64,000 nt of DNA from assembly GCA_963806185.1 (NCBI GenBank), contig CAWDXE010000007.1:576001-640000 (forward strand). Reading direction: 5' to 3'. Numbering within the stretch: the stretch's first letter is position 1; each line of letters starts with the position of its first letter. A model generated the notes under the pieces. That model made no database searches. It was not told the origin of the DNA and saw only the letters and a list, made by a program, of their open reading frames with translations. Below are positions 1 to 64,000 of the stretch, in pieces. The position numbers were made by a program, and so were the translations under genes. This stretch comes from an uncultured candidate division Zixibacteria bacterium (lineage in GTDB: Bacteria; Zixibacteria; MSB-5A5; GN15; FEB-12).

Positions 1-1
1 G

Positions 2-244
2 TTTTTTTCCAATATCGAGGTACTCTCGACTATGCTGGGGGCGGTCGTATTTAGCGATCTGGGAACGGTTTGGCAGAACGATCAGCGAGCCCTGAGCCAG
101 CCAATATATCGCAGCATTGGGTTTGGCTTGCGCCTGTCACTGGAGAAATTCACGAAAGACGAGATCTTCCGGCTGGACGTTTCCCGGGGCCAGGACAACA
201 ACTGGGAGATCTCTTTTGGGAATCACCAGTATTTTAGTCTCTAA
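2..244 (+). CDS. C-terminal fragment of an outer-membrane beta-barrel protein (BamA/TamA-like), 5' truncated
   Basis: Frame is open from the window edge. Amphipathic strands (GAVVFSDLGTVW, SIGFGLRL, FRLDVS) and an aromatic C-terminal strand (QYFSL). Confidence 0.6.
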   Translation, partial: FFSNIEVLSTMLGAVVFSDLGTVWQNDQRALSQPIYRSIGFGLRLSLEKFTKDEIFRLDVSRGQDNNWEISFGNHQYFSL

Positions 245-258
245 AAGTTGAACAGCCA

Positions 259-286
259 TTGACAAACCGTTGGATTTCAATATATT
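259..286 (+). promoter_or_regulatory. Putative sigma70 promoter
   Basis: TTGACA-N16-TATATT upstream of the 387 ORF. Confidence 0.45.
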
Positions 287-386
287 ACCGTTGCAGGACT
301 ATGGGCAAATCCCGCCTCACGGGACCCTTGGAATGGTACTTACCACGACGGTCGGTTAGCGCCGCAATCTGAACGCTTGAGCCTTA

Positions 387-2480
387 GTGAGCACACGAAT
401 GCAGATTCCCAAACTTCAGTCGATGAATACACCAATGGTTTCAATCCATCGCACATATCGTCTCTGGGCGTGCATATTGGCCGCGGGGTTTCTGATGCTG
501 TCGTCTCTGCCCGCGATGGCCGGCAATCTTGTTTTGGCGGATCGGGACCCGTTGCGACTGATTGAACAGGAATTCAGCGCCGGTCAGATCACGCGAGACG
601 AGAAGGCGTTGCTGCAGATTCGGGCCATTGTGCATCCCGACCGACTGCCAGCCCGTTTTCAGTCACTGGCGACAGCAGCCGATCAAGTAGCTTCGCGCGG
701 CGCCACGCCGGCGATTCTGGATATTCGCCACCATTGGGATGAATTGTCGGCTGCCACGCAAGCGGAAGTGACTGAGGCTCTGTCGCGACCCGCGCGGGCG
801 TTTGCGTACGTTTCCCCGGGCGGATTTTTCAAGATGCACTACGACACTCTGGGCACGCATGCCGTTCCGAAGACGGACGGCGACTTCGATGGCGTGCCTG
901 ATTTCGTGGAGAGGTGTGCAGCCTATTGTGATTCGTCGCTCGACAAGCAGCGCGTGCTCGGCTTTCTGGATCCTCCGTCTGACGGTACCACTGGGGGGGA
1001 CAGTCTCTTCGATGTGTATTTCGAGCAGACGATCTATTACGGTTACGCGGTGCCGGAAGTGCCGGGTCCCCAGCCCTGGCCGGATTACACCAGTTATCTC
1101 GTATTGCATCGCAACTTCGTGGGTTTCGCACCCAATGATGATCCGGAGGGCGACGTGGCCGGCGCGGCCAAAGTGACCGCGGCACATGAATTTCATCATT
1201 GTATCCAGTTTGCGTACGATTCCAACGAAGGCAACTGGTTCATGGAGCTGGACGCCACCTGCATGGAGGATATTGTTTTCGATCAGGTCAATGACAACTA
1301 CAATTACCTGTCTGAGTACATGGACTATCCGGATACGTCGCTGATGACCAATACCATGCAGTACCATTGGTACGCTTCGTTTATCTGGGACCTGTTTCTG
1401 GTGGAGAATTTCAATGTATCCCTGCTGCCGGCTGTCTGGAACGGCGCCCGGTACACCAGTGTTTACACGGCGCTGAGCGATTCACTCTCCGCAGACTTCG
1501 GCTGGTCTCAGGACTCGGCGTTCGTGGAATTTACCAAGTGGTGTTTTGCCACGGGATATCGGAACGACAATCTGCATTTTTCAGAGGCATCATCGTATCC
1601 GCTGGTGGATTTGAGTGCGCTGCATACCAGTATCCCGGTGGCCAGCACAAGTTCTGCTTCGATGCCCGCGGGCTATTCGGCAACGTACATACAATTCATG
1701 CCGGGCACGGAGACGGGCACGTTGCGGATCAACTTCGACGGTTCCGACAGCCGTCAATGGGCGGCGTACGTCATCCGCTCGACCGCTGTCAACGCGCACG
1801 AGTTCATGGCGATACCATTGACTCCGGGGAGCTACACCGGGTACGTCAATGTGCCGCAGTATGACGATTGTTATGCCGTGACGCTGGTGGCGGTGAATTT
1901 GACTGAATTCTCGACCCCGGGTAATTTTACCTATTCGGCGGTGATGAAATCGCCATATGAAGTGAGCTCTCGGATCGTAACCGACTCTGGGATCTATTCC
2001 GGGGCCGTGCGCCAATTCGAGTATCTGGTGCGTAATCCCGCACCGGTCGGTGACGTTTATCGGGTCAAGGCGACCGACGAGCACCTGTGGATAACTCCGT
2101 CCGCCCAGGACGTATTTGTACCCAGTCACGACAGCGCGATCGTGACAATTCCGGTCTCGGTGCCGGATCTCACACCGTTGGGGACGACGTCACATCTGGT
2201 CTTTTCGGCCCGATCGAAGAGCGATTCAACGGTTTCCGATACGGCACGGATGACGGCGATCACCGTTCTGCAAAGGGGAGATTGTGCGTTTGACGGCGGG
2301 GTGGACATCGGTGATCTTACCCGGCTCATTGATTTTCTCTTCCTCTCGAACAGTCCGATCACACCCGACCCTGAGGCCGGGAATATTGATTGTATCGGGT
2401 CGATAGATATAGCCGATCTCACCTGGCTCTTGCAGTTTTTGTTCTCTTTGGGTCCTCCTTCGCCCTGCAATCCGTACTGA
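387..2480 (+). CDS. Secreted zinc metalloprotease (MXAN_6640-like) with C-terminal type I dockerin domain
   Basis: Signal peptide, HEFHH zincin motif with downstream WFME, and a duplicated dockerin Ca-loop/helix (GDCAFDGGVDIGDLTRLIDFLF ... GNIDCIGSIDIADLTWLLQFLF). The true start may lie downstream. Confidence 0.8.
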   Translation: MSTRMQIPKLQSMNTPMVSIHRTYRLWACILAAGFLMLSSLPAMAGNLVLADRDPLRLIEQEFSAGQITRDEKALLQIRAIVHPDRLPARFQSLATAADQVASRGATPAILDIRHHWDELSAATQAEVTEALSRPARAFAYVSPGGFFKMHYDTLGTHAVPKTDGDFDGVPDFVERCAAYCDSSLDKQRVLGFLDPPSDGTTGGDSLFDVYFEQTIYYGYAVPEVPGPQPWPDYTSYLVLHRNFVGFAPNDDPEGDVAGAAKVTAAHEFHHCIQFAYDSNEGNWFMELDATCMEDIVFDQVNDNYNYLSEYMDYPDTSLMTNTMQYHWYASFIWDLFLVENFNVSLLPAVWNGARYTSVYTALSDSLSADFGWSQDSAFVEFTKWCFATGYRNDNLHFSEASSYPLVDLSALHTSIPVASTSSASMPAGYSATYIQFMPGTETGTLRINFDGSDSRQWAAYVIRSTAVNAHEFMAIPLTPGSYTGYVNVPQYDDCYAVTLVAVNLTEFSTPGNFTYSAVMKSPYEVSSRIVTDSGIYSGAVRQFEYLVRNPAPVGDVYRVKATDEHLWITPSAQDVFVPSHDSAIVTIPVSVPDLTPLGTTSHLVFSARSKSDSTVSDTARMTAITVLQRGDCAFDGGVDIGDLTRLIDFLFLSNSPITPDPEAGNIDCIGSIDIADLTWLLQFLFSLGPPSPCNPY

Positions 2481-2609
2481 ACGGATTCAGACAGTACTTT
2501 TTAGTTGACTTGTCTACCCCCACTCTGGTATTAAGCGGCGTACGTTAATCCACTTAACTGTGTGATCTTCCTCACGACGATGGTCGGTTCACACAGGAGA
2601 GAGGGGGAC

Positions 2610-2825
2610 ATGATGGATAACGGATTTGAACCGCGCGTTCTGATCTGTTGTGATTGTCACGAGGAGTTTGTGTTCACGGTCGCGGCGCAACAGTACTTTG
2701 CCGAGCGGGGGTACACGGAGGATCCCCGGCGGTGTAAGACCTGTCACACGACGTTCAAGAAGTCGCAGCGTGACGGGCAGACGCACCACGTTGTGCATGA
2801 TGACGCAACCTTGCGGGAGGCCTGA
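2610..2825 (+). CDS. Small zinc-ribbon protein (zf-trcl-like, CxxC...CxxC)
   Basis: GAGGGGG RBS before ATG 2610. Sequence ICCDCHEEFVFT..QQYFAERGY...PRRCKTC. Confidence 0.8.
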   Translation: MMDNGFEPRVLICCDCHEEFVFTVAAQQYFAERGYTEDPRRCKTCHTTFKKSQRDGQTHHVVHDDATLREA

Positions 2826-2850
2826 AGCTTTGTCGTGAGATCAAGAAGAC

Positions 2851-2882
2851 AAAAAGCCCCTCGGAAATCCGAGGGGCTTTTT
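2851..2882. terminator. Bidirectional intrinsic terminator
   Basis: AAAAAGCCCCTCGGA-AA-TCCGAGGGGCTTTTT between convergent genes. Confidence 0.9.
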
Positions 2883-2922
2883 CTTGGGAATGTGGTGCGA
2901 AAAAAGGAAACGTGGTCAAAAG

Positions 2923-4665
2923 CTAGCGTATCAGAGCCATTTTCTTCACTGATTCCATACCGGCGGCAGTCAGGCGGTAGAGGTAGATTCCGCTGGCCAC
3001 CGGCTGCAAAAAGTCATTGGTGCCGTCCCAGACAAGACTCATGGTGCCCTCGGCGACCGGACCATTCACCAGCGTCTTCACCTTTTCGCCGATGATATTA
3101 TAGATTTCAAGCGTTGCCTGACCGGTCACCGGGACTGAAAACTCGATATGTGTACTCGGGTTGAACGGGTTAGGGTAGTTCTGCGCCAGCCGGATGCTGG
3201 CTGGCAGTGTGGTGTTGGTATCGTCGACGCCCGCCGAGACGTTGACCATGAGATCGGCCGTGATGACCGGGCCGGCGGCGACGATGTTTTGTACGCTCAC
3301 CAGCGTACCGCCAGACTGGTAGGCATCGGAGCTGGGTGATGAAATTGCGGTGAACGAGGTGTTGGCCGCGCTGCCCGGGTAGGGATCGCCGGCGTCGCCG
3401 CTATTCGTCTTCTTCTCGATCTGATACAGACCGTCAGCCTGTTCCAGGGCCACCCAGTAATGGTTGGCGTCGACTTTCCCCGGCTGAGTAGGATACCACT
3501 CTTGTTGATTGCTCGATTTGCCGTCATCGATGTGCCAGATCATCAAGCCGGAAGCCGGCAAATAGGTATCAAAGCCGGTCTTCAGTCTATTTTCAACCAG
3601 GAAATACTCGTTGCTCGCGGCACCGGAGGTCCACATCCGGTAAACCGCACCGCCGGCCTCGACCGGGAGAATAGTCACACCGGTTTGGTTACTGGTAACG
3701 TTGGTAGGGGTGATGATTCCCATCTGCTCGCGGCTCCAGGCGCACGGATGCGCCGGTGACCCACCCAGCCCGCCGGGGCCGTTCCAGGAACCGTAGGCCA
3801 TGATACACCATTTGCCCAGGCCATACGAGCTGTTGTCAGTGTCGTACAGGTCCGGCAGGCCGAAGCCGTGAGACAACTCATGCGCATAGACGCCGGGGGT
3901 CATATCGCCGGAGACATACCAGTATTCGGGCTGGACGGTATAGCTGGAGAGCCATACGCCATCGCGATTCAGGCTGGTTTTCAGCCCCCACTTGTGGGAC
4001 CACATGTCGGCCGTGCTCCCGGACAATTCGGCGCCGGTGCCGGTGTGGATAATCAGCAGGCAGTCTACCCAGCCGTCACCGTCGTTGTCGTAGTTCGAGA
4101 AATCCACGAGGCTATCGGTAAGGTTGATCATATCCTCGGCCAGTCTCTGTGAGTTCTGCGGATAGGTGCCCGTACCGTAGCTTGTGCCTACGTAATATGC
4201 ATACGTGCTGGGTGCCGTGCGCCAGCCGATGGCCGTGGGGAGGTTGACGGTGATCAAGTCAATCTGCCCATAGGAGATCTCGTTGAAGTAACTGTTCACC
4301 GTGTTGCCGTTCGCATTGAACAACAGCGAATCATAAAAAGTAGCAGATACGCTGGAATTCTTATCCGAGAATTTGACGAGCAGGGCAAGAATCTTGAAAC
4401 CGGCCGACCCGGGAGCTCGGTTGATGCCGCCATTCGCGGCAGCATTTTGCTTCCGGAGGTATCTTGTCAGGAAGCTGTCCGGCTGACAAATTCCACGTTG
4501 ATGCCATTCCTGATTATCCGGCAGCAGGACTGGCGCCCGCAGGGCCGCGGAATCGTTTGATTCCAACAGGCTCGGATTTGGGGGCATGGCGTTCAGGGTT
4601 CCGACCAGAACGGCCGCAATTGAAAGCAACATGAGCAGTAGTTTTCGCATACCATTTCCTTTCAT
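2923..4665 (-). CDS. M6 family (immune inhibitor A-like) metalloprotease with C-terminal FlgD-Ig/T9SS-like sorting domain
   Basis: Signal peptide, HELSHGFGLPDLYD, WCIMAYGSW, EYFLVENR, and a C-terminal QNYPNPFNP...SGIYLYRL...KKMALIR. Confidence 0.9.
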   Translation of the reverse strand: MKGNGMRKLLLMLLSIAAVLVGTLNAMPPNPSLLESNDSAALRAPVLLPDNQEWHQRGICQPDSFLTRYLRKQNAAANGGINRAPGSAGFKILALLVKFSDKNSSVSATFYDSLLFNANGNTVNSYFNEISYGQIDLITVNLPTAIGWRTAPSTYAYYVGTSYGTGTYPQNSQRLAEDMINLTDSLVDFSNYDNDGDGWVDCLLIIHTGTGAELSGSTADMWSHKWGLKTSLNRDGVWLSSYTVQPEYWYVSGDMTPGVYAHELSHGFGLPDLYDTDNSSYGLGKWCIMAYGSWNGPGGLGGSPAHPCAWSREQMGIITPTNVTSNQTGVTILPVEAGGAVYRMWTSGAASNEYFLVENRLKTGFDTYLPASGLMIWHIDDGKSSNQQEWYPTQPGKVDANHYWVALEQADGLYQIEKKTNSGDAGDPYPGSAANTSFTAISSPSSDAYQSGGTLVSVQNIVAAGPVITADLMVNVSAGVDDTNTTLPASIRLAQNYPNPFNPSTHIEFSVPVTGQATLEIYNIIGEKVKTLVNGPVAEGTMSLVWDGTNDFLQPVASGIYLYRLTAAGMESVKKMALIR

Positions 4666-4683
4666 CGCGATTCCACGTTCCCT

Positions 4684-5952
4684 TTAGAATTGAAGCCCGG
4701 TGGAGACAGCCAGATCGAGTCCCTTGGCCGAGTAACCGGAGAGCTTGTGACCGGTCACGACAGCGGCATCGAGGTAAAAGCCGACAAAGTGCAGGCCGGA
4801 GCCGAAACTGAATGCGGTATTCTTGTCACCGCCGGTGGAAAAACCGGCGCGCAGCGGCAGCAGACTGATGAGTGACCATTCGGCACCCGCGCCGATGCGA
4901 GGATCGGTGGAGGTCCCTGGTCCGTCACTCAGGCCTTGTTCATAATCCAACGCCCAGACAAAGCTACCGGTGGTATTCGCTATCCCGAGAGTAAGGGTGC
5001 GGGGAAGAGTAGTTGAAAAATCGTTGATCGATTTTGAGTAATCATCCGAGGTGATGTAATCCTCGTCGGCATTGTCCACCGTCATGGTGTCGAAGTTGAA
5101 CAGATAGCCGTGTTCTTCAGTCTCGCGATTCCACTTGATCGTGCCGATGGCGTTTTCAAGTTGAGCGCCGATCGTATAGTTCTTTCCCATGGCCAGGGCG
5201 ACACCGAGATCCAGGCCGTAACCGCGTCCGCCGGTGGCGGTTCGAGCCACCATTTCACCTTCACCCTGAAAGCCGGCGGCATAGGTGGCGGCGACGCCGT
5301 GCATTTTGGTCACTTCTTCGACGGCAATGCCGTAGAAGTATTTGAAGGTTGCGCCGACGGCAAGCTGACGGCTGCCGTTGGAATAGATCGGGAAGCCGTA
5401 CGAAAGACCGGCGGAGGCATAGCTCATCACGTCAGAGTAGGAGCCATTGACGCTGATTGAGTCGGCGAAGGTATTTCCGTTCAGGACGAGGTCCAGGAGA
5501 TCCTTGCTGAGATTGATGTCGGCCGTGCCCACGCCGGAGGTGGCAAAGGCGACGTTACCGCTGGAAAAGCCCATCGCGGTAGCTTCAGCATCAAGCGAGA
5601 GCTTCATGCCTTCAGCCGGAACCTTGTCGAGGATGTCCGATTTGTCGTCGTCAGTGAGAAATGCGCCGGTGTACTTGTTGTAGTCATCGAGAGTGAACGT
5701 GTTGTTCACCAGACTGGCGCCGACGCCGATCAACTCCAGGTTTGTCTTCTGGTGATTGGACAGACCCAGGTTGGCCGGATTGTACTTGACCGCGCTGACG
5801 CCGGTGGCGAGAGCGGTCTGAGCGCCGCCCATGGCGACGCTGCGGGCGGAGGATTGGCCCCCGGCAAGTGTTGACGTGGTGCTCAAGGCGACCAGCGCGA
5901 CCGCCAGGGCTGCCGACTTACGGCAGGCGAATACGTGATTCAGTGTACGCAT
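4684..5952 (-). CDS. Outer-membrane beta-barrel protein (DUF5723/TraF/FadL-like)
   Basis: Signal peptide, ARSVAMGGA...YNPANL N-terminal motif, G.GLDLG and LPLRAG strands, terminal Phe. Confidence 0.7.
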   Translation of the reverse strand: MRTLNHVFACRKSAALAVALVALSTTSTLAGGQSSARSVAMGGAQTALATGVSAVKYNPANLGLSNHQKTNLELIGVGASLVNNTFTLDDYNKYTGAFLTDDDKSDILDKVPAEGMKLSLDAEATAMGFSSGNVAFATSGVGTADINLSKDLLDLVLNGNTFADSISVNGSYSDVMSYASAGLSYGFPIYSNGSRQLAVGATFKYFYGIAVEEVTKMHGVAATYAAGFQGEGEMVARTATGGRGYGLDLGVALAMGKNYTIGAQLENAIGTIKWNRETEEHGYLFNFDTMTVDNADEDYITSDDYSKSINDFSTTLPRTLTLGIANTTGSFVWALDYEQGLSDGPGTSTDPRIGAGAEWSLISLLPLRAGFSTGGDKNTAFSFGSGLHFVGFYLDAAVVTGHKLSGYSAKGLDLAVSTGLQF

Positions 5953-5963
5953 GGCGGCCTCCC

Positions 5964-8009
5964 TTAAAAATTCCCGTCGAAATGGTATTCCACTTCGATG
6001 CGGGCGTTAATTCTGAGATAGTCACTGGCAGTCAGCTTCACCGGTTGTCCGTTGGAGTCGTGCAGCGTGATGACTGACATGCTGTAGAGAGTGTCGTTGG
6101 TGAGGATGGCGTTGACATCATCGGACGTCAGTATCAAAGTCTGGTAACCGGTGGACACGGTGTCCATGGCCAGCGAATTGACAACAGGAGCGGCCGGCAC
6201 GGTGATACCGTCAATCACTTTGTCCGGATTGGTCAACAGCGTGGCGGAATCACCGCCGAGGAAAATCTGGAAATCGGCGCCGATCGGCAGACGGCTGGTG
6301 ATGTTATACACGAACCGTGCTTCGACGACGTGATCGGTGATCATGTCGATGTCGTCCTGCTCGATCTTTTCGTCCTCGACATCCGTATTGATGTGATTCT
6401 CATTGATGATCAGTTCGAGCGGGGCGATGATTTTGATCCGGCCGAAGATGAAATCGTTGGCGCGGATGGTCCCTTCACTGACGCCGTCGCCGAACGAAGC
6501 TGTGCCGCTGGCGGAAATCTGGGCCGGAATCGGCGACAGAAAGTCAGCCACGGAGGTGTCGGAGAAGGTCGTGATGACCACGCCGTCAGCGGAGCCAGGA
6601 AGAACGGTTCCGGTGAGGTGGAGGGTCTTCCCGTTGCTGCCCTGGACGTTCAAGTCAATGGAGCCGGGCAGTTCGACCTTATTGTGAATTTCCAGTTCCA
6701 GCGCGGCATGCACCAACTGGACGGAATCGAATCCCTTGGGTATATCGATATCTTCCTGCACCGGGTCGATATTGGCTTCGACGGCATCAAACAGCCCGGT
6801 GACGGAGCTGAAATTCAGGTTGGTCAGCGCCGCGGAAACTGAGAAGTTCTGCGACTGCTGGATGTTGACCTGATTGGGCGCCGTGGCCGGTGCATCAGCA
6901 GTAACGTCGATATTGATGGACTGGGGCACGGTCTGGTCGATCGGAGCCAGTTCGTAACCGGCAAGATTCTGAACGACGTTGGCCGTACTATTGGCAGCAA
7001 TCTGGCGAGTCACGGTCAGCGCCTGGCCCGACTGCGTGAGATCCGGAAACGCAATATGAATCGCAGCCGCCAGCGGCGTGTTGTTGCTGATGGTTAATTG
7101 GAGTTGACCATTACCAAACGTGGCGTTGGTGATGGGTGTCGTTTCGGCGAGTCCGACTTGCTGACTGAATGAGCGTGAGATCGCCGGCACTTCGGCCGTC
7201 GCGGCGATTACCGTGAGAGGGCCGTCAGCGTGCATCGAAGTCGTGATTGTCGCGGCTGCGGTCGAGAGGACGACGGCCGCCTGGTTGTGGCAGTCGGCGT
7301 TGACGCGCAAGTTATTGGAGACAGTCAGGCCATCGAGGACGAACGGAAGCGAATCCGTAGCGCCGTTGGCCAGGCCGCCGGGTATGCTCTGTGTGCCCAG
7401 TGAAACACTGTTGCCGACGTCGTAAAGTTGGACGCGCACCGTATCGAGATCGATGCCCAGATTATTGTCGATGACCGCGTAGAGCGTACCTGACGAGATA
7501 GTCGCCGAAGAGAAATTCGATATCGGCGGCATGTCGTTGGAGATCGAGAAACTTGCCGGCGGTACAACGCCGCCGCCTCCGGCCGCGAGACCGGCGATAT
7601 CGTCAAATGACACCTGCACCGGCGCGACGGAAGGCGATTCGATTTCAATCGGCCCCAGGGTCTGCGAGGTGCTGTAGCTCAGGTTGCCGGTGGAGAGGTT
7701 GGACGCGTCCAGATGAAAGGTATCCAGATCTTCCGTGATCGAATACACCACGTTAGCCAGCGAGTCCATCTCCAGACCTTCCTGGTCGATCCGACGGATC
7801 AATTCTTCCATGGGATAGGTCCGGTTGATGGCCGGCACGACAAACTGCGTGTTCCATTCCGGAGCCTCGGGCTTCTTAATAGTGCACTGAGTAAGGGTGA
7901 GGATAATCACTACCAGTGCGGTTCCGAAAGCGATCCGGCCCAACCAGCGCCACAGCGCCTGGTCCAGGCTGTTTCCATCAGTGTTCCGTTGGTTTCGCGC
8001 CATACACAT
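5964..8009 (-). CDS. Large beta-rich putative lipoprotein of unknown function
   Basis: 681-aa ORF with a hydrophobic stretch followed by LTQC (lipobox-like). Lies 11 nt from the barrel gene. Confidence 0.7.
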   Translation of the reverse strand: MCMARNQRNTDGNSLDQALWRWLGRIAFGTALVVIILTLTQCTIKKPEAPEWNTQFVVPAINRTYPMEELIRRIDQEGLEMDSLANVVYSITEDLDTFHLDASNLSTGNLSYSTSQTLGPIEIESPSVAPVQVSFDDIAGLAAGGGGVVPPASFSISNDMPPISNFSSATISSGTLYAVIDNNLGIDLDTVRVQLYDVGNSVSLGTQSIPGGLANGATDSLPFVLDGLTVSNNLRVNADCHNQAAVVLSTAAATITTSMHADGPLTVIAATAEVPAISRSFSQQVGLAETTPITNATFGNGQLQLTISNNTPLAAAIHIAFPDLTQSGQALTVTRQIAANSTANVVQNLAGYELAPIDQTVPQSINIDVTADAPATAPNQVNIQQSQNFSVSAALTNLNFSSVTGLFDAVEANIDPVQEDIDIPKGFDSVQLVHAALELEIHNKVELPGSIDLNVQGSNGKTLHLTGTVLPGSADGVVITTFSDTSVADFLSPIPAQISASGTASFGDGVSEGTIRANDFIFGRIKIIAPLELIINENHINTDVEDEKIEQDDIDMITDHVVEARFVYNITSRLPIGADFQIFLGGDSATLLTNPDKVIDGITVPAAPVVNSLAMDTVSTGYQTLILTSDDVNAILTNDTLYSMSVITLHDSNGQPVKLTASDYLRINARIEVEYHFDGNF

Positions 8010-8192
8010 TCCCCCGAGGGTTGATGTTCCACTTCTTCACTGGAGGAGAAGTAGTGCAAGCGCAGTGCCGACCGGGATTTCGTCCGGAACTGATTGGCGG
8101 GCAGCGCATTAGTTGATTGTCTGGGGGGATGTTCCCATAGCGGTACACTGGCGCTTGCCATGAAATATGGGCGAAGCGCCATGATGATCGCA

Positions 8193-8221
8193 TTGACAAG
8201 GCCGGTGGGCAGCCGTATACT
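8193..8221 (+). promoter_or_regulatory. Near-consensus sigma70 promoter of the WYL gene
   Basis: TTGACA-N17-TATACT. Confidence 0.7.
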
Positions 8222-8248
8222 CGATGAGGAACGGGGATATGATTATCT

Positions 8249-9211
8249 ATGGGAATGTCTAAGCAGGATCGTCTGCTGTTTATCCTTAATCTGCTGCGCA
8301 GTCGCAAGAATCTCAACGCGGCGCAACTGGCCGCGGAATGCGGTGTGACCGAGCGGTCGATCTATCGCGACATGCTTTCGTTGTCGGAGGCAAATGTCCC
8401 AATTTACTATGACAACGGATACAAGGTTGCTTCCGAAAACTTCCTCCCGCCGCTCAATTTCAGTTTTGAAGAATACCGGGCGTTGAAAATGGCGCTGGAG
8501 TCGTCGCCGCTGTCCAAAGCCGGTTCGTATGCAGAACTCTTCCGGCAGGTGCAGGCAAAGATCGAGGCCGGACTCACTGACGGTGTACGCGAACAGAAGC
8601 GCTTCGCCATTCCTACGACAGACGTAGAGGTGCCGCTTACGGTTCACGAGGAGTTGGCCGCTTCCTTCTTTACACAGATCGAAGAGGCAGTACTGCACGA
8701 TCTGGTGCTCGACATGGAGTACGATTCAATAGCGGCAGGGGTGGCGCGACGAGAGGTGGAGCCGTATTTCATCGTGTTCCGAGGGAGAGCATTTTATTTT
8801 GTCGCTTATTGCCATGAGCGCGAGGATTTCCGGACTTTTCGCATTGACCGGGTCAAAGCGCTGGCGATTAAGGCAGAGCACTTCCGTCGAAAATCAGGAA
8901 TTGATGCCAAGTCTTACTTCGGAGGCAGCTGGCAGTTTCATCGGGGTGAGCCGGTCGAAGTAGTCGTTCGATTCGTCGGCCGGGCAGCCCGAGTCGTCGC
9001 CTCCAGCCGGCATCACGCGGACGAAACGGTCGAAGTGGTGAATCCGGAGGAGGTGATTTACCGGGTTACCGTCTCCGGCATCGAGGAGATTAAGCGGTGG
9101 ATACTCGGGTTTGGCGCGGAGGCGTTAGTCCTTGAACCTCCTGAACTTAGAGACTCCATGGTAGCTCTGGTCAAGGCGCTCGCAGCGCTTTACGAGCCGT
9201 CTCAAAAATAA
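8249..9211 (+). CDS. WYL-domain transcriptional regulator (YafY/PafB-type HTH-WYL-WCX)
   Basis: wHTH LAAECGVTERSIYRD, WYL core RREVEPY...FYFVAYC..REDFRTFRIDRV, WCX WILGFG..A.VLEP.ELR. Confidence 0.92.
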   Translation: MGMSKQDRLLFILNLLRSRKNLNAAQLAAECGVTERSIYRDMLSLSEANVPIYYDNGYKVASENFLPPLNFSFEEYRALKMALESSPLSKAGSYAELFRQVQAKIEAGLTDGVREQKRFAIPTTDVEVPLTVHEELAASFFTQIEEAVLHDLVLDMEYDSIAAGVARREVEPYFIVFRGRAFYFVAYCHEREDFRTFRIDRVKALAIKAEHFRRKSGIDAKSYFGGSWQFHRGEPVEVVVRFVGRAARVVASSRHHADETVEVVNPEEVIYRVTVSGIEEIKRWILGFGAEALVLEPPELRDSMVALVKALAALYEPSQK

Positions 9212-9231
9212 TCGGAGAAACTTAAACTCGG

Positions 9232-9250
9232 ACTGACGGCATCTGTCAGT
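9232..9250. promoter_or_regulatory. Palindromic operator, probable WYL-regulator site
   Basis: Perfect inverted repeat ACTGAC-N7-GTCAGT between the two HTH/WYL genes. Confidence 0.55.
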
Positions 9251-9289
9251 AGCCAAACTTATCGTGTCCGAAGAAAGGAGACGGCTAGT

Positions 9290-9826
9290 ATGGCAATTAC
9301 CAGACGAGGGGAGCGTCCGAGGAAGACGGCAGTAAGTGATCGCCCCATGACCAAATCAGAACGCATATTATTCCTTATTGAACTGCTCAAGGCTCGCGGG
9401 TGCGTGGAGCGCGGTGAAGCGGCCGAAGCGTGCGGTATTTCTGAGCGGACGCTCTATCGCGACTTGCAGACATTGGCGCGGTTGAACATGCCGGTGGTTT
9501 CAGACGGTCCCTATATCCTGAAGACTGAGCGGGTTTCGATCGAGAATTTTGCCGAGACTTCGGATGCGGAATTGGCCAGGTACAGCCGGATACTGGAGAC
9601 GTTTATTTCCGCGATCAAGTGGGGGATGCCGTTGATTATCACTATGCTGGGGGAGCATCGCTCGACCGAGCATCGGCACCTGGCGCGCGGGATAAAGCTG
9701 AAGCGGAACGGGCTGTGCTTGTCGGTGTTATCCTATCCGCACAAGAAGCCGGCTGACATTCCCATTGCGCGAATAGTGCGGATGTCGGCGGTCACAGATG
9801 GTGCACGGGATGGCATCAACAACTGA
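9290..9826 (+). CDS. HTH_11 protein with short degenerate WYL-like domain
   Basis: AAEACGISERTLYRDLQTL is paralogous to the upstream HTH. C-terminal beta region ending IPIARI. GAAAGGAG RBS. Confidence 0.7.
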   Translation: MAITRRGERPRKTAVSDRPMTKSERILFLIELLKARGCVERGEAAEACGISERTLYRDLQTLARLNMPVVSDGPYILKTERVSIENFAETSDAELARYSRILETFISAIKWGMPLIITMLGEHRSTEHRHLARGIKLKRNGLCLSVLSYPHKKPADIPIARIVRMSAVTDGARDGINN

Positions 9827-9929
9827 GATTGTCCCGTTTATCGTGTAGTGACCGTTTCACAATTGCGGCCAATGTGAGGGTGCGAAGCGGGGGCCGTGTT
9901 GAAATCTTCCGGCTACAGATGCCGCTTGC

Positions 9930-9964
9930 AAAAACACGCCGTCGGGAGCAATTCCCGACGGCGT
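9930..9964 (-). terminator. Intrinsic terminator
   Basis: 12-bp stem ACGCCGTCGGGA/TCCCGACGGCGT with a U-tract on the minus strand. Confidence 0.8.
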
Positions 9965-9990
9965 ATTGGTGTGCGATCGATCGGCAGATT

Positions 9991-10743
9991 TTAGTGGCCA
10001 CTCACCTGCGTGGCGTTGGTTTCCGGAGCCGCGGCCTGTCCGGGCACGCGCAGTGCACGCTTGATGGGCACGGTAAACCGGTTGTGGGCTTCGTCATTTA
10101 CTTCAAAGGTAAACGATTTCTCGAACTCCTTTTCGACCGCTCCTTTGGTGAGGGCGATCGTAGCTTCCGCCGAACCGCCCGCTGCGACGCTCTTGGGGAG
10201 AGTGATGTTGACCAAGTCGGACGGAGCAGAAATAAGCGTCAAGTCCAACGGCTTATCGGACATGTTATTTATACGGAACTCCATCTTATCCCGGACCTTC
10301 TCGCCGAATTGCGACAGGTCGAGCTTGTAGGGCTTGATGGTGATTGGGAAGAGGGAGTCGGGCTTAATAACAACGTTGCAGGTGAACTCGACAAATTTCT
10401 CCGGATCGCCCTCGTTGGTCTCAATTTTCGGACGTTTGATGACGTGGCCGATGTAGCTGCCGGAACCGAAAATGATCTCCAGTTTTGCGCTGTCGCCCAC
10501 GGCGAGCGCATCCTTGTCCAGCGGCGTCTTGGTGCAGCCGCAACCGGGGGTCACTTTGACGATGTGAAGGGTGTCCTCGCCGGTTGACTTGAGCCAAAAG
10601 GCATGGGTAATCTGCGAGTTTTGCGGCACATACCCGAAGTTGAAGGTTGATTCCGAAATGTTCATGCGGGGCACGGCCATAGCTGAGCCGTTGATCAGAA
10701 AGGCGCAGGCTGTGGCGGCGATAGTGTGACGAAAGTTGATCAT
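9991..10743 (-). CDS. DUF1573 Ig-like exported protein (CGC motif), paralog 3
   Basis: Signal peptide, FNFGYV...HAFWLKSTG..TL.I.KVTPGCGCT, second Ig-like domain. Confidence 0.88.
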   Translation of the reverse strand: MINFRHTIAATACAFLINGSAMAVPRMNISESTFNFGYVPQNSQITHAFWLKSTGEDTLHIVKVTPGCGCTKTPLDKDALAVGDSAKLEIIFGSGSYIGHVIKRPKIETNEGDPEKFVEFTCNVVIKPDSLFPITIKPYKLDLSQFGEKVRDKMEFRINNMSDKPLDLTLISAPSDLVNITLPKSVAAGGSAEATIALTKGAVEKEFEKSFTFEVNDEAHNRFTVPIKRALRVPGQAAAPETNATQVSGH

Positions 10744-10834
10744 CTCATTCTCCTCTTCTTGCTTGATTCGTGTAACAATCTATTATAGTTCTATTCTCGC
10801 TACTCGTTCCGGCTTCATCGTCCGCGGCGGACCC

Positions 10835-10868
10835 AAAAAAAAGAGCCGCTCGAAGCATCGAGCGGCTC
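10835..10868 (-). terminator. Intrinsic terminator after DUF1573 paralog 2
   Basis: GAGCCGCTCGA-TGCT-TCGAGCGGCTC followed by T8 on the minus strand. Confidence 0.9.
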
Positions 10869-10894
10869 AGGAATAACTTCCCTCAATTCAGCGC

Positions 10895-11698
10895 TTAGTG
10901 GCTGCCAGTCTGCGGTGTCGCCTGGTTGGCGGTCGGAGCGGCCGGTTCGCCCGGCTGGCCCGGAATCCGCAGGGCCCGTTTAATCGGGACGGAGAAGCGG
11001 GTGTGGGCTTCGTCCGAGAGTTCGAACGTGAAGATTTCCTCGAACTCCTTGGTCAGCGCTGCTTTCGTCAGTTTGATCGTCCCTTCAGCCGTCTGGCCGG
11101 CTGCGATGCTCTTGGGAAGAGTCACCGTCGCCAGTTCGTTCGGCAGGCAGACCATCGAGAGGTCGACCGGTTTGTCGGAGACGTTGACGATCATGAATTT
11201 CATCTGATCGCGCACTTTCTCTCCGAACTGCGAGAGATCGAGCTTGTAGGGGCGAATTCGCACCGGGTAGGTGGAATCCGGCTTCAGCGTGATGTTACAT
11301 CTGATCTCTACGAACTTGTCCGGCGGCCCTTCGTTGGACTCGATTTTGGGACGCTTACTGACGTTGCCTTGGTAATGCTTCGTGTCAAAAATGATCTTCA
11401 GCCGAGTGCTGTCACCGACAGCAAGTACCTCTCGTTCGAGAGGCGCCTTGGTGCATCCTCAGCCAGGGGTCACTTTGATGATGCGCAGGCTATCATCGCC
11501 CGTGGAATACAACCAGAAGTCGTGCACGATCGAGGCGTTCTGCGGAACGAAACCAAAGTCAAAAGTGCTTTCTTTGATCTCGAGCCGCGGAGCCGCCAGT
11601 GCCGCACCGGCTATCAGGAGCATGCCAATCGTCGCACCAATCAGGTGGCGTCGTGCTTTCATCACCGTTGATGTCCTCGCTATTTCAAGTGCTTTCAT
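10895..11698 (-). CDS. DUF1573 exported protein, paralog 2; probable selenoprotein (in-frame TGA at 11461-11459, motif TPG-U-GC)
   Basis: ORFs 11459..11698 and 10895..11263 share one frame. Reading through the single TGA gives IKVTPG*GCTKAPLEREVLAVGDSTRLKIIF..., colinear with paralog 3 (VKVTPGCGCTKTPLDKDALAVGDSAKLEIIF). Alternative start at 11662. Confidence 0.85.
11421..11458 (-). promoter_or_regulatory. Candidate bacterial SECIS element
   Basis: UGA-GGAUGCACCAAGGCG-CCUCUC-GAAC-GAGAGG-UACUUGC. A 6-bp stem plus G.U pair and an AAG/CUU lower stem, with a G-first 4-nt loop 21 nt after UGA. Confidence 0.75.
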
Positions 11699-12441
11699 TA
11701 TTGTTGTCCGGTCATTGTGGTGGCGGCGTTCAGTACCGCCCCCTGGCGAACGGGAACAGTTATACGATAACTTTTCTTGCTCGCCGCTTCAAACGCTTCC
11801 AGAGTAATCGAACGTTCAAATCTTGTCGTGTCGTCAGGCTGGACCAGCCCTATCTGCGCTGTCACCACACCGCCCGGAGCGAGCTTTTCCGGTACGACTA
11901 CCTTCATTTTGTCGGCGGGCACCGAGACGACCTTCAGCCCGAGCTCCCGTCCGGAGAGATTGGACACCCGTATTCCGGCCGATTCCTTGCGAGCGGCTTT
12001 TGCGGTCGGAAACTCGACGGATGACGGACTGACCGATAAAAACGGGTTGGGTGACGGTGATGCAGTCACAACATTCAACCGAACCGGTTCCGGGCTGCCT
12101 TCAAAGAACACATATGCTGTCTGCGAAGTATCCGAGTCTGACTTGGAATTCCAAAGCAGAGTTACGCCGAGGGAATCGCCAGGCTGGGCGAGATCCCCAT
12201 TGCGATCCGCGCGAACGCAGCCGCAACCGGTCTTAACATCCCTAAGGCGGATCGTGTCGGCTGGGCCGGATCGGATCCAGAAAGTATGAGAGACGGTACC
12301 GGACGTGGAAATCATACCAAAATCAAACCGAGTAACTTCAAGAATCCCTTGTGATTGGGCTAATCCGACGGATCCGGTCAGGGAGATGCCCGCGACCAAG
12401 ATCAACCGAAGCCAACTTGTTATATTATAGCGGACATTCAC
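11698..12441 (-). CDS. DUF1573 exported protein (CGC motif), paralog 1, divergent
   Basis: Signal peptide, FDFGMI...SHTFWI...DVKTGCGC. TAATG overlap with paralog 2. Confidence 0.82.
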   Translation of the reverse strand: MNVRYNITSWLRLILVAGISLTGSVGLAQSQGILEVTRFDFGMISTSGTVSHTFWIRSGPADTIRLRDVKTGCGCVRADRNGDLAQPGDSLGVTLLWNSKSDSDTSQTAYVFFEGSPEPVRLNVVTASPSPNPFLSVSPSSVEFPTAKAARKESAGIRVSNLSGRELGLKVVSVPADKMKVVVPEKLAPGGVVTAQIGLVQPDDTTRFERSITLEAFEAASKKSYRITVPVRQGAVLNAATTMTGQQ

Positions 12442-12557
12442 CTATTTCGTTCCATACCAAATCGTTAGTAAGGTAGCCGGAATTTGCCAAAGCGTCAAGA
12501 CATTTCAAGTTTTGTACTTGTTCTGGGTCCATTTTGCACTCAATTTGGACACGGGAA

Positions 12558-13505
12558 ATGGACGATACGACAAATATAGTGACTGCAATTATAGACATCA
12601 GAGAATTAGTCAAGATTTACCCCGGCGGACGTCGGGGTAATATTGTGGCCGTCAACGGCGTCAGCATGACGATTCGACCGGGCGAGATAATCGGGTTGGT
12701 TGGTCCCAACGGAGCGGGCAAAACGACACTCGTCAAAGCGGTACTGGGACTGGTCCGAATCGACAAGGGAGAAGTCTACCTCAACGGATTGCCACCGGCC
12801 AATCCTGAGTCGCGCGAGAAGGTGGGGTATTTGGCGGAGAATCATCGATATCCTTCCCATCTTACCGGCAACAATCTGCTTCGCCTGACGGGGGAGATGC
12901 TAGGGATGTCGGCGAGCAGCATCCGAGAGCGGACGGAAGCACTGTTGCTCCTGGTCGGGATGAGCAAGTGGGGGGAGACTAAAGTCTCGAAGTATTCCAA
13001 AGGAATGGGGCAGCGCATTGGACTGGCCCAGGCGTTGATGGGAGATCCTGATTTATTGCTGTTGGATGAGCCGACCGACGGCATCGACCCCGTAGGAAAG
13101 ATAGAAATCCGCGAGGTGCTCAAGCAGTTGCGCCAACAGGGGAAGACCATTCTGCTCAATTCGCACCTCTTGTCCGAAGTGGAAGCGATAGCCGACCGGG
13201 TAGCGATGCTATCGCAGGGGAAATTAGTGAGGATCGCCACGATGGATGAACTAACCGTTAAGGGCATGCAGTTCGAAATCGTAGCGGACCTCGGCAACGA
13301 GATACTGGAGATTCCACCGGAGATCGGGAAGGTCATCACCATTGCCGCCAAGGGGATGATTGTAGAGCTGAAGAACGAGAGCGACATCAACGGGATTATC
13401 GATATCCTGCGCACGGCGAGAATTACCATTCATTCCATCGCGCCGCGGAAAATGACCTTGGAGCAATCCTTTATTGAGACGATAGCGAAGGCGGAGCAAA
13501 ACTGA
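12558..13505 (+). CDS. ABC transporter ATP-binding protein (ABC-2 type)
   Basis: Walker A GPNGAGKT, YSKGM signature, LLLDEPT, H-loop. Confidence 0.93.
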   Translation: MDDTTNIVTAIIDIRELVKIYPGGRRGNIVAVNGVSMTIRPGEIIGLVGPNGAGKTTLVKAVLGLVRIDKGEVYLNGLPPANPESREKVGYLAENHRYPSHLTGNNLLRLTGEMLGMSASSIRERTEALLLLVGMSKWGETKVSKYSKGMGQRIGLAQALMGDPDLLLLDEPTDGIDPVGKIEIREVLKQLRQQGKTILLNSHLLSEVEAIADRVAMLSQGKLVRIATMDELTVKGMQFEIVADLGNEILEIPPEIGKVITIAAKGMIVELKNESDINGIIDILRTARITIHSIAPRKMTLEQSFIETIAKAEQN

Positions 13506-14299
13506 TGCGCGGCTTTGTGCGAGACACGTTCAATGAGGCGCTGGACCGGAAATTCGTCCTGATTTTCGGTGTGGTGGCGCTTTTGGCGCTGCTGTTGGTG
13601 TTCATGTCACGGGGGATGAACTTCCAAATGCGGATATCGACCAGCGGCATGGAGTCGCCGACGGGGATCCCCACGCCAACTGAGCTGTACGGTTTTGCGT
13701 TTAGCGGTTACATGTCGGGTCTGGTATTGATCGGCCTATTGTGCGCCGGTGGCATCATTCCGCACATGTTCTCACGCGGGATAGCCGAGTTCTACCTGTC
13801 CAAGCCGATGTCCCGATCGAACATCCTTTGGAATCGATTTGTCGGTCTGGTGGTGATACATTCCGGGCTGATAGCCGTGGCCGGACTTATACCGTTGCTG
13901 GCCGGATTTCTGGTACAACAGACCTTTGACGGATCGCTTCTTTTCATCCTGGTGATCGAGTTGATTTCATTTCTCATCTGGCTGTGCATTGCCGCCGCGG
14001 CCGGCGTATGGTTTGGGTCGACTGCCAAGGTTTTCATGACTATTGCCGCCATCTGGGCTATGGCGGCCGTGCTGGCCTCACGTGAGCAGCTCAAGATGTT
14101 CTTCACCTCGACGTTTATGGCCAACCTGCTTGATGTACTCTACTACATCGTGCCCAAGAACAACGCCTTTACGTCGATCTCCCGGAATCTCGTTTCCGGT
14201 CAACCGATCGAAAGCTGGCTGCCCGTGTGGAGTTCCTTGCTTTTTGCGGTTGCCATGTTATTTTTGGCCCAATGGCGACTGAACCGACGGGAATTCTAG
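13505..14299 (+). CDS. ABC-2 type transporter permease
   Basis: About six TM helices, YLSKPMSR motif, translationally coupled to the ATPase. Confidence 0.85.
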   Translation: MRGFVRDTFNEALDRKFVLIFGVVALLALLLVFMSRGMNFQMRISTSGMESPTGIPTPTELYGFAFSGYMSGLVLIGLLCAGGIIPHMFSRGIAEFYLSKPMSRSNILWNRFVGLVVIHSGLIAVAGLIPLLAGFLVQQTFDGSLLFILVIELISFLIWLCIAAAAGVWFGSTAKVFMTIAAIWAMAAVLASREQLKMFFTSTFMANLLDVLYYIVPKNNAFTSISRNLVSGQPIESWLPVWSSLLFAVAMLFLAQWRLNRREF

Positions 14300-14333
14300 G
14301 GGATATCTCCAAAGAGTCAGAAAACGGGGAGCA

Positions 14334-14861
14334 ATGACAGATCAGCAATCCAACAGGCCGGTTTCCGAACTTCTCGAACCGCTGAAGATAGCCTTGGCGC
14401 TGGAGTGCGAGGGGCGGAAGTTCTTTACCGACACGGCCGCGCGGCTCAAGAACACGCTGGCCCGGCAGACCCTGGAATTTCTGGCCAAGGAAGAATCCAA
14501 GCATATTGAGCGAATTCAGGAGTTCTATAGTTCTATCGAACAGTCAGGCGGGCGGATTATCCCCAGAGTGGACCCTTCCGACGCCGACCGTCGGCTGGGG
14601 GAATTCAACGACCGGTTGGCCCTGCTCAAGGATACGCTGCCGCCGACAGCGACCGACGTGGAAGCGTATCGGATGGCGCTTAAGTTCGAGAATGGGGCAG
14701 AAGAGCTATACCAGAGACAGCTCGAGGAGTCGAGGGATCCCAATGTCCAGGCATTTTATCGGTGGCTTATCCATGAAGAGACAATGCATTCCAAGGTGCT
14801 CAACTCCTGTATCAAGTTTATCGAGGACCCGACCGGATGGTTCAGGGAGCGGGGGAAATAG
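14334..14861 (+). CDS. Ferritin-like/rubrerythrin family diiron protein
   Basis: Two E..G..F/Y...L..EExxH repeats (EESKH, EETMH). Confidence 0.85.
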   Translation: MTDQQSNRPVSELLEPLKIALALECEGRKFFTDTAARLKNTLARQTLEFLAKEESKHIERIQEFYSSIEQSGGRIIPRVDPSDADRRLGEFNDRLALLKDTLPPTATDVEAYRMALKFENGAEELYQRQLEESRDPNVQAFYRWLIHEETMHSKVLNSCIKFIEDPTGWFRERGK

Positions 14862-15002
14862 GGCGCTCGAACGGTCAATTTGAACGTGTTTCGGCGGTCG
14901 GTGTGACCGCCGATTTTGTTTAGGCTTCGCGCTTTACTCGCTGAAATCGCCGTTCTATATTTGACGCCATACAGCAAGATTAACGGATTAAGGAGAACTG
15001 CA

Positions 15003-16376
15003 ATGTCCCCACTGGAATATCTGGAACAGACCAAGGATCAGCGGATGAATGACCTGTTCGAGCTCATCCGTTTTCCCTCGGTGTCGGCCAAGTCGGAACA
15101 CAAGGGCGATATCAAAGCCTGCGCCGAGTGGATCAAGAATCACCTGAACAACATCGGTTTCACGGCGTCGCTTGAAGGGACGCAGGGGAACCCGGTCGTG
15201 TATGCCGAGCACCAGACAGCCGGCCCAGCCGCCCCGACAGTGCTGTATTACGGTCACTATGACGTTCAGCCGCCGGAGCCGCTCAATCTCTGGACCACGC
15301 CACCGTTTGAGCCGCAGATCCGCGATGGGTACATTTGGGCGCGCGGCGCCTGCGACGACAAGGGGCAGACCTTCTCGCATATCAAGGGGTTGGAAGCGGT
15401 GATCAAAGCAACGGGTAAGCTGCCGGTCAACGTGAAATTTCTTATTGAAGGCGAAGAAGAGTGTCATTCGGTGAACCTGCCTGAGTTTATCAAGAACAAC
15501 AAGGAACGGCTCAAAGCGGATATCGCCGTGGTGTCCGATACCGCGATGTTCAACAAGGAGCTGCCGGCGGTGACGTTCGGTTTGCGCGGATTGGCCGCGT
15601 GCGAGGTATTTGTTTACGGTCCGGATCGGGACCTGCATTCCGGCACATTTGGCGGCGCGATTGCAAATCCGGTGAACGTATTATGTTGGATGGTCGGCCA
15701 GTTGCATGACCCGAAGACCGGAAAGATCAAGATTCCGGGTTTCTACGACAAGGTGAAGATGATGTCGAAGTGGGAGCGGACGCAGTTCAAGAAACTGCCG
15801 TACAGCGACGCCAAGTACAAGAAGACCACCGGCGTTCCGGCGCTTCACGGAGAAAAAGGGTTCACTACCTACGAGCGGAGCTGGTGTCGGCCGACCTGTG
15901 ATGTCAACGGCATTACCGGCGGGTATCAGGGTGAGGGAGCCAAGACCATCATCCCGGCGATGGCGTCGTGCAAGATCACGATGCGTCTGGTGCCGGATAT
16001 GGACCCGATGGATATCTGCAATAAGATCGAGAAGTATCTCAAGAAGATCGCACCGAAGTCGGTGAAGGTGAAAGTCGACAAGGGTGGCGGAGCGAGAGCG
16101 GTGGTCGTCCCGACCGACGGGCCGTGGCTGGAAGCGGCCGGCAAGGCGATCAAAACCGGATTCGGCAAGACGCCGGTGTACATGAAAGAGGGCGGATCGA
16201 TTCCGATTGTCGGCGATTTCAAAAAGATGCTGGGTGTCGATACACTTCTGCTCGGATGGGGACAAAACGACGACAATATCCATTCGCCCAACGAACGGTT
16301 CCGGGTGATCGATTTCGAGCGCGGCTGTCGTACGGCGGCGTTGCTTCCGGAGGAATTGGCGAAAGTGAAACGGTAA
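15003..16376 (+). CDS. M20 family dipeptidase
   Basis: YGHYDVQP, ARGACDDKG, EGEEE, DLHSG, HSPNE. AGGAG RBS before ATG 15003. Confidence 0.93.
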   Translation: MSPLEYLEQTKDQRMNDLFELIRFPSVSAKSEHKGDIKACAEWIKNHLNNIGFTASLEGTQGNPVVYAEHQTAGPAAPTVLYYGHYDVQPPEPLNLWTTPPFEPQIRDGYIWARGACDDKGQTFSHIKGLEAVIKATGKLPVNVKFLIEGEEECHSVNLPEFIKNNKERLKADIAVVSDTAMFNKELPAVTFGLRGLAACEVFVYGPDRDLHSGTFGGAIANPVNVLCWMVGQLHDPKTGKIKIPGFYDKVKMMSKWERTQFKKLPYSDAKYKKTTGVPALHGEKGFTTYERSWCRPTCDVNGITGGYQGEGAKTIIPAMASCKITMRLVPDMDPMDICNKIEKYLKKIAPKSVKVKVDKGGGARAVVVPTDGPWLEAAGKAIKTGFGKTPVYMKEGGSIPIVGDFKKMLGVDTLLLGWGQNDDNIHSPNERFRVIDFERGCRTAALLPEELAKVKR

Positions 16377-17155
16377 TGGAGCTGGGCATTCGCGGAAAGC
16401 GGGCATTAGTCACCGGGGCATCGGGCGGACTCGGGCAAGCCGCCGCCATTGCCCTGGCGCATGAGGGGGTTGAGGTCATCATCAACTCCCGAAGCCAGGA
16501 GCGGCTGGCGGAGTCGGCGACGCAGATTGCCAAGGCGACCGGCCAGCGGCCGAAGTACTTCGCCGCCGACATCTCCAATCGCGATCAGGTGGCGAAACTT
16601 CTGCAACAGGCGGGGCCGATCGATATCCTGGTGTCAAATACCGGCGGTCCGCCGCCGGGCAGGCCGATGGAACTCGATGCGGAGAAGTGGGAACATGCCG
16701 GAAAACTCATCCTTGAGTCGGCCATCGTGCTCACTCATGGCGTGTTGCCGCACATGATCGAACGGAAGTGGGGGCGCCTGATCTACATAACGTCGATCTC
16801 CGCACTTCAGCCAATTGACGATTTGACGCTCTCGAATGTATACCGGTCCGGCGTGGCGGCGTTTTCGAAAACGATTTCAAACAACCATGCGCAGGACGGT
16901 ATAACGGCCAACTGTGTTTGCCCCGGGTATATTGGGACGGCACGGTTGCAGTCGCTGGCCGAGAAGCGGGCGCAGGCGGCGGGGAAGTCGGTCAAAGAGA
17001 TGTTCGACGAATTCGCGGCCGGGAATCCGATGAAGCGTATCGGCAAGCCGGAGGAATTGGCGGCGGCGATAGCGTTTTTGGCCAGCAACCAGGCGGCGTA
17101 TATCAGCGGGTCGGCCATTGCCGTTGACGGCGGCGCGCGAAAGGCGCTCTTCTAG
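16376..17155 (+). CDS. Short-chain dehydrogenase/reductase
   Basis: VTGASGGLG Rossmann motif, NTGGPP, VCPG. TAATG coupling to the upstream gene. Confidence 0.9.
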   Translation: MELGIRGKRALVTGASGGLGQAAAIALAHEGVEVIINSRSQERLAESATQIAKATGQRPKYFAADISNRDQVAKLLQQAGPIDILVSNTGGPPPGRPMELDAEKWEHAGKLILESAIVLTHGVLPHMIERKWGRLIYITSISALQPIDDLTLSNVYRSGVAAFSKTISNNHAQDGITANCVCPGYIGTARLQSLAEKRAQAAGKSVKEMFDEFAAGNPMKRIGKPEELAAAIAFLASNQAAYISGSAIAVDGGARKALF

Positions 17156-17167
17156 GAGCGAACCTTC

Positions 17168-18067
17168 GTGACGCAAGCCACTGAGCGTAACGGCAGCAAG
17201 AGCCTGTTAATGCACTTGCTGCCGTTCATTTTGATCCAGCAGACGCTGGGCGCGCTTTGTTTTCCCATCTCCAAGTATGGTCTTGCGATTATTGAGCCAT
17301 TCACATTTGCCTTCTATCGGTTTGTCATTTCGGGCGTCATACTGCTCGTGATCGCGAGATTCAAAGAGCACGGCCGGCCAATCGAACGAAACGACTGGTG
17401 GCGAATTTTTCTGCTTGGATTTCTGATTATTCCATTCAACCAGACCGGTTATCTCTGGGGGCAGTCTCTAACTGCGGCAGGGCACGGATCCATCCTCTTT
17501 GCCACTACGCCGATCTGGGTGTTCATTCTGGCGGTGATCCATCTTGGTGAGAAACTGCTTTGGCGGCGAATTGTCGGAATCGTCATCGCCCTGATTGGCG
17601 CCATGACGATCATGCTTACCGGCGCGATCAAGCTGGGAACTGAATATCTTTTTGGCGATTTGATCATTCTCGTCGCGGTCTGGGCTTGGGCCTACTATAC
17701 GATCTTAGGCAAACCGTTGATTGAGAAGTACGGCGCGATTCGAATCACCGCTTATGCGCTGGCGTCGGGGTCGCTCATGTACTTCCCGTTCGGAATAGTG
17801 CGGGCGGTGCAGTACAACTACTCGCAGGCGACCTGGGGCGCCTGGCTGACCGTGCTCTACATGGCAATCGGGGCGTCGGTCGGCTCGTATCTCATCTGGT
17901 CCTGGCTGCTCAAGCACATGGAAGCATCACGGCTGGCGGTATTCAGCAACATGCAGCCGGTGATAGCGACGGCGGTGGCGTGGGTGGCGCTCAATGAGCA
18001 GCCGACCACGGCGTTTTTCATCGGTTCGGCGGTTGTGTTGGCGGGGGTGTTGATTACGGAGGTGTAG
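17168..18067 (+). CDS. DMT/EamA family transporter
   Basis: Ten-TM duplicated EamA pattern. Confidence 0.9.
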   Translation: MTQATERNGSKSLLMHLLPFILIQQTLGALCFPISKYGLAIIEPFTFAFYRFVISGVILLVIARFKEHGRPIERNDWWRIFLLGFLIIPFNQTGYLWGQSLTAAGHGSILFATTPIWVFILAVIHLGEKLLWRRIVGIVIALIGAMTIMLTGAIKLGTEYLFGDLIILVAVWAWAYYTILGKPLIEKYGAIRITAYALASGSLMYFPFGIVRAVQYNYSQATWGAWLTVLYMAIGASVGSYLIWSWLLKHMEASRLAVFSNMQPVIATAVAWVALNEQPTTAFFIGSAVVLAGVLITEV

Positions 18068-18069
18068 TT

Positions 18070-18483
18070 CTAATTCCCGGGTAACCGGAATTCCACTGTG
18101 TACGATATCCAGGCTGCAACCGGGTGATGGTTGACGAGTGCCGGTCGGAAGTGATTGGCCAGGGCCGCATGCCAGGCTGAATAGGCAAACCCGGGGAAAT
18201 TGCCGGCGTCGAGGATCTCCACCTGCTTCACCACGCCATCGGTGCCAATCAACGTCCGGAGTCTCACTGCGCCCTCGATGGCCGCCTGTTGTGCGAGACG
18301 TGGGTATTCGGGCACCACGTAACGCTGAAAAACGGGGGGGCGGTCGACGTGCCCTTCCACCTCGATACTAGGATAGTGCACGACGCGGTCGTTACTGACG
18401 GCACTGCCGGTAGTCGACGAATCGCCGCATGCGGTGAGGCAGGCGATGGCGAACACGATGACAAAGAAGAAACCAATCTTCAT
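18070..18483 (-). CDS. Stand-alone TonB C-terminal-domain lipoprotein
   Basis: LTAC lipobox, PEYP..A..A.IEG.V...IG.DG.V, F.PA....PV...V.F. Confidence 0.75.
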   Translation of the reverse strand: MKIGFFFVIVFAIACLTACGDSSTTGSAVSNDRVVHYPSIEVEGHVDRPPVFQRYVVPEYPRLAQQAAIEGAVRLRTLIGTDGVVKQVEILDAGNFPGFAYSAWHAALANHFRPALVNHHPVAAWISYTVEFRLPGN

Positions 18484-18585
18484 CGACAACTCTCTTACCA
18501 CCCGATTGTATGACGTGTCTAACGATATCCATGATTCACGCGGGTGTCAAGAGGCAAATTCGCGTTATCAAGCTTGATGGAGAGC

Positions 18586-18864
18586 CTATCGTTCTTCTGA
18601 CGTAGTCGGGTCGATGACGGCACGGACGGCCGAAACGGAGTTGGCGGGGAAACCGCCGCGCCGGGCATGTTCGCGAATGATCTCCGCGTTGGGCGCGATA
18701 TACACACAGTATATTTTGTTATCGGTCACATAGCTTTCGACCCATTGGATTTCGGTACCCAGGGCCTCAAGCACGCTGCAGGATTTCTGGGCGATCTTAT
18801 GAAGATCTTCACTGGAGGCATTCCCGATGGCGGGGATCTCGCGCTCGATGACAAACTTCGGCAC
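18586..18864 (-). CDS. DUF4242 (SCO4226-like) protein
   Basis: PKFVIER...IQWVESYV..KIYCVY.AP..E.IREHA..GGFPA. GGAG RBS before a GTG start. Confidence 0.88.
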   Translation of the reverse strand: MPKFVIEREIPAIGNASSEDLHKIAQKSCSVLEALGTEIQWVESYVTDNKIYCVYIAPNAEIIREHARRGGFPANSVSAVRAVIDPTTSEER

Positions 18865-19028
18865 TTAAGTACTCCTCCCCGAAGGGGGCGTTAGACGTTT
18901 GGCCCGATCGGGGCCTCGTTCAATCGGCGACTTAATGAATCTACCTTGTAACTCTTCTGGGGTCAGGGAAGTTCCCACCAAACACGCTGGTTGACAATGG
19001 GCGTACTTTGTCTCACATTCGGGCTACT

Positions 19029-19784
19029 ATGGCACCAACAGACCAACCGGAGAAGGAAATCGTCGGCGGCTTGATGCCGTTTCTCGAACATCTCGAGGAA
19101 TTGCGCAAGCGAGTAATTCGTTCGGCGCTGGCAGTGGTTGTCTTTGCGATTATTGCTTTCTATTTTTCCGATTATCTGATCGCTTTTCTGATCGCTCCGC
19201 TTGGCGGTATTAAACTGCACGTCACCGAGGTCACCGGGTCTTTCAGCGCTTATATGCGAGTCTCGATTATCGCGGGCATCCTGTTCGCCCTGCCGGTGAT
19301 TTTCCATCAGCTCTGGGGGTTTGTCTCGCCGGGGCTGTACAAGAAAGAACGATCCAAGGTTGTGCCGCTGGTGCTTATCTCCACCGTGCTCTTTCTTGTT
19401 GGCTGTGCTTTCTGCTACTACCTGGTATTGCCGTTTGCGCTCAAATTCCTTATTGAGTTTTCAGGTGGGCAGTTCAGCCCGATTATTACGGTCGGCTCGT
19501 ACATCTCTTTTTCCGGCATGCTCCTGCTGGCATTTGGACTGGGGTTTGAAATTCCGGTCGCCGCCTATCTGCTCGGCAAGATGGGAGTGATCACCGCTGG
19601 TTTCCTGAGCCGGGGGAGACGGATAGCGATTGTGGTAATTTTGATAGTCGCCGCAGTTCTGACGCCGACACCGGACGTCTTCACGCAATTGCTCCTGGCC
19701 ATACCGCTTTATATCCTCTACGAAGTGTCCATTTTGATTGTCTGGCTCACCCAGCGGAAGCCAAAAGTGGACACCGAAAGCTAA
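19029..19784 (+). CDS. tatC: Twin-arginine translocase subunit TatC
   Basis: MPFLEHLEELRKR, WGFVSPGLY..E, FEIP, LTPTPD, LYEVSI. Confidence 0.95.
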   Translation: MAPTDQPEKEIVGGLMPFLEHLEELRKRVIRSALAVVVFAIIAFYFSDYLIAFLIAPLGGIKLHVTEVTGSFSAYMRVSIIAGILFALPVIFHQLWGFVSPGLYKKERSKVVPLVLISTVLFLVGCAFCYYLVLPFALKFLIEFSGGQFSPIITVGSYISFSGMLLLAFGLGFEIPVAAYLLGKMGVITAGFLSRGRRIAIVVILIVAAVLTPTPDVFTQLLLAIPLYILYEVSILIVWLTQRKPKVDTES

Positions 19785-19842
19785 TTCGTTACGTTTTATT
19801 AGCTTATCCGGGACAGTTCAAGGGCTGGAGACAGAATCCTGA

Positions 19843-19871
19843 TTGACTTTCGGGGCTGAAAGCAATACCAT
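19843..19871 (+). promoter_or_regulatory. sigma70 promoter for tRNA-Gly
   Basis: TTGACT-N17-TACCAT. Confidence 0.65.
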
Positions 19872-19889
19872 GTTGGCACAAAATTGCCG

Positions 19890-19961
<72 letters not shown>

Positions 19962-19982
19962 CTTTTTTATTGGGATTTATTG

Positions 19983-21266
19983 ATGAAGATACTCGATGTC
20001 AATCCGGATTCGCCGCTCTTTGGCTATGTAAGGCCGGGGTATTCTATTGTCTCGGTCAACGGTCAGGCCATTCAGGACAGCATCGATTTCCGGTACAAGC
20101 TGGCCGAGGATCAGGTGAAGATTGTTTTCTTGGACAGCAACGGCCGCGAAATTGATTTTCAGTTTGATGAAATGGCGGCTGGTGATCTGGGATTGACGCT
20201 CGATGATCGCAAGATAAAGCTGTGCAAAAACGACTGCATCTTCTGTTTCGTGCTGCAGCAGCCGCAAGGAATGCGGCGGATGCTGTATCTCAAGGACGAA
20301 GACTACCGGTTGTCGTTCACCCACGGCAATTTCATCACGCTGTCGAATACCACGCAGGCCGATCTGGAACGGATTGTCGAACAGCGGTTATCGCCGCTGT
20401 ACGTGTCCGTTCACGCCACCGATGACAAGCTTCGTCGGTGCATGTTGCGCAACGAACGGCTGGCGCCGATCGTCCCGCGCTTGAAATATCTGGCGGAAAA
20501 CGGTATTACCATTCATACGCAGGCGGTGCTCTGCCCGGGCGTTAACGACGGTCCGTATCTGGAGAAGACGGTGACGGAACTTGCGGCGCTGTACCCGTCG
20601 GTGGAGTCGCTGGCGGTGGTGCCGGTGGGACTGACCAAGTACCGCGACCACCTGCCGAATCTTCGCACCTACACGCCGGCGGAAGCGGATCAGATTATTG
20701 ATTATGTCGAATCGGCCCAGCAGAGATTTTTGCAGGAGACGGGAAGCCGGTTTGTCTGGCCGGCCGATGAGTTTTATATCGCAGCCCAGCGCACGGTGCC
20801 CCGGCAGGTCTCATACGAGCACATGCCGCAATTCGAAAACGGCATCGGCATGGTGCGCGAGTTCATCACGATGTTCAATCGTCGGCGCAAGCGGATCGCG
20901 GGCCTGAAAACGTCGCGGCGGGCGCTCATGCTGACCGGATTCTCGGCGCATTCGTTCCTGTGCCGAGAAATCATGCCGTTTATCCAGAATGAGCTGAAGC
21001 TGCCGGTGTCCCTGGCCGCCGTGCCGAATCGGTTTTGGGGAGAAAGTGTGACCGTCTCGGGACTGCTGACCGGGCAGGACATGTTGCGGTATGCGCGGTC
21101 GCACAGTGATGAATTTGATGTGGTTGTTTTGCCGCCGAACTGCATCAATAATGACGACCTGTTCCTGGATAATCTTTCGTTGGCACAGTTTGCCACGGCA
21201 CTGGGGAAACCGGTGTTGATCGGCCAGTACAATTTAGCGGCGACCCTGCAAGAAGTGTGTTCATGA
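19983..21266 (+). CDS. PDZ + DUF512 radical-SAM-like Fe-S protein
   Basis: CKNDCIFC (CxxxCxxC), KDEDYRLSF.HGNFITL, ENGIG, FLDN. Confidence 0.9.
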   Translation: MKILDVNPDSPLFGYVRPGYSIVSVNGQAIQDSIDFRYKLAEDQVKIVFLDSNGREIDFQFDEMAAGDLGLTLDDRKIKLCKNDCIFCFVLQQPQGMRRMLYLKDEDYRLSFTHGNFITLSNTTQADLERIVEQRLSPLYVSVHATDDKLRRCMLRNERLAPIVPRLKYLAENGITIHTQAVLCPGVNDGPYLEKTVTELAALYPSVESLAVVPVGLTKYRDHLPNLRTYTPAEADQIIDYVESAQQRFLQETGSRFVWPADEFYIAAQRTVPRQVSYEHMPQFENGIGMVREFITMFNRRRKRIAGLKTSRRALMLTGFSAHSFLCREIMPFIQNELKLPVSLAAVPNRFWGESVTVSGLLTGQDMLRYARSHSDEFDVVVLPPNCINNDDLFLDNLSLAQFATALGKPVLIGQYNLAATLQEVCS

Positions 21267-22573
21267 ATCTCCCCACGGTAGCCATCATCGGGCGACCAAA
21301 TGTCGGCAAATCGTCCTTGTTCAACCGATTTCTGAAACGCCGCGTCGCCGTGGTCGACCCAACCTCCGGAGTTACGCGCGATCGCAACTATGCCGTTTGC
21401 GACTGGAACGGCCGGGACTTTCGGCTGGTGGACACGGGGGGCATGGTGCCGGATTCGCGCGATTTGATGGAACGGCTGATTACGGATCAATCCGACTTTG
21501 CCGTCAACGAAGCCGACCTGGTGCTGTTTGTGGTCGATACGCAGGTGGGCGTTGCCGATCATGATCTCGCCTTGGCCCGTCGACTTCAGAAGGCGAAAAA
21601 GACGACGATTCTGGTGGCGAACAAGGCCGACAATCAGGATCTCACCAACCAGTCATACGAGTTCATGCAGTTTGGGTTCGGCGAACCGATGGCCATCTCC
21701 GCTACCGAGGGATTGGGGATCGGTGAACTGCTCGACGAGTTGGTGAAGCGACTGCCGCCGCTGGTCCCGAACGAGGAAGCCGATGATACGATTCGCGTGG
21801 CGCTGGTGGGTCGACCCAACGTAGGTAAATCGTCGTTCATCAATAAGCTGTTGGGGGAGGATCGCCTGATCGTCACAGAAATCGCGGGGACGACGCGCGA
21901 TTCGGTTGATACCGATGTCGTGCTGGACGGCCAGCGGTATATCGTTGTTGACACCGCTGGACTGCGCCGGAAATACAAGGTGCAGGAAAACATCGAATTC
22001 TATACCAACCTTCGGACGATCCGGGCGGTCGAGGGGTGCGACGTTGCCATTATTCTCATTGACGGTGTTGACGGCGTCACGAGCCAGGATCAACGGGTGA
22101 TTGCCGATGTGCTGGAGGCCCGACGAGGGGCTGTGCTGGCTGTCAACAAGTGGGACCTGGTTGAGAAGGATGAGAAGACGGCGGATAAGTACACCATCCA
22201 GATCAACGAGAATCTGGCCCGGTTTGCCTATCTGCCGATCATTTACATCTCCGCGCTCTCCGGGCAGCGCGTCAACAAAGTCATGCAACTGGTGAAGAAG
22301 GTGTATGAAGAACAGCGCAAGCGAGTGCCTACTCCTCAGCTGAACGATCTTCTGCAACGGGCCGTGGGTCGTCGGAAGCCGCCGGCGTTGCACGGAAAGT
22401 ATATCCAGATCAAATACGTCGCGCAGACGGAAGTCAATCCGCCGACGTTTATCTTTTTTGCCAACCATCCTGAACTGCTGGACAAAGGATATCTGGCGTA
22501 CTTGACCAATCAACTCCGCGACGAGTTTGGGTTTGAAGGAGTACCGATTCGAGTCAAGGCGCGTGAGAAGTAA
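21263..22573 (+). CDS. der: Ribosome biogenesis GTPase Der/EngA
   Basis: Two GRPNVGKS G-domains, DTGG/DTAG, NKAD/NKWD, KH-like C-terminus. Confidence 0.97.
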   Translation: MNLPTVAIIGRPNVGKSSLFNRFLKRRVAVVDPTSGVTRDRNYAVCDWNGRDFRLVDTGGMVPDSRDLMERLITDQSDFAVNEADLVLFVVDTQVGVADHDLALARRLQKAKKTTILVANKADNQDLTNQSYEFMQFGFGEPMAISATEGLGIGELLDELVKRLPPLVPNEEADDTIRVALVGRPNVGKSSFINKLLGEDRLIVTEIAGTTRDSVDTDVVLDGQRYIVVDTAGLRRKYKVQENIEFYTNLRTIRAVEGCDVAIILIDGVDGVTSQDQRVIADVLEARRGAVLAVNKWDLVEKDEKTADKYTIQINENLARFAYLPIIYISALSGQRVNKVMQLVKKVYEEQRKRVPTPQLNDLLQRAVGRRKPPALHGKYIQIKYVAQTEVNPPTFIFFANHPELLDKGYLAYLTNQLRDEFGFEGVPIRVKAREK

Positions 22574-22640
22574 GATCGCATTCATCCGCGATCGGATTAG
22601 TCAATGTCCGGTATGCTCTTAATCTGCATTCATTTATAGC

Positions 22641-22667
22641 TCCAGAAACCGCCCTGTCAGCCGATAC
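22641..22667 (+). promoter_or_regulatory. Putative sigma28 (FliA) promoter of the rsb-che cluster
   Basis: TCCAG-N14-GCCGATAC. Confidence 0.5.
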
Positions 22668-22675
22668 CTAGGTTG

Positions 22676-23974
22676 ATGGTCGAAGCAGTCGTCACAACCG
22701 AGAAAATAGACTCGCTGGAAGCAAAGCTGGCCAGTCAGAAGGCGCAATTGCGCGATCTGGCCACCATGGGCGCTGTCATTACCTCTATCCATGAGATCGA
22801 TGCGGTCTTGTCGGTAGTCATGGACATGGCTATGGGATTGGTGGCCGGTGAGGTGGGGGCAATCCTGCTGGCTGACGGAGAGAGACTCAAACCGCGCATA
22901 TCGTGGGGCGTCGAAGATTCATTCTTGCACGATCTTGCCTACCAGGATGGGTTATCGCTTCCGGAGTACGCGTGGCGACATCGGACGCCGATCCTTCTTT
23001 CCGATCTGGAGCTGGTTTCCGCTACCGGCATCAAACTGAATTCCATCATTGTCATGCCGATTCAAACGCACGAGACCTGCCACGGGGCGTTGGTCATCTT
23101 CAACAAGACTCACGGCGGCAATTTTGACGATGAGGATCGCGACAGCCTCGAAATGCTGTTGAACTTTGTCGCCGTCGCCATCGACAATACTCGCCTCATC
23201 CAGGAGAAGCTGGAAAGTCAGCGGATGCAGCAGGAGATGGCGGTCGCCAAGCAGATTCAGGAAACGATTCTTCCCCAGGACGTCGGCACGATTCCCGGCG
23301 CCACCATCGGGGTGGCGTATTTTCCGGCCCGCGAGGTGGGGGGTGACTTCTACGACGTGGTGAAGGTGAGCGATCAGGAATTTCTTGTTATCATCGGCGA
23401 CGTCTCGAATAAGGGCGTGCCGGCGGCGCTGGTCATGTCGGCGTCATGGGGAATCATCAAATCGCAATTGGCGCATGAACCGGGGATATCGGTATCGCAG
23501 TTGGCCTGTCGTCTGAATGATTTGCTCAGCCATGAGATCATCAAGGATAAAGAGATGTTCGTCACGCTCTTTTTCGCCCGGTTCAACCTGGCCGAGCGGC
23601 GGCTGACGTTCTGCAATGCCGGACATCTGCCGGGGATGTTTTGGGACAGCCAGGCGAATCGCGTCGAGACGTTGTCAGAGGGGGGATCGATCGTCGGGCA
23701 GTTTCCCGGAGCGGCTTTCAAACAAGGAGCCATTTCCCTTCATGAGGGCGATCGGCTGTTTCTATTCACCGATGGATTGACGGAAGCGGCCGATGCGCAG
23801 AATCGGCTCTTCGGGCGCAGTCGAGCGGAGCAGGTATTTATCAGCGAGTTGAATTTGTCACCCCAGGAGTTCTGCTTGCGCGTCAAGGAGTGGGTGGACC
23901 GATACACGCTTGATGCGCCACCGGATTCGCAAGATGACTTCACAATTCTTCAGGTTCGGGTGGGAGAACTATGA
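22676..23974 (+). CDS. GAF + SpoIIE/RsbU PP2C phosphatase
   Basis: GAF domain, EVGGDFYD, IGDVSNKG, NAGH, FTDGLTEA, DDFT. Confidence 0.92.
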   Translation: MVEAVVTTEKIDSLEAKLASQKAQLRDLATMGAVITSIHEIDAVLSVVMDMAMGLVAGEVGAILLADGERLKPRISWGVEDSFLHDLAYQDGLSLPEYAWRHRTPILLSDLELVSATGIKLNSIIVMPIQTHETCHGALVIFNKTHGGNFDDEDRDSLEMLLNFVAVAIDNTRLIQEKLESQRMQQEMAVAKQIQETILPQDVGTIPGATIGVAYFPAREVGGDFYDVVKVSDQEFLVIIGDVSNKGVPAALVMSASWGIIKSQLAHEPGISVSQLACRLNDLLSHEIIKDKEMFVTLFFARFNLAERRLTFCNAGHLPGMFWDSQANRVETLSEGGSIVGQFPGAAFKQGAISLHEGDRLFLFTDGLTEAADAQNRLFGRSRAEQVFISELNLSPQEFCLRVKEWVDRYTLDAPPDSQDDFTILQVRVGEL

Positions 23975-24399
23975 AACAGCACACGTACATCTACCCATCG
24001 GTCTCGGAGGCGGAAGAAACGTTTTACGAGGATTTGCGGAAGGCCTTGACGGCGAGTGGGATAGACCCCGCTGTCAGCCACCGTTTCATGCTCGCCCTTT
24101 CGGAGGCCTTCACCAATGCGCTGGTGCACGGTAACCAGCGTGATCCCAACAAGCTGATCACGGTTCGTCTGGAGGTAATGGAAGACGAGCTCCGTGCCGA
24201 TATAATCGATCAAGGAAAAGGAGGAATGGCGAGGATTGCCCGTCGACCGGAACCCACTGACATGTCGGAGGGAGGTCGGGGAGTGGATCTGATACGACAT
24301 TTCTCACCGGGGGCAGAATTTTCGGAAGACGAAGCGGGGGGGCTGAAAGTGACGATCCGGATGGCTCGCCGGTCGTGCTGTGAACACAAGTATAGTTGA
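23971..24399 (+). CDS. RsbW-like anti-sigma Ser kinase
   Basis: EAFTNALVHGN, DQGKG, EGGRG. Confidence 0.88.
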   Translation: MKQHTYIYPSVSEAEETFYEDLRKALTASGIDPAVSHRFMLALSEAFTNALVHGNQRDPNKLITVRLEVMEDELRADIIDQGKGGMARIARRPEPTDMSEGGRGVDLIRHFSPGAEFSEDEAGGLKVTIRMARRSCCEHKYS

Positions 24400-24420
24400 A
24401 GTTGCCTTAGCGGAGGTAGT

Positions 24421-24771
24421 ATGGAAATCAGTGTTCGGGAACGTGGTGGTGTGGCGGTAGTCGTATTGCGCGGCCGGCTCGATCTGGCCAGCGGCACTAT
24501 GCTCAAGGATCAGGTGAAGTCGCTGCTTAAGAAGGGCACGCTGCAGGTGCACTTGAATCTGGCCCAGGTGGAGTTTATCAACAGCTCCGGTCTGGGAGCC
24601 CTGGTTTCGGTGATGAAAGAAGTGCGGCTGCAGAAAGGGCGCTTCACGCTCTCCAATCTGGTCAGCTACGTCCAGGAAATTTTCGATATCACGCAATTGT
24701 CTCACATCTTCGAGATTTTCGCGACCGAAGAGGAAGCGTTGATGTCTTATCAGAACGCTACGACGGTATAA
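24421..24771 (+). CDS. STAS anti-anti-sigma factor (RsbV/SpoIIAA-like)
   Basis: GRLD...VEFINSSGLGALV...IFDIT.L. Confidence 0.92.
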   Translation: MEISVRERGGVAVVVLRGRLDLASGTMLKDQVKSLLKKGTLQVHLNLAQVEFINSSGLGALVSVMKEVRLQKGRFTLSNLVSYVQEIFDITQLSHIFEIFATEEEALMSYQNATTV

Positions 24772-24801
24772 GGTGGCGATCTGCGACAGAGGGGTAGGAA
24801 C

Positions 24802-26709
24802 ATGGAAAATGTCGTAGCGCAAATTGGGGAACTGCTATCCGAATTGCAGTCGCCCGACTTCTTCGTCCGCGAAACTGCGGTCAAATCGCTTGGGCAGTTT
24901 CAGGAAGACGAAGCGGTTGCCGGCCTGGTCATGGCGCTCGAGGACTCCGACCTGGGCATACGCGAACTGGCCGCCCAGCAACTGAGCCAGATTCGCGGCG
25001 GCACGGCCGCTCAATTGCTCATTCGCTTCCTGGCGCATGTCGATATCGGCACGCGCAATCTGGCCTCTGAGATCCTGGTGAAAATCGGTCACGACGCGGT
25101 CGAGCATCTCGTGGCCAATTTGAAGGATGAAGACCATGACGTACGAAAGTTCATCGCCGACGTGCTCGGCTTGATTGGCGATGACGCGGCGGTTGACGGA
25201 TTATGCCAGGCGTTGTGGGACGATCATATAAATGTGGCTTGTTCGGCCGCCGAGGCGCTGGGCGAGGTTGGGTCCGCAAAAGCGATGAGCCATCTCATTG
25301 CGGTGGCGAGACAGTCGGAGGATGTGCGACCATCAGCCATTGAAGCGTTGGGCAAGATCGGTGATCCGGAAGCATTGCCGGCACTCTACGAGTTTCTCGG
25401 CACGAGCGATCCGGTCATCCAGTTCGCGGCAATCGAGGCCATCGGCAAGATCGGTCGGGCTGATTCGGTACCGCAGTTGGTGAAGTTTCTCAGTTGCTCA
25501 GAGCAACCGTTGGCTGAGACCTCGATGGCCGCCATCATTCGGGTGTGCATGAAGCACGGCGGGAGGATCAATTACGATATCCCCCTCACAAAATTCACCG
25601 ATTACCTGTTCGACGCCATCAAGAATCACGATGCCGAAGTGACCGAGTTCACTCTCAGTCGACTCGGTCGGTGGTACGGCCACGACGTAATTCGCAAGCT
25701 GCTTGATGTGATCGAGTGCTTCGACGAACCGAAATTCCGCCGGGTCATGGCGATCCTGGCTGAGATAGGAGAGCCGGCCGGTGTACTGATCATCGAACGA
25801 CTGCCGGCCGCTGCGCCGGCATTAAAACTGAAATTGCTGGAAATCCTGCGGATGATTGTGACCGACGATCTGGCGGCGCGCCTGCTCCCGATAGCTTTCG
25901 ACGAAGATCAAGAGGTGCGCATGAAGGTGGCACAGATTCTCGGGAGCTCGACCAACAAGGACGCCGTGCCGGTGCTGAAAAAACTGGCCCTGGATGACAA
26001 CGGTCACGTGAGAGCGTCGGCCTATTCGGCGCTCGGGTGGCTGGCCCAGGAAGCCGACGCCGACTTCATTTTTGCCGGTCTGGACGACAAATATGCGGAT
26101 GTTCGCGAAGCGGCGGTAGGCGCCCTGGTGATACTGGGCGGACCGCGCGTCGTCGCAAAATTCACTGCCGATCTTTACCATGAAAATCCGGAACGTCAGC
26201 GCCTGGCCGTCACTGCCCTTGGCTGGATCGGCGAGGCTGACGTGGTGGAGCCGCTTCTCCGGGCGATCAATCACCCCGAGCCGCAGGTGCGCAAGTCAGC
26301 CATTTCGTCGCTGGCGCGAATCGGCCTGGTCCCGGACAGCGAACCGATCGCGATGGCGCTTAATGACGAGAACAGCGCCGTGCGAAAGGCCGCGGTCACA
26401 GCGCTCTTGGCCATTGAGGGTGAGGCGGCCGTCAACAAAATCAAATTCCTGCTTGACGACGGCGATGTCTGGGTGCGCTATCATACCATTGCCACAATCG
26501 GCGAGCTGCGGAACAAGGCGTATGCCGAGTATCTGCGTCCGCATCTCGACGCCGACCTGGATATTATCAAGATTGCCTCCGCCAAGGCGTTGTCGCTGCT
26601 CGGCGATGAGCAGGCAATCGCCACGCTGCAGCGACTCACGGGGAACAAGAACAAAGATCTAGCTGAAGCGGCGGCCTTTGCGCTGCAGCGCATCGGAGGG
26701 CCGTTTTAA
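24802..26709 (+). CDS. HEAT (PBS-lyase-like) repeat protein
   Basis: Many L.D.D..VR..A..ALG.IG repeats. Confidence 0.9.
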   Translation: MENVVAQIGELLSELQSPDFFVRETAVKSLGQFQEDEAVAGLVMALEDSDLGIRELAAQQLSQIRGGTAAQLLIRFLAHVDIGTRNLASEILVKIGHDAVEHLVANLKDEDHDVRKFIADVLGLIGDDAAVDGLCQALWDDHINVACSAAEALGEVGSAKAMSHLIAVARQSEDVRPSAIEALGKIGDPEALPALYEFLGTSDPVIQFAAIEAIGKIGRADSVPQLVKFLSCSEQPLAETSMAAIIRVCMKHGGRINYDIPLTKFTDYLFDAIKNHDAEVTEFTLSRLGRWYGHDVIRKLLDVIECFDEPKFRRVMAILAEIGEPAGVLIIERLPAAAPALKLKLLEILRMIVTDDLAARLLPIAFDEDQEVRMKVAQILGSSTNKDAVPVLKKLALDDNGHVRASAYSALGWLAQEADADFIFAGLDDKYADVREAAVGALVILGGPRVVAKFTADLYHENPERQRLAVTALGWIGEADVVEPLLRAINHPEPQVRKSAISSLARIGLVPDSEPIAMALNDENSAVRKAAVTALLAIEGEAAVNKIKFLLDDGDVWVRYHTIATIGELRNKAYAEYLRPHLDADLDIIKIASAKALSLLGDEQAIATLQRLTGNKNKDLAEAAAFALQRIGGPF

Positions 26710-27083
26710 TGGCACACCCATCGATTCTGGTGGTGGATGACGAACTCCTGATCCGGGACCTGCTGTACGACTTCTTCAGCGGCCAGGGCTGGGACATAGC
26801 AGTCGCCGAGAATGGCGAGAAGGCGCTCGACATCCTGAAGACGAAAGCCGTGGATGTGATCCTCACCGACATCAAGATGCCGCAGATGGACGGTCTGACG
26901 CTGGCGTCACGGGTGCGGGAAATGAAGCCTGAAATCCCGGTCGTGGTCATGACCGGATTTCCTTCGGTTGACACGGCGGTAACGGCGTTACGCTCGAAAG
27001 TCGCCGACTATGTCGTCAAGCCGTTCAACATTCACCAGCTTTATAAGACCCTCGAAGGGTACGCGAAAGAAGCCAAGAAATAG
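26709..27083 (+). CDS. Single-domain response regulator
   Basis: ILVVDD, TDIKMP.MDG, KPF. Confidence 0.9.
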   Translation: MAHPSILVVDDELLIRDLLYDFFSGQGWDIAVAENGEKALDILKTKAVDVILTDIKMPQMDGLTLASRVREMKPEIPVVVMTGFPSVDTAVTALRSKVADYVVKPFNIHQLYKTLEGYAKEAKK

Positions 27084-27117
27084 CCGACCGTTGGCAGAGG
27101 AATGAAAAGGGTGCTGT

Positions 27118-28109
27118 ATGCTGACCGGTCCAACGCAGGAACTTGAAATGACGCTTGAGGAGTTTACCATGTTTCGTGACTATATTCACGAAAAGAGTGG
27201 TATATTCTTCGCCGAAAATAAAGTCTATCTCCTGAAGAACAGGATTCAGAAGCGCATGGCCGAGCTCGACATGCGCAGCGTCAGAGATTATTTCTACCAC
27301 GTCAAGTACGACGTTTCGCTTCGCGAATTCAACCGTCTGATGGAACTGGTGACCACCAATGAAACCAGTTTCTTCCGAAACGAGCCGCAGCTCTTGTCGT
27401 TTTCCGACGAAGTCGCTTCCCCTCATTATCGCTCAAAAGCTGAAAGAACGGGGACTCAAGACGATTCGCATCTGGTCAGCCGGGTGTTCCACGGGCGAAG
27501 AACCGTATACGCTGGCGATTATCCTGATGGAGGCACTTAAAGGGCAGGTGGGCTGGAACGCTGGAAATCATCGCCAACGACATTTCCGAGCAGGTGCTGC
27601 AGAGGGCGAGAAGGGTGAGTACTCCGGTATTACACTGCGCAACTTGAAGCCGGATATGCTGGAGAAGTACTTCACCCGCACCGGGGAGATGTATAAGGTC
27701 AAGCCGGATGTCAAGATGCTGGTGAAGTTCTCCCATCTGAACCTGAATGACCCGAAGAAGATATCGCTGATCAATAATATGGATGTCATCTTCTGCCGAA
27801 ACGTCATGATCTATTTTTCGGATGACGTAAAGCGGCAATTGGTTCGTGGATTTTATAACGCCTTGAAGCCGGGCGGGTACTTCTATATCGGCCATTCCGA
27901 GACGTTGCACGGTATTTCGAAGGCCTTCAAGCTGGTCTATTTCAAGAATGCGCTGGTGTATCAGAAGGAGGCGACGAGTGCAGACGGTCGAGAGTGCGGC
28001 CGGCAAGACGGCGACGGCTGCCGCCGCTGCGACCAATCCGGCGTCGGCCGGAGTCTCGCGAGCGCTCGATCTGCTCAGTCAGATTCGATCGAGTGCGCCA
28101 AAGAAGTGA
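27118..28109 (+). CDS. cheR: Chemotaxis methyltransferase CheR (frameshifted in this sequence)
   Basis: TTNETSFFR, IWSAGCSTGEEPY, DVIFCRNVMIYF, IGHSE. Apparent indels near 27415, 27560, 27608 and 27975. Confidence 0.85.
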
Positions 28110-28140
28110 ACGAAACGGGGCCAAGGACAGGATAAACAGT

Positions 28141-28523
28141 ATGAGCCAGACGATCTTAGTGGTCGATGATTCTCCGACAGTCGTCAAGTTCGTCTCCTTT
28201 TCGCTGCGCAACAGCGGTTTCACGGTAGTGACCGCCTGTGACGGCATGGACGCGATCGAAAAGATGTCGACCCTCGAGGGGAAAGTCGATCTGATCATCA
28301 CCGACCTGAACATGCCGAACCTGGACGGGTACAGCCTGATTCAGACTGTTCGGCAGAATGATCGAACACACGCGACACGCCGATCATCATCCTGTCGTCG
28401 GAGGAAGGTGATGACGACAAAGCCCGGGGGATGGAGGTGGGCGCCAGTTCGTATCTGGTCAAGCCGTTCAAGTCATCGGTGCTTTTGAGCGAGGTCGACA
28501 AATACCTGAGCAAAGGCACATAG
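28141..28523 (+). CDS. cheY: CheY-like response regulator (frameshift near 28370)
   Basis: ILVVDDS, TDLNMP. The C-terminus TPIIILSS...GASSYLVKPF lies in a shifted frame. Confidence 0.8.
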
Positions 28524-28545
28524 CGGTCAGTAGCAAGGAGGCACA

Positions 28546-28919
28546 GTGGCGGAAATGAAGATCCTGGCGGTTGATGACAGCCCGACTATGCGGCGCATCA
28601 TCATCAACACGCTCAAACGGGCCGGCTACAATGACGTGATTGAGGCCGAAGGCGGACGCGAAGCGCTGGCCAAAATGAAGGTGGAAAAGTCAATTTCATC
28701 ATCACCGACTGGAACATGCCGGAGATGGACGGTCTGACGTTTGTCTCGACGCTGCGCGGGATACCGGAATACAAGAATATCCCGGTTCTCATGGTGACGA
28801 CGCGTTCGGTCAAGGACGACATCGTTGAAGCAATGAAAGCCGGCGTCAACAACTACATCGTCAAGCCCTTCACGCCGGAAACCCTTAAAGAGAAGATCGA
28901 ACAGATTCTGGGCAAGTGA
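28546..28919 (+). CDS. cheY: Chemotaxis response regulator CheY (frameshift near 28688)
   Basis: ILAVDDSPTMRRII, TDWNMPEMDG, AGVNNYIVKPFTPETLKEKI. Confidence 0.85.
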
Positions 28920-28942
28920 CGCTCGCGATCAAGGAGGATGGC

Positions 28943-29544
28943 ATGTCGGGTACTGACAATATGCAAGACAAGATACAGCAGGAGATCGCCGACCTTACGC
29001 AGTCGATCACCGCACTGGTGGAAAGCGTGCGCAAACTGCGCAATCCGCTGTCAGAATCGCAAGAGAAAGGTGCCGCAGGCGACCAACCAGCTCGATAAGA
29101 TCAGCGAGCAGACGGAGAACGCCACCCACCAGATGCTGGATCATGTCGAAAGGATCACCCAGCGCGAAGAAGAGATGATCAAGGGGCTTGACATCGCTCA
29201 GGAAATCGCCGCGCGCATCAACGACGGCGAACTGACCGTCGCTCACCGGGAAACTGGTGGACAACGCCAATACGAATCTGAACGACGCGTTTGCGCTGAT
29301 GGATGCCCTGCAGTTCCAGGATATCACGAGCCAGCAGATGGATCACGCGGCGGCGCTGCTGGAGGAGATCGAATCGCGGCTGCACATGCGTGCTGAAGAC
29401 TATCGGCGGCGAGCGGCTGCGGAGATCGTCGCGTCGAACCGTCCGAAAAAGGCACGCGCCTATGATCCGCATGCCGACCTGTTCGAACGCAAGACCGAAC
29501 AGAAAGAGATTGACACTCTGTTTGCGCAAGCCAAGCCGAAGTGA
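28943..29544 (+). CDS. cheZ: CheZ-like CheY-P phosphatase (frameshifted)
   Basis: TENAT..ML, ALQFQDITSQ (DxxxQ), C-terminal QKEIDTLF peptide. Spread over three frames. Confidence 0.72.
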
Positions 29545-29561
29545 AGGGGGGGAGTACGACG

Positions 29562-31387
29562 GTGAGTAACGAAATCGAATCCGATCTGGACGAGATGAAG
29601 GAAATCATCGACGAGTTTCTGATCGAAGCCGATGAGCTCATTCATACGCTCGACACGGATCTGGTCAAGCTCGAGTCGACACCACGCGATCTCGATCTGC
29701 TCAATTCCATTTTCCGGGCTGCGCACACCATCAAGGGGACCTCCAGTTTCCTGGGCTTTGAGCAGGTCACGAGCCTGACGCACAAGATGGAGGATATTCT
29801 GAACCGGCTGCGCAAGTCGGAGATGGTGGTCACGCCCACGATCATGGACATTCTGCTGGAATCGGTCGACGTCCTGAAAGTGCTGCTCGAAAATGTCCGC
29901 GAGCATGTGACCGAGGAAGTCGATCTGACCGGACATCTCGCAACCGTCTCAACGGTCGCCCTGTCCAGTCAGGACGAGCCGCGGCCGCGCCTGCGGTGCA
30001 GGCGTCAGTCTCCAGCAACGACCCGGCCAGAACACTCGAACAGCCGGCCGCATCGGCGATTGACGTCGACGCAACGCCGATGGAAGCGAGTCCGACGCCA
30101 GACGAGTCAAGGCAAAGCAATGACGCGCCGGGCAACGGAAATCGAGCGCCGAAACTAAGGGCGATCAGACGATTCGCGTCGACATTGGCCGGCTCGATCA
30201 ACTCATGAACCTGATGGGTGAACTGGTGCTCGGTCGCAATGCCCTGGTTCAGTCGCTCAATCGGCTCAATGTCGAAGGCCAAGGGACAGGGCGACGGCAA
30301 GCTCGAGCATAATGAATCGGGCGGCGGCCTCGGTCAGCTACATCACCACCGAACTTCAGCTGGCCGTGATGAAGATGCGGATGCAGCCGATCGGCAAGGT
30401 CTTCGGCAAATTCCCGCGGCTGGTGCGGGATCTGTCGCGCGACTCGAAGAAGGAAATCGATCTGGTCATCTCCGGCGAGACGACCGAGCTCGACAAGTCG
30501 GTGATCGAAGAGATCGGCGATCCGCTGGTGCACATCCTCCGCAACTCGTGCGATCACGGCATCGAGTCTCCGGCCGACCGGTCGGCCAAGGGTAAACCCG
30601 GCCAGAGGGAACGATTCGATCTCTCGGCGTTTCAGGAAGGTTCGAACATCGTCATCCGCATCGAGGACGACGGCAAGGGTTTCGATGTCGTGGCGATTCG
30701 GGACAAAGCGGTGGAGCGGGGACTGGCCACGCGCGCGGATGTCGACAAGATGCCGGATCGGGACGTGTTCAAGTATATTTTTGAAGCGGGATTCTCGACC
30801 GCCAAGGTGGTTACCGACGTCTCCGGTCGCGGCGTCGGCATGGATGTCGTCCGGACCAATATCGAAAAGCTTAACGGTCTCATCGAACTTGATTCGGCCA
30901 AGGACGCAGGCACCTCGATCACGATTAAGCTGCCGCTGACGCTGGCTATCATTCAGGGTCTGCTGGTGCAGTCGCGATGACGAGATCTTCATCCTGCCGC
31001 TGTCGTCGGTTCACGAGACGGTACGACCGACTCACACTGACATCAGTTATGTCAATCAGACGACCGGTGCTGCGACTCCGCGACGAGATCATCCCGATCG
31101 ATCAATCTCAACCGGATCATTCGAGGCGACGCTCGCGGTTTCGTCATGGCCGAGAAGCCGTACATCGTGGTCGTCGGCCTGGCCGACAGAAACTGGGCAT
31201 CAACATCGACAGATTCCTGGGTCAGGAAGAGGTGGTGATCAAGTCGCTGGGCACGTATCTCGGCTCGACCGAGGGAGTGGCCGGTGCGACGATTCTGGGC
31301 GACGGCCGGATTCGACTGATTGTCGATCTCATGGGACTATTCAACATGGCCGAGAAAACTGCGATAGGAATGCGTCGTGGCGATTGA
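29562..31387 (+). CDS. cheA: Chemotaxis histidine kinase CheA (multiple frameshifts)
   Basis: Hpt FRAAHTIKG, MNLMGELV, RMQPI, HILRNSCDHGIE, GFSTA...SGRGVGMDVV, LPLTLAI, QEEVVIKSL...GATILGDG. Confidence 0.9.
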
Positions 31388-32505
31388 AACCAAACCTGAA
31401 GTGACGGTAGTCGTGGTCGATGATTCCGCGTTCATGCGGAAAGCGATCACCATGATGCTGGAGTCCGACCCGACGATCAAGGTGATCGGGACAGCCCGCG
31501 ACGGCGAGGAAGGGGTGGAGAAGGTCCGCCGGCTCAAGCCCGATCTGGTGACGATGGATATCGAGATGCCGCGGATGGACGGTCTGACGGCTCTTCGCGC
31601 AGATCATGTCCACCAATCCGGTGCCGGTGATGATGATTTCATCGATTACCACCGAGGGGCGCAGGCTACGCTTGATGCGCTCGAACTGGGAGCGGTGGAC
31701 TTCATTCCCAAGCAGATGTCTTTCGTCAGTCTGGACATCGTGAAGATCAAGGACGAGCTGCTTCAGAAGATCAAGCATATCGTAAAGCGTAAATCGATCC
31801 TCATGGCGAGATATCGGACGCGGGCCGGTTTCCGTGCTGTCACCGGTCAACAGGCTCCTGGGGCGACGGCCAAGTCGCTAATCCGGCCCTCAGACAAACC
31901 GGTGGAGTCCGCCAAGGCATTGATCAAACGCCATCACAACGTCAATCTGATTGCCATAGGTTCCTCTACCGGCGGTCCGCCTGCGCTTCAGTCGGTCATA
32001 CCGGCGTTGCCACGATCCCTTCCGGTGGGCATTGTGATAGCCCAACACATGCCTCCGATGTTTACCAAGTCACTGGCCGAGCGATTGGACCAGCTTTCGC
32101 AGGTGACGGTGCGGGAAGCAGTAAATGGTGAGTCGATCGAGCCGGGTACCGTTTTGATCGCTCCCGGCGGGATGCATTTGACGGTTGTGAGGCGGTCGGG
32201 CCGCCTGACGGCAGTAGTCAATGCCGAGCCGGTCGGCACTCTCTATCACCCGTGCGTTGATGTTTTGTTTAATTCAGTGGCCGAAACCGTTGGCGGGGCA
32301 GCGCTTGGGGTCAGTTCTCACCGGTATGGGCAACAACGGCACGCTCGGTGCCCGACGCCTGAAGGAAAAAGGTGCCATTGTGATCGCGCAAAACGAGGAA
32401 ACCTGCGTGGTCTACGGCATGCCCAAGTCAGTGATCGAAGCTCAACTGGCCGACCATGTCGCGGCAATCGATCAAATCGCGTCCGAAGTGGTCAGTTACT
32501 TCTGA
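31377..32505 (+). CDS. cheB: Chemotaxis methylesterase CheB (frameshifted)
   Basis: REC domain, GSSTGGP, QHMP, IAPGG.H, LTGMG, CVVYGMP. Indels near 31600, 31660 and 32312. Confidence 0.9.
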
Positions 32506-32572
32506 TTCCCAAAGTTTTTGTTGAATTCTCCCCGGAAATCGAGCAAAATTTTCCCATGCTTGAAATGCAGGT

Positions 32573-33946
32573 ATGGGTATGAGCGATCGGAAGGATCGCA
32601 AGACGGCTGATCGGTCGGTGGACGACAACCGACTGGAGCAATTTGTCGATTCCTTTGGCTCATTCAACCGAGTCATCAACACTCTTCAGCGTCAGTATAT
32701 CGAGCTAAAGGACGAATTTACCTCACAGAACGAGAGTCTGGCGGCGGCCAATCAGAAGCTTATCTCGCTGACTCATCGCAACTTAGCCGCAACGGAATTT
32801 CTCAACTGCATTCTTCAGTCGCTATCGGCGGGTGTGATCGCGGTGGACGAAAGCGGTCAGGTCACTCACTTCAATCGGTGTGCTTCGATGCTGTTGGGAA
32901 TCCCTCAGAACGAACCGATCGGCAAGCCGTATCGCGATCTGATCCCGCCAGGTGAGCCACCCGACGTAAACGCGCTTCGGGCGGTCGAATCGGGGCGGAC
33001 GGTTGAATCGGCGGAGAAGAAGGTCACCTTGGCTGACGGCACGCGACTTCAATTGTCCGTATCTACGGCTCTGCTCAAGGATCCGAGCGGGCGCTCGATC
33101 GGGGCAGTTGAGGTGCTCCAGGACCTCACCAAAATCCGCAAGATGGAACAGGAAATTGCGCGGCTCAACACCCTGGCAGCCCTGGGTGAGATGGCGGCGA
33201 CGATTGCACATGAGGTACGCAATCCCCTGGCCGGAATCGGCGGCTTCGCAGCATTGCTGCGCCGTGACCTGCCGGAGGATGATCCTCGGCAGAAACTGGT
33301 CAGCAAGATCACCCGGGGGGTCGAAAGCCTGAATACCACGGTCACGACGTTGCTCAATTATACCAGAACCGACGAGGTTCTGCGCGACGAAGTGGACTTT
33401 ACGGAGTTTCTCAATACCACGACCGAACAGTACCGGATTGATCACAGTGAGTTAGCCCGACAGATGGTGTTCGAGTATCTGCATCCGAAAGCGGCGCCAA
33501 GCGATCCGGTTCGATTGGCCATTGATCACACGCTGATGCGGCAGCTCTTCTTCAATATCTATACCAACGCCGTCGAGGCGTGCGGCGGCGAGGGGAAGGT
33601 GATCATCACCTGTCGCAAACTGCCGCGGCAGACGGCCGTCAATCGGTATGGTGATCGACTGCTTCTGGGTCTGGAGGAAACCATCGTAGAGACCACGATC
33701 ACCGATTCCGGATCGGGAATCACTCCGGATGCTATTGAGCGCGTGTTTCGGCCATTTTTCACCACCAAGCAGGGTGGAACAGGACTGGGATTGGCGATGG
33801 TGTGGAAGATAGTCAAAGCGCATGGTGGCGACATTATTGCGGCGAATGCTCCGGAAGGAGGCGCCCGGTTCACGATAATCATGCCTACCCGAATCGATAC
33901 TTCAGCGGAAGTCTCGATTCTTCTCGGCGACAGGGAGTCTGTATGA
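32573..33946 (+). CDS. PAS sensor histidine kinase (FlrB/FlgS-like)
   Basis: PAS domain, AHEVRNPL, N box, DSGSG, PFFTTK..GTGLGL. Confidence 0.9.
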   Translation: MGMSDRKDRKTADRSVDDNRLEQFVDSFGSFNRVINTLQRQYIELKDEFTSQNESLAAANQKLISLTHRNLAATEFLNCILQSLSAGVIAVDESGQVTHFNRCASMLLGIPQNEPIGKPYRDLIPPGEPPDVNALRAVESGRTVESAEKKVTLADGTRLQLSVSTALLKDPSGRSIGAVEVLQDLTKIRKMEQEIARLNTLAALGEMAATIAHEVRNPLAGIGGFAALLRRDLPEDDPRQKLVSKITRGVESLNTTVTTLLNYTRTDEVLRDEVDFTEFLNTTTEQYRIDHSELARQMVFEYLHPKAAPSDPVRLAIDHTLMRQLFFNIYTNAVEACGGEGKVIITCRKLPRQTAVNRYGDRLLLGLEETIVETTITDSGSGITPDAIERVFRPFFTTKQGGTGLGLAMVWKIVKAHGGDIIAANAPEGGARFTIIMPTRIDTSAEVSILLGDRESV

Positions 33947-35307
33947 AATTCGCAGTACTGATAGTGGATGACGACCCGCTGGTGAATGAGTTCCTCACCG
34001 AGGTGCTCACGCGGGCGGGGTATGACTGTACGTCGGTTCACTCGGGAGAAGATGCGCTGGTGCGATTCAACGCCCGGCCGTACGACATCGTATTGACCGA
34101 TCTAAAAATGAGTGAGATGGACGGCATCGCCCTTTTGGACAACATCAAGAAGATGGATGCCAGCACCGTCGTGATCATCATGACCGCCTACGGAACGGTC
34201 GAGACGGCAGTCAAGGCGATCAAGAAGGGCGCGTACGACTTCCTGCTCAAGCCGGTCCTTCCGGAGACGCTCGAACACATGATGGCCCGGGTGACCGAAA
34301 TGTTGCGACTGCGTGCTGAGAACCAGCAGCTCAAGGCGGACCTTTCGGCGAAATTCCAGAATATCGTCGGCAAGTCCAAGATCATGCGGGAAGTATTCGA
34401 CCTGATTCAATCGGTGGCCGATGCTCGTTCGACCGTCATGCTCACCGGACCGTCGGGCACCGGCAAGGAAATGGTGGCGCGGGCGATTCACTATGCGTCC
34501 AATCGCGCCAACAATCCGTTTGTCAAGCTGAATTGTGCGGCCCTGCCGGAGAGCCTGGTGGAGGCCGAACTGTTCGGATATGAAAAGGGTGCCTTCACCG
34601 ACGCCAAGAAGACCAATCGGGGTCGTTTTGAGCTGGCCGACGGCGGGACACTCCTATTGGACGAAATATCCGAAATGCCGCTCAATCTTCAATCAAAACT
34701 GTTCCGCGTCATACAGGAGCGTGAATTTGAGCGCGTCGGGTCGAGCCAGACGATCAAGGTGGATGTCCGCATCGTGGCGACCTCCAACCGAAATCTCAAA
34801 GAGTATATCTCATCCGGTCGGTTCCGCGAGGATCTCTTTTACCGACTGAACGTGATCCCGATCTATCTGCCGCCGTTGCGGGATCGGATTGAGGATGTGC
34901 CGCTGCTGATCGATCATTTCATTGACAAGTACAATAAGGAGAATCTCAAGAACATCCGGGGCATGAATCAGCAGGCCCTGAAACTCTTCATGAATTATCA
35001 CTGGCCGGGCAATGTCCGCGAGCTGGAGAATCTGATTGAGCGGGCGGTGGTCACGGCCAGAGAAGATATCCTGACCGAGGATGACTTCCCGGTGGAGATG
35101 GCGCTGGGAAAGATCGGTGACGATCAGCCGCCGCTGCGGGTCCCAATGACGCTTGAAGAGGGGAACAAGTATCTGATACTCAAGACGCTCGAGAAGTACA
35201 ACGGTAACAAGACTCGGGCCGCCGAGGCGCTGGGGATAACCGCCCGGACTATTCGTAACAAGCTGGCGGAGTACCACATGGATGCGGAAACGACCGCTTA
35301 TTCCTGA
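33943..35307 (+). CDS. sigma54-dependent NtrC-family response regulator (FlrC/FlgR-like)
   Basis: REC domain, GPSGTGKE, GAFTDA, LLLDEI, WPGNVRELEN, Fis-type HTH. Confidence 0.93.
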   Translation: MKFAVLIVDDDPLVNEFLTEVLTRAGYDCTSVHSGEDALVRFNARPYDIVLTDLKMSEMDGIALLDNIKKMDASTVVIIMTAYGTVETAVKAIKKGAYDFLLKPVLPETLEHMMARVTEMLRLRAENQQLKADLSAKFQNIVGKSKIMREVFDLIQSVADARSTVMLTGPSGTGKEMVARAIHYASNRANNPFVKLNCAALPESLVEAELFGYEKGAFTDAKKTNRGRFELADGGTLLLDEISEMPLNLQSKLFRVIQEREFERVGSSQTIKVDVRIVATSNRNLKEYISSGRFREDLFYRLNVIPIYLPPLRDRIEDVPLLIDHFIDKYNKENLKNIRGMNQQALKLFMNYHWPGNVRELENLIERAVVTAREDILTEDDFPVEMALGKIGDDQPPLRVPMTLEEGNKYLILKTLEKYNGNKTRAAEALGITARTIRNKLAEYHMDAETTAYS

Positions 35308-35315
35308 GGAGGGGT

Positions 35316-35342
35316 GTAGAAATTTACCGTATCTGCCGATAG
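35316..35342 (+). promoter_or_regulatory. Possible sigma28 promoter of motAB
   Basis: GCCGATAG -10 element with a weak -35 (GTAGA). Confidence 0.35.
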
Positions 35343-35411
35343 AAATCGTGTGATCGGGCGACCTGCCGGCTGCTCAATGTTTGCGCAGGAGCGGGAGCCC
35401 CAAAGGCGGAT

Positions 35412-36173
35412 ATGGATTTCGCGACCATTATTGGTGTTATACTGGCCATCGGAGCGGTCCTGGGGGCGTATACTCTCGAGGGCGGGCATCTTGATTCTAT
35501 TTTTCTTACGGCGCCGATACTCATCGTCTTAGGTGGGACGCTTGGCGCAACCATCATCACCACATCCATGCACACTGTATCGCAGGTGCCGCATTACTTG
35601 CGGCTGGCCTTTTTCGGCCTGGATCGCGACAATATGGAGGGGATCGACCGGATCACCCGGCTGGCCGAACGGGCACGACGAGGAGGAATCCTCGACCTCG
35701 AAGATGATCTGAAGAAGATATCTGATCCATTCTTTCGGAAAGCAGTGCAGTTGCTGATCGACGGGACCGAGACGACCGCTCTGCGCGAGATGCTCGAAAC
35801 CGAGATCGTATATATTGAGGAGCGTCACAAGCGCGGCATCACCTTCTTCCAAAAGGCGGGTGGTTTTGCGCCGACCCTCGGCATTCTGGGCACGGTTCTC
35901 GGCCTGGTCCAGACGCTGGGAAACACGTCGGACGCTTCGCGCATGGCGGCATCAATTGCCGGTGCGTTTATCGCCACGCTCTGGGGAGTGGGACTCGCTA
36001 ACCTGTTTTTCCTGCCGATATCCGACAAGCTCCGGCTTCGTCACGACGAAGAAATGGGGTATCTCGAATTGATTACTGAAGGGGTGATCGCTATTCAGTC
36101 GGGGGAGAACCCGCGCAACATTCGCACCCGGCTGCTGGCCTTTGTGGCTCCCAAGCATCGCGTGGGAGACTGA
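35412..36173 (+). CDS. motA: Flagellar stator protein MotA
   Basis: MDFATIIG, IVLGGT, ARRGGIL.LE, APTLGILGTVLGL, QSGENP. Confidence 0.95.
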   Translation: MDFATIIGVILAIGAVLGAYTLEGGHLDSIFLTAPILIVLGGTLGATIITTSMHTVSQVPHYLRLAFFGLDRDNMEGIDRITRLAERARRGGILDLEDDLKKISDPFFRKAVQLLIDGTETTALREMLETEIVYIEERHKRGITFFQKAGGFAPTLGILGTVLGLVQTLGNTSDASRMAASIAGAFIATLWGVGLANLFFLPISDKLRLRHDEEMGYLELITEGVIAIQSGENPRNIRTRLLAFVAPKHRVGD

Positions 36174-36176
36174 CCA

Positions 36177-37031
36177 GTGCGCCGCCGCCGCAAACAGGGT
36201 GACAATTCGCACGAGAATCTCGAGCGATGGCTCCTGACCTATTCGGATCTGATTACGCTTCTCGCCGCATTTTTCATTGTCATGTACTCGATGTCCATGG
36301 TTGACGCCAAGAAGTTCGGCCGGATCGCCGAAGCGCTTAACGGTGTGCTCAAGGGCGGAAAACAGCTCGTCAGAGTGCAAAACGACCACAAGAAGACCGG
36401 GCATGGCTTGCTGCAAATTGGCGATCTGGCGATGATCCAGCAGCAGATTGAAGAGAAGTTCAAGGGGCTGAAGCGCCAGGAAGACATCAAGACCGAGATC
36501 ACCGAGCGGGGTCTGGTGGTCCATATTATGGAATCGGCGTTGTTCAAGCAGGGGTCGGCGCGACTCGAGCAGCGGGCTATGGAAGTGCTGGATATCATCG
36601 CGAACAAAATAGCGGGCATGCCGAATCACATTCGTATTGAGGGTCACACTGACGATCAGCCGATACACAATCCGCTCTATCCGTCGAATTGGGAGTTGTC
36701 CTCGGCGCGCGCCACGGAGGTTGTGCGTTACTACACCAATAATCATGCGATCGCGCCGGATCGCATTTCGGCGCTTGGGTACGGCGAATATCGCCCAGTG
36801 CGCCCCAATTCATCTATAGAGAATCGGGCGGCGAACCGCCGCGTCGATATCGTGGTTCTCACGATGGAAATGACCATGAAGGAACCAACCTCGCAGATGT
36901 ACTATTCGCCGAATCAGGTCGCGATTGGGAACGAGCTTCCCACTGATGACGGAAATGCCTTCCCGACAGCCACCGTCCCGACCGGTTTCACAACCCCGGG
37001 CGATGGTTCTAATTCGTTGTCAAATCAATAG
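36177..37031 (+). CDS. motB: Flagellar stator protein MotB
   Basis: WLLTYSDLITLL..FF, OmpA-like EGHTD, NWELSSARA, NRRVDI. Confidence 0.95.
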   Translation: MRRRRKQGDNSHENLERWLLTYSDLITLLAAFFIVMYSMSMVDAKKFGRIAEALNGVLKGGKQLVRVQNDHKKTGHGLLQIGDLAMIQQQIEEKFKGLKRQEDIKTEITERGLVVHIMESALFKQGSARLEQRAMEVLDIIANKIAGMPNHIRIEGHTDDQPIHNPLYPSNWELSSARATEVVRYYTNNHAIAPDRISALGYGEYRPVRPNSSIENRAANRRVDIVVLTMEMTMKEPTSQMYYSPNQVAIGNELPTDDGNAFPTATVPTGFTTPGDGSNSLSNQ

Positions 37032-37052
37032 GTTACCATTTCCCCACACAGT

Positions 37053-37069
37053 TTGGCACACCGCTTGAT
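37053..37069 (+). promoter_or_regulatory. Putative sigma54 promoter of the flgB operon
   Basis: TTGGCAC-N5-TTGAT (GG-N10-GA; the -12 element deviates from GC). Confidence 0.5.
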
Positions 37070-37097
37070 ATTGCTCCGCTCGGAGTAGTATTGCGTT

Positions 37098-37511
37098 ATG
37101 GAAAATAAACTGACCCAGTTCATTTTTGACCGAAGCGAGGTCCCGACATTTCGGAAGTATCTCGATCTATCTTCCATGCGGCACAAATTGGTCAGCGGAA
37201 ATCTGGCCAACGGTTCCACTCCCGACTACAAAGCACAGGACATCGACTTCCAGGAAGAGTTTGCACGTTTGACCAAGCAGACCAATCATCTGGCCGGTGT
37301 GACGACGCACCCTAATCACCTTCCCACCGGCCAGAGTGAGATGAAAGCACCCAAAATTGAAAAGACTCCAGTGGACGAAGGCGATCTCAACTCAGTCGAT
37401 ATCGATCGCGAAATTTCCACGCTGGCCCAAAACGAATTGCTGTACACCGTCGGCGCCAAGCTCTTGCAGCAGCGCTTTGAGGGATTGAGAACAGCAATCA
37501 AGAGCAAGTAG
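37098..37511 (+). CDS. flgB: Flagellar basal-body rod protein FlgB
   Basis: NLAN.STPDYKAQDIDF, NSVDIDRE. Confidence 0.93.
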   Translation: MENKLTQFIFDRSEVPTFRKYLDLSSMRHKLVSGNLANGSTPDYKAQDIDFQEEFARLTKQTNHLAGVTTHPNHLPTGQSEMKAPKIEKTPVDEGDLNSVDIDREISTLAQNELLYTVGAKLLQQRFEGLRTAIKSK

Positions 37512-37519
37512 ACAAGACC

Positions 37520-38014
37520 ATGGCCGGAATATTGAATGCCATCGAAATCTCGTCCCGCGGACTGACGGTTCAGCGCAAGAAGATGGACGTCGTTGCAGAA
37601 AACATGGCCAATGCCGAGACGACCGAGACGGCCGACGGCGGGCCGTACCGTCGCAAGCGCGTCCTGGTCAACGAAGAACAGGAGAAGGTGCGCTTCGATA
37701 CGTACATGCGCCGAGCGGGGACCGAACTGGCGCGGACCAACGCGGGTCACCTGCCGGGCAAGTCGCTGAGCGTACAGTCGACAGTCAACCTGGCCAACGT
37801 CAAGGCCGATGAAGTGGTCGATCCGGATTCGTCTTTCCGACTGGTATACGATCCGTCGCACCCGCAGGCGGATGAGGACGGATATGTCAAGATGCCGGAT
37901 GTTGAAATCATCAACGAGATGGTGGACATGATGACCGCGACGCGGGCGTATGAAGCGAATACGTCGGCCATCGCGTCGGCAAAAAAGATGTTTAGAAACG
38001 CTCTCGATATCTAA
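37520..38014 (+). CDS. flgC: Flagellar basal-body rod protein FlgC
   Basis: NMANAETT, GPYRRK, YDPSHPQAD.DGYV.MP, RAYEAN. Confidence 0.95.
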   Translation: MAGILNAIEISSRGLTVQRKKMDVVAENMANAETTETADGGPYRRKRVLVNEEQEKVRFDTYMRRAGTELARTNAGHLPGKSLSVQSTVNLANVKADEVVDPDSSFRLVYDPSHPQADEDGYVKMPDVEIINEMVDMMTATRAYEANTSAIASAKKMFRNALDI

Positions 38015-38028
38015 GTGAAGAGGAGTGT

Positions 38029-38349
38029 ATGAAAATCGATTCCCTCGGCATCCAGTCATATCAACAGGTCAATCGACGCGACCAGCAGGCCGCCACGGCT
38101 ACTTCGACCGCCCAGCAGGAAGCCGCCAAGGTGGAGATTCCCCAGGGCGAAACGAATACTTCGAAATTGGCCGTGAAGGCACCGGCGGGAACATACGCGG
38201 AACATCTCAGCGAGCCCGAGCGCAAGGCGCTCGAATTGCTGTTTGATCGTTTCCGCAACTCCGGGCGTTTTGGGGCCGCCTACACGGCGGACTCAAAACC
38301 GGCCGAAGCCGCTCCGGAGCTCGGTCGCGTGGTGGATGTAAAGGTCTGA
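38029..38349 (+). CDS. Hypothetical protein between flgC and fliE
   Basis: AGGAG RBS, tightly packed in the operon, 106 aa ending LGRVVDVKV. Confidence 0.75.
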   Translation: MKIDSLGIQSYQQVNRRDQQAATATSTAQQEAAKVEIPQGETNTSKLAVKAPAGTYAEHLSEPERKALELLFDRFRNSGRFGAAYTADSKPAEAAPELGRVVDVKV

Positions 38350-38350
38350 T

Positions 38351-38668
38351 ATGCCCGAACCGGTAGGAAATATAGTACGTCTGGTCCCCGGCCTGATCGA
38401 ACGGCCCGCGGCCAAGCCGACTGAGAATGCGACGCCGAGTGAAGGAGCTAATGGCTTCGGCAGGATGCTGGCCAGCGCCCTTGATTCGGTCAACGATCTG
38501 CAGCAACAGGCCGCGCAGTCGCAGACAGCACTCATGAACGGCGAGGCGGTCGAACTGCACCAGGTCATGATTCAGGCGGAACAGGCCGGATTGTCGATGG
38601 ATCTCCTGTTGGAGATTCGCAACAAACTGGTGGACGGATATAACGAACTGTCACGGATGCCTATGTAA
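38351..38668 (+). CDS. fliE: Flagellar hook-basal body protein FliE
   Basis: LHQVMI..E.A.LS...EIRNKLV.GY.E..RM. Confidence 0.93.
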   Translation: MPEPVGNIVRLVPGLIERPAAKPTENATPSEGANGFGRMLASALDSVNDLQQQAAQSQTALMNGEAVELHQVMIQAEQAGLSMDLLLEIRNKLVDGYNELSRMPM

Positions 38669-38728
38669 CCTGAGCGTATCTGACACCGGCTATGGATGGT
38701 CGGTACAAGATGATATATAGGATGTATC

Positions 38729-40303
38729 ATGGATTCTCTGAAACACTCGGCGAAAAACATCTCGGATCTTGTCGGCCGCATGACGCCCAGCCAGGTGATG
38801 ATGCTATTTGGTGTCATCGCCGGTTCTATTGTGGGCATTGTCTTTGTCGTGGGCTGGCTCAATTCCGTATCATACGCGCGGCTCTACTCCAATCTTCAGG
38901 AGTCAGAGGCGGGCGAGGTCGCCAATTATCTCAGCGACAAAAAGATTCCGTTCAAGCTGGTCGATAACGGCACCTCGATCGAAGTACCGCAGGACCAGGT
39001 GTACAAGGTTCGACTCGAACTGGCGTCGCAGGGTTTGCCCACGGGCGGAAATGTCGGTTACTCGATTTTCGACAAGAACAATCTGGGGATGACCGATTTC
39101 CTGCAGAACTTGAACTTTCGGCGGGCGCTGGAGGGTGAGTTAACCAAGACCATCATGGAACTGCGCGAAGTCAAGGCTGCACGAGTGCACATCGTGATGC
39201 CGAAGGACCGCCTGTTTAGAGAAGATAAGAAAGAAGCCACTGCGTCGGTGGTTCTGAAACTGGGCGGAGCAGGTACGTTGACCAAACAGCAATTGGCCGG
39301 CATTACGCACCTGGTTGCCTCGTCGGTCGAGGGACTTCGTCCCGAAAACATCTCGATCATCGATTATGACGGGAACCTGCTCACCTCGGGCCAGGGGAGC
39401 GACCGGCTGGCCGGGCTCTCGAGTTCACAGCTGGATGTCCGGCAGCAGGTAGAATCGTACCTCGAGGACAAGGCGCAAACCATGCTCGACGGCGTGTTGG
39501 GTCCGGGGAAGGCGATTGTGAGACTCACGGCGGACTTGAATTTCCAGCAACTGGAACGGACGGCCGAGACCTACGATCCGAACAGCCCCTCGGTGCGCAG
39601 CGAAGAAAAGACGACGTCCACAAGTTCGGCCGCGGACAAGGCGAAGGATGTCAAAGAGAGCAACCAGGAAGACAACACCCAGACCGTCGTTACAAACTAC
39701 GAACTTAATAAGACGGTGGAGCACATTATTAACGCCATCGGCACCATAGACCGACTCTCGATTGCGGTGCTCGTGGACGGATCGTATCCGCCGGTCGAAG
39801 GTGCTGATGGGGGGGCGGGTGAGAAGGTGTATCAGCCGCGTCCGCAGGAGGAACTGGATCGCCTGGCGGCTATCGTGCGGAATGCGGTCGGGTTTGACCA
39901 GCAGCGTAACGATCAGCTCGAAATCGTCAATATCCCGTTTGATCGCCAGGAGATCGAAAGCGATCGCCTGGTGCTCGATCAGATGTACACGCGTGAGTTT
40001 TACTGGGATATCGGCAAGAAAATCGGCCTGGCGCTGCTCGCGATCATTGCCTTCCTGTATCTGCGCAAGAAATCAAAGAAGCTGTTCACGGCGATCGGGA
40101 AAGCGATGCCGGCGCCGATGCCGCAGACGACCGTCCGCGCAACGTCACATGCAACAGGCGGCCAGACAATTGAGGATGAGGAGGACGTGCCTCCAATCGT
40201 GCCGGAGAAGCGAAAGCCGCGCCTGGTAGACCATATGCAGAAGACGGCCAAGGATCGGCCGGATGAAATAGCCAAAGTCATCAAGACCATGATGATCGAA
40301 TAG
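38729..40303 (+). CDS. fliF: Flagellar MS-ring protein FliF
   Basis: GYSIFD, RALEGEL, ARVHIVMP, ASVVL, two TM segments. Confidence 0.95.
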   Translation: MDSLKHSAKNISDLVGRMTPSQVMMLFGVIAGSIVGIVFVVGWLNSVSYARLYSNLQESEAGEVANYLSDKKIPFKLVDNGTSIEVPQDQVYKVRLELASQGLPTGGNVGYSIFDKNNLGMTDFLQNLNFRRALEGELTKTIMELREVKAARVHIVMPKDRLFREDKKEATASVVLKLGGAGTLTKQQLAGITHLVASSVEGLRPENISIIDYDGNLLTSGQGSDRLAGLSSSQLDVRQQVESYLEDKAQTMLDGVLGPGKAIVRLTADLNFQQLERTAETYDPNSPSVRSEEKTTSTSSAADKAKDVKESNQEDNTQTVVTNYELNKTVEHIINAIGTIDRLSIAVLVDGSYPPVEGADGGAGEKVYQPRPQEELDRLAAIVRNAVGFDQQRNDQLEIVNIPFDRQEIESDRLVLDQMYTREFYWDIGKKIGLALLAIIAFLYLRKKSKKLFTAIGKAMPAPMPQTTVRATSHATGGQTIEDEEDVPPIVPEKRKPRLVDHMQKTAKDRPDEIAKVIKTMMIE

Positions 40304-40311
40304 TCAGGAAG

Positions 40312-41327
40312 ATGAGTATGGAATTCGAAACGATGACAGCACAACAGAAGGCGGCGGTCGCTCTCATCGCCTTCGGACCGGAAGTCTCGGCGCTCGTGCT
40401 CAAGGGAATGAATGAAACCGACCTTGAGAAGATCACGATCGAGATTGCCAATCTGCGCGACGTACCGACCGAGATAGAAGATCACGTGATTGAAGAATGC
40501 CACAACATCTTCATGGCGCGCCAGTACATCTCGCAAGGCGGTGTGGATTTCGCCAGCGAAATTCTGGAAAAGGCGGTCGGCCATCATAAGGCAAGGAGAT
40601 TCTCACCCGACTGGAGTCGTCGTTCAAGTCACGCGGATTCTCGCTCCTGAAGGATATCGATCCCAAGCAACTGTCCGGCTTCTTTCAGAACGAACATCCG
40701 CAGACGACGGCGTTGATCCTGACCCAACTGAATCCGCAGCACGCCGCGGCGGTGCTGTCGGAGCTGGGGCCGGAACTTCAGGCGGAGGTCGCCCTCCGGA
40801 TTGCCACAATGGAGAAGATCTCTCCTGATGTTCTGAAGGAAATCGAAGCGACCCTCGAAGGTCATTTCGGCAATTCAGCCGGACGCGACTTGTCGGTATC
40901 CGGCGGCGCCAAAGCCATCGCCGAGATCCTTAACCTGATTGATTCATCGGCCGAGAAGAACATTCTTCAGTCGCTGGAAGCGGAAGATCCGGACCTGGCG
41001 GCTGAAGTGAAGAACATGATGTTCGTGTTCGACGATCTGATTCTGCTCGACGACCGGTCGATCCAGCGTCTGCTGAAGGATGTGGAGACGAAGGACCTGT
41101 CGATCGCTCTCAAGGCGACCAGCGACGAGGTCAAGAGCAAGATTTTCAAGAACGTGTCCGAACGGGTGGCCTCAATGATCAAAGAAGAGATGGAATTCAT
41201 GGGCCCGACGCGGCTGTCCGACGTCGAGGCGGCCCAGGGTCGAATCGTCGAGGCGGTTCGCCGACTCGAAGAAGAAGGCCAGATCATCATCTCCGGTCGC
41301 GGCGGCAAGGAAGATATCATTGTCTAA
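40312..41327 (+). CDS. fliG: Flagellar motor switch protein FliG (frameshift near 40593)
   Basis: QKAAV.L, GGVDFA, NEHPQT, MFVFDD, MGP.RLSDVE.AQ. Confidence 0.9.
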
Positions 41328-42023
41328 GATAATTCGTCAGACGATCGAGGCGCCGACTGTCTTTATCGGTGATCGTCGTCTCGATATCACGGCCGAGATC
41401 ATGGCTGAAAAGCGAGCTGGGGGAACTGTTTCCCCAGGTCCATTATGTCACCGACGTCGACGGGGCAAAATCAATTCCGATTCAAGAGGTATATCGTCTC
41501 GAAACCGTCATGAGCAATCGGGCACAGGAGTCCCGTCAGGAAGGGTACGCGGCGGGTCACCAGGACGGACTCGCCAAGGGACTGGACGAGGCCAGACGCG
41601 TGTTGTCCCAGCTCAATAACGCCATTACTGACGCAGTGACCCAGCGCGAGACGATACTCGAAGAGGCCAAGCAGAAAGTTCTCGAACTGGTGATTCAGAT
41701 CAGCAGGAAAGTGACCTGCGACGCCATCCAGATCGACCGCGAGGCTACCGCCCACATGGTCGCCAGGATCGTTGACGGTCTGGTGGATCGATCGCAACTT
41801 GCGCATCAAAGTTCATCCGGATTTTCTACCGATTGTCGAGCAGAATATGCACCGCTACCTTAGCGGCAACGCGCTGATCAAAGAGGTCATCTTTGAACCT
41901 GACCCGCGCGTCCGTCTTGGCGGGTGTTTCATACAGACGCCAACGGGCGACATTGACGCCCGACTGGAATCCCAGTTTGACGTCATTGCGGAAACGATTA
42001 TGAACACCGAGGATCAGTCGTGA
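41320..42023 (+). CDS. fliH: Flagellar export protein FliH (frameshifts near 41412 and 41800)
   Basis: GxxxG repeats (EGYAAGHQDGLAKG), VHP, GGC.I.T..G.IDA. Confidence 0.82.
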
Positions 42024-43337
42024 ACCGGCTGGCCTACGAGATGTACGCCGAGCGCATCACTCGTGCGCACGCTATCAAGCAATTCGGCAAAGTTACGCAG
42101 GTCGTAGGGCTTGATCATTGAATCGGCCGGTCCCTCGGTCCCCGTCGGGCGACTGTGCACGATAGAAAATCGGGACGATGGCTCTACGGTCAAGGCCGAA
42201 GTGGTCGGGTTTCGCAACGACCGACTCTTGTTGATGCCCTATGGACCGATCACGGGGATCACGCCGGGTGCGATTGTCACCTCGACCGCCGAACAGTTTC
42301 GTATCCCGGTTGGGCCGGAACTGATCGGACGCGTGGTAGGTGGTCTGGGGCAGCCGATCGATGGCAAGGGACCGATCGCGGCGACCGGCACACGCACGAT
42401 CAACGCACGGCCGATCCCCGTCATGAAGCGCAAGCCGATTGACCAGCCGATTCGGACGGGTATCAAGGCGATAGACCTTTTGGCGGCGGTGGGGAAGGGA
42501 CAGCGAATGGGGATATTCGCCGGATCAGGGGTTGGAAAATCGGTGCTGTTGGGCATGATCGCCCGCGGATCGTCGGCGGACATAAATGTAATTGGTCTGA
42601 TTGGCGAACGCGGTCGCGAGGTCCGCGAGTTCATTGAGCGGGATCTCGGTCCTGAGGGACTCAAACGATCGATCGTGGTAGCGGTGTCATCCGATCAACC
42701 GGCGCTGGTGCGAATCAAAGGGGCCATGGTCGCCACCACTATTGCGGAGTACTTCCGCGATCAGGGCAAAGATGTTTTGCTGCTCATGGATTCGGTCACG
42801 CGACTGGCTATGGCGCAGCGCGAAATCGGTTTGGCGGCCGGTGAGCCGCCCGCCACCAAAGGGTACACACCATCGGTGTTCGCCATGCTGCCGGGGTTGT
42901 TGGAACGAGCCGGTCAGCACCGAGCGCGGATCGATCACCGGACTATACACGGTGCTGGTAGAAGGCGACGATTTCAACGAGCCGATCTCCGATGCGGTCG
43001 ATCGATTCTCGACGGTCACGTGGCGCTGTCGCGAAAACTGGCGGCCATGAATCAGTATCCGGCGGTTGATTATCTTGACTCAATCAGTCGCGTTATGAAA
43101 GAGGTAGTCTCACCGGACGAGGTGGTTTTGGCCGGACAAGTGAGAGAGCTGGTCGCCACCTATCGCGAGGCGGAAGATCTGATCAACATCGGCGCCTACG
43201 TCAAAGGCTCGAATCCGAAAATCGATAGGGCCATCACCAAGATCGAGCCGATCAACCAGTTTTTTCGCCAGCGGATCGGCGAACTATGCGACTACGGTGA
43301 GTCTGTAAATTTGCTGCGCGCAATCGTGCAGGGGTGA
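42020..43337 (+). CDS. fliI: Flagellar export ATPase FliI (frameshifts near 42110, 42917, 42998)
   Basis: GIFAGSGVGKS, GERGREV, MDSVTR, GEPP.TKGY, ILDGH. Confidence 0.93.
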
Positions 43338-43345
43338 GCTGATTC

Positions 43346-43801
43346 GTGAAGAAGTACCGTTTCCGCTTAGAGCCGTTGCTCAATGTTCGCAAGCATGTCG
43401 AGAAGCAGCGCCAGAAAGAGCTGGCGTCAGCAGTCCTGCAGGTCGGTTTCCAGAAGGCCCATCTCGACAATCTTGCTGCGAAGCGAGTTGAAACGACCGA
43501 GTCTCAGCGGCAGATTCAGGGAGGGAAGCTGTCGGTCTATCAATTGCAGACCTACTCGCGCTATTTCGTGTTGCTCAAGAAAGAAACGCTGGCCGGGCAG
43601 GAGTTGCTTCGTGGCTTTGAGCGCGACGCCGACAACAAGCGGCGCAAATTGATTGAAGCGGCAAAACAGCGTAAGATATACGAAAAGCTGAAAGAAACCC
43701 AGCAGACGAAATTCTACAAGACCTTCTCTGACGCCGAAAAAAAGGAGGCCGACGAAATCGGCCTCAACAGCTTCAGATTAAATCATCCCAAGGCGAAATA
43801 A
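43346..43801 (+). CDS. fliJ: Flagellar export chaperone FliJ
   Basis: YRFRLE.LL, coiled coil, C-terminal E.K..DE, position after fliI. Confidence 0.85.
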   Translation: MKKYRFRLEPLLNVRKHVEKQRQKELASAVLQVGFQKAHLDNLAAKRVETTESQRQIQGGKLSVYQLQTYSRYFVLLKKETLAGQELLRGFERDADNKRRKLIEAAKQRKIYEKLKETQQTKFYKTFSDAEKKEADEIGLNSFRLNHPKAK

Positions 43802-43804
43802 TCT

Positions 43805-45092
43805 CTATTTCACCAGCAACATCTTCTTCGTCTCGGTGAACTTCTCCGACGACAGTCGATAGAAATACACGCCCGTAGCCAGGTCATTCCCATTGCCCGA
43901 CCGACCGTCGAAGACAATACGATGGTTTCCCGCCGCCAGTTGCTCCGAGACAAGCGTCCGCACGCGCTGTCCCAGCGTGTTGAAAATATCGAGCTGTACT
44001 TTGCCCGCAGTCGGCAGCGCGAATTCAATCGTTGTGGTCGGGTTGAACGGGTTTGGATAGTTCTGCGACAGGGTGTACGCCGCCGGCAGGGAGCCGTCGT
44101 TCGTATCGTCCACGTCCGTGGAGACAGACACCCTCAGCCAGCCGGCGCGGAAAAACGGGGCGAATTCGGCGTTGGCGTCAACCGCTGTCAATTTGGTTTT
44201 GGTCTTGAAGAAGCCAAGATACGTGGTCGTGTCGATGGTAATGGTCGTATCGGGAGTGGTCGGTGAGACGTGGAAATACAGCCGGGCAATTTTTCCGCTA
44301 CCGGGATCGAGCGGCGTCGTGAAGTCGAGCGACAGCAGAAGCTCTCTCCCTCCGTCATTGCGATTAACCGTACGAGTCGTCGCCTGCAGGCCTCGCGTGC
44401 CGAGGAATGACGCGCTGTCAAAGGTGAGGTAGCCGCTACCGTAGGTGAGCGCGATTGCGGAACTGGCGACATTGCGCTCGTTGTACATGTAGACGTCGAC
44501 GATCGGCGCCTGGCCCTTGGCAGTTTTCACGGTATCGACCCAGATCGAGTCCATGGCAATGGGCGATTCAACGATATTGAGGTGCCCTTTGCGGAACTTC
44601 GGTTTGAATGCCTGCAGGATTGGAACCGGTCAGCGAAGTCGATTTCTCGACCCCCAGGGTGTTGACGAAGGTGATCGAATCGATCGGTATATCCTGCGGC
44701 GTTATGGATGACTGATAGGAGATGTAGAGTCGCCCGATCATGCCGCTGCCGGCCGGAAGCAGGTCGCCGGAGGCAAAGCCGAAAATGTTCAGGATGGAGT
44801 CACCAGTGGCCGTGGCGCCCTTGAATCCCCAGGTACTCACTCGACCACCCGCGAAAGAGAAGGAATCAATGATAATCTGGTGCGACCTTTCGATCAGGGT
44901 GATCTCGAGGGCGGATATGTCCTCGTCATTCACCAACCGGACCGGCACAACACCAGATCCCGACTGGAACGCGACAACCGAATCGACGCGCACAGTATCG
45001 GGGGTGCCCGGATCGGTTTGGGCGAACAGGGAAGAGGCAGAGACGAGAAATCCGATGGTCAATATTTGAACAACGTGACGCGGGCGGTGCAT
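43805..45092 (-). CDS. Secreted protein with two cohesin-like domains and a FlgD-Ig/T9SS-like C-terminal domain (one frameshift near 44617)
   Basis: AAGGAG RBS, signal peptide, repeats PDTVRVDSV...VPV.L.ND...DS.SF.G.R and DSIWVDTV...VDVYMYN...DSASF.G.R, C-terminal QNYPNPFNP...KKMLLVK. Confidence 0.75.
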
Positions 45093-45368
45093 AGGCGACT
45101 CCTTAGCTCGTGTGGGGAGGCAGAGCAAAAAACGTGCTGCAATCTTCAATTGGGGTCGTGACGAACGGGCTGGTACTCTGCGACTCCTGCTAACGGCTAA
45201 TCTGCGTGCAATTAACATGTTACCGACATGTCAAATATAGTCACTGCAAAGGCGAACCGCAAGAGGGCGAATAGTGCGGCGCCTGCTATGCAACAGGCTG
45301 CCAAGAGATGTCCGGCAATGGCCCGGCAACGCAAGATGCTGAAATTCAGCGTGGCAACGAGAGTCCGC

Positions 45369-45395
45369 TAAGCGGTGACTCAACCGTGCCGATAT
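45369..45395 (+). promoter_or_regulatory. sigma28 (FliA/SigD-type) promoter
   Basis: TAAG-N15-GCCGATAT. Confidence 0.65.
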
Positions 45396-45403
45396 AGGGT
45401 AAC

Positions 45404-45610
45404 ATGATGCCCGCTCCACCGATACCGAAGTCGCGCTGCCGTTATCATCAAGTATGCTATCTGGCGGATGGCCTCAAATGTTCGGGGTACCGATTGGATT
45501 GTATCCTCTATCGTCAGACAAACGGTCAGCCGGTAACGGAGGCGTCATTTCACGAGGCAATGGATCGGCTGATTGACAGGACAAAAGCAGAGCATTCCAG
45601 GCTACCTTAA
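45404..45610 (+). CDS. Small 4-Cys hypothetical protein
   Basis: 68 aa with C-x5-C-x7-C-x6-C, directly downstream of a sigma28 box. Confidence 0.5.
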   Translation: MMPAPPIPKSRCRYHQVCYLADGLKCSGYRLDCILYRQTNGQPVTEASFHEAMDRLIDRTKAEHSRLP

Positions 45611-45744
45611 GCCGAGACTCAGCAGCGGTTGCTCATCTCATCCGGAAAATACTTCCGAATTCCCCTCGCAGGGAGTGAAACCACTTCATGGTCGAGGTCA
45701 GTTAAATATAAGCAAGACAATTCGTTACGTGTGCCGGTGGAATG

Positions 45745-45761
45745 TTGGCACAGTGACTGCT
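45745..45761 (+). promoter_or_regulatory. sigma54 promoter of the flgFG operon
   Basis: TTGGCAC-AGTGA-CTGCT with exact GG-N10-GC spacing. Confidence 0.7.
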
Positions 45762-45782
45762 ATAGGGACTACGGAGGATTCT

Positions 45783-46514
45783 ATGGTTAAAGGTATGTAT
45801 ACCTCGGCCTCCGGCATGGTTCCGGGGGTCAAGAAGCAGGATCTGATCGCGAACAATTTGTCCAATGTCGGCACCACCGGCTTCAAGAAGGACCGGATGT
45901 TCACGCGAGAACTATCGGTCGCCGAGAAGAGACTTACGCCCAAGAAATCAGATTGGGAGCAGCCGATGGCGGACCGGCTGTTTATCGATTTTGCTCCCGG
46001 CACATTTGACAAAACCGGCAATCCTCATGACCTCGCGATCGAAGGCGACGGATTCTTCACGCTGACCGATCCCGAAGGAAACACTTATCTCACTCGTTCG
46101 GGCGCATTTGAAGTGAACGGGGAAGGGTATTTGTCCTATCCCGGAGGGTATCTGCTCAATGGCCAGGGTGGTCCAATCCAGGTAGGCAACTCAGAATTCA
46201 CGGTGAATCAGAACGGTGAGGTAGAGATCGGCGGTTCGGTGACCGATCGCATTCTGCCGGTCACCGTGCCGGACGTCGAGAAACTTGATCGAATCGGCGG
46301 GGCGATGTTTTCGCTGCCGGCCGGCACCGAAACCTCCCCCGTACCTCTGGCGCAAATTCAACAAGGATATCTGGAGGCGTCGAACGTCGACGTCGTCCAT
46401 GAGATGGTCGACATGATCATCACTTACCGGACCTACGAGGCGAATGCGCGCGCCCTGCAGCAGCAGGATGCGTCGCTCGATAACCTGTTCCAGGGTGTGG
46501 CGGGCGATAAATAA
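45783..46514 (+). CDS. flgF: Flagellar basal-body rod protein FlgF
   Basis: ANNLSNV.T.GFKK, DLAIEGDGFF, TRSGAF, LEASNV. GGAGG RBS. Confidence 0.9.
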   Translation: MVKGMYTSASGMVPGVKKQDLIANNLSNVGTTGFKKDRMFTRELSVAEKRLTPKKSDWEQPMADRLFIDFAPGTFDKTGNPHDLAIEGDGFFTLTDPEGNTYLTRSGAFEVNGEGYLSYPGGYLLNGQGGPIQVGNSEFTVNQNGEVEIGGSVTDRILPVTVPDVEKLDRIGGAMFSLPAGTETSPVPLAQIQQGYLEASNVDVVHEMVDMIITYRTYEANARALQQQDASLDNLFQGVAGDK

Positions 46515-46541
46515 GAAAACGAATTGCCATAGGAGGCAGAC

Positions 46542-47330
46542 ATGATAAAAGCGATGCGAACAGCTGCGACCGGTATGCAGGCGCAGCAGATGAATGTCGA
46601 CAACATCGCGAACAACCTGGCCAACGTCAACACGACCGGGTTCAAGAAGAGCAAGCTGGAATTCCAGGACGTTCTCTACCAGAACTACCGCAAAGCCGGC
46701 ACCGCGACCGCCATCGGCACGCAGACTCCTGCCGGACTGGCGATCGGATACGGCACGCGCCCGGCCTCGACGCTCCGCGAATTCAGCACCGGTGAACTGC
46801 AGTCGACCGGCAATCCCCTCGATATGGCCATCGAAGGGGATGGCTTCTTCCAGGTGCGACTGCCCGACGGCACGACTGGCTACACTCGCGACGGTTCGTT
46901 TCGAATATCGGGGGATGGCCGCATTGTGAACCCTGACGGGTACGTGATGATGCCGGAGCTCTCGATTCCCGAAGATACAACGTCAGTGTCGATAGGCCGC
47001 GACGGGACGGTCGAGGTCATGCAGGTCGGTCAGGACACTCCGACGCAGGTGGGGACACTGGAACTGGTCCGGTTCATCAATCCGGCCGGCCTCAACGCAA
47101 TTGGCCGAAATCTCCTGACGCTGACCAGTGCTTCCGGAAACCCCATCACGAACCAGCCGGGTCAGAGTGGGCTGGGCGAGGTAAACCAGGGGTATCTGGA
47201 AATGTCCAACGTCGAAGTGGTCGACGAAATGGTCAACATGATTGTTGCCCAGCGCGCCTACGAGATGAATTCGAAAGCGATTCAGACGGCCGACGACATG
47301 TCGTCGATCGCAAACAATTTGAAGCGATAG
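46542..47330 (+). CDS. flgG: Flagellar distal rod protein FlgG
   Basis: NNLANVNTTGFKK...FQDVLYQ, YTRDGSF, QRAYEMNSKAIQTAD. Confidence 0.96.
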   Translation: MIKAMRTAATGMQAQQMNVDNIANNLANVNTTGFKKSKLEFQDVLYQNYRKAGTATAIGTQTPAGLAIGYGTRPASTLREFSTGELQSTGNPLDMAIEGDGFFQVRLPDGTTGYTRDGSFRISGDGRIVNPDGYVMMPELSIPEDTTSVSIGRDGTVEVMQVGQDTPTQVGTLELVRFINPAGLNAIGRNLLTLTSASGNPITNQPGQSGLGEVNQGYLEMSNVEVVDEMVNMIVAQRAYEMNSKAIQTADDMSSIANNLKR

Positions 47331-47331
47331 T

Positions 47332-48036
47332 ATGAAGGACCTGCGGCGACATTGGATGGTTCTGATCGAACTGGCGTTCGTTCTCGGTACTCTGGCGGTG
47401 CAGCCGGCGAGGGCGACGATGAGTGATGAGAGTCTGATCGGCAACGTCATTGCGCACTACGGTTTCGACACTGCTGTCTACCAGGTCGAGGTGGTCTCGA
47501 CGTCCATAACGACGACCGACCTTGCACCGTCCGAAATCAACTTCACCGCTCTTTCCGACAAAGAGCCGCTCGGGCTGTTTACCGTCCTGGCAACGGCGAC
47601 GCGCAACAATGCGGTCATCGATCGCGGACAGGTGCGGCTCAGAATTCGCAAATTCGCCGAGGTGCCGGTGCTGAGCCGGGCGGTGAAATTCCATCAGACA
47701 CTCGATCGCTCATTGGTCGAAGTCAAGCGGATGGAGGTTACCAACCTGCGCGAGCAGCCACTGTCGGCCGGTGATGATCCGTCAGGCTACCGGGCCAAAC
47801 GGATGCTGGCGGCCGGTCAGATTCTCACCAATGAGGCGATGGAACCAGTTCCCGCCATCGAGTCCGGAAGCGAGGTCGCCATTGAGATTGGCGGCACCGC
47901 ATTCAACATTTCGGCTGAAGGTATCGCGCTCCAGGATGGTGCGCGAGGCGATCAGATAAAGGTGAAAAATACAACGTCAGGACGAATCCTCATGGCGCGC
48001 GTGGTTGACGACCGTCGCGTGACCGTGGAGCGATAA
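47332..48036 (+). CDS. flgA: P-ring formation chaperone FlgA
   Basis: Signal peptide, SAF-like region, ALQDG..GD.I.VKN..SGR. Confidence 0.88.
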   Translation: MKDLRRHWMVLIELAFVLGTLAVQPARATMSDESLIGNVIAHYGFDTAVYQVEVVSTSITTTDLAPSEINFTALSDKEPLGLFTVLATATRNNAVIDRGQVRLRIRKFAEVPVLSRAVKFHQTLDRSLVEVKRMEVTNLREQPLSAGDDPSGYRAKRMLAAGQILTNEAMEPVPAIESGSEVAIEIGGTAFNISAEGIALQDGARGDQIKVKNTTSGRILMARVVDDRRVTVER

Positions 48037-48040
48037 CTGC

Positions 48041-48649
48041 ATGGGACGCAAAGGAAGTGTCATGACTTTTCGACGACTGCTCATTCTGCTGGGGCTGCTC
48101 TTGCTGCTGCCTTTTTCGCTGAAACTGCGCGGGCAGGATTTCGGGCGAAGCAACTCGATGTATACCGACATCAAAGCTCACTCTGTCGGCGACATCCTCA
48201 CCGTACTTATTGTGGAGCAAAGCCGGGCCTCAAACCAGGTAGAAACCAAGACCGAAAAGAGCACGGCAACCAAGACCGACGGCGGCCCCGGTGTGGGTCC
48301 ACTCGATTTTATTCCGCTCTTCGGTGTCGACGCATCCAATTCGAACACGTTTGACGGCAAGGGGGAGAATCTCCGCGCCGGCAATGTCCGGGCCAAGATG
48401 TCCGTGACCGTCGTGGGCGTCAAAAAGAACGGTGATCTCATCATTGAAGGATCGCGCGTGGTCGGCATTTCCGGTGATCGTGAGACCTTCAACCTGAGCG
48501 GGGTCATCCGTCAAAAGGACATCACGCCCGACAACACGATTGAGTCGTATCTCATCGCCGACGCAGAGATTCACTATAGCGGCAAAGGGGCGGCCAATTC
48601 CGGCTCGCGGCCGGGATTCTTCACCCGAATCATTAACTGGCTGTTTTAG
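48041..48649 (+). CDS. flgH: Flagellar L-ring protein FlgH
   Basis: D.KA..VGDILTV.I.E, NGDL.IEG, SG.IR..DI..DN.I.S..IADA.I.Y.G. No obvious lipobox Cys. Confidence 0.9.
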   Translation: MGRKGSVMTFRRLLILLGLLLLLPFSLKLRGQDFGRSNSMYTDIKAHSVGDILTVLIVEQSRASNQVETKTEKSTATKTDGGPGVGPLDFIPLFGVDASNSNTFDGKGENLRAGNVRAKMSVTVVGVKKNGDLIIEGSRVVGISGDRETFNLSGVIRQKDITPDNTIESYLIADAEIHYSGKGAANSGSRPGFFTRIINWLF

Positions 48650-48658
48650 GAGGGGATC

Positions 48659-49795
48659 ATGCGTGGATCGCTTGTTCGAATGCTGGCCTCTCCCGTCGTG
48701 CTGGGGATAGTACTGGCGCTTTTCAGTGTGTGGTGTGACGTGGCCTATGGGGCCAAAGTTCGCATCAAAGATATTTCCGCATTCCAGACCAGCCAGGAGG
48801 CTGATCTGATCGGCTATGGTCTGGTGATCGGTCTGGACGGCTCGGGGGACGGTGCCGGCACGCAATTCACCGTGCAATCGCTCGTCAATATGATGCAACG
48901 GATGGGACTGACAGTCGAGCAGAGCAAGGTAAAGGTGAAAAACGTGGCGGCCGTCATGGTAACCGCCAAAATATCCAGCCAGCAAACTACCGGTTCCTAT
49001 TTTGATATTACCGTGTCGTCAGTAGGGGATGCCTCGTCATTACAAGGCGGAACGCTGCTGATCACACAATTGTCGGCGCCGGATGGCACGATTCGAGCGA
49101 CGGCCCAGGGGCCGGTGTCGATCGGCGGGTTCAACGTTCAGGTTGATGAAACCAATCGGATCGTCAAGAACTACACGGTCGTTGGACGCGTTCCCGGGGG
49201 CGGCAAAATCACCCAGGCGCTGGAGGCGAATCCGGCGAGCGAGAAGGAATTCTATATCTCGCTCAACGCGCCGGACTTCACCACGGCGCATCGCATGGCC
49301 GAAGCGATCAATATCCGTTACGGCGAGACGGCTTACCCGATCGATGGCGGCGCCGTGAAGGTGGTCGTGCCGGATACGCTGATGCACCCGACGTTGCGAT
49401 CGCGATTCATCTCCGACATCGGCCAGATGTCGGTCGACCCGGACAACATCGCCAAAGTCATTATCAACGAGAAGACCGGGACGATTGTAGCGGGCGAACA
49501 TGTCACCATTTCCCCGGTGGCGATTGCGCACGGCACGATTACGGTCAATATCCAGTCGCGTCCGGTCATCTCTCAGCCCGAGGCTTTCAGTAAGGGGGAA
49601 ACGGTGGTGACGCAGGAATCGCAGATCTCGGTGGAGCAGGAAACAGCGCGCGTCGTCGAACTCAAGGAATCAGTGCTGCTTTCGGACATTGCCGACGCCC
49701 TTAACAAGATCGGCGCCACGCCGCGCGATATTGTCGCCATTTTCCAGGCGCTCAAACAGGCCGGTGCACTGCAGGCCGAGCTGGTCATACTCTAA
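48659..49795 (+). CDS. flgI: Flagellar P-ring protein FlgI
   Basis: RIKDI, GYGLVIGL.G.GD, KNVAAVMVTA, GDA.SL.GGTL, AGALQAEL. Confidence 0.96.
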   Translation: MRGSLVRMLASPVVLGIVLALFSVWCDVAYGAKVRIKDISAFQTSQEADLIGYGLVIGLDGSGDGAGTQFTVQSLVNMMQRMGLTVEQSKVKVKNVAAVMVTAKISSQQTTGSYFDITVSSVGDASSLQGGTLLITQLSAPDGTIRATAQGPVSIGGFNVQVDETNRIVKNYTVVGRVPGGGKITQALEANPASEKEFYISLNAPDFTTAHRMAEAINIRYGETAYPIDGGAVKVVVPDTLMHPTLRSRFISDIGQMSVDPDNIAKVIINEKTGTIVAGEHVTISPVAIAHGTITVNIQSRPVISQPEAFSKGETVVTQESQISVEQETARVVELKESVLLSDIADALNKIGATPRDIVAIFQALKQAGALQAELVIL

Positions 49796-50727
49796 TGGCG
49801 CCGTTGGTAAACATCCCCTCCCGAGTTTCGCCCAACGGCGACCTCGACCGGCTGAAAGCGATGAAGGTCGATACACCGGAGGCGGAAAAGGCCCGTCTGC
49901 GCAAGGTTACGCAGGAATTCGAGTCGTTCTTCACCTACTACATGCTGAAGACAATGCGTCAGACCATACCGAAGGAGGATTCCGGTTCCGAATCGATGCT
50001 TGGCAGTGATTTGGGCAAGGACATGTTTACCGATATGTTTGACATGGAGGTAGGCCGGAAGATGAGTCAGGGGCAGTCGCGATCGCTCAGCGACATGCTG
50101 TACAAGTCGTTGGAAAAATTGATTGACCAACGGGCAACTCCAGAAGCCGGTACGGTCAAGGCCATCCCACTCAAAAAGGTCGAGTCCAGGCAGCTGCCCT
50201 TAAAGGCTGAACCGATCAGTCTGCCCGAACCGGAGAGACCGGCTCAGGTGAAAGCGGTCAAAGCGAAGCCGATCGACCTGCCTTCCGCGACGCGAAATGT
50301 GCACCCGGACAAGGTCATTTCCACATACGGAAAGTTGATCGATGAGGCGGCCGAGCGCCACCAGGTGGATTCCGCACTCATTGCGTCGGTTATTCATGCC
50401 GAATCGAGCGGCAATCCCAACGCCGTCTCCGACGCCGGTGCAAAAGGGCTCATGCAACTGACCGACTCGACAGCCGAGTACCTGGGCGTACAGGATTCGC
50501 TGGATCCCAAGGAAAATATCATGGGCGGAGCGAAGTATCTCCGCAAACTAATGGACAAGTACGGTGACATACGCCTGGCGCTGGCGGCGTACAACGCCGG
50601 CCCCGGGAATGTGGATAAATACGGTGGCGTGCCGCCGTTCAAGGAGACGACCGATTACATCGCCAAAGTCACCGGCTTTCTCAAGAACCTGAGCTCGAAA
50701 CATGACCAGTCGGCTAAAGGCGAATAG
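49795..50727 (+). CDS. flgJ: FlgJ-type rod-binding domain fused to an SLT lytic transglycosylase
   Basis: EFESFF...MLK.MR, DMFD. SLT motifs AESS.NP.AVS..GA.GLMQL and ALAAYNAG. Confidence 0.85.
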   Translation: MAPLVNIPSRVSPNGDLDRLKAMKVDTPEAEKARLRKVTQEFESFFTYYMLKTMRQTIPKEDSGSESMLGSDLGKDMFTDMFDMEVGRKMSQGQSRSLSDMLYKSLEKLIDQRATPEAGTVKAIPLKKVESRQLPLKAEPISLPEPERPAQVKAVKAKPIDLPSATRNVHPDKVISTYGKLIDEAAERHQVDSALIASVIHAESSGNPNAVSDAGAKGLMQLTDSTAEYLGVQDSLDPKENIMGGAKYLRKLMDKYGDIRLALAAYNAGPGNVDKYGGVPPFKETTDYIAKVTGFLKNLSSKHDQSAKGE

Positions 50728-50742
50728 GCGAGCTGTCGATAC
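50715..50742 (+). promoter_or_regulatory. Putative sigma28 promoter of flgN-flgK
   Basis: TAAAG-N15-GTCGATAC. Confidence 0.5.
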
Positions 50743-50777
50743 TCTGAAACACAGGACGTTTCGCGAAGTATAGGAAC

Positions 50778-51263
50778 ATGATCAATCAGCTTATCGACAT
50801 CCTCAATCAGGAAGCGTCGCTCTTCGAGGCCTTTCTCGAACTGCTCGACCGGCAGAAGCAGGCGTTGGTCAAGAACGACATAGTCGCCCTTGACGAGATC
50901 ACGCGCCGTCAGCAGGAAAAGATCATCGAAGGTCAGCGGCTGGCGCGCACGCGCGAGCGTCTCATTCACGATATCAGTACCGCCAACGCCATAGAGGGGG
51001 ACCTCACCGTGTCGCGGTTGCTGGATATTGTCGACGAGCATCAGGCTACCCAGCTCAAGCAACTTCGGGAAACCGTGCTTTCCCTCAACGACCAGATACT
51101 CCGTACTCGCAACAGCAACGCGATGCTCATAAATCAGTCCCGTGAGTTCATCTCGAGGACTATGACGATGTTGTCCCGGGTTCATCATCAGGACAAGACG
51201 TACGGTCGCGGAGGCGAAACCGACAACGGCGGTCACGCCGTATTGATAGATGGGAGGGCATGA
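50778..51263 (+). CDS. flgN: Flagellar chaperone FlgN
   Basis: Helical protein with N..N..LI and a C-terminal TY..G, located before flgK. Confidence 0.82.
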   Translation: MINQLIDILNQEASLFEAFLELLDRQKQALVKNDIVALDEITRRQQEKIIEGQRLARTRERLIHDISTANAIEGDLTVSRLLDIVDEHQATQLKQLRETVLSLNDQILRTRNSNAMLINQSREFISRTMTMLSRVHHQDKTYGRGGETDNGGHAVLIDGRA

Positions 51264-52654
51264 TGCCCGGATTATTTCAGGGATTGGAGATCGGCAAGCG
51301 GGCGCTGATGACGCATCAGATGACCTTGCAGACGACCGGTCACAACATTGCCAACGTCGACACGCCCGGCTACACGCGTCAGCGGGTCAGAATCTCCGCC
51401 ACCAGTCCGGAAGCATCGCCCAAGGGTTCAATCGGGACCGGCGTGCAGGTCGACGATATCAATCAGATTCGCGATTATTTTCTCGGCGAGCAGTACCGGC
51501 AGGCGCAGAAATCGCTGGGGCAGTGGCAATACAAGGAGAAATCGCTCAACCAGCTTGAAGGGTTGTTCAACGAGCCGAACGACACGGCCATCAACGATCT
51601 CTTGAATCAGTTCTGGGCATCCTGGTCCGACCTGTCGACCAACTCGGATTCGACCAATAATCGCACCATGATCATTGCCCAGGCGCAGCAGTTGATTCAC
51701 GGCTTCAATCAACTGGCTACCAGCCTGACAGAACTTCGAAATGCAACTGATCGCGACGTACAAAATCTGATCGCCGACGTGAACAGCAAGACCAACGAAA
51801 TTGCCCGCCTCAACCGGCAAATTGCCACCGCTGAAGTCGATGGCAGCAAGGCCAACGACTTGCGCGATGCGCGCGACCTTTTGACCGACGAACTCGCGAG
51901 CATCATCGACGTGAGGACGATGGAAAAGCCGAATGGCTCCACGGTAGTGTCCATGGGCGCCATGAGCCTTGTGGACGGTGCGGAATCTTTCGCCATTGAC
52001 GCGACCGTGAAGAACGTGAACGGCCAGACGACCTCGTCGATCGTGTGGAAGGGCACGACGGTCAAACTTCGCAATCTCAGCGGAGAACTGGCCGGGCTGA
52101 CCGAAACGCGCGACATGGTCATTCCGGGGTACCTCGACAAGCTGAACAACCTGGCGCGCGGCATCGTAGAACGGGTCAACACACTGCACATGAGCGGATT
52201 CGATCTGAACGGCAATTCCGGCGTGGCCTTCTTTGATCCGCAGTATACCGACGCGGCCAATATCCGGATTAATCAGGACATACTCGTTGACACCAACCGG
52301 ATTGTGGCCTCTTCAGTGGCGACCGGCGACAATGTCATCGCGCTCGCAATTGCCGACCTGCGCAATCAATCGACTATGGAGAACAGTTCGAGCACCTTCA
52401 ACAACTATTACAACAGTCTGGTAGGTGGTCTCGGAGTGGAATCGGACGAGGCCAAGTCATTCTCGGCCAATTATGAGCTTCTGGTACAGCAAATAGACAA
52501 CTCGCGCCAGTCGGTACAGGGAGTATCACTGGACGAGGAAATGACGAATTTGATAAAGTCTCAGCACGCCTATGACGCGGCAGCGCGATTGATAACGACG
52601 ATGGACGAGGCGCTGCAAACGGTCATCACCGGCATGGGCGTCGTGGGACGTTAA
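51260..52654 (+). CDS. flgK: Hook-associated protein FlgK
   Basis: GHNIANVDTPGYTRQ, NDLRD.RD, GVSLDEE, AY.AAAR. Confidence 0.95.
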   Translation: MMPGLFQGLEIGKRALMTHQMTLQTTGHNIANVDTPGYTRQRVRISATSPEASPKGSIGTGVQVDDINQIRDYFLGEQYRQAQKSLGQWQYKEKSLNQLEGLFNEPNDTAINDLLNQFWASWSDLSTNSDSTNNRTMIIAQAQQLIHGFNQLATSLTELRNATDRDVQNLIADVNSKTNEIARLNRQIATAEVDGSKANDLRDARDLLTDELASIIDVRTMEKPNGSTVVSMGAMSLVDGAESFAIDATVKNVNGQTTSSIVWKGTTVKLRNLSGELAGLTETRDMVIPGYLDKLNNLARGIVERVNTLHMSGFDLNGNSGVAFFDPQYTDAANIRINQDILVDTNRIVASSVATGDNVIALAIADLRNQSTMENSSSTFNNYYNSLVGGLGVESDEAKSFSANYELLVQQIDNSRQSVQGVSLDEEMTNLIKSQHAYDAAARLITTMDEALQTVITGMGVVGR

Positions 52655-52696
52655 GCCACGGTTCCACGACGGAACCGGAGCACCACGGAGGGTATC

Positions 52697-53026
52697 GTGT
52701 TAATTCTGACAAGGAAGTTGGGTGAATCGATAACGATCGGCGACAACATCAAGGTCCAGGTGCTGGGTATCCGGGGCCGGCAAGTTCGCCTGGGAATCGA
52801 AGCACCAGACAATGTCGTAGTACACCGCGAGGAGATCTACGTCAAGATCCAGGCGGAGAATCGCAAAGCCCAGGGAACGGTGAGCAAGGATCTTCTGGGG
52901 ATGGTAAAGATGATCAAGGGGAAGATTACCGGCGATCCCGAGCGGAAGGATCACCCGACAATTGACTACCGGGATAAGCCCGGGCCGGGATCCGACAAGG
53001 GCAACCGCCCCACGAATGGAAGTTGA
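52697..53026 (+). CDS. csrA: Carbon storage regulator CsrA with C-terminal extension
   Basis: [15 protein letters not shown]...[16 protein letters not shown]. Confidence 0.95.
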
Positions 53027-53041
53027 GAACGAGGCCAGCGT

Positions 53042-54961
53042 ATGCGCGTCACAAACGGGATGATCACGAATCAGGTGATGTTCAACACCCAGCGGGCGTT
53101 GAAACGATATGTCAATCTGCAGTCCAACATGTCGAGCGGACGGCGAATCAATCAGCCGTCGGACGATCCGCTCGGAACGCTCAGGGATCTTAACTACCGT
53201 ACGGAGCTTGCCAAAATCGACCAGTTTCAGAAGAACATCAGTACTGGTCAGAACTGGCTGAAGACGTATGACAATTCGCTGGCGGAGATAAAGGACTTCA
53301 TTTCGACGGCGAAGGAAGTTGCCGTCGCCATGTCCAACGGGACCTACGACGCAACGGCGCGCGACGCTTCGGCAACCGAGATTGAATCGATTTTCAAACA
53401 GATCATCCAGACGGGCAATTCGCAGCTGGAGGATCGGCAGATCTACGCGGGATTTCTGACGCAGACTACCCCACTAATGGTCGGCACCAACGGTGTCGTG
53501 TACAACGGCGATACCGGTGCCATGGAGTTTGAGGTTGAATCGCAACTGCGAATGCAGATCAACCTGAACGGCTCGGATGTCTTCCTGAAGCAATTATCGA
53601 CACTCGGTGAAGATGCGGACCTGAATGTGGGCATGCGATCGACGATCCTGCTCTCGGCTCTGCACAATGGATCCGGCGTCGATCTGACCCCCGGGACATT
53701 CACTGTCACGGACAAAAACCTCGGGACCTCCGTAACGATTGACGTCAGCGCGGCGACGACGCTTCAGGACGCCCTGACGGCCATCAACGCCCAACTCACG
53801 GCTGCCGGGATGACCAATCTGTCAATTTCGCACAAACCGGGGGAAAATGCCCTGAGTATTGATACCACGGCCACAGGGCAGATTGCGCCCGTAACGTCGC
53901 TGGGGAATCTTCGCAACGGCGCCGGCATAGATCTGTCCTCCGGGCGGTTGCGCGTGACCGACGGCGCAGGCATCGATGTGTCGGTCGACATGTCGGGCGC
54001 TCTGACCGTCAATGATGTCATAACGAAATTCAACAATGCGATGACCGCGGCCGGAGTCGCCAATGTGACGATGGGAATTAACGCCGCCGGAACCGGCTTT
54101 GGCATTCTCGATACCAACGGGATCCCGCTGGGGCTATCGATCGAAAACTATCCCAATGAGACAGCTATCGCCTCCGTGCTGGGCATTGCCGGCGCGGTAG
54201 GCACTGAATTGGTGGGCGCCGCGCTGGAACCGCAACCGGCGCTCGAAATAGCAGAGACCACGGGCACGATTGCCCAGGACCTGGGGCTGAAGGGTGTATA
54301 CACGACCGACAAGACGGGCAACGACCTCGATCCGCGGCTGACTGCCACGGCGCTCTTGGCGGATATACGAGCCGGAGCGGGATTCAGCCGCGGCCGCATG
54401 GTCATGTGGCAGGGCACCAGTAACGCCACGATAGACCTTTCGGACCCGACGCTGGTCACCGTGCAGGATTTACTCGACCGGATCAACAGCACGGGCCTGA
54501 ATATCACCGCCTCGATCAATGAGTCCGGGCGTGGCATTCAGATTGCCAACAATGATTCCAATATGTCATTTACGATCGAGGACAGCGGCACCGGTCACTC
54601 GTCGAAGGATCTCGGCGTTTACGGCTCCAGCGACATGATGGGTTCGTTGCTGTCGCTGGTGAATGCCCTGCGCGATGACGATCAGGAGGGGGCCGGCTTA
54701 CTGCTCCAGAATATGGACGACTCCATTCAGCACCTTCTGAACATGCGGTCGACGGTGGGCGCGCGTACAAACCGTCTGGAAAGCATCGACAGCCGCATGA
54801 CCAATCAGAAGCTGTCGTTTACCAAGTTGTTGTCCGACGTCGAAGACGCGGACCTGACCGAGTTGGCCACTGAACTGGCTACGCGGGAGAACAGTTATCA
54901 GGCGGCGCTCCTGGCGTCGGCCAAACTCCTGCAGCCATCACTTTTGGACTTTATTGATTAG
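53042..54961 (+). CDS. flgL: Hook-associated protein FlgL (long, with internal repeats)
   Basis: MRVT, SSG.RI..PSDDP, S.VEDAD, YQAAL...SLLDF. Confidence 0.92.
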   Translation: MRVTNGMITNQVMFNTQRALKRYVNLQSNMSSGRRINQPSDDPLGTLRDLNYRTELAKIDQFQKNISTGQNWLKTYDNSLAEIKDFISTAKEVAVAMSNGTYDATARDASATEIESIFKQIIQTGNSQLEDRQIYAGFLTQTTPLMVGTNGVVYNGDTGAMEFEVESQLRMQINLNGSDVFLKQLSTLGEDADLNVGMRSTILLSALHNGSGVDLTPGTFTVTDKNLGTSVTIDVSAATTLQDALTAINAQLTAAGMTNLSISHKPGENALSIDTTATGQIAPVTSLGNLRNGAGIDLSSGRLRVTDGAGIDVSVDMSGALTVNDVITKFNNAMTAAGVANVTMGINAAGTGFGILDTNGIPLGLSIENYPNETAIASVLGIAGAVGTELVGAALEPQPALEIAETTGTIAQDLGLKGVYTTDKTGNDLDPRLTATALLADIRAGAGFSRGRMVMWQGTSNATIDLSDPTLVTVQDLLDRINSTGLNITASINESGRGIQIANNDSNMSFTIEDSGTGHSSKDLGVYGSSDMMGSLLSLVNALRDDDQEGAGLLLQNMDDSIQHLLNMRSTVGARTNRLESIDSRMTNQKLSFTKLLSDVEDADLTELATELATRENSYQAALLASAKLLQPSLLDFID

Positions 54962-54977
54962 GTATAGAGGAGTGAAC

Positions 54978-55451
54978 ATGCTGGTGCGCACTTTGCGGTT
55001 TGGCCAAATGGACGTGCCCGACGACAAGATCATCACCATGGAACGACCGATCCTCGGATTCGAGTCGCTGACCAGTTTCTGCCTCATCTCGATGGAGGAA
55101 CTGACGCCGTTCATGTGGTTGCAGTCGACGGAAAATTCCGGTGTTGCCTTTCTGGTGGTGAACCCGGCAATTTTCTTCCCGGATTATCGCATAGAGATCA
55201 ACTCAAACGAGATTGCCGAACTGCGCGTCCGGCATGTCGAAGCGGTTGAAACGTATGCTATCGTGACGCTGGCCGAGAATCCGGCGGAGATCTCCGTCAA
55301 TCTCCAGGGACCGCTGCTCATCAACACCGATAACAACAAGGCCAAGCAGCTGGTTCTGGTCAACTCGCCGTATCGGGTACGCCATGGCTTGCTCGAAGCG
55401 GTGGGTGAAGGCTCCGGCGCTGTTTTTGCCCCCGATTACGCCTCGGTATAA
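54978..55451 (+). CDS. fliW: Flagellar assembly factor FliW
   Basis: T.RFG, WLQS, F.VVNP..F.P.Y, NLQGP..IN....AKQ.VL. Confidence 0.93.
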   Translation: MLVRTLRFGQMDVPDDKIITMERPILGFESLTSFCLISMEELTPFMWLQSTENSGVAFLVVNPAIFFPDYRIEINSNEIAELRVRHVEAVETYAIVTLAENPAEISVNLQGPLLINTDNNKAKQLVLVNSPYRVRHGLLEAVGEGSGAVFAPDYASV

Positions 55452-55513
55452 GGAGCGAGAGCCCGCGGTCCGACCGCGACGACAGGGATGTTTATACGGA
55501 TAGGAAGTCCACA

Positions 55514-57112
55514 ATGCCACGAGTCCGCGAAGATGAATTATTCGAGTCCGGCCGCTTGTCGGCCGCGCCTGTCTTAATCGATCAAGCCAACCGTCATCTG
55601 GAACGGGGCGATCTTCGCTCAGCATATACCTGCCTGGAGCGAGTGACCGAACTTGCCCCCGACAGCGTCCAGGCCCGGATTATGGCCGGCCTGCTGGCCA
55701 TTCGACTTGACGATCTGGTTGCCGCTCGGGGCCAGCTTGAGGCCGCCGTTCGCATCGCCCCGACGAATTCGGACGCCCACCACAATCTTGCGCTGGTTTA
55801 TCTCCTGCAAAACGATTATGTCGGCGCTCTGGCCCGGTTTCGCATCATGCTGAAGCTAGGACAGAACTCGGCGGCCGTGCTCAACGATCTCGCGGTCGTG
55901 TACGCGCATTTGGGACGACCCGGGCGGGCGCTCGTATGCTACCGTCGGGCGTTGCTTCTCGACCCCAATGACAGCCGCACGCGCAACAATGCCATGCAAT
56001 ACTGTCTGGAACAGGGCTACCTGGCTCAGGGAGTGCGGATGCTTGACCGGCAGGCCAATTCGCGACGGCTTACTTCGGTGGCCCAGGCGGAAGGCCGGAG
56101 GTGGCATCAGATCTTTGCGGGAGCTCGGCAAGTAACCATCAGGAATCTGGTAGAGTCGACGGCCCCGAAACTGAGCGGAGCCAAGATCGCCTTCTTCGCG
56201 AGCCACCAGACTTTCCTCACCGAAATCATGTCTTCCGTCGCCCGATCGAATCAGACGAAGGTTTACGACGGTGCCGAAGGCAGCGACATGACGGGGTTGA
56301 TGCGCTGGGCTGACGTAGCCTGGTTCGAATGGTGTGATCAACTTCTCATCGACGCTACCAAACTGAAAAAGACCTGCCCGATAGTCTGCCGTATCCATAG
56401 TTACGAAGTGTTTTCGGATATGCCGAGACAGGTTGACTGGTCCAAAGTCGATCAGATCATTTTCGTAAACGAGTCGGTCCGCGAACTATTCGAACAGCAA
56501 ACTAAGACTCCGGTACGGAAGGTAGTCATTCACAACGGGCTTGACCTGGCGCGATTCCCCCTGAAGACAGACAAACCGCGGACCAAGCGAATCGGGTCGG
56601 TGGGATATATCAATTACAAGAAGAATCCCGGGCTCCTCCTCTACTGTTTCAAAAAGATTCATGAATACGACTCCGACTACACGCTGCATATCGCCGGGGA
56701 ACACCAGGATCCCAGAATATTGCTCTATATGCAGAACTTCCTCCGCCGCCACCCGCTTCCGGTGGTATTCAATGGCTGGGTGAAGGATATGCCTGAATGG
56801 TACGCCGATAAGGACTTCGTCATCTCGACGTCGCTCTTTGAATCGTTCCACTATTCCATCGCGGAAGGGATGGCCAGCGGCGTACTGCCACTGATTCACG
56901 ATTGGTACGGTGCGGACAAACTGTATCCCGGCCAATTCATGTTTAGTGATCCGGACGACTGTCTGAGGCTGGTACGTTCGCTGGAGACGGCCGATCTCCC
57001 AAGGCTTCGCGCCGACAATCGGCAATTCATCGCCTCCCGATACAATCAGGCCGAGCGCATAGCCGACATTGAGGCGACTCTCCACCGAGTACTCAAGCAG
57101 AACCGAGGGTGA
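55514..57112 (+). CDS. TPR + GT-B (GT4-like) glycosyltransferase
   Basis: N-terminal TPRs, RIHSYE, I.NG.D, KNP, S..ESF...I.EGMASG. Confidence 0.85.
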   Translation: MPRVREDELFESGRLSAAPVLIDQANRHLERGDLRSAYTCLERVTELAPDSVQARIMAGLLAIRLDDLVAARGQLEAAVRIAPTNSDAHHNLALVYLLQNDYVGALARFRIMLKLGQNSAAVLNDLAVVYAHLGRPGRALVCYRRALLLDPNDSRTRNNAMQYCLEQGYLAQGVRMLDRQANSRRLTSVAQAEGRRWHQIFAGARQVTIRNLVESTAPKLSGAKIAFFASHQTFLTEIMSSVARSNQTKVYDGAEGSDMTGLMRWADVAWFEWCDQLLIDATKLKKTCPIVCRIHSYEVFSDMPRQVDWSKVDQIIFVNESVRELFEQQTKTPVRKVVIHNGLDLARFPLKTDKPRTKRIGSVGYINYKKNPGLLLYCFKKIHEYDSDYTLHIAGEHQDPRILLYMQNFLRRHPLPVVFNGWVKDMPEWYADKDFVISTSLFESFHYSIAEGMASGVLPLIHDWYGADKLYPGQFMFSDPDDCLRLVRSLETADLPRLRADNRQFIASRYNQAERIADIEATLHRVLKQNRG

Positions 57113-57119
57113 ATGGGAG

Positions 57120-59756
57120 ATGAAACGGAACAATCCAGGAAATAAGTCGCAGAAGAACTCCGAGAGGAACTGCTTAACACGGTCGTCCGGACCGGAGCCG
57201 ATCATTCGTCGCGCCGAAGCGTTGCTCAAGGCCGGAAATTACGCCTTATCCGTGGCGAAAATCGATGAGGCAACGTCCTTTCTGCCGTTTGATGACCCGT
57301 TACTCACCGGACGGCTTCTCCGGGTTCGGGCGTTTGCCGAGGTGCATTCCGGCCGATTGTCCGTGGCCGAGGATGCCGCAGTCCTCGGGCAACTGATGTT
57401 CCCCGAAGTGCTCGATTTTCCGTTTGCGCTTTGTTCCGTCAAGCTGGCCATAAAGGATTATGCCGGAGCCCGGCTGGCCGGGGAACGGTTCCTAAAGTTG
57501 CGAGAGCAAAAGCGGGGAACTGCAATTGCCCTCAAACAGCTTAATGCTGCCGGTGGTCAAGTCGCGGAGGTCTTCCTCTGGATCGGCATAGCCTGCAAAC
57601 AGTCCGGAGCGACCAAAGATGCCCGGTCGTATCTGAATGAAGCCATCAAAGCCGACTCCAAAGCGCCGACGCCGTATGTTGAACTGGCGACGATGCTGCG
57701 ATCGATGGGTCAGGACGCCGAAGCGCGAAGCATCATCGATCAGGGCCGTTCGGCCTGTCGGACGTCGACCGAACTTCGCCTGCTGGCTGAATCATTCAAG
57801 GCCGGACCGACCATCAGCGCCTGCATGATTGTGAAGGACGAGGAAGAACTTCTGCCCGGCTGCCTCGATTCAATACGCGACTGGGTCGATGAAATCGTCG
57901 TGGTGGACACCGGTTCCGCTGATCGAACGGTCGCCATTGCTCGATCGTATGGTGCGCAAGTCTTCCACCAGCAATGGGAAGGCGATTTTTCCAAACATCG
58001 CAACTACTCGCTCGATCAGGCCACGAGCGACTGGATTCTGATTATTGACGCTGACGAGCGAATGGTCGAGGAAGACTTTCCTGCCGTACGCCGGTTACTT
58101 GAGAATCCGCAGTACTCGGCGATTGCCATAAGCGTCTTCAATGTGTACGAGAACAAGCACGCCGAAACGTTTCTCCCGTCGATACGGTTCTTCCGCCGAT
58201 CGCTCAACCTTCGATACGACGGCATAGTGCACAATACGCTTGTTTATCCGGCTGATCTCCCGATTGCACGAGCCAACGTCAGCTTGAAGCATCTCGGCTA
58301 CGGCCTGAGTGAAGAAAAGATGCGTCTGAAACTGAATCGCACGAAGGAGCTGCTCCGAAAGCAATTGGCGGAAAATCCACATCATGGTTTCGCCTGGTTC
58401 AATCTGGCCCAGGCGCTGAGGGGCGAGGCTGCCGCCTTCGATGCGGACACGACAAACGAGGTTATCGAAGCGGCCACAAAAGCGGTCGCTCTCACCAGCG
58501 CGGACGATGCCGCGACACGTCACATTCACCTCATGGCTCTGGACCAATTGGCCTGGGCGCATTTCGGCCAAGGATCGTATACCCAGGCGGCCGGCTTTGC
58601 GCAACGGGCGTTGAGCACGAAACCGAATTACCTTGATCCGTTGCTCCTGCTTGGCCACGTCCATGCCAGGCAGCAACACTATGTCGACGCCGAGCAGGCG
58701 TACCGGAAATATCTCGAAGTTCAGGCAACTTACAATTCGGCTCAGGAAGTCGATAACATCATTCTCCTGCATCTTGATAGTCGCGCGACGGCCTACTTCG
58801 CACTCGGGACGATTGCCGAGATCCAGAGTGATTCCTGCCGCGCCATCAAGCACTATCACGAAACGATCGCCCTTAATCCGAATCACCTCGACGTCCATGA
58901 ACGACTGGCCCGTCTTGCTCTTGGCGAGGGAGACCTGACCGAGGCGGAAGCATCGTATAGCACTCACTTAACTTACCATCCGGAGGCGACAGACTCGCGG
59001 TTGGGGTTGGCGTACATCAAATGGTCGAAGGGGGATCAGGTCAGTGCCGAACGGCTGTATTTGGAGGTGCTCGACCTCCAGCCGGAGAACTGGACGGCGT
59101 TGTCGAAACTCAGCCGGCTCTATCTGCAATTTGGCCACGGCAAAAAACTGGAGGCCATGCTGGGACAAGCCGTTCAGTTGGCGGAACGCTGCAACCAACA
59201 CGAACAAGAGCTGGCCTCGCTTATGTTCGCTTGCGGGCGCTGGGGTGAGGCAGCCGACTGGTACGCGAAGGCGATTGAAAAGGACCCGCGTGACGCTGCT
59301 CTTCACAACGATTTGGGCAACTGCTACTTCAAGCAAAGTCAGTTCGAAGAGGCTGAGAGGCAATACCGAAAGTCGTTGGAGCAGGGGGACATTCAGCCAA
59401 TCGCGTGGCGCAATCTCGCCCTCGTGCAGGCGCGAAACGGGAATTACCCGGCAGCCGCGGACTCACTCGAGGAATTCGTCGCCAAACAATCCGACGCGGC
59501 GGAGAATCTCCTGCTGTTGGCCGATATCTATTTCCAGGGTGCTAATTACGGGGCGGCAATCAAGACATATGAGCGCTACTTACTAGCGAATCCGAAGGAT
59601 GTGCGGGCGCTCTTTGGTCTGGCGGAGACGTATCTCGCTATGGGACATAGGGATTCGGCCGCCTTGGGGTATCGAAGAGTCCTGGCGATTGATCCGGATT
59701 TTGACCCGGCAAATCGAAGGATCCGCGAACTCGAGAAATCGGGCGCTGCCTACTGA
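57120..59756 (+). CDS. TPR-GT2-TPR glycosyltransferase, probable flagellin glycosylation
   Basis: ISACMIVKDEE, VVDTGS.D.T, DFS..RN, DADE, HLGY, flanked by many TPRs. Confidence 0.88.
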   Translation: MKRNNPGNKSQKNSERNCLTRSSGPEPIIRRAEALLKAGNYALSVAKIDEATSFLPFDDPLLTGRLLRVRAFAEVHSGRLSVAEDAAVLGQLMFPEVLDFPFALCSVKLAIKDYAGARLAGERFLKLREQKRGTAIALKQLNAAGGQVAEVFLWIGIACKQSGATKDARSYLNEAIKADSKAPTPYVELATMLRSMGQDAEARSIIDQGRSACRTSTELRLLAESFKAGPTISACMIVKDEEELLPGCLDSIRDWVDEIVVVDTGSADRTVAIARSYGAQVFHQQWEGDFSKHRNYSLDQATSDWILIIDADERMVEEDFPAVRRLLENPQYSAIAISVFNVYENKHAETFLPSIRFFRRSLNLRYDGIVHNTLVYPADLPIARANVSLKHLGYGLSEEKMRLKLNRTKELLRKQLAENPHHGFAWFNLAQALRGEAAAFDADTTNEVIEAATKAVALTSADDAATRHIHLMALDQLAWAHFGQGSYTQAAGFAQRALSTKPNYLDPLLLLGHVHARQQHYVDAEQAYRKYLEVQATYNSAQEVDNIILLHLDSRATAYFALGTIAEIQSDSCRAIKHYHETIALNPNHLDVHERLARLALGEGDLTEAEASYSTHLTYHPEATDSRLGLAYIKWSKGDQVSAERLYLEVLDLQPENWTALSKLSRLYLQFGHGKKLEAMLGQAVQLAERCNQHEQELASLMFACGRWGEAADWYAKAIEKDPRDAALHNDLGNCYFKQSQFEEAERQYRKSLEQGDIQPIAWRNLALVQARNGNYPAAADSLEEFVAKQSDAAENLLLLADIYFQGANYGAAIKTYERYLLANPKDVRALFGLAETYLAMGHRDSAALGYRRVLAIDPDFDPANRRIRELEKSGAAY

Positions 59757-59797
59757 AGGTGGACACGGAAATAGATAAAAGAGGGGCGGTTTAACCG

Positions 59798-59824
59798 TTA
59801 AGTCTAAGCTTGATCTGCCGATGA
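59798..59824 (+). promoter_or_regulatory. sigma28 promoter of flagellin
   Basis: TTAAG-N14-GCCGATGA. Confidence 0.65.
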
Positions 59825-60016
59825 ACGGATCATGAATACTGGGAAAGGTATTAATACAGCTATTAAGGAAATTAAGCTGAAGGAGGTAACTGGGGAGATT
59901 TGCGTACGTCAGCGGTCATCGGAAACGGCTGCGACTCAACCGAAAAACATCGGAAGTGATATGTCACCAATGAAAACAGGGACGGAAACCTGAAATACAT
60001 TCAAGGAGGATGACAC
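59825..60016 (+). promoter_or_regulatory. Flagellin 5' leader with multiple GGA (CsrA-type) motifs
   Basis: 11 GGA trinucleotides, several in hairpin loops, the last two in the RBS. Confidence 0.65.
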
Positions 60017-62218
60017 ATGTCACTTCGAATCAACCACAACCTGGCTGCGCTCAACGCGAATCGCAATCTCAGATTGACTGAGAACATGTTGAACAATTCG
60101 ATGCAGAAGCTGTCAAGCGGCTACCGCATCAACCAGGCGTCCGACGATCCGGCCGGTCTCGTGATTTCCGAGCAATTTCGCTCGCAGATCGCCGGTTTGA
60201 ATCGTGCGGTACAGAACTCGGAAGGCAGTATCAGCATGATTCAGACGGCTGAAGGTGCCTTGACCGAAATCAACAACTTGCTGGTCTCGATGAGAGAACT
60301 GGCGATTCACGCTGCCAACGAAGGCTTTAACGATACCGATCAGTTGGCTGCCGACCAGTCTGAAATCGCCAACGCGATCAAGACGATCGACCGTATTGCG
60401 GCCAACACCCAGTTCGGTACCAAGAAGATCCTTGATGGCTCCAAAGACAACATCGCCACGATCACCAGCACCAACACTTCCAGTCTGACTGTGAAGCAGT
60501 CAAACCTGAAGACCGGTCTGCATTCAGTGACCGCCACGAAGACTGCCGATCCGACGGCGACGCTCAACACGACGTCATTGGGTCTCAGCCTGGCCAACAC
60601 TGACGGTGATCCGTACAACCTCGCCGAGAAGATTCACAACGTCGACGTCGTCCAAGCGTCGAATGTTGCGAAGAAGACGTCCGGTCAGATCACGCTGGCC
60701 GATGCCTTCGGTAACGACCTTGAACTGGCTGCTGCTGCCACCGTCGCCATAATTTCGTCAGGCGCCGTCGCGGCTGCTACCGCCGGTCAGGCTGGAACCT
60801 ACTCGGTCATCATCAACTACCAGGAGAATGGCGAATCTCCGACCGGTAACCAGACGTTGGCAATCGACGTCGTCACCGGTGACACGACCGCTACTATCGC
60901 GGCCAAGCTGCAGTCGCAGATCAACCTGAATACCGCGCTGGCGGGTAAGGTTGTGGCGACGGGAACGGCTGCTGGTGCGCTGCGTATTAAGTCCGCCAAC
61001 AAGGGCGCTCAGTACTCGATCTCGACGGCGGCTTCTTCAGCCTCCGGCCTGACCGGTACCGGCGGTACCGCGGCCGTCTTCGCAATCGGCGCGACCTCCG
61101 ATCGTGGCGCTTCTGCCAACGTGCTCGATATGACCGTTGTGACTGACAAGTGGTCCGGTGGTCGTTCGGCTCAGGCGACCGTTGCGGCTGGTACGTACAC
61201 GTCGCTCAGTGCGCTGGTCACTGCCATGAACGACGGTCTGAACAACTCGGGTGGTTCAGGCGGTTTTGGTGAAATCGTGGCCGGAGAAAATGACATCATT
61301 GCCTCCGTCGAAAACGGTAACACCATTCAGTTCTCTACCCGCGACCAGGGTTCGGATTACTCGGTCAAGTTGAACGAGCATACCGGTACCGCCGGCAAGG
61401 GTAACATCAACAACGTGTTGAAACTGACGGCTGACTCGTTGGCCAACACTGGTACGGATGCCCTGGTGAGCTTCGATAACTACACCAACAGCATCTCGAA
61501 GGTGAAATGGAACTCGACGTACAACACGACGCTGTATAATCGCGATTCGGACGACACGGCGCGCGGTTCCGCGACCTTCGTCGTTGGCAATGCCCAGACG
61601 GGCATCAACGTCGGTAACCTCCTGCTCGACGCCAAGGCGGCCAAGTTCGACGTCCGTTTGGACGGCGGCCCGGCTACCTCTGTGTCGGCTGGTGTCAACA
61701 CGACCATTTTCACAGCCGATCGTACGCAGTCGTTGATTCTCAGCTACGGCCTGACCTCTCAGGGCGGCACTGAGACCATCAATGACACCGATCAGTCGCT
61801 GGTCTTCCAGATCGGCGCCAATGTCGGTCAGATTGCCTCCATCGGCATTCGCAACATCGGTTCCTCTTCGTTGGGCAAGAATCTGCCGGGCAACTCGTTC
61901 GGTTCGCTTGCCAAGATCGACGTAACGACCGTTCAGGGTGCTCAGGATGCCCAGTCGATCGTTGACGCCGCCATTAACGAAGTGTCGACGCTGCGCGGCA
62001 CGCTGGGTAGCTTCCAGAAGAACACTCTGGAATCCAACCTGCGCAACCTGCAGATCGCGTCGCAGAATCTGACCTCTGCCGAGTCGCAGATTCGTGACAC
62101 CGATATGGCTGCGGAGATGTCAGAATTCACGAAGAACCAGATTCTGGTTCAGGCTGGTACGGCCATGCTCGCGCAGGCCAACCAGATGCCGCAAGTGGTT
62201 CTGTCGCTCTTCCAGTAA
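60017..62218 (+). CDS. fliC: Flagellin
   Basis: MSLRINHN, LSSGYRIN.ASDDPAGL, QTAEGAL.E, FQIGAN, AESQIRDTDMA.E, AQAN. Confidence 0.97.
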   Translation: MSLRINHNLAALNANRNLRLTENMLNNSMQKLSSGYRINQASDDPAGLVISEQFRSQIAGLNRAVQNSEGSISMIQTAEGALTEINNLLVSMRELAIHAANEGFNDTDQLAADQSEIANAIKTIDRIAANTQFGTKKILDGSKDNIATITSTNTSSLTVKQSNLKTGLHSVTATKTADPTATLNTTSLGLSLANTDGDPYNLAEKIHNVDVVQASNVAKKTSGQITLADAFGNDLELAAAATVAIISSGAVAAATAGQAGTYSVIINYQENGESPTGNQTLAIDVVTGDTTATIAAKLQSQINLNTALAGKVVATGTAAGALRIKSANKGAQYSISTAASSASGLTGTGGTAAVFAIGATSDRGASANVLDMTVVTDKWSGGRSAQATVAAGTYTSLSALVTAMNDGLNNSGGSGGFGEIVAGENDIIASVENGNTIQFSTRDQGSDYSVKLNEHTGTAGKGNINNVLKLTADSLANTGTDALVSFDNYTNSISKVKWNSTYNTTLYNRDSDDTARGSATFVVGNAQTGINVGNLLLDAKAAKFDVRLDGGPATSVSAGVNTTIFTADRTQSLILSYGLTSQGGTETINDTDQSLVFQIGANVGQIASIGIRNIGSSSLGKNLPGNSFGSLAKIDVTTVQGAQDAQSIVDAAINEVSTLRGTLGSFQKNTLESNLRNLQIASQNLTSAESQIRDTDMAAEMSEFTKNQILVQAGTAMLAQANQMPQVVLSLFQ

Positions 62219-62232
62219 TCGCTCGCACGTTC

Positions 62233-62270
62233 ACGAGGGAGTCGCGTACGATCGTGACTCCCTCGTTCTT
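62233..62270 (+). terminator. Terminator/stabilising hairpin after flagellin
   Basis: ACGAGGGAGTCGCG-TACGAT-CGTGACTCCCTCGT followed by TCTT. Confidence 0.75.
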
Positions 62271-62316
62271 AGAGGCCCCGATCGGCAGCAAGAAAGGTAA
62301 AAAGGATTAGGACACC

Positions 62317-64000
62317 ATGCCACTTTCAGCAATCGACGGTCTCAACTCCGGCCTCGACACCAATTCAATCATCGACGCCATGATGGCGGTCGAACGGCAA
62401 GAGGCTGTTCTCCTCGAAAATCAGCAGACTGAAAAGACCAATATCATTTCGGCCCTCAAGGCGCTCCAGGCAAAATTCCTCTCGTTGCAGAATGCGGCCA
62501 ACACGCTGAGCCGTCGAGCTACATTTCAGAGCTCCACCCTTGACGTCAGCGACTCCGACATCCTGACCGCCAGCGCACCCGGTCGTGTTCCGGCCGGCTC
62601 GTATGATATCCAGGTGCTTTCGCTGGCCCGCAACCACCAGCTCGCCAGCCAGGGGTTCAACGATCAGGCGGCCGCCTCCACCGGTACCGGAACGATTACG
62701 CTCTCCGTGGGGAATGCGGCGGCCAAAACGATTACCATCGATGGTACCAACAACTCACTCACCGGCATCAAGAAAGTCATCAATGACGCCAAGCTGGGCG
62801 TCACGGCTACCATAGTGAGTGACGGGTCCAAGCAAGGGTCGTATCGTCTGGTGTTGACCGCCAACAGCTCAGGCCTTGCCAATACGATAAAGATTTCGTC
62901 GAACTTGAGCGGCGGCACCAATCTCAACTACACCACGCCGACGTTCGACACTCCGGAATTCCTCAGCAAGAGCGGAAGTACAACGACGCAAGTGTCGCTC
63001 GGAAGTTCCGCCAGCTTCTCCGGCAAAGCCAACAAGATTTACACCTTCACGGTGCAGGGGACCGGTACCAAGACGGTGGGAACGGACAATATCACGGTGA
63101 ACTGGTCCGACGGAACGAACAGCGGCTCGATTGTGGTGAGTCAGGCCGATCAGGAGATATCGTTGGTCGGCGACGGCGCTGACGGTCTCAAGCTTCAGCT
63201 TTCCAGTGGAAAGCTGGAGGGGGGCGACATTTTCCAGGTGAACACCTTTGCTCCGGTACTTCAGGAAGCGAGTGATGCCCGAATCAGCGTCGGTTCTATC
63301 GGCGGCGCGGGCTCGCCTATCGTGGTGTCGTCAAGCTCCAATACCATAAGCGATGTCATCGCGGGAGTAAAGCTGGACCTGAAGAAGGTCACTGACCCCG
63401 GCGCAACCGTGACCGTCTCGGCCGCTTTGGACACTGAAACGATCAAAAACAATATTTCGACCTTCATCGACGCTTACAATGCAGTCAATAAGTACATTGA
63501 CGATCAGAATAAATACAGCTCAGACACCAAGGAATCAGGCGTGTTGTTCGGTGAATCGGCCGTCCAGACGGCGCAGTCGACGCTGCGCTCCGCACTGGGA
63601 TCAGTGGTAAAAGGCCTGACGTCCAAGTACAATCAGCTTGGGGCAATTGGTATTCGAACAAGTTCCAGCGGTTCGTTGTATATCTCCGACTCCGGTCGCC
63701 TGGAGAAGGCGCTCAGCGAAGATTTGGACGGGGTAATCAATCTCTTCAGCGACTCCGGCGACGCGACCTCGTCGCTTATCGAGTTCGTATCCGCTTCGGA
63801 GAAGACAAAGATGGGAGCCGAGTACGCGGTGGACATAACTCGAGCCGCCACTAAAGGCGAATTTATCGGCACGGGCATTACCAGTCCCGCGTCGACCGCT
63901 CTCACGCTAACGTCCACCAACAACCATTTGAAACTGCTCGTCAACGGCACGCAGTCAAACGATATCGTCCTGACCGCCAAGACCTACACGACGCCCCAGG
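62317..64000 (+). CDS. fliD: Flagellar filament cap FliD, 3' truncated
   Basis: GLNSGLDTNSIIDAMM..E, Y.I.V..LA, YRLVLT, SNT.SDVI.GV.L.L, F..AYN. Frame is open to the window end. Confidence 0.92.
   Translation, partial: MPLSAIDGLNSGLDTNSIIDAMMAVERQEAVLLENQQTEKTNIISALKALQAKFLSLQNAANTLSRRATFQSSTLDVSDSDILTASAPGRVPAGSYDIQVLSLARNHQLASQGFNDQAAASTGTGTITLSVGNAAAKTITIDGTNNSLTGIKKVINDAKLGVTATIVSDGSKQGSYRLVLTANSSGLANTIKISSNLSGGTNLNYTTPTFDTPEFLSKSGSTTTQVSLGSSASFSGKANKIYTFTVQGTGTKTVGTDNITVNWSDGTNSGSIVVSQADQEISLVGDGADGLKLQLSSGKLEGGDIFQVNTFAPVLQEASDARISVGSIGGAGSPIVVSSSSNTISDVIAGVKLDLKKVTDPGATVTVSAALDTETIKNNISTFIDAYNAVNKYIDDQNKYSSDTKESGVLFGESAVQTAQSTLRSALGSVVKGLTSKYNQLGAIGIRTSSSGSLYISDSGRLEKALSEDLDGVINLFSDSGDATSSLIEFVSASEKTKMGAEYAVDITRAATKGEFIGTGITSPASTALTLTSTNNHLKLLVNGTQSNDIVLTAKTYTTPQ

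Follow-up and report, generated by a model that had tools for sequence, protein, structure and literature searches.

A Zixibacteria DUF1573 gene with a predicted selenocysteine codon and a candidate two-hairpin insertion signal

The DUF1573 locus and its in-frame TGA

The window, i.e., the whole stretch of 64,000 nucleotides that was analysed, carries a DUF1573 gene with an in-frame TGA, flanked by two intact paralogs with Cys at the corresponding position. The features of the locus are as follows.

10895..11698, reverse strand: DUF1573 gene, predicted selenoprotein, 267 codons from the first ATG
11461-11459, reverse strand: codon 80, an in-frame TGA predicted to encode selenocysteine (Sec), which opens a U-G-C motif
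11662 (M13) or 11665 (GTG), reverse strand: likely true start, from the conservation of M13 and a GAGGA upstream
9991..10743, reverse strand: near Cys paralog with C-G-C, 64% identical, from alignment and tree
11698..12441, reverse strand: divergent upstream Cys paralog, 24% identical, from alignment
10843..10868, reverse strand: intrinsic-terminator-like hairpin, 11 pairs and then 8 T, separating the Sec gene from the Cys paralog on its downstream side

Read from 11698 to 10895 on the reverse strand, the gene is one frame of 267 codons interrupted only by the TGA, as a prior sequence-only reading had described it; plain ORF calling returns the 3' piece alone, in keeping with the split noted there. 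In the alignments, codon 80 stands opposite the first Cys of VTPG-C-GCTK in the near paralog and opposite the first Cys of KTG-C-GC in the divergent one, which bears out the claimed match to both paralogs, and Cys82 is invariant. The frame behind the TGA, held in that reading to be intact, is open and conserved in the homologs. The TAA of the upstream paralog shares one base with the first ATG of the Sec gene. Translation likely starts at M13 or at the GTG rather than at 11698, since at least 90% of 120 aligned proteins conserve M13 and the GAGGA precedes this candidate start. Neither a sigma-70-like promoter nor an Rfam family above its cut-off was found in 9700-12700.

The named relatives of the gene are Zixibacteria. 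Homologs were present in 41 of the 41 genomes searched, and all 30 loci returned (one per genome, this genome included) hold a gene with TGA at the position of codon 80. The expectation that standard pipelines miss the gene agrees with the database matches, as no full-length copy occurs among the 120 listed; with its signature in at least 190 of 285 genomes, the DUF1573 Sec gene is near-universal in the phylum yet mis-called. Contigs of four public runs were compared with the stretch, and one of them, from an RNA library and belonging to a near-identical strain, covers 11329-11505 with five differing letters, none of them listed at the TGA; it informs on the sequence, and neither on expression level nor on habitat. 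None of the public sequencing runs contained half of the words of the stretch.

A divergent paralog is found upstream of the Sec gene at 21 of 30 loci. In the tree, the near Cys paralog and the Sec gene are sisters (SH-aLRT 87); such pairs of neighbouring Sec and Cys genes are seen again in several lineages, in some of them with starred support, and either repeated duplication or gene conversion would yield them. The context of the Sec gene is of the housekeeping kind, divergent from an ABC exporter and a dipeptidase, and by eye the same holds for two of the four named relatives. On the forward strand, an HTH-WYL-WCX regulator gene and, behind it, another HTH gene (8249-9826) converge on the DUF1573 array; the four named relatives, again by eye, have other genes in place of this pair.

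Decoding of UGA in this genome

The genome (3.65 Mb, 82% complete) contains the whole set of selA, selB, selD and tRNA-Sec. The three protein genes score 498, 330 and 390 bits, respectively, all above cut-off, and tRNA-Sec scores 63 bits, above the Rfam cut-off; selD carries a TGA of its own. The tRNA-Sec gene is located at C7:74419-74514, about 6 kb from the arsenic island described below and away from selAB, and its acceptor stem shows an A.C mismatch as drawn by ARAGORN. Together with the TGA at the Cys position in relatives, this machinery supports the proposed Sec in the U-G-C motif, and, as judged from sequence, the UGA at codon 80 is very probably read as Sec.

Recoding of the UGA to another residue, either to Cys by a SelB-dependent tRNA-ReC or to Trp by a changed code, is very improbable. 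According to the available text of PMC13582414, tRNA-ReC systems do read a SECIS-marked UGA as Cys. Additionally, four database relatives (P0019, P0022, P0041 and P0042) carry Trp at this position, in P-G-W-G-C, which likely reflects a TGA translated as Trp by a gene caller using another code. Against such recoding, only one tRNA with a UCA anticodon is called at the default threshold, and it is the one with the shape and the Rfam score of a tRNA-Sec; a second appears only at a lowered threshold, which triples all tRNA calls and yields weak ones. Moreover, TGA is the commonest stop, ending 516 of 1091 long frames (both strands counted), and the homologs carry Cys, not Trp; a code in which UGA means Trp was rejected on these grounds. 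A genuine stop or a sequencing error, i.e., a pseudogene beside its two intact Cys copies, is hardly credible and was rejected, given the same TGA with open, conserved frames behind it in at least 190 genomes and the independent contig that spans it.

A coding-score scan of the genome gave 699 TGA candidates, nearly all of them unconvincing; inspection by eye left SelD, two DUF1573 genes and a thioredoxin-like gene. The last, a candidate selenoprotein gene (C3:277892, reverse strand), encodes a thioredoxin-like domain with W-U-S-W-C followed by TPR-like repeats; it has a likely signal peptide, falls below all thioredoxin-type NCBIfam cut-offs and shows a single hairpin, GGACAC-GGUC-GUGUUC, at the canonical distance.

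Two predicted hairpins behind the UGA

Two adjacent predicted hairpins follow the UGA inside the frame; positions are counted with the U of UGA as +1.

11423..11448, reverse strand: near hairpin, +14..+39, loop GAAC at 11437-11434, predicted spacer folding out about 26 nt
11422-11408, reverse strand: far hairpin GCUGUC-GGU-GACAGC, +40..+54, loop GGU at 11416-11414, predicted SelB-binding element

The near hairpin is the one that the sequence-only reading had put forward as the SECIS, with a G-first loop 21 nt after the UGA, and it was recovered as described: GCCUCUC-GAAC-GAGAGGU, extended by AAG/CUU, has core pairs with probabilities of 0.95-1.0. Set against 200 shuffles, the 62-nt stretch is only modestly more stable (z -2.4), being equalled by 4 of them. 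The segment +10..+45 folds at -14.6 kcal/mol in the Sec gene versus -5.0 kcal/mol in the near Cys paralog, and thus the absence of an equivalent hairpin in that paralog holds at the same position, but the paralog forms a different hairpin further on (UCGCC-GUG-GGCGA). In the available text of PMC13188914, the consensus bacterial SECIS (the model of Zhang and Gladyshev) has a loop of 3-9 nt with G in position 1-2, mostly as G[G/U], at 16-37 nt from the UGA and an energy of at most -7.5 kcal/mol. Taken by itself, the near hairpin of this gene falls within these limits (GAAC, G first, 21 nt, -14.6 kcal/mol) and for that reason could suffice.

Comparison with relatives points elsewhere. The pooled set of homologs sampled across the phylum comprises 201 distinct sequences, of which 109 have TGA at the Cys position, 86 have Cys and 6 another codon; it is enriched for deviants, because sampling was aimed at genomes without an exact match to the signature described below (80 of 95 such genomes were searched, and 40 further regions were fetched from the TGA matches listed, one being omitted). 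In this set, 36 of 109 Sec genes and 15 of 86 Cys genes have a near hairpin whose loop carries G in position 1-2; for a G[G/U] loop at 16-37 nt, the counts are 9 of 109 and 6 of 86. The near loop is A-rich and variable between relatives, its opening base varies even among 34 close Sec genes, and the GAAC of this gene has no G-U; a loop G is thus not conserved at the near hairpin across the Sec orthologs. Since the loop varies between relatives, the near GAAC hairpin is probably not the site bound by SelB, and its proposed identity with the SECIS was not supported, the far hairpin being the one that follows Sec.

The near stem has a mean energy of -9.5 kcal/mol in Sec genes versus -3.9 kcal/mol in Cys genes. 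In the former it is preserved, with covariation at pairs 18-35 and 21-32, while its length (about 20 to 36 nt, by eye) and its sequence vary. In phylogenetically independent Sec/Cys pairs, the near stem goes with Sec in 4.9 and against it in 1.1 (median p 0.22, not significant), and a loop at the canonical position shows no association with Sec (p 1).

The far hairpin was missed by the sequence-only reading, and it is far better conserved than the near one. In 34 of 34 distinct close Sec genes, +40..+54 reads GCT GTC GGY GAC AGC, a perfect hairpin in which all four freely variable third positions are fixed; such a fixed set is expected at 0.5% per gene from the codon use of the genome. The 15-mer occurs exactly twice in the genome, each time 39 nt after the TGA codon of a DUF1573 gene, and nowhere else. 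The exact signature UGA-GGN-UGY-N30-hairpin was found in 190 of 285 phylum genomes and its reversed control in none. A far hairpin with a G[G/U] loop is present in 88 of 109 Sec genes versus 7 of 86 Cys genes, with the loop at 42 nt from the UGA in 72 genes and at 53 nt in 14. The near Cys paralog encodes the same A-V-G-D-S residues, but its codons break the far hairpin.

Among the 90 Sec genes aligned in the main register, the far loop is GGU in 75, and its GG is invariant (90 of 90), both Gs also being fixed by a Gly codon. In genomes lacking the exact signature, the far stem is mostly retained, by a double change from G-C to A-U in 11 genes and by a change from G-C to G.U in 6; a C.A mismatch weakens it in 16 of 90 genes, and 26 of 90 cannot form the outer pair 39-55. 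The core of the stem shows one double change, which is a single event on the tree and alters Val to Ile, and the mean energy of the stem is only -6.9 kcal/mol. In 15 genes, the place of the hairpin is taken by CCAC-GGUC-GUGG, which lies 12 nt further on and follows a near stem of greater length. Of 10 independent Sec/Cys pairs on a tree of 194 proteins (quick method, without seven short rows), 8.2 have the far hairpin on the side of Sec and none the reverse, with a median p of 0.008. The far-hairpin test is failed by 5 of 106 Sec genes and passed by 7 of 85 Cys genes; the near paralog is among these seven, in another register, and so is a gene whose hairpin matches exactly. The latter, a TGC-type ortholog (L090, G105:C3, reverse strand) whose genome retains selA, seems to have changed recently from Sec to Cys. 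Four TGA-type DUF1573 genes (L126, L131, L146 and L151, two of them with U-A-C) have no far G[G/U] hairpin by the test.

The two stems abut without a linker and are predicted to coexist (P at least 0.78). In the 90 main-register Sec genes, the two-hairpin structure pairs in 87% of cells versus at most 58% for slid partners, and its covariation is 0.218 versus 0.137 after shuffling; these controls ignore kinship, and the tested structure was derived from the same sequences. RNAalifold, run on the 90 genes, found only four of the far-stem pairs and missed the near stem. In the metagenome genes described below, hairpins were called by folding, because a rule of five unbroken pairs missed bulged far stems and scored 14 of 40 as having none. 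With the protein kept and the codons redrawn, the two-hairpin call is expected in about 20 of the 109 Sec genes versus 83 observed, so that the protein sequence does not account for the two hairpins; the corresponding figures for the 86 Cys genes are 6 and 10.

A pattern scan of metagenomes returned 74 loci, 46 of them DUF1573-like and 40 distinct with enough sequence. Of 37 scanned against the NCBIfam model NF041425, 25 exceed its cut-off of 100 bits, and 23 of these 25 have a near hairpin and a far GG-loop hairpin at 38-39 nt, in other sequence. Over all 40 genes, 29 show the two-hairpin layout, 5 a near G-U loop instead and 6 neither. In this metagenome branch, which has no Cys control, the layout was observed in 27 of 29 genes versus 9.5 expected from redrawn codons. 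The close spacing of the stems recurs in three registers.

The SelD genes of the phylum serve as a guide to what SelB reads. For this comparison, 20 TGA-type SelD regions were fetched, and 30 loci with Cys-type SelD fusions were left out. A G-U occurs in the hairpin loop of all 21 TGA-type SelD genes examined, with the loop at 17-20 nt from the UGA in 14 and at 32-33 nt in 7. Six of these seven distant hairpins (L190, L192, L196, L197, L200 and L201) sit behind a short near hairpin, an arrangement that is a short version of the two-hairpin layout. The far loop of the DUF1573 gene, C-GGU-G, recurs in several SelD genes, and C-GGUC-G is found in the thioredoxin-like TGA gene of this genome. In many genomes of the class, the usual TGA-type SelD is accompanied by another SelD, of the Cys type and lying in a frame of about 740 codons (L156-L185).

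On the 3' side of the A site, the ribosome covers about a dozen bases of mRNA, and in E. coli the spacing between UGA and SECIS matters. We propose that the near hairpin would fold out the 26 nt between the UGA and the far hairpin, and that the far hairpin would thereby be placed where a single SECIS hairpin normally sits. With the near hairpin folded, about 10 single-stranded bases and the 6-pair far stem would separate the UGA from the GGU loop, a distance close to the 17-20 nt of single-hairpin SelD genes, and SelB on the far loop would deliver Sec-tRNA. A SelB of longer reach was considered and rejected: the protein has 633 residues, an ordinary length, and is colinear with the solved C-terminal domain, and it thus shows no sign of a longer reach. 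The explanation as a whole, i.e., Sec at codon 80, SelB on the far hairpin and the near hairpin folding out the gap, is given a probability of about 0.65 from these sequence comparisons. Within it, binding of SelB to the far GGU loop is predicted with good confidence, and the role of the near stem as a spacer is predicted as probable, a little less firmly.

Two other arrangements with Sec at codon 80 were weighed. The two hairpins may be bound or needed as one unit, through a coaxial stack or a second contact by the winged-helix domains of SelB, so that the near hairpin would be more than a spacer. The abutting stems with their predicted coexistence and the recurrence of the close spacing in three registers agree with this, and the C-terminal domain of SelB can touch a second RNA helix. 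However, the near stem is free in both length and sequence, and SelD genes with a single hairpin exist in the same phylum, which makes a joint unit unlikely. It is a shade less likely again that SelB binds the near hairpin and that the far one only assists, by pausing the ribosome or stabilising the fold. The near hairpin lies within the consensus limits, and its stem is stabler in Sec than in Cys genes and covaries; nevertheless, its loop has G in position 1-2 in only 36 of 109 Sec genes and G[G/U] no more often than in Cys genes, and the SelD loops of the phylum contain G-U, like the far loop in most genes.

The preferred two-hairpin reading resembles the consensus SECIS in being a structure inside the ORF and 3' of the UGA, and its far loop, C-GGU-G, conforms to G[G/U]N. 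Unlike the consensus, its G-loop stands behind a second hairpin and beyond 37 nt, at 42 nt in this branch, at 53-54 nt in the sister branch and at 38-39 nt in the proper members of the family named below. A two-hairpin SECIS was not found described in the available text of PMC13188914, PMC10778597, PMC12013277, PMC13582414, PMC13449736 and PMC8318568, while their supplements, the 2005 bSECISearch paper and the 2024 SelD SECIS paper could show such cases; the signal is apparently an unpublished variant of the bacterial SECIS. According to the available text of PMC13188914 and PMC12013277, some bacterial SECIS elements misfit the model, and other classes may exist. The balance tips slightly towards a distinct class, composed of a variable spacer hairpin (20-36 nt) and a short G[G/U]-loop hairpin 38-54 nt from the UGA, rebuilt in at least three registers within DUF1573 genes and present in a short form in some SelD.

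If this reading is true, read-through would survive an in-frame loss of the near hairpin but not a change of the far loop, and SECIS search models would have to widen to about 55 nt. It would also explain part of the selenoprotein genes missed by SECIS-based finders; in one test, bSECISearch missed at least 13% of known selenoprotein genes (PMC12013277, available text). Likewise, the first dozen codons right after Sec would be freed from the SelB motif, whose presence in the first codons after Sec is described as an obstacle to making selenoproteins in bacteria in the available text of PMC10778597, and the layout would offer a design rule for placing Sec inside proteins.

The protein, its family and a possible role

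The protein is not new, as the novelty implied by the sequence-only reading gave way on comparison with the literature. In the available text of PMC1976440, PMC2398784, PMC9312934 and PMC13188914, and in NF041425, a DUF1573 selenoprotein (PF07610, UGC/UxC) is catalogued as OS_HP2 of Olavius algarvensis symbionts; the family has been listed since 2007, and the GOS paper (PMC2398784) links OS_HP2 to pfam07610 and UxC. Novelty of the family was therefore rejected. Within the available text of this literature, neither a function nor a SECIS is given for it. The present protein and OS_HP2 share the Pfam domain, Sec as the first residue of U-G-C and the commonness of Cys homologs. However, in the Zixibacteria-type branch the spacing from U-G-C to the G-D-S turn is longer by one residue than in genes above the NF041425 cut-off, and, unlike OS_HP2 proper, this gene stands in tandem with Cys paralogs. 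At 67.9 bits against the cut-off of 100, the protein falls short of NF041425, so that this model does not name the branch.

The following parts are recognised in the protein.

11594..11662, reverse strand: predicted signal peptide, residues 13-35, with a basic start, a hydrophobic core and an A-L-A end, by eye
11294..11584, reverse strand: DUF1573 (PF07610), residues 39-135, PapD/ASH-like Ig fold in the model
10964..11272, reverse strand: second PapD/MSP-like Ig domain, residues about 143-245, from the model

The match to PF07610 scores 74.5 bits versus a cut-off of 26.1. A structural model built from an alignment of 120 sequences reached a pLDDT of 92, whereas prediction without an alignment was useless (pLDDT 34). 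The model comprises an N-terminal helix and two beta-sandwich domains of the PapD/ASH type and, together with the Pfam match and the fold matches, upholds the suggested Ig-like fold. The by-eye reading of the N-terminus and the modelled helix also point to a predicted signal peptide and an exported protein. In the model, U80-G81-C82 lies on a turn between two strands, before a short strand, and the selenol/thiol pair would thus sit on a surface turn outside the cytoplasm.

The predicted fold resembles that of the Ig domain of VesC (Vibrio VesB/VesC; Z 12.9, rmsd 1.8 over 97 residues), HYDIN (Z 11.1) and 2QSV of P. gingivalis (Z 10.1 over both domains), and CEP192 also has a PapD/ASH-like Ig fold. 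Matches of this type share only 7-18% identity, and the common fold gives no function. No match was found by sequence search of the PDB, and no redox Ig domain was among the best 50 matches of the fold searches, an absence that rules nothing out. No longer, fused form turned up among 46 candidates, a result of little weight.

Redox or soft-metal(loid) chemistry outside the cytoplasm is, at even odds, the favoured guess for the role of the protein, suggested only by the motif and by the position of the second Sec copy in the genome; the Sec gene of the window has no arsenic or mercury neighbours. This second TGA-type DUF1573 gene (C7:86900-87830, forward strand), which has the same far hairpin, is frameshifted after its first domain, near 87545-87558, through error or decay. 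It lies in an arsenic/mercury island with ArsA, Acr3, an ArsC-like protein, a MacB-type ABC protein, an SO_0444/SaoE-like permease, two ArsF, ArsG and HgcA.
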